26,675 bases of DNA from an uncultured Gemmatimonadota bacterium (lineage in GTDB: Bacteria; Gemmatimonadota; Gemmatimonadetes; Gemmatimonadales; GWC2-71-9). This document shows positions 1 through 26,675 of the stretch, piece after piece. Positions within the stretch are counted from its first letter, which is position 1. Every line of letters starts with the position of its first letter. The DNA is taken from assembly GCA_937899135.1 (NCBI GenBank), contig CALBPS010000429.1:1-26675 (forward strand), given 5' to 3'. The translations under genes were made by a program, and so were the position numbers. The notes below the pieces were generated by a model. It was given only the letters and a program-made list of their open reading frames with translations. It was not told the DNA's origin and ran no database searches.

Positions 1-52
1 GTGGGGGGGGTGGGGTGGGGGGGGGGGTGGTGGGGGTGGTTTTTTTTTTTTT
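1..52. other. Low-complexity G/T run and poly-T beyond the adapter (sequencing artefact)
   Basis: G-rich run followed by a T homopolymer directly abutting the P7 adapter. This is typical read-through past the adapter end. Confidence 0.9.
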
Positions 53-118
53 CAAGCAGAAGACGGCATACGAGATATATCAGTGTGACTGGAGTTCAGA
101 CGTGTGCTCTTCCGATCT
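53..118. other. Illumina TruSeq P7 indexed adapter (untrimmed)
   Basis: CAAGCAGAAGACGGCATACGAGAT (53-76), index ATATCAGT (77-84) and GTGACTGGAGTTCAGACGTGTGCTCTTCCGATCT (85-118) are an exact match to the known adapter. Confidence 0.99.
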
Positions 119-397
119 GGTCTGGCATACGAGCGCCTCGGTCTGGTCGACTCGGCCATCGCCATGTATCAGGTCGCCGTCGAGGATCCCTCGCTAGCTG
201 CCGTAGTCCAGGATATTCCATGGCGCGGCTTCACCTACAAGCGTCTCGGCGAGTTGTTCGAGGATCGGGACCGCGAGCAAGCCCTCGACTACTACACTCG
301 GTTCGTGGACCTGTGGCGGAACGCCGATCCTGAACTGCAACCGGTGGTCGATGAAGTGAAGTTGCGCATCTCCGAGTTGAGCGGGGAACCAAACTAG
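119..397 (+). CDS. 5'-truncated C-terminus of a TPR-containing protein, paralogue of the downstream Ser/Thr kinase-TPR protein
   Basis: Open frame from the adapter junction. DSAIAMYQ...YKRLGELFE...FVDLWRNADPELQPVVDEVKLRISELSGEPN aligns with the C-terminus of 458..3601 (DSAIAIYQ...YRRLGELHE...FVDQWREADAELQPQVDEVKQRMARLSGEPN). The N-terminal MLFRS in the ORF track comes from the adapter. Confidence 0.88.
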   Translation, partial: GLAYERLGLVDSAIAMYQVAVEDPSLAAVVQDIPWRGFTYKRLGELFEDRDREQALDYYTRFVDLWRNADPELQPVVDEVKLRISELSGEPN

Positions 398-409
398 CAG
401 CGATCAGTT

Positions 410-437
410 GTCCGCCGTCCGCTGACTGCCGACCGCC
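410..437 (+). repeat. Degenerate heptamer tandem repeat in intergenic spacer
   Basis: GTCCGCC-GTCCGCT-GACTGCC-GACCGCC, four units with a 7-nt period. Confidence 0.55.
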
Positions 438-457
438 AACCCAGAAGGGCACCACAC

Positions 458-3400
458 TTGGCTGACTTCATCGACCGCGTCCAAGCCGCCGTGGGCGACA
501 CCTACCGCATCGAAAAAGAACTCGGCGGCGGTGGCATGAGCCGCGTGTTTCTAGCCGAGGAGGTCGAGCTCCACCGCAAGGTCGTCATCAAGGTGCTGCC
601 GCCCGACATGGCGGCCGGCGTCAACCAGGATCGCTTCCGCCGGGAGATCCAGCTGGCGGCCTCGCTGCAGCACCCACACGTGGTACCCCTGCTGACCGCC
701 GGGTCGGACGACGATCTCCTCTACTACGTGATGCCCTACATCGAGGGCGAATCGCTCCGTGCCAAGCTGTCGCGCGAGGGAGAACTGCCGCTCAAGGAAG
801 TCATTCGCATCATCAGAGAGGTGACCGACGCGCTGTCGTTCGCCCACCGCCATGGCGTGGTACACCGCGACATCAAGCCCGATAACATCCTGCTGTCCGA
901 TGGCCACGCGGTGGTAACGGACTTCGGCGTGTCGAAGGCGGTGTCCGAATCCACCGGGGGCGCCTCTTCGCTGACATCGCTGGGTGTGGCGCTGGGGACG
1001 CCGGCCTACATGTCGCCCGAGCAGGCGGCGGCCGATCCCCACGTCGACCACCGGGCCGACATCTATGCCTTGGGCGCCATGGCCTACGAGATGCTGACCG
1101 GCCAGCCGCCGTTTACCGGGGTTACCCCACAAGCCGTGCTGGCCGCGCAGGTAAGCGAAGCCCCGGCGCCGGTGGACCGTCACCGGACCACCATCCCCGC
1201 GCCCTTGGCCAACCTGGTGATGCGCTGCCTGGAGAAACGGCCTGCGGACCGGTGGCAGGCGGCCAACGAGATGTTGCCGCTGCTCGAATCGGCGGCTACG
1301 CCCACCGGCGGCATGACGCCGACCGGCACCGCGCCCTACCGGAGCGTCGACCTCGATTCGGCCCGGCACGGGCATCCGGTTAGGGTGGCCACCCTGTTCA
1401 TCCTGGCGGCCGTGGGCGTACTGGCGCTGGTGTACGTCGCCGTCATCCAGTTCGGCCTGCCGCTGTGGGTGTTCTGGGGCGGTGTGGGTCTGCTGGTGAT
1501 CGGCTTTCCCGTCGTGCTGGTGACAGGCCACCACGAACGCCGGCGGGCGGTGGCCGCGGCCACGGGTATGGCTGCGGCCGCACACGCCAGCGTGGGCATC
1601 CGCCGCTGGTTTACCTGGCGCATGGCGCTCCTGGGCGGTGTGGTGGCCTTTGCCGGCCTGGGAGTCGTCGCTGCGGGCTATACCCTCATGCGAGTAATGG
1701 GGATTGGACCGGTGGGAACGGTGATCGCATCGGGCGCCCTGGACGCCAAGGATCCGATCATCATCGCGGAATTCAACAACCGCACGGCAGACAGCACCTT
1801 GGGACGGACCGCGACGGAGTTGTTGCGCATCGGTCTGACCCAATCGCAGGTGGTCACGGTACTGCAGCCCACGCAGGTGGAGGCCGTGCTCAAGCGTATG
1901 CAACTGGATCCGTCGACCACGGTGGATCCGCCACTGGCCCGGGAAATGGCGGAGCGAGAGGGGATCAAGGCTTACATCGCTGGTGAGATCGTAGCAATCG
2001 GCAACGGCTACGCCATTTCAGCCAGCCTCACCTCGAGCACGGGGGATGTGCTGGTGGCTCGGCAGGCCAACGCGGCCAACGCAGACCAAATCGTCGGCGC
2101 CATGGACGACCTGTCATCGGGTCTCAGGGAACGTATCGGCGAATCGCTCACTACCATCCGCCGTAGCGGTCCGCTCGACAAGGTCACCACCGGCTCGCTC
2201 CAGGCGCTCCGGCTGTACACCCAGGCGCTCAAGGCCGAGAACGACGGTGACCCCGCCCGGGCAGTGGATCTCCTGGAGGAGGCGGTCCGGATCGACACGG
2301 CCTTCGCCATGGCCTACCGCAAGATCGGCGTCATCCTGGGCAACACCTTCGAGCAGCGCGACCGGATGGTCGAAGCCACTAAGCTCGCCTACCTGCATCG
2401 TGACCGACTGTCCGAATTGGAGCGCCACCACGCGGTGGCGATGTACCACACACGCGTTACCGGCAACCGTGACGAAACCATGGGGGCCTATCGGACGCTG
2501 CTGGACGCCTATCCCGATGACGCAACGGCACTCAACAACCTGGCCGTGATGTATAGCCAACTTCGTGATGATCAACGGGCCCAGGAACTGTACCAGCGAG
2601 CGTTGGCGCTGGACCCCACCATCGGGACGTTCCATTCCAATGTGATCGGGACCTTCGGCAACATGGGCATGTTCGATTCGGCCGAGGTGGCGATCGAGCG
2701 ATTTGCCGAGGCGTTTCCCGGCAATCCACAGATCCTAACTCAACGGGCAGATCTGGCCGAAAAACAGCAGGACTGGCACTCGGTAGAGGATTACTGGAAC
2801 CAAGTGGCCGCGGATCAGCGGGGCAACCTGTTTTGGGAGGGTTCGGCCAGTTGGTCACTGGCCGCCCTGGCTGATCTGCAGGGGCAAGTGGCCAAGGCAA
2901 ACAGACACTGGCGCGACGCCAATTCCGCTTCGTTGCAACGGGGGATTAGCGACGGCTACCTTATCAACCTGGCGCAGCAGGGATTGGTCGACGTGATGGT
3001 ACGGCGCCGGCCCGATGACGCCGTGGACCGCATCGAGCGTGGTTTGAAAGATCACCCGCTGGATTCTCTGGCCGTCCGCGATCGCCCCTATATCTGGCTA
3101 ATATGGCTCTACTCCGCGGCGGGGAGGGTGCCCGAGGCCAATAGCTACTTGAGCGACTTCCTGGCTTCAGGGCAAATACAAGAGAGCCGTCAGTCCGAGC
3201 GCTGGTCGCATTTTGGCCGGGGTGTCATCCAAATAGCTGAGGGCAATGCCGCCGGCGCCATCCAGGAACTTCGTGAGTTCGATGAAGACACCGGCTGCCG
3301 TGTTTGTGTCCTGCCGCTGCTGGCTCGAGCCTACGACCTACAGGGCGACGCCGATTCGGCCATTGCCATCTACCAGCGATACACCGATGGCTACTCGCGG

Positions 3401-3601
3401 GGGATGTGGATAGACCACGCTGAACTCGCTGGGGCCTACCGACGATTGGGCGAGTTGCACGAAGAGCAGGGCGACACCGAAGCCGCCCTGCAGCGCTATG
3501 GCCAATTCGTCGATCAGTGGCGCGAGGCCGACGCGGAGCTCCAGCCGCAAGTAGACGAGGTCAAACAGCGCATGGCTCGCTTGAGTGGAGAGCCTAACTG
3601 A
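458..3601 (+). CDS. Membrane-anchored Hanks-type Ser/Thr protein kinase with TM segments, a central alpha/beta domain and C-terminal TPR repeats
   Basis: Kinase motifs LGGGGMSRV, VVIK, HRDIKPDN, DFG and GTPAYMSPE. Hydrophobic segments at about aa 310-355 and 385-410. Multiple TPR-like repeats (ALNNLAVMY...AQELYQRALALDP). TTG start with a purine-rich RBS (AGAAGGG). Confidence 0.93.
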   Translation: MADFIDRVQAAVGDTYRIEKELGGGGMSRVFLAEEVELHRKVVIKVLPPDMAAGVNQDRFRREIQLAASLQHPHVVPLLTAGSDDDLLYYVMPYIEGESLRAKLSREGELPLKEVIRIIREVTDALSFAHRHGVVHRDIKPDNILLSDGHAVVTDFGVSKAVSESTGGASSLTSLGVALGTPAYMSPEQAAADPHVDHRADIYALGAMAYEMLTGQPPFTGVTPQAVLAAQVSEAPAPVDRHRTTIPAPLANLVMRCLEKRPADRWQAANEMLPLLESAATPTGGMTPTGTAPYRSVDLDSARHGHPVRVATLFILAAVGVLALVYVAVIQFGLPLWVFWGGVGLLVIGFPVVLVTGHHERRRAVAAATGMAAAAHASVGIRRWFTWRMALLGGVVAFAGLGVVAAGYTLMRVMGIGPVGTVIASGALDAKDPIIIAEFNNRTADSTLGRTATELLRIGLTQSQVVTVLQPTQVEAVLKRMQLDPSTTVDPPLAREMAEREGIKAYIAGEIVAIGNGYAISASLTSSTGDVLVARQANAANADQIVGAMDDLSSGLRERIGESLTTIRRSGPLDKVTTGSLQALRLYTQALKAENDGDPARAVDLLEEAVRIDTAFAMAYRKIGVILGNTFEQRDRMVEATKLAYLHRDRLSELERHHAVAMYHTRVTGNRDETMGAYRTLLDAYPDDATALNNLAVMYSQLRDDQRAQELYQRALALDPTIGTFHSNVIGTFGNMGMFDSAEVAIERFAEAFPGNPQILTQRADLAEKQQDWHSVEDYWNQVAADQRGNLFWEGSASWSLAALADLQGQVAKANRHWRDANSASLQRGISDGYLINLAQQGLVDVMVRRRPDDAVDRIERGLKDHPLDSLAVRDRPYIWLIWLYSAAGRVPEANSYLSDFLASGQIQESRQSERWSHFGRGVIQIAEGNAAGAIQELREFDEDTGCRVCVLPLLARAYDLQGDADSAIAIYQRYTDGYSRGMWIDHAELAGAYRRLGELHEEQGDTEAALQRYGQFVDQWREADAELQPQVDEVKQRMARLSGEPN

Positions 3602-3737
3602 CGGGAGCCGGCAACCAGCCGGTAGCTGGCCCCCGGCCTGCCGGGCAACTTGCATCAACCCATCATCGGCGTTGCGGGCGGAGTAGCTTCGGGGGGTCAG
3701 CATGACCACACACTAATCCATTGGGCATGGGCGGGTT

Positions 3738-3888
3738 GGAAAGAGGGGAGGCGATGGACAGGGGTCGGAGAAACCCGCGGGTCGGAGAGTATACTGAGAC
3801 CCGGCGCTGCCCACCGCAGAAGGGAAGGGCCGCGGGAGTCGGACCGAATCCGGGCAGGGCGCCCGAAGTCCGACCCCCTCTTCCCTTC
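3738..3888. other. Highly structured intergenic element between convergent genes (candidate terminator or ncRNA)
   Basis: Long hairpin at 3819-3888: GAAGGGAAG/CTTCCCTTC, GTCGGAC/GTCCGAC and CGGGC/GCCCG. A direct repeat GGGTCGGAGA at 3762-3771 and 3779-3788 can pair alternatively with the TCCGACC arm. Confidence 0.4.
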
Positions 3889-3897
3889 TTCCCTCAG

Positions 3898-5778
3898 TCA
3901 GTTGACGTCGATCTTCATTACCACTTTGAGCGTGGCACCGCTCACCGTTGCCTGCAGCCATGAGCGGCCAGTCTTGTTTCCCAGGATCCACATGGTACTG
4001 GCGCGTCCGTCATCCCCGGTCATGGCCCGCTGCGGATTGACGATTCCGGCGGGACCGCTGAAGCGGACCTGCTTGTCTGCCACCGGATTGCCGTAGGCGT
4101 CGGTCACCAACACCACTACCCGTCGTGCCAGAGGCTTCCCGGCGGTGCCGGCGGTGGGCGGTTTCACGAACTCGATGTTCCCCGCGCTCCTCGGTTCGGC
4201 AGTGGCGACGGCCACCAGTGGCGCCTTTACCCCGGCCACACGGATGGCCAGCTCCTGCCTGCCCGACCGGCGGCCCAGGGTCCAGGGGATGGCCACTTGG
4301 CCTTTGACGTCACTGGCCAGCACGGCCTCGAGAACCGACCCATGCCTGGCCTCGACAGTGACTTCGACTCCGGGGACCGGGTTATCGTGTTCGTCGAGGG
4401 CCCGCACGACGATGGCCTTGCTAAGCCCCTTCCCCACAGTGCCGTGCTGCCCTTTGCCGCTGACGATCTCGGCGCGGCTCACCCGCCCGGGCTCGGCCAA
4501 CGCGTCGATGACGTGCGGCGGAATCGTCCGCGGGTTGCCGACCGACACGTCGGCGTGCTGCTGCCCGGCGTGGCCGCCTAGCGTCCACCGGGCGCGAGCC
4601 TGGCCCAGGGAGTCCGTACGCCGGTCGATCGGGTCGATGGTACCACCGTCCCGGGTCGACCAGGTCACGGGCAGATCGGGGAGAATGCGGCCCAGTGAAT
4701 CGGTCACCTCGATCGTCAGTGTGTCGGCCAGCGCGGTGCCGAAGCGGGCTGCCAGGTCGTCGTGCAGGCTGGTGATCTCGATGTTGTTAGGGTGCGGATC
4801 GGCTTCGGCGTACACCATCAGCGTACTGTCAGCACCATCCACGGAAACACGCACCGCCTGACGGCCGGGAGTCGGTCCCAGGGTCCACCGCGTCCGGGCG
4901 ACGCCGGTGCCGTCCGTCATTACCTCTTCGTGCTCCACCGTGCCGCTGCCGAACAGCGGATAGAATCGTATGGTGGCTCTCTCGAGCGGCGTACCACCGC
5001 GGGACCACACTCGGACTTCCACGGGACGGTCCAGACGCCGCCCGGCCGCGGCGTGTTGCTCGCCACCCACCAGCGCTATCTGCTCCGCCGCCGGAACGAC
5101 GCGGATGGTTGCCTGGGAGCTCACCCCCTCGAGGGACGCCGTGACCACCGCCCGTCCGGGAGTGATGCCGGTGGCCGTTCCCAGCGAGTCGATGGTGAGG
5201 ACGCTGTGATCGGAGGACGTCCATCGGGGTCGCAGGCCGAGGATTTCGTGCCGCCGGGCGTCGACTGCCATGGCGAAGATGGGCCTGCTTTCCTGCTCCG
5301 GAATGCTGAATGTGCTGTCGACGTCGATTTTCACTCCCGCGAGCCGCTGTGAGGCGACCACCCAGGAGGTGTCGGAGTACTCCCGGACTTCGGCCACGAT
5401 GCCGGTCTTCCCAGGACCGCGCACCACGGTCACACCGCTCGAGTCCACCACTGCGACGGCCGGGTCTAGGCTGCGCCACGTCACGCTCGCCCCGAAGAGG
5501 GTACTTCCTCGCTTGTCGGTAACGGTCGCCGCCAGGTGGATCGAATCACCAATGGCGAACGCCGTGTCGCCACGCGGAGTCAGGCGGATGCTGCGGACGG
5601 CGTAGTCCGACAACGACAGTCCCTCGGAGGCGATCCATCCAAACAGACCGATCGAGTCCGAATCGGACATGAACGACACCATGGCCGCTCCCGAGGTGAC
5701 GCTCAGTGCCACCCACTTGGCGACGGTGCCCACCATGCTGGCGCGGTGGTGGCCCGCTGGATTCTTACGAGCTGGCAT
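3898..5778 (-). CDS. Bacterial Ig-like repeat (Big_2 plus Big_1/invasin-type) cell-surface or exported protein
   Basis: Two Big_2-like repeats (VTWRSLDPAVAVVDSSG; WTSSDHSVLTIDSLG) and four repeats of the form 'TD..G.A...WTLG...G.Q'. Hydrophobic N-terminal segment. The start is uncertain (5778, 5736 or further upstream, up to 5973). Confidence 0.82.
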   Translation of the reverse strand: MPARKNPAGHHRASMVGTVAKWVALSVTSGAAMVSFMSDSDSIGLFGWIASEGLSLSDYAVRSIRLTPRGDTAFAIGDSIHLAATVTDKRGSTLFGASVTWRSLDPAVAVVDSSGVTVVRGPGKTGIVAEVREYSDTSWVVASQRLAGVKIDVDSTFSIPEQESRPIFAMAVDARRHEILGLRPRWTSSDHSVLTIDSLGTATGITPGRAVVTASLEGVSSQATIRVVPAAEQIALVGGEQHAAAGRRLDRPVEVRVWSRGGTPLERATIRFYPLFGSGTVEHEEVMTDGTGVARTRWTLGPTPGRQAVRVSVDGADSTLMVYAEADPHPNNIEITSLHDDLAARFGTALADTLTIEVTDSLGRILPDLPVTWSTRDGGTIDPIDRRTDSLGQARARWTLGGHAGQQHADVSVGNPRTIPPHVIDALAEPGRVSRAEIVSGKGQHGTVGKGLSKAIVVRALDEHDNPVPGVEVTVEARHGSVLEAVLASDVKGQVAIPWTLGRRSGRQELAIRVAGVKAPLVAVATAEPRSAGNIEFVKPPTAGTAGKPLARRVVVLVTDAYGNPVADKQVRFSGPAGIVNPQRAMTGDDGRASTMWILGNKTGRSWLQATVSGATLKVVMKIDVN

Positions 5779-6007
5779 GAACTCGGTCGTTGGGAGGGTG
5801 AATTGGTTAACCGGAGGAACCAAGTCGGCACGATCCACGCCACGGGATTTGGCCGCGGGCGCGAGCCATAACACCAAGAGTGACAACAAGATATGGATGA
5901 TGACACGGGGCGGGTGATCGACCGGCGACCGGCGGATCGCCAGACCCTGCAGGCGACTGCCCGGGCACTGCAAATAGCTGCAGCGTTGGCTGGGACTCTG
6001 GAAGATG

Positions 6008-6454
6008 TCAGGAGCGGTTCAGCAGGCTGGCGATGCTCTGCACCACCTCGGCTTCCGCCTGACTGATGTTGTGCTCATCGAAGACGTCCGTGGCGGAACT
6101 ATTGGCCACGTGATTGGCCAACTGGAGGAGATCCCTGATGAATCGCTCGACCTCCGCGGGTACCAGTTTGCCCAGCAGCAGAATACGGGTTTGCTGCATG
6201 GCGGTCACGAAATCGCGCTCGTCCTGCAGATACGCGGTGAATACCGTCGGAAAGTCGTCTTCCATCGACCGCAGGATCTCCGACAGCACCGGGCTGTCGA
6301 AGGCGACCTCGGTCAGGATATCGAACAATGCCGCCCGCTCCCGTTGGTCGATGGTGTCGTCTACCTGGGCTACCCGGAAATACACTCGCAGGACGGCAAA
6401 CTGGAGCGTCCGCCATTCGTCGTTGGTAAAACGTGCGTCCTGGACTTCCACCAT
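6008..6454 (-). CDS. TerB-like helical protein (tellurite-resistance TerB superfamily)
   Basis: Duplicated TerB-type signature VAQVDDTIDQRERAAL and LANHVANS...ISQAEAEVVQSIASLL. AGGAG RBS upstream of the ATG. Confidence 0.6.
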   Translation of the reverse strand: MVEVQDARFTNDEWRTLQFAVLRVYFRVAQVDDTIDQRERAALFDILTEVAFDSPVLSEILRSMEDDFPTVFTAYLQDERDFVTAMQQTRILLLGKLVPAEVERFIRDLLQLANHVANSSATDVFDEHNISQAEAEVVQSIASLLNRS

Positions 6455-6625
6455 ATGGGCTCCTGGAGAACGGTCGGGCGCCAGTTGATCACTTAGTAAT
6501 GAACCTTACCGCGTGACCGCCCACCGTGGATGTGTTCCAGCGCACATTTCCGGGTTTTCGGTCGATTCCCTCCCCTGGCGGTTTGCCGGCGTCCATATTG
6601 CTGGTGTCCCCAACGACGAGTTCTC

Positions 6626-7294
6626 ATGGAACGGATTCCTGAACCCGAACTAATGGCCGAAGATGATCAGGCGCAGGCATACGCCTTGGCGGATTTTGAA
6701 GAGGCGCACCGCCGCATGCTCGAGGTGTTCCATGATTGTTTCCCGTCGCTGCCCGACACCGGCCATGCGGTGGATCTCGGGTGTGGGCCCGGGGATATAG
6801 CGTGCCGCTTTGCTGCTCGCTATCCTGGCTGGCGCGTTGACGGGGTGGATGCCTCTCCGGCGATGCTGGGATATGGGCCCGTTGTCATGGATCGCTACCC
6901 CGGGGTAGCAACGCGGGTCACGTTGGTTGAGGGCCTGCTGCCCCATTGCCCCGTTCCGCGTGAGCGATATGACGTGGTCCTGAGTAACAGCCTCCTCCAC
7001 CACTTGGCCGATCCCCAAGTTCTGTGGATCGCGGTCCGGCGTCTGGTGAGTTCCGGCGCTCCGGTACTGATCATGGACCTCGTCCGCCCGGCGGCCGACG
7101 ACGACGTTGATGGCTTGGTGGAGGAGTATGCGTCGGGAGAGCCGGAGGTACTGCGCCGCGACTTCGCCAATTCGCTGCGCGCCGCCTACCGGGTCGATGA
7201 AGTAGCATCGCAGTTGGTGGAGGCGCGGCTGCCGTGGTTGGCGGTGGCAATGGTGACGGACCGTCACATGATCGTGTCCGGCGTCGCTCCCTGA
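6626..7294 (+). CDS. Class I SAM-dependent methyltransferase
   Basis: Motif I VDLGCGPG, motif II GVDASPAML and YDVVLSNSLLHH. The N-terminus MERIPEPELM is typical of this family, so the start is placed at ATG 6626. Confidence 0.9.
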   Translation: MERIPEPELMAEDDQAQAYALADFEEAHRRMLEVFHDCFPSLPDTGHAVDLGCGPGDIACRFAARYPGWRVDGVDASPAMLGYGPVVMDRYPGVATRVTLVEGLLPHCPVPRERYDVVLSNSLLHHLADPQVLWIAVRRLVSSGAPVLIMDLVRPAADDDVDGLVEEYASGEPEVLRRDFANSLRAAYRVDEVASQLVEARLPWLAVAMVTDRHMIVSGVAP

Positions 7295-7303
7295 AAGCGG
7301 AGG

Positions 7304-7915
7304 CTATGCCTCTCCGGCACGGCGGACGCGCCGATTGAGCCGCAAGAACTCGAAGAATCGCGGCATCAGGAACCGGCGAGGCGGGGGGCCGGGGTCGGCC
7401 GATTGGAGAACCGCTAGCAGGTCCTGCGGGCTCACTTGGCGTGTCATCGTGTCCAACGAGCGAGCCAGCACAGTTCGCCCACGGCCAACCGTCACCATGG
7501 CGGGGATGGGGATCCCTCCGTGTTCGTGCTCGTTCAGCAGGTCCCAGGTGCGGATGACGCTGCGATCGGTATCGCACAACAGATCGAAGGGGAGATAAAG
7601 CTCGGCCTGCAGCAATGCCGCCGTCCGAGGAGGGTCGACCGATACAGCCGCCAGGTCGAAACCGGCGGCACCGATGGCGTCGAAGTGATCACGAAAGTCC
7701 GCCAACTGGCGAACGCAGAACGGTCACCAATGGCCTCGGTAGAACAGAAGAATGGCAGGTCGGGTGTCCACCTGCTCGTCGAGGTGCCACGGTTGCTGAC
7801 TGGCGTTCGAGAGTTGGAAGTCGGGGGCCACGGCCCCCACTCGTGGGATATTGGGTCGCCCGGGCGGTTGGTCATCGTCCATCGTCGGATCGTTGCTCCG
7901 CGGGTCGTCAATCAT
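7304..7915 (-). CDS. AhpC/TSA peroxiredoxin-like (redoxin) probable selenoprotein with UxxC motif
   Basis: The track ORFs 7724..7942 and 7304..7705 are in the same frame and separated by a single TGA (7724-7726): APDFQL...AILLFYRGHW-TGA-PFCVRQLADF...AVSVD...PFDLLCD. The TGA occupies the first Cys position of the WCPFC motif and is followed by a SECIS-like hairpin. ATG 7915 overlaps the upstream stop (ATGA). Confidence 0.85.
7697..7726 (-). promoter_or_regulatory. Bacterial SECIS element downstream of the in-frame UGA
   Basis: UGA-CCGUUCUGC-GUUCGCC-AGUU-GGCGGAC forms a 7-bp stem (one G-U). The 4-nt apical loop starts 16 nt after the UGA and has G at its second position, fitting the general bacterial SECIS consensus. 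Confidence 0.7.
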
Positions 7916-8835
7916 GCTTCGGGCTCGAGGAATTCGATCCACATCCCGCGCGCCAGCCCGGGCGGCACGAGAAACGATCGTCCTCTCCCGGAAACCGTGG
8001 TGAAGGGGAATCGTCGCCCCACGCCAGTGGCGACCACCTGGCGCGCTCGCACGATACTCTCGACGATTATTGTCACGCCCATGATGCTCTCGCCCTGTTG
8101 TTCGAGATACGAGGCGGTGATGCCTTTGAGGTCGGTGGGGCTCACGAGAACCAGGGTCCCTTGCGCCATGGGGAATGCACGACCCAGTCCGTTGAGCGGT
8201 TGCATGGCGACGACATCCCCGGCTGTCCAGCCCAGGGCCTCCAGTCGTCGGGTCGTTGCAGCAATGTCCCGGACCACCAGCCAGGCCGCGGTCAGGCCGA
8301 CAGCGGTGTTGGCGTGAACCACCGCGGTGCCGGAGTCAGCGGGATGGTCCAGGTACTGAATGAAGAACACCCGACGAAGCGGTTCCGGTTCCATGAGGGC
8401 CACGGTTCGGAACCCACTGGGGCTGGGCCCCGTGTCGCTGAAGCCGGCGTCACGACTGGTCAGGTGGTCCACTACCGCCGTCATCGAGTCCGTAGCAAAC
8501 GCCAGAAAAGCTCCACCCTCCCGGTGTTCGAGAACCTCCAGGTACCACTTTGACACGCTGTCCCGGGCCTCTGTGGCGGTGATCAACTCCAGGAGCGTGC
8601 CATCCTGCAGCTTCAGGAACACGTTGCGGATGGAATTCTGGTGGAGCCGGCCGGGAGTAGCGGTGAAGCCCAGGGCAGTGTAGCTGGTGGTGGCGGCACC
8701 GAGATCGCGGACGGCGATAGGGACGTGATCTAGCCTGGCCGCGGTGACGGGCGTGCCTTGGGCCATTAGCACCGACACCGGAATCGCCAGCTGGACGAGC
8801 ATGCTCCACGTGTGCCTAGCGAGCCAGACGGACAT
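7912..8835 (-). CDS. VOC / glyoxalase-like (Glyoxalase_3-type) protein with two VOC domains and a possible signal peptide
   Basis: RLDHVPIAVRDL...ALGF...G...RNVFLKLQDGTLLELI and a second repeat GLTAAWLVVRDI...ALGW. The start is uncertain (8835 or 8802). Confidence 0.8.
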   Translation of the reverse strand: MSVWLARHTWSMLVQLAIPVSVLMAQGTPVTAARLDHVPIAVRDLGAATTSYTALGFTATPGRLHQNSIRNVFLKLQDGTLLELITATEARDSVSKWYLEVLEHREGGAFLAFATDSMTAVVDHLTSRDAGFSDTGPSPSGFRTVALMEPEPLRRVFFIQYLDHPADSGTAVVHANTAVGLTAAWLVVRDIAATTRRLEALGWTAGDVVAMQPLNGLGRAFPMAQGTLVLVSPTDLKGITASYLEQQGESIMGVTIIVESIVRARQVVATGVGRRFPFTTVSGRGRSFLVPPGLARGMWIEFLEPEA

Positions 8836-9295
8836 TGGTGAACGCGGGCTCATCGGTGACTTCCCGGGTGACGTGTGGCGCCAGCCATTGCGGAATGGTG
8901 GGGTGTCGCTCGTCCGGCAGTTCGATCTCGCCCAGCACGAGGGGTTGGTCCAGAAACTCGTCGATCTCCCAGATGAAATCTCCATCCGGGACCAGGTAGC
9001 GGCGCTTACGAATGCGCCGTCCATTGGTCAGGGGCCACAGCGCATCGAAGAATCGTTCGGTCATCGGCTCTTCGATTTCGATGCGCGAGACTCCTCTGCC
9101 GAGTTTGATGGTGCGGACGAAACGGGTCTTGCCGGCCTGGCGCACCCGGCGGATTCGTTCGATGATCTTGGTGCCCGGGAGATACCCCTGCACGATCTCG
9201 ACGGACGGTGCGGCCGCCGCGGTGTCGGGGAGGCCCTCGAGCAAGTACTTGCGTTCGATCTCTCGGTCGAGGGGCGGATCGGTGGTGGAGGCCAT
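8816..9295 (-). CDS. CYTH-domain (triphosphate tunnel metalloenzyme) protein
   Basis: EIERKYL (ExExK), QGYL, RIRR, TIK, RIEIE, IRKRRY, WEIDEF, EIEL, EVTD and the C-terminal FTN. Start at MASTTD (9295). Confidence 0.9.
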   Translation of the reverse strand: MASTTDPPLDREIERKYLLEGLPDTAAAAPSVEIVQGYLPGTKIIERIRRVRQAGKTRFVRTIKLGRGVSRIEIEEPMTERFFDALWPLTNGRRIRKRRYLVPDGDFIWEIDEFLDQPLVLGEIELPDERHPTIPQWLAPHVTREVTDEPAFTNVRLAR

Positions 9296-9312
9296 CGACG
9301 TGAGTGTACCGG

Positions 9313-10485
9313 TTACGCTGCTACCACGACTGGGTTGGCGAATCGCACTCGCTGGATGGCTTGCTGCCGCATCAACTGGATGAACGGCAAGGCAAACTGA
9401 GGATCGAAATCGTCGCCGGTGTTTTCTTCGATCAACGCCAACGCCTTCTCCGACGGCCAGGCGTCGCGATATGGGCGGTTGGTGCACAGCGCGTCGTACA
9501 CATCGCACACGTGAACCAGGCGGCTGGCGATGTGAGTTGGGCGCGCGTAGTGCATGGAAGGGTAACCGCCGCCGTTCAGCATGATGTGATGTTCGTAAGC
9601 CACGATGGCGGGCACTTCCAGCCGGACGTCCCGGCCCAGGATGATCCTGGCGCCTTCGTCGGGGTGTCGCTGCATGACGCGACGCTCTTCGTCGGTAAAC
9701 GCTCCGGGCTTGACGAGAATCTCCTTGGGGATCCTTACTTTCCCCAGATCGTGCAACAACCCGGCCACACCCATCACTCGTACGTCCCGCCCCTGAAGGC
9801 CGATGTACTCGGCGACGGCCATGGCCAGGACCGCCACGTTGGTGGAGTGTGTCGTGGTGTACTGATCGAATTCCTTCAGTTGGAGGAGCGGAAGGAGGAT
9901 CTCCTCCTGGCTGTGCATGGCGGTGGACAACGACCGCACCACCATCTCCGCTTCGAGCATGGGGATGTCGCCCTGGTCCTGCACTTGCCGGTGCATCCAC
10001 TCGATGGTGTCGATGTCGTCTTGCAGCGTGTAGGCGATCGTGGCGCTGGTCCCCAGTAGTTCGTCGGTCTCCTCCGCCTCCTCGATGCCGACCAAGATTG
10101 GCCCGTAGCGGATTCCGGTGCGCCGCATGTACCTGGCCTCGGTGGTGTCCAGCGATTCACCCTTGAACCGGAGGTAGGCGTCACGGAGAAATTCCTCGTA
10201 GTCGTCCCGTGTCACGCTCTCGTCGATCTCGACACGCTCGACACCGACCTCGGCCAGTCGAGGTCCCCATTCCCACTCCTTGAGATCCCGGAGCACCTCC
10301 CGGTGGAACACCACTTCGCGGTCCACGAAGGTGAATTGCCGCTCCCCTGCCCCATCCACCAGGTCGCGCAGCTTCTCGTACGATTCGTCGACGGCCCGCT
10401 CGCGTGCCGGATGGCCTTTGTCGTATAGGGACATGACGGCCAACACGTGCCCCATGGACATCAGAAACCGAACAGGATCGCTCAT
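9313..10485 (-). CDS. HD-GYP domain phosphodiesterase (putative cyclic dinucleotide PDE) with an uncharacterised N-terminal domain
   Basis: YTTTHSTNV, GLLHDLGK, MQRHP, EHHIMLNGGGYP, VCDVYDAL and RPY. The start overlaps the upstream stop (ATGA). Confidence 0.92.
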   Translation of the reverse strand: MSDPVRFLMSMGHVLAVMSLYDKGHPARERAVDESYEKLRDLVDGAGERQFTFVDREVVFHREVLRDLKEWEWGPRLAEVGVERVEIDESVTRDDYEEFLRDAYLRFKGESLDTTEARYMRRTGIRYGPILVGIEEAEETDELLGTSATIAYTLQDDIDTIEWMHRQVQDQGDIPMLEAEMVVRSLSTAMHSQEEILLPLLQLKEFDQYTTTHSTNVAVLAMAVAEYIGLQGRDVRVMGVAGLLHDLGKVRIPKEILVKPGAFTDEERRVMQRHPDEGARIILGRDVRLEVPAIVAYEHHIMLNGGGYPSMHYARPTHIASRLVHVCDVYDALCTNRPYRDAWPSEKALALIEENTGDDFDPQFALPFIQLMRQQAIQRVRFANPVVVAA

Positions 10486-12536
10486 GCGCTGGTGACCATG
10501 GCGCGGATCTCCTCATGCGTGCTGTTTCGAGCCGAATCGAGCACCAACTGAACCTCCGGCGAATCGGCCCAGGTCGTTGACAAGGCGCCCAGGGCCGCCA
10601 GCATTTCGGGCGAGACAGCAGCCAGGCGGCGTCGGCGCTGCCACCACTTGCGTTTGGCCAGGGCTTTGTCAAGCAGCGCCCTGCGGGGCCGGGAGGTGGT
10701 GAGACATCCGAGCACCCGGATGGCCAGCACGCGGATGTCGCCGTCATCGTCGTCCAACAGTTCCAGCGCTCGACGCTCCGCCTTGGGAGGGCAGGCCACC
10801 GTGGCGGCGGTCAGGGCCATGCGGATGATCGAGGTGTCGTCGTCGGTCAGCCCGATCAATATGCCGCTCTCTCGCACCTCTGTCCCCTGAGCCTGGAGCA
10901 TCAACTTGACGGCTTCGCGCCGTACTCGCGCGTCGTCGGCGCGGGCATGCATTTCCGGCGAGAAGCCCTCGGGCCACTCCGGCAGCGATCCCAACAGGAT
11001 GAGGAGGTTTCGCTTGACGTACCATTCGGCTTGGGACAATCGTGCCGCGGCCAGTGGACCGACCCCCGAGCCCATGGCTGTCAGGGTGCTCAGCAGGCGG
11101 TGGCGCATGGCCCGAGACTGCGCCGTCGCAAGGGCGTCCAGCAGCGGCTCGGCGGCGTCGGCGCCGAGCCGCTCGAGTACCCGCTGGACCCCTTCGACGT
11201 TGTGTTCGTCGTGGGCCAGCAAATATGTCACCTGTTCTGGCGACGAAAGGTACGCCCAGGTGTCTGCCGGAGTAGAAGACGCCTCCGGGGCGGCATCGAG
11301 AATGTCCAGCAACTCCTGAAACCGGCCCGTCTGCAACATGTTGTCTACCGCGTTGGCCACCGTGGCGCCAAACACGCTGACCTCCATGGCCATCTGGATG
11401 ATCCGGGGGGCCTCGCTGGTTGTTTCACTGGTTGCGCTCGTGGTCTCCTCGGTTCCGACGGCCGCGAGCCGCTCGAGGACCGCGGTGTATGCCTCCGGAT
11501 TGGGATCCTCCAGGGTCCAGTCGTCGAGCAGGGACTGGACCGATTCCCTGAAGCTGTCGTCGGCCTGTGGTTTGAGGGCGGTGTTGCTATCCCTCTCGGC
11601 GTGATCCGCCAGCTTGGACAACAGGCGGAGGAACGAATGGGAGATCGTCTGCTGGCCCGTATCCGCCGCGGCCTTGACCAGATCCATCACCGCGCTGACC
11701 GGCAACGTCGCCGATAGATCGGAGAGCAGCTGATTCCGGTCGGCAAGGCCTCCGCCAACCTCGAGGAGCCGCTTGAGGGTAGCCTGGTCGAGCGACTGCA
11801 GGAGGCCGGCGACCTGTTCTTGCATGGCCTTGGCCTCGGCTCCCTCACGGAGTTTGAGTTCCCGTCCCAATTGTGTGAGGTACCCGACGATGACCTGGTC
11901 GTATGTCCGGTCTCCCTTGCGGTCCTTGATCGCCTCAGCGACTCGATCCGGGTCTCCGCCGGTCGCGTCGTCGGTCCCGCCCACGGTATCCTTGCGTAGC
12001 GCCGCCGCCGCCAGTCCCAGCCATAGTTGTGACTGACCAGCCAGCCCTTCACGTTTCGCGTCATCGCCCGCCAGGACCAGCTCATCGAACGTGAGGGGGA
12101 TCACTTTGATGTGCTGCCAGCGGTCGAGCTCCTCGCTTGGCCGCAGTCCGAATGGCACGTCTTCCCGGTTGGCCTCCGGGCACAATGTGGCGAGAAGATC
12201 CGCCAACTCACTCAAGGTGACGCCCGCCTGGAACCGGATGGCAGCCACCTGGTGGCGATGCAACCGCTCGGCCAGTTCCGACAGTACGGCGCTATGCGGA
12301 TCGGTCGCCACGCCCTCCACGATCAGCTGATTCCGGGCCACCCCCATCGCCAGCATATCACGTTCCGACAGCAGGGCCAGGAGTTGCGTGTAGACCGATT
12401 CGGTGGCCTCATTGACGACCGGGTGGTTGGTGGGATACGTGGCGGCCTTGTGGAGGCCGACTGAGAGCTGCACCAGGAACACAGAGATTTCCCGGGACAG
12501 CGTCTGGGCCTTTGGGGAGGCCTCAGGTTCATTCAC
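10482..12536 (-). CDS. HEAT/armadillo-repeat protein
   Basis: C-terminal HEAT-like repeats (WYVKRNLLILLG; DARVRREAVKLM; DDDTSIIRMAL; DDDDGDIRVLAIRVLG). GTG start with a GAGG RBS. The N-terminal domain resembles that of the HD-GYP neighbour. Confidence 0.8.
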   Translation of the reverse strand: MNEPEASPKAQTLSREISVFLVQLSVGLHKAATYPTNHPVVNEATESVYTQLLALLSERDMLAMGVARNQLIVEGVATDPHSAVLSELAERLHRHQVAAIRFQAGVTLSELADLLATLCPEANREDVPFGLRPSEELDRWQHIKVIPLTFDELVLAGDDAKREGLAGQSQLWLGLAAAALRKDTVGGTDDATGGDPDRVAEAIKDRKGDRTYDQVIVGYLTQLGRELKLREGAEAKAMQEQVAGLLQSLDQATLKRLLEVGGGLADRNQLLSDLSATLPVSAVMDLVKAAADTGQQTISHSFLRLLSKLADHAERDSNTALKPQADDSFRESVQSLLDDWTLEDPNPEAYTAVLERLAAVGTEETTSATSETTSEAPRIIQMAMEVSVFGATVANAVDNMLQTGRFQELLDILDAAPEASSTPADTWAYLSSPEQVTYLLAHDEHNVEGVQRVLERLGADAAEPLLDALATAQSRAMRHRLLSTLTAMGSGVGPLAAARLSQAEWYVKRNLLILLGSLPEWPEGFSPEMHARADDARVRREAVKLMLQAQGTEVRESGILIGLTDDDTSIIRMALTAATVACPPKAERRALELLDDDDGDIRVLAIRVLGCLTTSRPRRALLDKALAKRKWWQRRRRLAAVSPEMLAALGALSTTWADSPEVQLVLDSARNSTHEEIRAMVTSA

Positions 12537-12707
12537 GGCCTCAGGTCCATTAACGATCGGTTGTGGGCGGAAGAGGGTTCACGCCGGCAGTTGTCTACCA
12601 CAGGCTGCCACCGGCGACTGTCCCACTCGACAATACTGGACCGCGACCCATTCTACTAAAGTACGTACCCGACCGGTGGGCTGAAACCCCAAGCATGCAG
12701 TGGGCTC

Positions 12708-14000
12708 CTACTCGATGCCGGTCTCGATAGCGTCGAGCATGGCCTCGGCGAACTGGTCCACCTCGTCCACGGTGGTGTACACGTTCGGCGTCACTCGCAG
12801 ACCTTGGAATTCGGGGTGGAGGATCGGCACGGTGACGATGCCGTAGTTTCGGCGGAGCCAGCCCGGGAGGGCCTTGGTGTCCAGCCCGTCGACACTCACC
12901 AACCCGATGGCTCCTCCGTACTCCGAGTCGAGTGGCGTGAGAACGGTAACCCGGTCGCTCTCCTCCAGGAGGAGCTTTGCCCATCGGTCTCGCAGGTACC
13001 GCAAGCGCGCGACCTTGCGCTCGGCGCCGATGCCCTGGTGGAACGCCAATGCCGCTGAGATGGCATTGTGGTTGGCCGCCGGGTGTGTCCCGATCTCCTC
13101 GTACTTGCGGATGTTGTCGTCCATCGATTCAGGTGCGGCCATGAGGGGCCACAGGCCGCGCTGCTTGTCCTTGCGAACGTAGAGGAAGCCGGTACCGATC
13201 GGCGCCAGCAGCCATTTGTGCAGACTGGTGCCGTAGTAATCGCAATCGAGCTCGTCACGGGTGAACGGAAAATGGGCGAACGCGTGGGCGCCGTCGACGA
13301 ACACCTCGATGCCTCGGGGCCGGGCTAATTCGACGATCTCCCGCACCGGCAGGATCTGGCCTGACAAGTTGGTAATATGGGTGACCTCGATGACCTTGGT
13401 CCGTGGCGTGATCGCCTCGGCGTACCGCTCGACGATGTGCTCCTGTGATGGCGGGGGCACGGTGAACGAGATTTCCTTCACCACGATGCCGTCCCGGCGG
13501 GCGCGTTGCTGCCACCCGGTGATCATCCGGGGATAGTTCTGGGTCGTGACCAGCACTTCGTCGCCCGGCTCTAGGTCGAGGCCGAAGATCATGATCTCCA
13601 GGGCCTCCGACGCGTTGCGGGTGATCGCCATCTCTTCGGGGTCGCAGCCAAACTCCTCAGCCAGCTCCCGCCGCACGAACTCGACCCTGGGCTCCAGTAC
13701 GCACCACATATACTCCACCGGGTGTACGTCGGTGAATTGGAGGTCGCGGACCATCGCTTCCAGAACGTGGGTAGGCGTGGGGCACACCCCGCCGTTGTTC
13801 AGGTTGATCAGCGTGCGATCGGGAGCGAAGGCGCGCTGGAGGTGGCTCCAGTATTCCTCGTCGTCCGCTACCGCCCCAGCAGATCGCACCCCTGCCTGCT
13901 CGGTGGCGCGGAGGACCCGCCTGATGGCGTCGGAGCGAAAGGGTGGCAGGGCGAGAGTGGCACCGGCAACGGAAGTGACGAACGATCGGCGGTTCAGCAT
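12708..14000 (-). CDS. Tat-exported class V PLP-dependent aminotransferase (isopenicillin-N-epimerase / cysteine desulfurase-like)
   Basis: Twin-arginine signal NRRSFV. Class V motifs LNNGGVCP, RNASEAL, THITNLSG, VDGAHAF and the PLP lysine in TSLHKWL. AGGAG RBS. Confidence 0.92.
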   Translation of the reverse strand: MLNRRSFVTSVAGATLALPPFRSDAIRRVLRATEQAGVRSAGAVADDEEYWSHLQRAFAPDRTLINLNNGGVCPTPTHVLEAMVRDLQFTDVHPVEYMWCVLEPRVEFVRRELAEEFGCDPEEMAITRNASEALEIMIFGLDLEPGDEVLVTTQNYPRMITGWQQRARRDGIVVKEISFTVPPPSQEHIVERYAEAITPRTKVIEVTHITNLSGQILPVREIVELARPRGIEVFVDGAHAFAHFPFTRDELDCDYYGTSLHKWLLAPIGTGFLYVRKDKQRGLWPLMAAPESMDDNIRKYEEIGTHPAANHNAISAALAFHQGIGAERKVARLRYLRDRWAKLLLEESDRVTVLTPLDSEYGGAIGLVSVDGLDTKALPGWLRRNYGIVTVPILHPEFQGLRVTPNVYTTVDEVDQFAEAMLDAIETGIE

Positions 14001-14032
14001 AAGGCGCTCCTGACAGGTGGCTGCACGGGACG

Positions 14033-14164
14033 TACTCAGTATTCAGCTATTCTTGCGCTGCAGCAAGGAGGCTCACCCGCCCCCTAATCCGTTTACGCGT
14101 TCCGCGACTCACTACAACCTTACCCATTGTGACACGATTCATCATTCATTACTCAGTATTCATT
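14033..14164. repeat. Paired heptamer-repeat blocks sharing the 13-nt direct repeat TACTCAGTATTCA
   Basis: TACTCAGTATTCA occurs at 14033-14045 and 14150-14162. The second copy sits within ATTCATC-ATTCATT-ACTCAGT-ATTCATT (14137-14164). Confidence 0.75.
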
Positions 14165-14175
14165 TTTCTCCCGCC

Positions 14176-15189
14176 TCACTTCCCCCGCCGCAGTCCCAGA
14201 TTCACCACCTTTTGCAGCAGCTCCGGGTAGCTGATGCCTATGTGCGCAGCCGCCGAAGCAAACTCTTCGCACTTGGCGATCTCGGGATTGGGGTTGGCCT
14301 CCAGGAAGAACAAGGCGCCGTCTTCCCGCAACCGAAAATCGATCCGGGCGTACCCCTCGAGTTCGAGTGCCTGATAGATACGCCGGCAGGTGCGCTCGAT
14401 ACGCGTCGCCCGTGAGGGCGACAGGTCATCGGCCGGCCGTTGGTAGATGCCCCAATCTGCCTGGACGTCGGTGTCGTGCTTGACTTTCTCGGTGGCGATG
14501 TGGGGCATGTTGGCCGGGAGGTTCTCGAACAGCAGTTCCCAGATCGGCAGCACGGTGAGGCGCCGGTTGCCGATGACCCCGACGTAGAGTTCCCGGCCCT
14601 CGATGTACTCTTCGACGATGGCGTCGGTCTCCAGCTGCCGGTGGACGTAGCTGATCCGCTCGGCGAGGGCGCCGTCGCTATGGACCACCGATGACCGGGA
14701 AATCCCGAACGAGGCATGCTCCACCAGACTCTTTACGATGACCGGGTAGCGCAGGTGATCGGCAAGACGCCTTCGGTGGCCGCGCCGCACGACCATGAAT
14801 TCCGGCACCCTGATGCCGTGGTACAGCAGGATCTTCTTGGCCTGAGCCTTGTCGCGGGTCAGCACCAGCCCGCGGGGGTTATTGCCGGTGTAAGGCACCC
14901 GGAGCAACTCCAGGTAGCTGACGATGTGGTGGTCGAACTGCGCCTGGCCGTGAAATTCCTCCAACAGGTTGAACACGATGTGGGGGTGCCACGCCTGGAC
15001 GGCGTTGCGGATGGCGAGTACGTCGTCCTGCACGCCGAGGGGTCGCACCGTATGACCTAGGCGGCGCAGGGTCGTCGTCACGTCGTACTCGGTCTTCCAG
15101 ACGTTGATTTCCTGCGCGGTGTGGCCCTTGAGCGTCCTCGGAGGGATTAGATCAGGGTGCATGAGCACCAGGATGCGCCGAGGGATCAT
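14176..15189 (-). CDS. ATP-grasp ligase, D-Ala-D-Ala ligase-like family
   Basis: FNLLE, LELLRVPYTG, DKAQAK, YPVIVK, ASFGIS, VEEYIEGRELYVGVIGN, GYARIDFRL and FFLEANPNP. It lacks the canonical Ddl N-terminal GGxSxE motif. ATG 15189 overlaps the upstream stop. Confidence 0.88.
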   Translation of the reverse strand: MIPRRILVLMHPDLIPPRTLKGHTAQEINVWKTEYDVTTTLRRLGHTVRPLGVQDDVLAIRNAVQAWHPHIVFNLLEEFHGQAQFDHHIVSYLELLRVPYTGNNPRGLVLTRDKAQAKKILLYHGIRVPEFMVVRRGHRRRLADHLRYPVIVKSLVEHASFGISRSSVVHSDGALAERISYVHRQLETDAIVEEYIEGRELYVGVIGNRRLTVLPIWELLFENLPANMPHIATEKVKHDTDVQADWGIYQRPADDLSPSRATRIERTCRRIYQALELEGYARIDFRLREDGALFFLEANPNPEIAKCEEFASAAAHIGISYPELLQKVVNLGLRRGK

Positions 15190-16232
15190 ACTGGTATCCA
15201 CTCCCTAGCCGAGGGGTCACGCAGCGATGTACCAAGGTGCCGGCGGACGAAACGAACGACATCACGGACCACGGCCTGGTCCCCCCGAGTAGTGTGGAGC
15301 GCCAGCACATCGGAGCGGTTGATGAGGTCGTCATACACCATGGCCAATGCATACTCCGCCTCGAGCGAGCGCGGGGCAACCTCTGCCTCGACATCGGGCC
15401 TGATGCGGCGCAGGAGCGCGGCTCCCCTGTGCCGGTGTCCCGCCGGCCGGCCGCCTTCGAAGAACGACCGGAGCGGAGCATCGAGAGAGGTAGCCCGATC
15501 CACGCCCAATCGCCGCCGCCGCTCACGGTAGTGCTCCCGAAGGGTGGTGCGGTGTCGGTCCAGGGGGTCGATGGCCCGGCGGCTGACTCGGGGAACGGCC
15601 CGGGTCGATAACTCCCCCATGAGACGGTCCACGTATGCCAGCTTGGCCAGGGCGGGCCACCCCGCATAGCGGCTGCGCCAGGGGGAGCGGGGCGGCAACC
15701 ACACCGAGAAGGTCTCGGCGAAATCCTCGTCAGGATGACATTGGGCGTACCAGTCCTGCAGGTGGTGCACGTAGTCCCTGCTGGTCGGGTCGGTCCGGTA
15801 GCGGTCGGGGTACCGGAGTGACGAGCGACCGAATATCCGCTGCCAGTCCCGGCGCCGTTCAAAACGATAGGCGTGCTGGAGCGCGTGGGCGGTCTCGTGC
15901 CGGACCAACTTCAGGCACTCGCGCCGGGTGCCACCCTCCACGGCATACATCATTCGCCGTTCGAGGCGCTCGAGCCGGGGATGGGTCAGGTAGAACGGTA
16001 CCGCAAAGCCGCCGATGCCGTCGGGCGAAAACCACTCGTCAGAGACCCACACGCGGGGCCGGAACCGCACGCCGCGTAGCGCCATCTCCCCGGAGATCCG
16101 CTCCAGGCAGGCTTCGAGAAAAACGCCTGGCGTGGTGATCGCCAGGTCGGCAAACCGCAGGTCGAGGAGTTCCTCGTCGGGGTACTTGGCCCACGAGGGC
16201 TCATCGCAAGGACTGCAGTGTGTGTCCCTCAC
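15186..16232 (-). CDS. Putative zinc-binding metallopeptidase (HExxH zincin, Peptidase_Mx1-like)
   Basis: RHETAH followed by YAQCHPDEDFAETF, plus EWFSPDG and PFYLTHPRL. GTG 16232 overlaps the GDPD stop. The longer track ORF from 16724 runs through the GDPD gene. Confidence 0.82.
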   Translation of the reverse strand: MRDTHCSPCDEPSWAKYPDEELLDLRFADLAITTPGVFLEACLERISGEMALRGVRFRPRVWVSDEWFSPDGIGGFAVPFYLTHPRLERLERRMMYAVEGGTRRECLKLVRHETAHALQHAYRFERRRDWQRIFGRSSLRYPDRYRTDPTSRDYVHHLQDWYAQCHPDEDFAETFSVWLPPRSPWRSRYAGWPALAKLAYVDRLMGELSTRAVPRVSRRAIDPLDRHRTTLREHYRERRRRLGVDRATSLDAPLRSFFEGGRPAGHRHRGAALLRRIRPDVEAEVAPRSLEAEYALAMVYDDLINRSDVLALHTTRGDQAVVRDVVRFVRRHLGTSLRDPSAREWIPV

Positions 16233-17056
16233 GTCGGACGGGCACCCGGGCGCAGCGGCACCATCACGGCCGGTAGGTTGGTGATGATCCCCGTTACTCC
16301 GTCGCGCCAGAGACGCGTGGCGGTGCCGGGTTCGTCGATGGTCCACACATGCACGGGGATTCCGCTCTGGGCGGCCAGGGCCAGGCGCCGAGGGGCCACC
16401 AGCTCGAGGTTCCCCTTCCGCTGTGGCATGGAGAGCATGGCGTAGCCAGGGCGAACCGGGGATAAGCCCGCTACCGAGAGCAAGTACCACCAGGCGATTT
16501 CCCTCCGCGAGGCCGACCGGCGGTAGACGCCGTCCCGAAAGGCCCGCAACGCGCCGTGCAGAGACGACGCCACGACTACGTGCCGCCGGGCTCCGAACCG
16601 GTCCAGCACCAGGCGCACCTGTTCTTGCCCTCTCGACGACTTGAGCTCTAGGAGGATGGGGACTGCGGCAAAGCGCTCGAGCACCTGAGACAGGGTCGGG
16701 AGCACCGCTCCCCGGCCGCGCCATGGGTAGGCCTGTCCCCCGTCTGTGGTAAAGCAGTAGCCGGCGTCGATCTCTTGGAGAGCGGCGCTGGTGCTGGTTG
16801 CTACCGGAAGGTCCACATTTCCGATCCGGCCGGTAGACGGGTCGTGAATAATGACGGGCACACCATCGGCCGAGACCTGGACGTCCATTTCTAGGGCATC
16901 GGCTCCCTGGTCGAGGGCCAACTGAAACGCCCCGCAGGTGTTTTCTGGCCGGTGTGCCGAGGCGCCCCGGTGGGCCACGACCACAGGCCGGCCAGGGCCG
17001 ACCAAGGTGGCTACCGGGAGATTCTCGGTGGACGCCAGGTTACCTGATGATGCCAT
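16229..17056 (-). CDS. Glycerophosphodiester phosphodiesterase (GDPD, GlpQ/UgpQ family)
   Basis: VAHRGAS, PENT, LEMDVQVSADGVPVIIHD, LELK, VWTID and GVTGIITNLP. AAGGA RBS before ATG 17056. Confidence 0.92.
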   Translation of the reverse strand: MASSGNLASTENLPVATLVGPGRPVVVAHRGASAHRPENTCGAFQLALDQGADALEMDVQVSADGVPVIIHDPSTGRIGNVDLPVATSTSAALQEIDAGYCFTTDGGQAYPWRGRGAVLPTLSQVLERFAAVPILLELKSSRGQEQVRLVLDRFGARRHVVVASSLHGALRAFRDGVYRRSASRREIAWWYLLSVAGLSPVRPGYAMLSMPQRKGNLELVAPRRLALAAQSGIPVHVWTIDEPGTATRLWRDGVTGIITNLPAVMVPLRPGARPT

Positions 17057-17320
17057 GCGGTTCCTTGCTGTCATTGCAAGTACATTGCTGACAATAAGAT
17101 ACCTCACCGGTGGCAGGCTGGACAGCAACCGGCTAGTTTCGCCCTCAATAATGAAGAAAACTTCACGAGCGCTTCACTGTGACCCATTGAATGGTGCTCT
17201 AGATTGACCACACTCGATCTTGCGAGAAGGCTAGGCTACTAGGGGTAATTCTGATAACGGCATGAGTATGTCGGGTTTTGTTTCCCAGTGAACGCTCGGT
17301 TTATGAAAGGACGAATGCGA

Positions 17321-17821
17321 ATGACGATGATCTCGAGGCCGAACTCGATTCGGTTGGCGGCCGCTCTACTGGTAGTGGGCGCCGTGGCTTGCGGTGGATC
17401 CTCCGGTGATTCCGGTGACGCGGAGTCGAACCAGGCGCAAGCCGCTGGCGGGAGTGACGAACTCACGGCCTTCCAGCTGGAACACGGTATCGGTCCGATG
17501 ACCGAGGTCGTCGAGGTGGGTGCACTGGACCCGGCAATGGCCCAAACCGGCGAAGAAATTTTCGCCATAAAATGTTCTTCGTGCCACAAGATAGACGAGC
17601 GGTACGTGGGACCGGCGTTGGGAGAGATCGCCCAGCAGCGATCGGCCACGTTCATCATGAACATGATCCTCAATCCGAAGGAAATGTACGAGCGGCATCC
17701 GGAGACGAAGGCGCTCCTGGCCGAGTATTTATCCTTCATGCCGGATCAGAACGTTACGCCCGACGAAGCGCGGGCCATCGTGGAGTATCTGCGCTCGGCT
17801 GCCCCAGGCGATGCCGAGTAG
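17321..17821 (+). CDS. Monohaem cytochrome c lipoprotein associated with the clade II nos cluster
   Basis: Lipobox AVAC, haem motif CSSCH, YVGP and a candidate axial Met (MPDQ). GAAAGGA RBS. Lies immediately upstream of nosZ. Confidence 0.9.
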   Translation: MTMISRPNSIRLAAALLVVGAVACGGSSGDSGDAESNQAQAAGGSDELTAFQLEHGIGPMTEVVEVGALDPAMAQTGEEIFAIKCSSCHKIDERYVGPALGEIAQQRSATFIMNMILNPKEMYERHPETKALLAEYLSFMPDQNVTPDEARAIVEYLRSAAPGDAE

Positions 17822-17888
17822 ATGTCGCAGTCCGTTGATCTTTTCCAATTCCATGCGTGACCGGATCGCCGGTCGCCGGAGGATTACC

Positions 17889-19832
17889 ATGATTCGAACA
17901 ACCAAGTTTGCGATGGGCCTAGCGGCCGGGGTCGTCACGCTGTTGGTGGCTGGGTGCGGCGGCGGTACTCCCATTGGCGGGAACGGTGACGCGGCGTCGG
18001 CCGTCTATGTCGCTCCGGGGGAGTACGACGAGTTCTACTTCTTCACCTCAGGCGGTTTCAGCGGCCAGCTCGGCGTCTATGGCTTGCCGTCCGGCCGGCT
18101 GCTGAAGCAGGTCCCGATTTTCTCGCAGTGGGCCGAGAACGGTTGGGGCTACTCCGAAGAGACCAAGGCCATGCTCGAGACGAGCTACGGCTTCGTGCCG
18201 TGGGGCGACTCGCATCATCCGGAACTCTCGCAAACGGACGGCGTCATCGACGGCCGGTGGCTGTTTATCAATGAAAACAACACCCCCCGGATTGCCCGTA
18301 TCGACCTGACGACATTCGAGACGGTCGAAATCATCGAGATCCCCAATTCGGCCGGCAACCACGCGTCGCCGTTCGTGACACAGAACACCGAGTACACTGT
18401 GGCGGCCACGCGGTTCAGCGTTCCCACCCCCCAAGCGGACGTACCGATCGATTCTTACAAGGAGAACTTCTCCGGGATGCTGTCGTTCGTTAAAGTGGCG
18501 GACAACGGCCGGATGAACATCGCTTTCCAGATCTTGGTCCCGGGATACAACTACGATCTGTCGCACTCGGGCAAGGGTCCGTCCCATGGCTGGTCGTTCT
18601 TCACTTCGTACAACAGCGAGCAGGCCAACACGCTACTCGAGGTGAACGCATCGCAGAACGACAAGGACTACATCGCGGCGGTCAACTGGATGCGGGCCGA
18701 GGAATGTGTCGCCAATGGGCAGGGAGAGCGATGGGCCTCGAACTATGTTCACAACTATTTCGACGATCGGCATATTGCCGTGTCGGACATGGAGAACGGT
18801 ACCACGGTCATCACACCGGCCACCTGCAGTGACATGGTGTATTACCTGCCGACGCCGAAGTCACCCCACGGGGTAGACGTCGATCCTAGCGGCCTGTTGA
18901 TTGCGGCCGGCGGTAAACTGGCCGCGGTCATCCCCGTGCATTCGTTCACCAAGATGATACAGGCCATCGAGAACGAGGATTTCATCGGCGAGGTGGAAGG
19001 GATTCCCATCCTGCGATACGAGTCCATCATCGCGGGCGAAGTAAAAAACCCGGGGCTCGGCCCCCTCCACACCGAGTTCGATGGCAAGGGCTACGCCTAT
19101 ACCAGCGCTTTCATCTCCTCGGAAATCGTCAAGTGGAGCCTGGAGACGTTCGAGGTCGTGGACCGCATCGATGCATACTACTCGATCGGCCACCTGTCCA
19201 TTCCCGGCGGCGATACCAGGGAACCATGGGGCAAGTGGGTGATCGCCCTGAACAAGACCACCAAGGACCGCTACCTGCCCACCGGCCCGGAGCTGGCCCA
19301 CTCGGCGCAGCTGATCGATATCAGCGGCGACAAGATGCGTCTGTTGCTGGATTTTCCCACCGTGGGCGAACCACACTACGCGCAGGGCCTGCCGGCATCG
19401 CTGATCAAGGACAAGCAGGTGCGGATCTACCCGCTCGATGAGAATGACCACCCGCTGGCCACCAAGACCGAGGCGGAAGCACGAGTCGAGCGCGAGGGAC
19501 GCAACGTCCACGTGTACATGACCACCATCCGGACCCACTTCGTACCCGACAACATCGAAGGCGTCCAGGTGGGCGATTCGGTCTTCTTCCACGTGACCAA
19601 CCTGGAGCAGGATTGGGACGTGCCACACGGCTTTGCGATTACCGGCGCCAACACGTCGGAATTGCTGCTCATGCCGGGTGAGACCAGGACGATAGTGTGG
19701 CTACCGACGCGGATCGGTGTCTATCCGTTCTACTGCACCGACTTCTGTTCGGCGTTGCACCAGGAGATGCAGGGCTACGTCCGCGTGTCGCCGCGTGGGT
19801 CGAGCGTACCGATCTCGTTCAACACGCCGTAG
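17889..19832 (+). CDS. nosZ: Sec-dependent (clade II) nitrous oxide reductase
   Basis: YFFTSGGFSGQ, CuZ ligands DSHH, GNH, SPHG, GPLH, IGH and EPH, and CuA motif CTDFCSALHQEM. There is no twin-Arg signal; the N-terminus has a lipobox-type signal (LVAGC). GGAGG RBS before ATG 17889. Confidence 0.98.
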   Translation: MIRTTKFAMGLAAGVVTLLVAGCGGGTPIGGNGDAASAVYVAPGEYDEFYFFTSGGFSGQLGVYGLPSGRLLKQVPIFSQWAENGWGYSEETKAMLETSYGFVPWGDSHHPELSQTDGVIDGRWLFINENNTPRIARIDLTTFETVEIIEIPNSAGNHASPFVTQNTEYTVAATRFSVPTPQADVPIDSYKENFSGMLSFVKVADNGRMNIAFQILVPGYNYDLSHSGKGPSHGWSFFTSYNSEQANTLLEVNASQNDKDYIAAVNWMRAEECVANGQGERWASNYVHNYFDDRHIAVSDMENGTTVITPATCSDMVYYLPTPKSPHGVDVDPSGLLIAAGGKLAAVIPVHSFTKMIQAIENEDFIGEVEGIPILRYESIIAGEVKNPGLGPLHTEFDGKGYAYTSAFISSEIVKWSLETFEVVDRIDAYYSIGHLSIPGGDTREPWGKWVIALNKTTKDRYLPTGPELAHSAQLIDISGDKMRLLLDFPTVGEPHYAQGLPASLIKDKQVRIYPLDENDHPLATKTEAEARVEREGRNVHVYMTTIRTHFVPDNIEGVQVGDSVFFHVTNLEQDWDVPHGFAITGANTSELLLMPGETRTIVWLPTRIGVYPFYCTDFCSALHQEMQGYVRVSPRGSSVPISFNTP

Positions 19833-19846
19833 CTGCAGGAACGAAA

Positions 19847-19885
19847 GCAAGGATCGGGGGGCGCTCATCGCCCCCCGTTCTTTGC
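19847..19885 (+). terminator. Strong stem-loop between nosZ and nosB (partial terminator or mRNA-stabilising hairpin)
   Basis: The perfect 9-bp core CGGGGGGCG-CTCAT-CGCCCCCCG extends through GCAAGGA/TCTTTGC pairing. The U-tract is only weak (TTCTTT). Confidence 0.6.
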
Positions 19886-19907
19886 CTCTACACATAAAGG
19901 ACTCTTC

Positions 19908-20504
19908 ATGTTACGCTCATCGCGTGTCCTGATCGCTACAGCCTCCATACTGCTGGGCCTGGTGTTCATGTTCCCGCTGTGGCGCATCGAGCTTCAGGCA
20001 CCTCAGTATCCAGAAGGACTGGGGCTGTTGATCAAGGTCAGTGACATTACCGGAGTGAAGCCCCACGACCTGCAGAACATCAACGGGCTGAACCACTACA
20101 TAGGAATGAAGACCATCGAACCTGATTCGATCCCGGAACTGCGATTCATGCCGGTGTTCGTCGCCGTGATGATCGCCGCCGGACTGCTGGTAGCCGCGAC
20201 CGGCAACCGCGTGCTGCTGTACCTCTGGGTCGGCGTGTTCCTCATCGGGTCCGTCGCCGGCCTGGTCGACTTCTGGTTGTGGTCCTACGATTACGGCCAC
20301 AATCTCGATCCCACAGCGGCCATCAAGGTGCCCGGCATGACCTACCAGCCGCCCCTCATCGGGAGCAAGCAATTGCTGAACTTCGTGGCCACGTCCTGGC
20401 CCGCGTTGGGTGGGCTGGCGGCCATGGTGTCGGTCGGTATTGGCAGCCTGGTGGCCATCGGCGAATGGCGGCGGGCCCGCAAGGGCGCGGAGGCCACTGG
20501 GTGA
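19908..20504 (+). CDS. nosB: NosB-like membrane protein of clade II nos clusters
   Basis: PLWRIELQAPQYPEGL, INGLNHYIGM and DFWLWSYDYGHNLDPTAAIKVPGMTYQPPLIG motifs, about four hydrophobic segments, positioned directly after nosZ. Confidence 0.75.
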   Translation: MLRSSRVLIATASILLGLVFMFPLWRIELQAPQYPEGLGLLIKVSDITGVKPHDLQNINGLNHYIGMKTIEPDSIPELRFMPVFVAVMIAAGLLVAATGNRVLLYLWVGVFLIGSVAGLVDFWLWSYDYGHNLDPTAAIKVPGMTYQPPLIGSKQLLNFVATSWPALGGLAAMVSVGIGSLVAIGEWRRARKGAEATG

Positions 20505-20974
20505 CCGTTTGCTACCGGGCGTGGGGTATGCTCCTGAGCCTAGGTCTGGTCCTCGCGTGTAGTCCGCGCGGTCCCAAGGACATCCGCTACGGTGAAGAGC
20601 TGTGCGACTACTGCCATATGACCATCACCGACCCTGCTTTCGCCGCCCAGCTGGTCACCAGCACCGGCAAGGTGCACGTGTTCGACGATATCGGAGACCT
20701 GGCCTCCTTTACCACGGAGGGGCGGGTCCCGGTGGACGAGATCCATGGCATTTGGGTGAATCTGTTCCTCCACCCCGCGGATCGCATCCCGGTCGATGAC
20801 GCGGTGTTCCTTCAGAGTGATCGATTGCGCAGCCCCATGAGCAACGGTCTGGCGGCGTTCCGCTCGGGCGAGACCGCGGATAGCCTGCGGGGCGAGATCG
20901 GCGGCCAGATAATGATGTGGCGTGACGTGCTGCTGCGGGACCGCGCATCCCGCCGGGGCGCAGACACCGAATGA
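20501..20974 (+). CDS. nosL: Copper-binding lipoprotein NosL
   Basis: Lipobox LVLAC, CDYCHMTI, FDDIGD and SPMSNGLAAF. GTG overlaps the nosB stop. Confidence 0.92.
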   Translation: MTVCYRAWGMLLSLGLVLACSPRGPKDIRYGEELCDYCHMTITDPAFAAQLVTSTGKVHVFDDIGDLASFTTEGRVPVDEIHGIWVNLFLHPADRIPVDDAVFLQSDRLRSPMSNGLAAFRSGETADSLRGEIGGQIMMWRDVLLRDRASRRGADTE

Positions 20975-22215
20975 GCCTAGCCGTCACCTCGTCCGTGTGT
21001 CTGGGACTTCTCATACCGTTCACGGTGGGGATGGCCCAGGACATAGTCGTCCAGGAGGGAACGTCAGTGCCGACACTCGGTGCGGCGATCCTCAGTGCCC
21101 GTCCAGGCGACCACATCGTAGTGCGGAGGGGCGTCTACCGCGAACCTACTATCGTCATCGACGTACCGGGGATCACTATCGAGGGCGACTCGGGGGCGGT
21201 GTTCGACGGCGAGGATGCCGAGGACGTCCTCCTGGTCACGGCCGACAGCGTGACGATCCGGGGCCTGACGATTCGCCATGTGGCCACCAGTTACATCGAC
21301 GATCGTGCCGCCATCAAGTTCCAGGAAGTCACCGGGTGTGTGGCCGAGCACAATCGCATCGAGGACGCTTTCTTCGGCATCTATCTGGCCAAGTCCACGG
21401 ATTGCACCATCCGCCACAACGTGGCTATCGGACGGAAGACGACCGAGACCAAGTCCGGCAACGCCATTCACCTGTGGAATTCGCGAGACGTGCTGGTGGA
21501 GGACAACACGGTGAGCGGCCACCGCGACGGCATCTACTTTGAATTCGTGACCGGCGCCATGGTGCGCAGGAACGTGAGCACGGATAACCTGCGGTACGGG
21601 CTACACTTCATGTTCTCCCATAATTGTGAATACTGGGACAATGTGTTTGCCAGAAACGGCGCCGGAGTGGCCGTGATGTACACCAAGGGAGTTACCATGG
21701 TCGGCAACCGGTTCGAGGAGAACTGGGGGTCGGCGGCGTTTGGTCTTCTCCTCAAGGACATCACCGACAGCCGGGTGGAGGACAACGTATTCCGCGGCAA
21801 CAGTACCGCCATCCACGCGGAGGGCTCCGACCGGATCATCGTCAAGGGGAACGAGTTCATCGCCAATGGGTGGGCCGTCAAGATCATGGCCAACTCTATC
21901 GACAACGAATTCACCCGGAATCGGTTCGTGGGAAACGCCTTCGACGTGTCGACCAACAGCCGGTCGAGTTCCAGCCGGTTCTCGGAGAACTACTGGGGCG
22001 CCTACCAAGGCTACGACCTCGACCGTGACGGTTACGGTGATGTGCCGTTTCGGCCGGTGCGACTGTTCGCCCTCCTGGTAGAGCAGTACCCGCCGGCCAT
22101 CATTCTCATGCGAAGCGCCTTCGTCGACATGATCGACTTGGCCGAACGGGTCGTGCCGATCCTGACGCCGGAAACGCTCGTCGACGAGCACCCGCTCATG
22201 GAGTGGCGGCAGTGA
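20971..22215 (+). CDS. nosD: N2O reductase maturation protein NosD (parallel beta-helix)
   Basis: SGNAIHLWNS, GHRDGIYFEF, NLRYGLHFMFS, FGLLLKDI and NYWGAYQGYDLDRDGYGDVPFRP. Confidence 0.96.
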   Translation: MSLAVTSSVCLGLLIPFTVGMAQDIVVQEGTSVPTLGAAILSARPGDHIVVRRGVYREPTIVIDVPGITIEGDSGAVFDGEDAEDVLLVTADSVTIRGLTIRHVATSYIDDRAAIKFQEVTGCVAEHNRIEDAFFGIYLAKSTDCTIRHNVAIGRKTTETKSGNAIHLWNSRDVLVEDNTVSGHRDGIYFEFVTGAMVRRNVSTDNLRYGLHFMFSHNCEYWDNVFARNGAGVAVMYTKGVTMVGNRFEENWGSAAFGLLLKDITDSRVEDNVFRGNSTAIHAEGSDRIIVKGNEFIANGWAVKIMANSIDNEFTRNRFVGNAFDVSTNSRSSSSRFSENYWGAYQGYDLDRDGYGDVPFRPVRLFALLVEQYPPAIILMRSAFVDMIDLAERVVPILTPETLVDEHPLMEWRQ

Positions 22216-23000
22216 CGTCCCCCGAACGGCTTCCCCTGGAGCCACCGGACGCCCCGGCAATTCCGCGATTGGTTACGTCGACCGCCGCCATCGTCGAGGT
22301 GACCGACCTCGGCAAATCGTTCGGCGGCCTAACGGTCCTCGATGGGGTGAGCACCAGCTTCGCTGTGGCACGGATCACCGCGGTGGTGGGACCCAACGCC
22401 GCCGGGAAGTCGACGCTCATCAAGGCCATCCTGGGATTGGTCCGGCCGGACCGCGGTCGCATCGTCGTCAACGGCCACGTCGTGACCCGGGACTGGGATT
22501 ATCGCCGGGGGATCGGCTACATGCCCCAAGCCGGCCACTTCCCCGAGAACCTCACCGGCCGGGAAGTGCTGTCCATGCTGAAGCACTTACGCGGGCCGAG
22601 TGCCGAACTAGACGAAGAACTCCTCGACGCTTTCGCGTTGAGGCCGGAATTGGACAAGCAGGTCCGCACCTTGTCCGGAGGCACCCGGCAAAAGCTCAAC
22701 GCCGTGATTGCCTTTCTGTTTCGGCCCCCATTATTGATTCTCGACGAGCCCACCGCCGGCCTAGACCCGGTAGCCAGCGGAATCATCAAGGACAAGATTC
22801 TCCGGTGCCGGGAGTCGGGCACCTCCGTCGTCCTAACCAGTCACATCATGAGCGAAATCGAGGAACTGGCCGATTCCGTGGTATTCCTGTTGGAGGGGCG
22901 CATCCGGTTCGACGGCCCTCGCCTGGATCTGCAGCGTCTGACGGGGCACCAGAGCCTGGAACGGGCCATCGCCGTGTTGATGCAGGGAGGGGCGTCGTGA
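22212..23000 (+). CDS. nosF: ABC transporter ATPase NosF
   Basis: Walker A GPNAAGKST, Q-loop MPQ, signature LSGGTRQK, Walker B LILDEP and the H-loop TSH. Lies between nosD and nosY; GTG 22212 overlaps the nosD stop. Confidence 0.93.
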   Translation: MTSPERLPLEPPDAPAIPRLVTSTAAIVEVTDLGKSFGGLTVLDGVSTSFAVARITAVVGPNAAGKSTLIKAILGLVRPDRGRIVVNGHVVTRDWDYRRGIGYMPQAGHFPENLTGREVLSMLKHLRGPSAELDEELLDAFALRPELDKQVRTLSGGTRQKLNAVIAFLFRPPLLILDEPTAGLDPVASGIIKDKILRCRESGTSVVLTSHIMSEIEELADSVVFLLEGRIRFDGPRLDLQRLTGHQSLERAIAVLMQGGAS

Positions 23001-23782
23001 AGAGCACGGGGAAGATCCTGCGCTACCAGCTGCGTGATGTCATTCGCGGGCGCTGGATCCTGGTGTACACGCTGGTCTTTCTCCTCATGACCGACGTGTT
23101 GTTCCGATTCGGCGGCAGCGGCGACCGTGTCGTCCTGAGCCTGATGAACGTGGTGCTGCTGCTGGTGCCGCTGGTGAGCATCATCTTCGGCACGATGTAC
23201 CTCTACCACGCCAGAGAATTCATCGTGATGCTTCTGGCGCAACCGGTCGACCGGACCTCGCTGTTCCTCGGGCTGTATGGCGGCATGGCGATCCCCTTGG
23301 CCGGAGGCTACGCCGTGGGTGTGGGGCTTCCGTTCCTGTGGCACGCCGGAGGCGGAGCCGGTTCGGCCCTGGGCGTGTTGCTCCTAACCGGGGTACTGCT
23401 GACCTGCGCCTTTACCGCCTTGGCGTTCCTGGTGGCCGTCCTCTTCGAAGACCGGGCCAAGGGGTTCGGTGCCGCCGTACTCGTGTGGCTCCTGGCCGCG
23501 GTGGTGTATGACGGAATCGTGCTCATGGTGGTAACGACGCTGTGGCGCTATCCGCTCGAGCGGCCCCTCCTGGCTCTCACCATGCTCAACCCCATCGATC
23601 TCGGCCGAGTCCTCCTCCTGCTGCAGTTCGACATAGCCGCGCTGATGGGATACACCGGCGCCATCTTCAACCGCTTCTTCGGCAGCGCCGTCGGCAAGGG
23701 ACTAGCTCTGACCGTACTGGTGGCGTGGAGTGTCTTACCACTCCTCGTCGGGCTCCGCCGGTTCCGCATGAAGGACTTCTAG
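22997..23782 (+). CDS. nosY: ABC transporter permease NosY
   Basis: Multi-TM protein with LLVPLVSIIFG, REFIVMLLAQP, LNPIDLGRVLLLL and ALMGYTGA. GTG 22997 overlaps the nosF stop. Confidence 0.93.
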   Translation: MKSTGKILRYQLRDVIRGRWILVYTLVFLLMTDVLFRFGGSGDRVVLSLMNVVLLLVPLVSIIFGTMYLYHAREFIVMLLAQPVDRTSLFLGLYGGMAIPLAGGYAVGVGLPFLWHAGGGAGSALGVLLLTGVLLTCAFTALAFLVAVLFEDRAKGFGAAVLVWLLAAVVYDGIVLMVVTTLWRYPLERPLLALTMLNPIDLGRVLLLLQFDIAALMGYTGAIFNRFFGSAVGKGLALTVLVAWSVLPLLVGLRRFRMKDF

Positions 23783-24189
23783 TCGCGGCCGAACCGCTTG
23801 ATGCGCGGCACCGCGTTGACGGCAAAGAGGATGACCGCGGCGAGCTCCGCCACCCGGCCACCGGTGGCCAGCCCCGCATGATCCACTACCGAGCCAAGGG
23901 CGGCAGCTGCCACGCCCAGGTTGAGGAATAGCGCCGCCAGCACCACCGGTCCCACCGGCCCCCGCACCGGGGCAGCGGCGTGTTTCGGGAGGATCCAGTA
24001 GGCCACCCCCAGCGCCAGCTGGACCATCCAGCCGAACAGCAACATCTCGGCGTGGAGCGGCCAGGCACGCGTCACCAGGGCGGGGAGCTGGTAGCCTGCC
24101 TTGGCTCCCATGAGGAGCGTCCCCACCGCGGCACCCGCGACCAGGTAAACCAGAGCCGCGCGAACCAGGACCACCGTGACTCGCGGCAT
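23779..24189 (-). CDS. Small 4-TM membrane protein with an H-x-G-W motif (NnrS / haem-copper oxidase subunit I-like repeat unit)
   Basis: MPRVTVVLVRAALVYL...LHAEMLLFGWMVQLALGVAYWILPK...FLNLG. ATG 24189 overlaps the stop of its upstream paralogue. Family assignment is by motif resemblance only. Confidence 0.65.
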   Translation of the reverse strand: MPRVTVVLVRAALVYLVAGAAVGTLLMGAKAGYQLPALVTRAWPLHAEMLLFGWMVQLALGVAYWILPKHAAAPVRGPVGPVVLAALFLNLGVAAAALGSVVDHAGLATGGRVAELAAVILFAVNAVPRIKRFGRD

Positions 24190-24584
24190 CACCGGCCGCT
24201 CCCCATTCGAGGCCAGATGTTGGCCGTGAACCCAACGGCGGCACCAAGGTGGCACAGGGCCGATGCCATGAGCAGCGGTCCGGCGGCCCGGCCGAGGTCG
24301 AACGGCTCGGCCAGTATCCGGAGGACCAAGCCGACGTTCAGCAGGACCAGCGTGGCCCAGATGAACCCCTCCCGCCCTCGCTTGCGGTCGCGGCTCGCGC
24401 GGGGAAACAACCAGAAGGCCACGCCAAAAATGAGCTGGGTCAACCAGCCGACGACGATGACGTGAAGGTAAGTGGGCCACAAGAAGCGCCAGGCGGGGTC
24501 AACGGCCATGACAACGCCCGCAACCAAGCCGAGGAGCAGGTAACCGAGGGCGAATCGAACGAAGAGTCTGGTCTGTATGGGCAT
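24189..24584 (-). CDS. Small 4-TM membrane protein, paralogue of 23779..24189
   Basis: MPIQTRLFVRFALGYL...YLHVIVVGWLTQLIFGVAFWLFPR...LLNVG. Four hydrophobic helices. Confidence 0.72.
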   Translation of the reverse strand: MPIQTRLFVRFALGYLLLGLVAGVVMAVDPAWRFLWPTYLHVIVVGWLTQLIFGVAFWLFPRASRDRKRGREGFIWATLVLLNVGLVLRILAEPFDLGRAAGPLLMASALCHLGAAVGFTANIWPRMGSGR

Positions 24585-24620
24585 GGCGATTGGGCGGATG
24601 GACGCGGCGAGTGTCGTTGA

Positions 24621-26579
<1,959 letters not shown>

Positions 26580-26675
26580 AAAAAAAAAAAAAAAAAAGAA
26601 AATAAGAGAAGACATGTAGTACACAGAGGAGACAAGAGTATGGAACCGGGAAGCAAGGACAGAAGTATAGAAACA
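26580..26675. other. Poly-A and low-quality A-rich tail beyond the adapter (artefact)
   Basis: An A homopolymer directly after the adapter, then A/G-rich sequence unlike the GC-rich insert. Confidence 0.9.

Follow-up and report, generated by a model that had tools for sequence, protein, structure and literature searches.

The locus and its reading frame

The window, i.e. the whole stretch of 26,675 nt that was analysed, is contig C429 of a bin of 3.09 Mb (595 contigs, 71% complete). On its minus strand, translation of the region 7942..7304 gave a frame with one in-frame stop codon only, the TGA at 7726..7724. This frame can be opened either from GTG 7942 or from ATG 7915, and ends with the TAG at 7306..7304. 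Under translation table 11 it is cut in two, and the ORF list accordingly contains a 72-aa ORF (7724..7942) and a 133-aa ORF (7304..7705). In the sequence-only reading of this DNA, it had been proposed that the two ORFs are parts of a single Sec-type gene split at the TGA, spanning positions 7304-7915 and encoding 203 aa. This proved to be right with the start placed at ATG 7915, and the context of the codon, FYRGHW-UGA-PFC, had also been read correctly; the strand, which had been left unstated, is the minus strand.

When the TGA is translated as U, the putative selenoprotein coding sequence (7304..7915, minus strand) comprises 203 codons followed by the TAG, with Sec as residue 64 and Cys as residue 67, and the local peptide is F-Y-R-G-H-W-TGA-P-F-C-V-R-Q-L-A-D. 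The in-frame UGA (7724..7726, minus strand), read as selenocysteine U64, corresponds to residue 73 of the 212-aa read-through P0001. The UGC codon of Cys67 (7715..7717, minus strand), which is the second of the two redox residues in the U-P-F-C motif, occupies a column that is invariant in the alignment A1. As for the N-terminus, the ATG start codon (7915..7913, minus strand) forms an ATGA overlap with the TGA stop codon of the upstream gene (7914..7912), and the same arrangement is present in the related locus L036. An alternative, conserved Met codon is located at 7882..7880 (minus strand); it would give a protein of 192 aa, and some clades do begin there (MGDDQP).

The Pfam domain AhpC-TSA (PF00578) was matched (79.6 bits, 2.5e-22, cut-off 26) by residues 35-157 of the 212-aa read-through, a region that crosses the TGA. 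Likewise, an AlphaFold2 model obtained from a 15-sequence alignment (mean pLDDT 83, > 90 in the core) shows a single Prx/thioredoxin fold spanning the TGA. These data bear on an alternative reading of the locus, namely that translation stops at the UGA, so that the products are a 63-aa peptide and a separate 133-aa protein starting from TTG 7705. This is the way in which the 24 closest database proteins have all been called (each is ~133 aa long and corresponds to the fragment downstream of the TGA), and TGA is the commonest stop codon in the genome. However, the split would sever the thioredoxin fold right at its active site, both the Pfam domain and the modelled fold span the break, and full-length Cys homologues exist.

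The gene is the last in a series of genes on the same strand, the order being a 684-aa protein with no Pfam match, an HD_5 protein, a small ORF, a Glyoxalase_3/VOC-like protein, and the selenoprotein. The junctions in this series are overlapping or close, and that between the 684-aa protein and the HD protein is a four-base overlap by coordinates. The Glyoxalase_3/VOC-like gene, which is translationally coupled to the selenoprotein gene and whose stop codon overlaps the selenoprotein ATG, was delimited at 7912..9024 (minus strand) as the maximal ORF, and its true start is possibly further downstream (Pfam Glyoxalase_3, 2.3e-17). Gene order is identical in L036, and the VOC neighbour was also found in a clade with 57% identity (L028). 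Beyond this series, there is a class-V aminotransferase gene on the upstream side and a convergent methyltransferase gene on the downstream side.

Conservation of the TGA codon and selection on both halves

A TGA was present at the same column in 23 out of 23 orthologous or related genes read as DNA, down to ~43% protein identity. The TGA-bearing loci are L019-L025, L027-L030, L033-L036 and L047-L050, plus L079 and L080, which belong to two other 50%-identity clusters; the sources of their DNA were metagenomes, GTDB genomes and genomes of the same genus. In more distant homologues (L026, L031/L032 and L037), the Sec column is occupied by TGT or TGC, within a W-C-P-F-C motif. The alternation of Sec and Cys at this position that had been anticipated from the letters of the window alone was thus found, in that each homologue read as DNA has either TGA or a Cys codon there.

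At the protein level, a profile search was run against 1.84 billion representatives, and the best 150 50%-identity representatives were considered. Among these best matches, the motif [FWY]-C-x-x-C was present in 116 of the 127 full-length representatives, and 25 of the 150 begin at L/M-A-[DE]-[YF], seven codons past the U column.

The TGA also appears to be genuine, as had been supposed, in that it is kept by contigs from independent public runs. Assembled contigs of three other studies showed no difference at 7724-7726, one of them differing from the window at 40 other positions; two of those runs are possibly metatranscriptomic, but, being assembled contigs, they are no proof of transcription. 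Because the relatives and the contigs of the other studies keep the TGA, neither a sequencing error nor a nonsense mutation private to this genome can account for it.

Likewise, no decay was detected in the downstream half. Median dN/dS (Nei-Gojobori) was 0.16 for the part upstream of the TGA and 0.18 for the part downstream, and when the window was compared with L036, dS was ~0.8-1.0 on both sides, with omega ~0.10-0.11. It is true that a single base change is enough to turn TGC or TGT into TGA, and one might therefore think of a pseudogene, or of an assembly or sequencing error affecting a former Cys codon. This explanation is hardly credible, considering that the TGA recurs in 23 independently assembled relatives as well as in the contigs of three other studies, and that the sequence downstream of the stop has a dN/dS of only 0.18. 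The same figures also argue against termination at the UGA, because the two pieces are equally constrained, in one and the same frame; that reading is in our opinion highly improbable.

As judged from these substitution patterns, purifying selection is acting on both halves, which are translated in one common frame. Taken at the level of sequence comparison, the region 7915..7304 (minus strand) is very probably one intact gene, coding for a 203-residue Sec-containing redoxin of the thioredoxin fold, which has been mis-annotated.

The SECIS-type hairpin

Within the coding sequence, a bacterial SECIS-type hairpin with a 7-bp stem is located at 7697..7714 (minus strand), in the stretch that encodes V-R-Q-L-A-D. 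It is composed of the 5' arm GUUCGCC (7714..7708), the loop AGUU (7707..7704) and the 3' arm GGCGGAC (7703..7697). The spacer between the UGA and the 5' arm is 9 nt, so that the loop starts 16 nt past the UGA, and G is found at loop position 2; the arms, the loop with its G and the distance of 16 nt are exactly as described in the sequence-only reading. The TTG codon of Leu71 (7703..7705, minus strand) lies across the junction between the loop and the 3' arm, so that its first two bases are the final UU of the AGUU loop. This codon is the one that gene callers mistook for the start of the 133-aa 'peroxiredoxin' fragment (7705..7304), and the fact that the supposed start straddles a structural element of the hairpin is a further argument against a stop at the UGA.

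In the SECIS element of E. coli fdhF and in the bacterial consensus (Boeck, bSECISearch), the hairpin is part of the CDS, is located immediately 3' of the UGA, and has a small apical loop. The present hairpin is similar to them in that it lies inside the CDS directly 3' of the UGA and has a small loop with G then U. Unlike that of fdhF, it consists of a short, perfect 7-bp stem with a 4-nt AGUU loop, and it does not contain the bulged U of fdhF.

The folding energy of the single sequence is unexceptional, amounting to -11.4 kcal/mol for 36 nt (z = -1.05, with 25 out of 200 shuffles as good); also for a 66-nt fold of the single sequence, in a context of 64% GC, comparison with shuffles gave z = -0.11. 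An Rfam scan of positions 7550-7800 (E ≤ 10) was without a match, which is uninformative given the poor coverage of bacterial SECIS elements in that database. It is comparative evidence, and not energy, that places the hairpin beyond chance.

The hairpin GU(C/U)CG(C/U)C-AGUU-GGCGGA(C/U) was found in the same register in every TGA-bearing relative, and was missing in the three Cys forms that were checked as DNA, even where the peptide V-R-Q-L is kept. Synonymous sites were examined in 14 non-redundant sequences. Mean synonymous diversity was 0.03 in the R-Q-L-A core, compared with 0.49 for 77 other conserved degenerate codons, and the share of random four-codon draws as low as the R-Q-L-A core corresponds to p about 1e-5. 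The Arg codon of the core is CGC in 13 of the 14 sequences, and the codons CAG, TTG and GCG are each present in all 14. Codon bias was considered as a possible cause of these fixed codons, but was ruled out by the low usage of TTG and GCG in the bin, where they account for 14% of Leu codons and 31% of Ala codons, respectively.

The variation of the stem points in the same direction. Among orthologues, it is limited to C/U opposite G, with the pairing preserved. No double compensatory changes were seen among the orthologues alone, and those observed stem from a paralogue in the same genome and from distant clusters. The paralogue, located on contig C205, has a different stem, in which both partners of two pairs are altered (U-A to A-U, C-G to G-C), and its AGUU loop likewise begins 16 nt past the UGA. 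In L079, a C-G pair takes the place of the outer G-C, accompanied by the replacements Val to Leu and Asp to Glu. Overall, when the same-genome paralogue is included, 97.5% of the cells of the alignment can pair, versus 27-57% if the 3' arm is slid by 1-3 columns. Across clusters of this family that are > 50% diverged, the 14-nt core CGCCAGUUGGCGG hardly varies. On the strength of these sequence comparisons, we conclude that the hairpin is under selection at the RNA level.

Selenocysteine machinery of the bin

The expectation that the host encodes the Sec machinery was borne out in part, as selA and selD were found in the bin, but selB and tRNA-Sec were not. The match to selA scored 519.4 bits (curated cut-off 267.9) and that to selD 348.6 bits (cut-off 125); contig C588 ends within selD, and its terminal bases resemble an Illumina adapter. 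In the 71%-complete bin, the matches obtained for selB were other GTPases, and the SelB winged-helix domain PF09107 had no match. Similarly, the matches for tRNA-Sec in the bin, which has 36 tRNA genes in total, turned out to be Ser/Leu tRNAs.

A search was made in 31 genomes, i.e. 30 genomes of the same genus, family or order and the present bin. In this set, selB was above cut-off in 29 genomes and tRNA-Sec was found in 28, and all five congeners carry selA, selB and tRNA-Sec. The tRNA-Sec gene lies 7.9-10.8 kb downstream of the match to an IF2-like GTPase in 20 relatives, and the corresponding contig of the bin (C284) stops 2.2 kb downstream of that match. Because the expected site falls past the end of the contig, an assembly gap is the likely cause of the missing tRNA-Sec. 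An explanation for the missing selB based on a selA-selB operon was also tried, and was rejected in view of the position of the two genes on different contigs in the congeners.

It could be imagined that the UGA is read through without Sec, either by a near-cognate Trp or Cys tRNA or by SelB-independent suppression, particularly if selB or selC has been lost; the results of the search for selB and tRNA-Sec in the bin would be in keeping with this. On the other hand, selA is intact (519 bits), and to our knowledge it has no role outside Sec-tRNA synthesis. The complete set of genes in the five congeners and the position of the tRNA-Sec site beyond the end of C284 also speak against read-through of this kind, and so does the conserved SECIS-type hairpin, in which synonymous change is suppressed and which would be purposeless without SelB. 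In addition, the residue present at the Sec column in distant homologues is Cys, and never Trp or Gly. Read-through without Sec is thus very unlikely, and insertion of selenocysteine is the reading that we prefer.

As to the genetic code, TGA is the commonest stop codon of long ORFs in the bin (507 out of 1023), and it also ends the gene immediately upstream. A reassignment of TGA (code 4 or 25) was ruled out, since TGA ends half of the long ORFs.

The bin contains further candidates for Sec-containing proteins. The whole bin was scanned in a crude way for UGA codons followed by a hairpin. Most of the 155 candidates obtained were spurious long frames, the genome being GC-rich, and candidates were kept only if a domain match extended across the TGA. 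Three further candidates have such a match, one Prx-like UxxC protein and two DUF3179 proteins. The second Prx-like gene is that of contig C205, whose motif is H-R-G-D-F-U-T-Y-C, and the two DUF3179 genes are on contigs C146 and C450, with the motif F-U-x-x-C-N. DUF3179 has also been listed as a selenoprotein family (PMC13188914). True TxxU Sec-peroxiredoxins (FYPGNNTPG-U-NRQL), counting clear cases only, are separate genes in the related genomes.

Active site and family assignment

The protein had been called 'peroxiredoxin-like' in the sequence-only reading. This description is appropriate as far as the AhpC/TSA fold is concerned, but not for the active site, in which Sec replaces the Thr/Ser of peroxiredoxins and their Pro is Arg, so that the site is of the UxxC, thioredoxin style. 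The motif is W-U-P-F-C, that is UxxC and not TxxU. In HMMER alignments, Cys67 is opposite the peroxidatic Cys of 2cx3, 2ywn and AhpE (4x1u), and Sec64 is opposite the Thr/Ser of the PxxxT/SxxC motif; the Pro of that motif is matched by the invariant Arg60. The canonical Pro and Thr/Ser of peroxiredoxins are therefore both absent from the protein, which has Arg60 and Sec64 instead.

In the AlphaFold2 model, Sec64 is located directly before the helix 65-76. It is at the start of that helix that thioredoxin-like CxxC proteins have their nucleophilic Cys. Pro138, which is nearly invariant, lies ahead of the strand 139-143, in a region not reached by the HMMER alignments; from the model, we infer that Pro138 would be at the site of the cis-Pro of thioredoxins, which is also that of the catalytic Arg of peroxiredoxins. 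The nearest solved structures are those of BCP/PrxQ and AhpE (Foldseek E about 1e-13 to 1e-11, TM ~0.85 on target), AhpC and ResA. Among the NCBIfam models, the best match was NF040769, 'SelL-related redox protein', with 46.1 bits versus a cut-off of 120, and the ResA and thiol peroxidase models were matched weakly. The N-terminus of the protein is acidic and disordered, residues 186-202 form a conserved basic helix at the C-terminus, and no signal peptide or membrane anchor was found in its 203 aa.

It is conceivable that the gene encodes a true peroxiredoxin, where Cys67 attacks the peroxide and Sec64 is a very fast resolving residue, the function being hydroperoxide reduction. That Cys67 is opposite the peroxidatic Cys in the alignments to 2cx3, 2ywn and AhpE would agree with this, as would the Pfam family (AhpC/TSA) and the fact that BCP/PrxQ and AhpE are among the nearest solved structures. 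However, Arg and Sec are present instead of the two residues (Pro and Thr/Ser) that accompany the peroxidatic Cys in peroxiredoxins, and residue 138 is a nearly invariant Pro rather than Arg. Moreover, ResA-type oxidoreductases were matched too, and UxxC proteins are kept apart from TxxU proteins in the literature (PMC1088965). Considering the sequence features as a whole, we read the protein as a probable UxxC thiol:disulfide-type oxidoreductase built on a peroxiredoxin scaffold, with the peroxidase role as a minority alternative that appears unlikely.

Prx-like thiol:disulfide oxidoreductases (PF00578, UxxC/UxxU) were first listed among prokaryotic selenoproteins in 2004-2005 (PMC1088965; PMC9312934; PMC13188914). 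The Sargasso Sea data contained 22 Sec and 4 Cys sequences of this family, and the UxxC Prx-like proteins were set apart from the TxxU Sec-peroxiredoxins (PMC1088965). By its sequence features, the present gene belongs to this already known UxxC family, whose function is itself a predicted one. It has in common with the Prx-like UxxC selenoproteins the AhpC/TSA domain, Sec as the first residue of UxxC, the existence of Cys homologues, the marine habitat, and a SECIS hairpin that immediately follows the UGA and has G in its small apical loop. It also differs from them in several respects. The present orthologue group is from marine and sediment Acidimicrobiia; the protein has the acidic disordered N-terminus and the basic C-terminal helix mentioned above, and its gene is the last one of a VOC-containing operon.

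With regard to other families, the fold is shared with TxxU Sec-peroxiredoxins and with BCP/PrxQ and AhpE (PDB 2cx3, 3hjp, 1xvw), and Cys67 occupies the column of their peroxidatic Cys. Unlike those peroxiredoxins, the present protein has Sec at the Thr/Ser position, three residues before that Cys, and Arg at the position of Pro. With NF040769, PRX_like2 (cd02970) and ResA/TlpA, it has in common a W-C/U-x-x-C motif where helix 1 begins. However, the present protein is below the 120-bit cut-off of NF040769, so that it is no member by NCBI's rule, and unlike ResA/TlpA it is devoid of a signal peptide or membrane anchor.

Proposed function and significance

If the bacterial mechanism operates here, the hairpin with its AGUU loop would recruit the complex SelB-GTP-Sec-tRNA(Sec) when the ribosome is at the UGA (7726..7724); selenocysteine would then be inserted, and translation would go on without termination. 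The fold suggests that Sec64 may be the nucleophile, cycling with Cys67 via a selenenylsulfide. The enzyme might be a cytoplasmic thiol:disulfide reductase (or a hydroperoxide or electrophile reductase), and the VOC/glyoxalase-like protein, presumably co-transcribed, is its probable partner.

A more far-reaching hypothesis, which we regard as doubtful, is that the gene represents a distinct UxxC branch acting as the dedicated redox partner of the coupled VOC enzyme, in a conserved operon that also encodes an HD(-GYP)-type phosphohydrolase, and that the core CGCCAGUUGGCGG is a portable 'Sec cassette'. If this were true, there would be a selenoenzyme linked to electrophile detoxification or to nucleotide signalling in marine Acidimicrobiia, and a Sec cassette fused to active-site codons would be shared by many otherwise unrelated redoxin genes; in ~10 unrelated contigs, this 45-nt block is the sole match.

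The finding opens no new mechanism and resolves no open question. Its relevance is in the first place for annotation. The public protein entries found for the orthologue group are all 133-aa fragments lacking the active site, designated as 'peroxiredoxin' where they are named, and no fewer than 25 other 50%-identity clusters are truncated in the same way. With Sec at the UGA, the catalytic motif is recovered, and the function would shift from that of a peroxidase towards that of a UxxC thiol:disulfide oxidoreductase.

As for the organisms, the only other report of Sec use in Acidimicrobiia that we found is a 2026 preprint on Actinomarinales (doi 10.64898/2026.04.03.716425). The present gene, the second Prx-like gene and the two DUF3179 genes, as predicted selenoprotein genes, indicate that a marine lineage of Acidimicrobiia uses selenocysteine in several redox proteins.

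Gene context and C-terminal tail of the window selenoprotein

The Prx-like selenoprotein gene is the last of a series of genes that lie on the minus strand with overlapping junctions (window positions 7912-14000). It opens with a class-V aminotransferase (12708-14000), next to which come a protein of 684 aa that matches no Pfam family (10482-12536), an HD_5 protein (9313-10485), a small ORF and, at 7912-9024, a Glyoxalase_3/VOC protein, after which the selenoprotein follows; the gene order is identical at the homologous locus L036. The selenoprotein itself ends in a conserved basic helix (residues about 182-203, motif P-R-F-F-E-F-L-R-L-N-R-R-V-R-R, window 7307-7372, minus strand), which is probably amphipathic and may bind a membrane or a partner; in the predicted model it spans residues 186-202 (pLDDT 52-67) and is preceded by a disordered linker. 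Similar tails are found in the Cys homologue (L037), in the Sec form L030 and in the paralogue on C205, another contig of the same genome bin (G000).

Homologues and the shared active-site block

In the homologous locus L025 (PVMS01087708.1, positions 2-796), the protein downstream of the UGA is that of the window bar a few residues, while its N-terminus is transmembrane-rich and unrelated, the junction falling exactly at F-Y-R-G-H-W-UGA. In about 10 otherwise unrelated contigs from the sequencing runs compared with the window, the match is limited to the 45-nt block of active site and SECIS (in the region 7701-7752). Many redoxin genes have this block in common at the nucleotide level, and it probably gives rise to chimeric metagenome assemblies (or to real recombination). 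Among the top scorers in the profile search of protein representatives were several long proteins (P0030, of 1430 aa, P0031-P0033, P0036 and others) with 3-5 separate matches to the Prx-like profile, which amounts to tandem repeats of the redoxin domain within one polypeptide.

Further candidate selenoprotein genes and Sec machinery

A second AhpC/TSA-like gene of G000 (L056, C205:2212-2916, plus strand) has an in-frame TGA, which lies in the motif H-R-G-D-F-U-T-Y-C and is crossed by the match to Pfam AhpC-TSA (2e-23). The loop of its hairpin (ACGGCC-AGUU-GGCCGU) starts 16 nt after the UGA, as in the window gene, and L056 probably encodes another Prx-like selenoprotein of the UxxC kind in the same organism. 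Two mutually paralogous DUF3179 genes of G000 (L057, C146:3753-4700, plus strand; L058, C450:7351-8436, minus strand) each carry an in-frame TGA, within F-U-x-x-C-N-[ST]-G and inside the Pfam DUF3179 match, with a hairpin downstream. DUF3179 (UxxC/T) is among the predicted selenoprotein families listed in PMC13188914.

The SelD encoded on contig C588 of G000 has its N-terminal Sec/Cys active site cut off by an adapter-like contig end. This end (about 11712-11772) translates to H-S-F-P-T-R-H-S-S-D-L, a peptide typical of reads that run through into the Illumina adapter. In 20 genomes of the order, tRNA-Sec consistently lies 7.9-10.8 kb downstream of an IF2-like GTPase gene; this conserved position is an aid for finding selC in fragmented bins.

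Same-order genomes also contain true Sec-peroxiredoxins of the TxxU type, in which Sec takes the place of the peroxidatic residue (F-Y-P-G-N-N-T-P-G-U-N-R-Q-L), and a second type (R-T-G/R-G-U-T-A/I-Q-M); the loci of both types are L054/L078 (G022:C159), L059, L062, L065, L066, L068; L073 and L076. The lineage seems rich in selenoproteins of the redoxin kind.

Follow-up and report, generated by a model that had tools for sequence, protein, structure and literature searches.

Among described HD-GYP proteins, the closest counterparts of the enzyme considered here are Bd1817 (DUF3391-HD-GYP, 3tm8), PmGH (GAF-HD-GYP, 4mcw), and PA4781 (REC-HD-GYP, binuclear, 4r8z), whose C-terminal catalytic domains match its own. 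According to a published census of HD-GYP domains, in which Gemmatimonadota are not mentioned, the lack of an equivalent of PmGH E185 marks a binuclear class that is unable to take pGpG to GMP (bioRxiv 10.1101/2021.11.05.467447). The PP2A A subunit (PR65), other HEAT/ARM scaffolds, and the designed alphaRep proteins are built, like the protein encoded next to the enzyme, as an α-solenoid of paired helices, and PR65 shares with it the idea of a non-catalytic scaffold beside a phosphoesterase, a role that is putative in the present case. Two of the remaining genes of the locus also have well-described relatives, namely NE1496 (NeuTTM) from Nitrosomonas europaea, a characterized PPPi-specific triphosphatase (PMC3440374), and Prx-like 1 (pfam00578, UxxC), a known selenoprotein family of marine microbes (Zhang and Gladyshev 2008, PMC2398784).

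We analyzed a 26,675-nt stretch of DNA (hereafter the window) from an uncultured Gemmatimonadota bacterium, in which five co-oriented ORFs occupy positions 7304–12536 of the minus strand. In order, they encode a HEAT-like partner protein, a predicted HD-GYP phosphodiesterase, a CYTH protein, a VOC-fold protein, and a selenocysteine (Sec)-containing peroxiredoxin-like (Prx) protein. The initial annotation described these genes as tightly packed on one strand, and the ORF coordinates and junction sequences agree throughout. ATGA overlaps are present both between the partner and HD-GYP genes (gcATGAgc, with the HD-GYP ATG at 10485–10483 and the partner TGA at 10484–10482) and between the VOC and Prx genes (VOC stop TGA at 7914–7912, Prx ATG at 7915–7913), and the expected 17-nt gap separates the HD-GYP stop codon (TAA, 9315–9313) from the CYTH ATG at 9295. 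The CYTH/VOC junction, described as near-abutting or overlapping, depends on the VOC start chosen: the ATG at 8835 gives a 20-nt overlap with CYTH and a signal-peptide-like N-terminus, whereas the ATG at 8802 gives a 13-nt gap. The absence of a GGDEF partner from the window was likewise correctly noted; the genome as a whole contains at least eight GGDEF loci, which lie outside the window, and at least seven HD_5 loci.

An assembly artifact as the source of this layout is ruled out by independent marine metagenome contigs, since other public marine runs contain contigs spanning positions 6900–9121, 9207–12800, and 7845–9603, which together bridge every junction. Judged by the overlaps and short gaps, the five genes are probably co-transcribed in the window genome, and spacing suggests the same for the partner and HD-GYP genes; no RNA sequencing run was found to contain the stretch. 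The gene preceding these two encodes a class V aminotransferase, and the pair is not set among trp genes. The promoter of the unit probably lies in the 171-nt spacer that precedes the partner gene (12537..12707, minus strand). This spacer gave no sigma-70-like match, and a consensus scan returned no promoters and a single weak terminator-like site, fewer than in shuffled sequences.

Comparison of related loci singles out the first two genes. The partner gene adjoins the HD-GYP gene on the same strand in all 107 related loci with room to judge, comprising 40/40 order-level loci (paralog pairs included) and 67/67 further genome loci with room upstream, and the distance between the aligned ends of the two genes has a median of 32 nt and a maximum of 226 nt. 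These are also the only two gene clusters common to all loci. The partner is present in 92 of 151 genomes of the phylum, concentrated in the order to which the window belongs (64/71 in f1 and 19/31 in f2; 0/13 in f10). The two-gene unit is conserved throughout the order, and its distribution in the class is patchier. In addition, the two genes were duplicated together: the paralog-B loci group as a single clade in the trees of both proteins (support 99 for the partner, 95 for HD-GYP), with the same internal order, and the pairwise identities of the two proteins are correlated (r = 0.86). The functional core of the array is the pair formed by the partner and the HD-GYP protein.

The partner (10482..12536, minus strand) is a protein of 684 residues with a GTG start, and its orthologs align from residue 1. 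It consists of an N-terminal domain that it shares with the HD-GYP protein, followed by an all-α solenoid; in the AF2 model (pLDDT 85), residues 168 to 683 are entirely helical. Residues ~426–635 (10632..11261, minus strand) constitute a HEAT-like repeat region. Although the single sequence scores only 19.8 bits with Pfam HEAT_2, under the cut-off of 27.7, the family profile A2 recovers alphaRep/HEAT chains (E 3e-19 to 1e-9), and this profile and the solenoid model together confirm the assignment to the HEAT-repeat proteins. Foldseek matches of the model include PP2A-A, CAND1, and ARM solenoids, but the resemblance to PR65 and other HEAT/ARM scaffolds is one of fold only (TM 0.25–0.30, 13–15% identity), and these scaffolds lack the additional α/β N-terminal domain of the partner. 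No NCBIfam family matches the partner.

The shared N-terminal domain spans residues ~17–154 of the partner (12075..12488, minus strand) and residues ~4–136 of the HD-GYP protein (10078..10476, minus strand), and the two copies are homologous according to hhalign (probability 97%, E 8e-11, 128 columns). The order of elements, α-α-β-β-α-β-α-β, is identical in the AF2 models of both proteins (pLDDT 81 for the HD-GYP protein), which sets the domain apart from DUF3391, for which four strands and two helices have been described. Across 77 N-domains, one Tyr and one His are invariant, corresponding to Y34 and H38 in the YPxxHP motif of the partner and to Y21 and H25 in the LYxxGHP motif of the HD-GYP protein, and in both families they lie in the loop that connects helices one and two. 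The N-domain of the HD-GYP protein has neither a Pfam match nor a sequence match in the PDB, and the shared domain of ~135 residues is uncatalogued. A profile search retrieved 3485 cluster representatives, of which the best 150 were all ~400 residues long, ~700 residues long, or fragments. The one apparent fusion protein (P0258) proved to be a frameshift artifact. Unlike Bd1817, PmGH, and PA4781, the HD-GYP protein carries an N-domain that is none of DUF3391, GAF, or REC, and that also forms the N-terminus of a second protein, the solenoid encoded obligately next to it. Membership of the Bd1817 family was rejected, as PF11871 has no match at E ≤ 1 in 31 members of the HD-GYP family, nor in the genome.

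The explanation that we favor, with a probability of roughly 0.7, is that the pair works as a functional core in which the two N-domains pair with each other or read the same signal and the solenoid scaffolds or gates the HD-GYP domain, the CYTH, VOC, and Prx genes being passengers. The first gene encodes the non-enzymatic solenoid partner and the second, translationally coupled to it, the predicted phosphodiesterase. Pairing of the N-domains, which we model on the dimerization thought to be promoted by the N-terminal domains of other HD-GYP proteins, would make the partner a pseudo-homodimer with the enzyme; alternatively, both N-domains may respond to a common signal. In either case, the solenoid would hold or gate an HD-GYP domain of the binuclear class that converts c-di-GMP to pGpG. 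The invariant loop Tyr and His in both families resemble a ligand site more than they do a dimer interface, and could mean that the N-domain is a small-molecule or metal sensor working independently in each protein, with the partner and the HD-GYP protein as non-binding, co-regulated outputs of one signal. We regard this as unlikely, although less so than the other alternatives considered below, because strict adjacency, tight coupling, and joint duplication typically mark the partners in a complex, and because the partner has no output domain recognizable with Pfam or NCBIfam.

The second half of the favored model concerns the HD-GYP protein itself (390 residues; 9313..10485, minus strand). 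HD_5 (PF13487) is recognized with 88 bits against a cut-off of 27 (E 7e-25), and the catalytic domain, residues ~207–374 (9364..9867, minus strand), matches PmGH with an E value of 2e-37 and gives VIA Z scores of 18–20 against Bd1817, DvhD, PmGH, and PA4781. No variation is seen among 31 family members at H213, H245, D246, H274, H299, H300, G305, G307, Y308, and P309, and very little at D328 (at least 90% conserved). The metal ligands H, HD, H, HH, and D are all kept, as in the three reference proteins, with which the enzyme also shares GYP and KPG. Because the position of PmGH E185 is taken by the invariant Tyr209, the acidic residue of the trinuclear subclass (PmGH type) is absent, and we place the enzyme in the binuclear class, which likewise lacks E185. 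A further difference from the reference proteins lies in the signature HHExh(D/N)GxGYP, which here reads HHIMLNGGGYP: the HH, the Asn, and G-x-GYP are kept, but the Glu is lost. Since HHI stands in place of the canonical HHE, the catalytic competence of the predicted enzyme is not certain.

Throughout the family a hydrophobic residue stands where the Glu would be expected (Ile, Val, Ala, Gly, or Met), and the paralog-B clade additionally has HDIGM in place of HDxGK and lacks KPG. Such changes could point to a receptor or regulator of cyclic dinucleotides that acts through protein contacts rather than hydrolysis, comparable to HnoD and Xanthomonas RpfG, with the solenoid as its effector; indeed, the census includes HD-GYP proteins whose motifs are altered and which work solely by interaction (bioRxiv 10.1101/2021.11.05.467447). 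The inactive examples in the census have, however, lost HD or HH, both of which are kept by the window protein, as are all eight positions aligned to the metal and catalytic residues of PmGH besides E185, and GYP and KPG are intact in its clade. We therefore consider a purely receptor-like role improbable.

The initial family assignments of the three downstream genes are correct. The CYTH/TTM protein (159 residues, NeuTTM type; 8816..9295, minus strand) scores 18.0 bits with Pfam CYTH as a single sequence, under the cut-off of 23.2, in which it differs from NeuTTM, but its membership is evident from an ExExK motif (EIERK, residues 12–16) and from a full-length match to the solved member NE1496 (2fbl/3typ; residues 11–155, E 1.5e-15), with which it agrees in size (159 vs 153 residues) and in the aligned rows of tunnel Lys, Arg, and Glu residues. 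A search of the PDB at E ≤ 1 returned only NE1496, a PPPi-ase, and no cyclase chain, and the product is a probable inorganic triphosphatase. The family assignment made initially therefore stands, while the accompanying suggestion of a second-messenger role finds no support here, because in this search the protein is nearest to a characterized inorganic triphosphatase rather than to a class IV adenylate cyclase. For the VOC-fold protein (~307 residues; 7912..8835, minus strand, start at 8835 or 8802), the annotated identity is borne out by a Glyoxalase_3 domain (PF13468, 64.6 bits against a cut-off of 25.1, E 2e-17), which places it in the VOC superfamily. Its N-terminus, MSVWLARHTWSMLVQLAIPVSVLMA/QG, and that of the ortholog in the genus-mate G004, which ends in SSVAGA/QD, were judged by eye to resemble signal peptides, and the protein would probably act outside the cytoplasm.

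The Prx protein (203 residues; 7304..7915, minus strand) was also correctly recognized as a Sec-containing peroxiredoxin: it has an AhpC-TSA domain (E 2e-22) and an in-frame UGA read as Sec (7724..7726, minus strand; FYRGHW-U-PFC, one TGA read through) within UxxC, and the TGA is kept in 4/4 members of the genus, while the homolog in G022, a genome outside the genus, has TGT (Cys). A SECIS-like hairpin (7697..7714, minus strand) with a 7-bp stem and an AGUU loop begins 10 nt after the UGA. Its folding z-score of −1.4 is not significant alone, but the stem is kept in relatives through U-G to C-G and G-C to G-U changes and is missing from the Cys homolog. SelA and SelD exceed their cut-offs in the window genome, and selB and tRNA-Sec do so in the genus-mates G001, G003, and G004; neither of the latter two was found in the window genome, a 71%-complete assembly. 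In its AhpC/TSA fold, UxxC motif, Cys form in relatives, and marine setting, the protein shows no substantive difference from Prx-like 1 selenoproteins, and it contributes to this known marine family a clear Sec/Cys pair together with a SECIS-like hairpin that is conserved. By our own reading of the motif, Sec would replace the Thr of the peroxiredoxin TxxC motif, which makes a thiol-disulfide oxidoreductase role as likely as that of a peroxidase.

The linkage of these three genes to the pair is confined to the genus. Among 80 further genome loci outside it, CYTH and VOC are linked to the pair in none and Prx in one (1/80, at a distance of 2.4 kb), and none of the three is linked in 35 order-level loci outside the genus, with the exception of one genome, G022. 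There, opposite-strand ABC-transporter genes lie between the HD-GYP gene and the Cys-Prx gene, and a CYTH sequence lies 4.3 kb upstream, in one open frame with a CHAD domain that it directly follows and to which it may be fused, an arrangement that differs from NeuTTM. Even within the genus the content varies: G001 and G003, the only two genus-mates with CYTH at this position, have the order pair-CYTH-Prx without VOC, G004 has pair-VOC-Prx without CYTH, and a contig from run X6 joins position 7930 to 8793 as a natural VOC-less variant. The CYTH, VOC, and Prx genes are thus lineage-specific passengers, present in variable combinations as a genus-specific 3′ extension of the pair. The five genes are not a conserved five-component system, as only the first two co-occur; of the nucleotide-signaling module initially proposed, the HEAT-like/HD-GYP pair holds, but the membership of CYTH, VOC, and Prx does not.

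A dedicated system that couples cyclic-nucleotide turnover (HD-GYP and CYTH) to electrophile and peroxide detoxification (VOC and Prx) would accord with the tight packing and the two ATGA overlaps, and the reported need of HD-GYP centers for ferrous iron and their inactivation by oxidation (bioRxiv 10.1101/2021.11.05.467447) offer a conceivable role for a redox enzyme, but it is very improbable given that over 100 loci outside the genus lack the three genes in the neighborhood of the pair, that their set varies within the genus, that CYTH is nearest to a PPPi-specific triphosphatase (PMC3440374) and has a CHAD neighbor in G022 indicative of a polyphosphate context, and that the VOC protein looks exported. 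Prx alone is found after the pair in each of the three genus-mates whose contigs extend far enough, at partner identities of only 59–70%, which also speaks for a five-gene system, and some lineage-specific functional coupling between Prx and the pair is conceivable. More speculatively, and with little confidence, the pair in this genus may have recruited the Sec-containing Prx-like oxidoreductase, and variably the triphosphatase, into its transcript, such that the oxidation-sensitive di-ferrous center is kept reduced or redox-gated by the selenoprotein. If so, a dedicated three-protein unit of solenoid partner, HD-GYP protein, and Sec-Prx would make c-di-GMP turnover responsive to peroxide or thiol stress.

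The "messenger plus detox" system of five components does not exist as a conserved entity, and we advise against listing it as a new system. The analysis leaves a clade-wide HD-GYP unit of two proteins that share an uncatalogued N-terminal domain; this unit is absent from the published census. Gemmatimonadota are an abundant phylum in soil and marine environments. Control of the enzyme by the partner through pairing of their N-domains would, if it occurs, represent an undescribed mode of regulating c-di-GMP hydrolysis.

The five genes are consecutive ORFs on the minus strand (7304-12536), and their close packing, described in the initial annotation, was confirmed by the ORFs, the junction sequences, and independent contigs. 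The first gene (10482-12536) starts with GTG and encodes a 684-residue HEAT-like solenoid protein, hereafter the partner. Its TGA stop overlaps the ATG of the gene for the 390-residue HD-GYP protein (gcATGAgc), which ends with a stop at 9315-9313, 17 nt before the ATG (9295) of the next ORF, encoding the 159-residue CYTH protein. The start of the VOC gene is ambiguous, since ATG 8835 gives a 20-nt overlap with CYTH and ATG 8802 a 13-nt gap. The VOC gene extends to 7912, and its TGA overlaps the ATG at 7915 of the peroxiredoxin (Prx) gene (7304-7915), which contains a single in-frame TGA (7724-7726) within FYRGHW-U-PFC. HD_5, Glyoxalase_3, and AhpC-TSA scored above the Pfam cut-offs, and CYTH and HEAT_2, which scored below them on single sequences, were both rescued by stronger tests. 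Every junction is covered by contigs of independent marine metagenome runs, and the array is therefore not an assembly artefact. A consensus scan, which is uninformative for Gemmatimonadota, found no promoter-like sites and one weak terminator-like site, located within the partner gene and fewer than in shuffles. A convergent methyltransferase gene (6530-7294, plus strand) ends 9 nt from the Prx stop, with no terminator-like hairpin between the two genes (7294-7304). A recurrent neighbor of the partner/HD-GYP pair is a class V aminotransferase gene (12708-14000 in the window), which is co-directional with the pair in the window's genus; at nine or more other loci (L037, L039, L088, L089, L111, L115, L122, L123, and L147), it is divergent and separated from the pair by ~0.9 kb.

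A search for the partner covered 40 relatives from the window's order, with ~17 kb extracted around each match. An HD-GYP gene lies directly 3' of the partner gene on the same strand in 40/40 loci, including second and third paralogous copies, and all-against-all ORF clustering identified these two as the only genes common to all order-level loci. The same fixed adjacency is seen in a second, independent sample consisting of the best 80 species-genome loci retrieved via the HD-GYP protein, where the partner is upstream of HD-GYP in all 67 loci with room for it. The spacing is tight, the aligned ends being 32 nt apart at the median and 226 nt at most (107 loci).

In these best 80 additional loci, CYTH, VOC, and Prx were found 0, 0, and 1 times, respectively, with the lone Prx located 2.4 kb away. 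The three genes follow the pair on its 3' side only in the window's genus, and not uniformly: two genus-mates (G001 and G003) have the order pair-CYTH-Prx without VOC, another (G004) has pair-VOC-Prx without CYTH, and the contig of a fourth (G005) is too short to judge the genes after the pair. A natural VOC-less form is provided by a contig of the public metagenome run X6, in which position 7930 is fused to 8793 (7931-8792 of the window missing). G001 and G003 show the same CYTH-Prx order, so that VOC appears to be an indel polymorphism of the genus. In G022, a genome from another genus in the window's family, homologs occur in the region around the pair but outside the putative operon. Its CYTH homolog, 4.3 kb upstream, makes up the final part of an ORF that opens with a CHAD domain, and a Cys-Prx lies 2.1 kb downstream, past two opposite-strand ABC-transporter genes. 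With linkage limited to the genus and gene content variable, the compact five-gene array is a genus-level arrangement. The proposal that all five genes constitute one module, combining second-messenger and detoxification functions, is thus not supported, because CYTH, VOC, and Prx are unlinked to the pair outside the genus and variable inside it; the conserved part is a two-gene unit.

The partner is present in 92 of 151 genomes of the phylum (64/71 in family f1 and 19/31 in f2), a tally that takes in one unpublished genome (G083) for the count alone. Its occurrences cluster in the window's order, and several other families among these 151 genomes yielded no match, for example, f10 (0/13). The best 80 loci by HD-GYP alignment mostly carry Gemmatimonadota labels, with five labelled as Acidobacteriota, and candidate look-alikes were seen in Thermodesulfobacteriota, Acidobacteriota, and Myxococcota (Atlas).

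The two genes have also been duplicated together. Six paralog-B loci group as a single clade, branching identically within it, in the trees of both the partner (support 99) and HD-GYP (support 95), and the pairwise identities of the two proteins correlate with r = 0.86, a figure to which shared ancestry contributes. Judging from these sequences, the pair is evolving as a unit. In the paralog-B pairs (L055, L056, and L058-L061), HD-GYP has HDIGM instead of HDLGK, contains HH(A/G/M)RPDG, and lacks KPG; it may have a different substrate or be non-catalytic. Genes trpB and trpA are absent from the surroundings of both the window's pair and the paralog-B pair in G022. The window's genome itself carries a second partner/HD-GYP pair on contig C578 (L069:189-2810), which is truncated by the contig end and whose proteins share 33% and 42% identity with their counterparts in the window. 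At ~12 loci (L043, L044, L046, L048-L050, and L063-L067), genes of ~545 and ~104 residues precede the pair on the same strand. These are probably groES-groEL, because the C-terminal tail of GroEL (Cpn60) is joined to the N-terminal domain of the partner in the metagenomic protein P0182.

The partner and the HD-GYP protein share a homologous N-terminal domain (N-domain); profiles of ~40 orthologs each align over 128 columns at 97% probability (E = 8e-11). A joint alignment of 77 N-domains has one invariant Tyr and one invariant His (Y21/H25 in the enzyme, Y34/H38 in the partner), with F7, L8, P26, L77, and L100 nearly invariant. Both AF2 models (pLDDT 81 and 85) have the element order a-a-b-b-a-b-a-b and place the Tyr/His motif in the loop between the first two helices. 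The N-domain matched nothing in Pfam or NCBIfam and no PDB sequence, and when whole models were used to search for its fold (Foldseek/VIA), the results were taken up by HD-domain or solenoid matches. ESM Atlas scores were only ~0.76, one of them to DUF3391, but identity with DUF3391 was rejected, as there is no HMM match and the published structure, with four strands followed by two helices, is different. In a search of 1.84 billion proteins, the N-domain profile matched 3485 cluster representatives, of which 866 had E <= 1e-10. Among the 3485 matches, the best 150 are ~400 residues long, ~700 residues long, or fragments, so there are essentially two N-domain architectures. The N-domain is internal in two proteins, P0129, which has no Pfam match, and P0258, which was rejected as a Rosetta-stone fusion because it consists of the partner C-terminus, junk, and the HD-GYP N-terminus, that is, a frameshifted assembly.

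The HEAT assignment of the partner is supported by its family profile, which matches alphaRep HEAT proteins (E = 3e-19), and by its AF2 model, an alpha-solenoid with PP2A-A, CAND1, and ARM proteins as Foldseek neighbors. A defence system was considered and rejected, the weak Cas3-HD and OloA matches that alone pointed to it being due to generic HD/HEAT similarity. We infer that the N-domains of the partner and the HD-GYP protein may pair up to form a solenoid-enzyme complex, in which the solenoid would scaffold or gate the enzyme. A similar dimer-promoting role has been suggested for DUF3391 (bioRxiv 10.1101/2021.11.05.467447). Alternatively, the N-domains could sense independently in each protein.

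The C-terminal domain of the HD-GYP protein matches PmGH (E = 2e-37), V-cGAP3, and PA4781 in sequence and Bd1817, DvhD, PmGH, and PA4781 in structure (Z 18-20). Its catalytic residues are intact: H213, H245-D246, H274, H299-H300, and G305/G307-Y308-P309 are invariant in the family alignment, and D328 and the KPG motif are retained in the window's clade. That the protein is nevertheless non-catalytic appears unlikely, an alternative we retain because the canonical Glu of HHE is replaced by a hydrophobic residue throughout the family. At the position of PmGH E185, the family has an invariant Tyr. According to a survey of HD-GYP domains, E185 defines the trinuclear class, which is able to take pGpG to GMP, whereas enzymes with, for example, Tyr at this position could not (bioRxiv 10.1101/2021.11.05.467447). 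From this correspondence, the HD-GYP protein is predicted to be a binuclear enzyme that stops at pGpG. At least 8 loci for GGDEF and 7 for HD_5 domains occur in the genome, and two of the HD_5 loci are partner-linked; this makes c-di-GMP a plausible substrate. The closest known proteins are the accessory-domain HD-GYP families Bd1817, PmGH, and PA4781, from which the window's protein differs in having another N-domain, in the duplication of this domain on an obligate partner, and in the replacement of HHE by HHI.

CYTH, VOC, and Prx are ordinary members of known families. The CYTH protein has a full-length match to NE1496 (2fbl, 3typ; E = 1.5e-15), the only solved relatives found, with EIERK and the Lys, Arg, and Glu rows aligned. 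NE1496 is a specific inorganic triphosphatase, and the authors of that work point out that CYTH proteins from bacteria are frequently misannotated as adenylate cyclases (PMC3440374). The G022 homolog (L036:1537-3054) forms the C-terminal end of a 505-residue open frame with a CHAD domain as its first half, representing either a CHAD-CYTH fusion or two abutting genes; a CHAD domain directly upstream in the same frame would fit a phosphate-polymer role for CYTH. VOC is a Glyoxalase_3 protein (Pfam). Its N-terminus and that of the G004 ortholog, with a basic start, a hydrophobic stretch, and an A-x-A/Q site, read by eye as a putative signal peptide, and one natural variant on a metagenome contig has an in-frame 9-nt insertion in the N-terminal region.

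Prx has a UxxC motif in an AhpC/TSA fold. The TGA is retained in 4/4 genus members and is TGT in the G022 homolog. Ten nt downstream of the UGA begins a 7-bp hairpin that is maintained through pair-preserving changes and that the Cys form lacks. The 71%-complete assembly of the window's genome encodes SelA and SelD, and selB, the selB wing domain, and tRNA-Sec were not found in it; selB and tRNA-Sec are present in three genus-mates. By its sequence, the protein matches a known kind, the "Prx-like 1" family (pfam00578, UxxC), with 225 Sec and 2740 Cys forms in the GOS data (PMC2398784). The Prx tail (7304-7390) is basic and amphipathic, PRFFEFLRLNRRVRR, and is conserved in the genus-mates and weaker in the G022 Cys homolog. 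The point of interest at this locus is the conserved two-gene partner/HD-GYP unit rather than the five-gene array.
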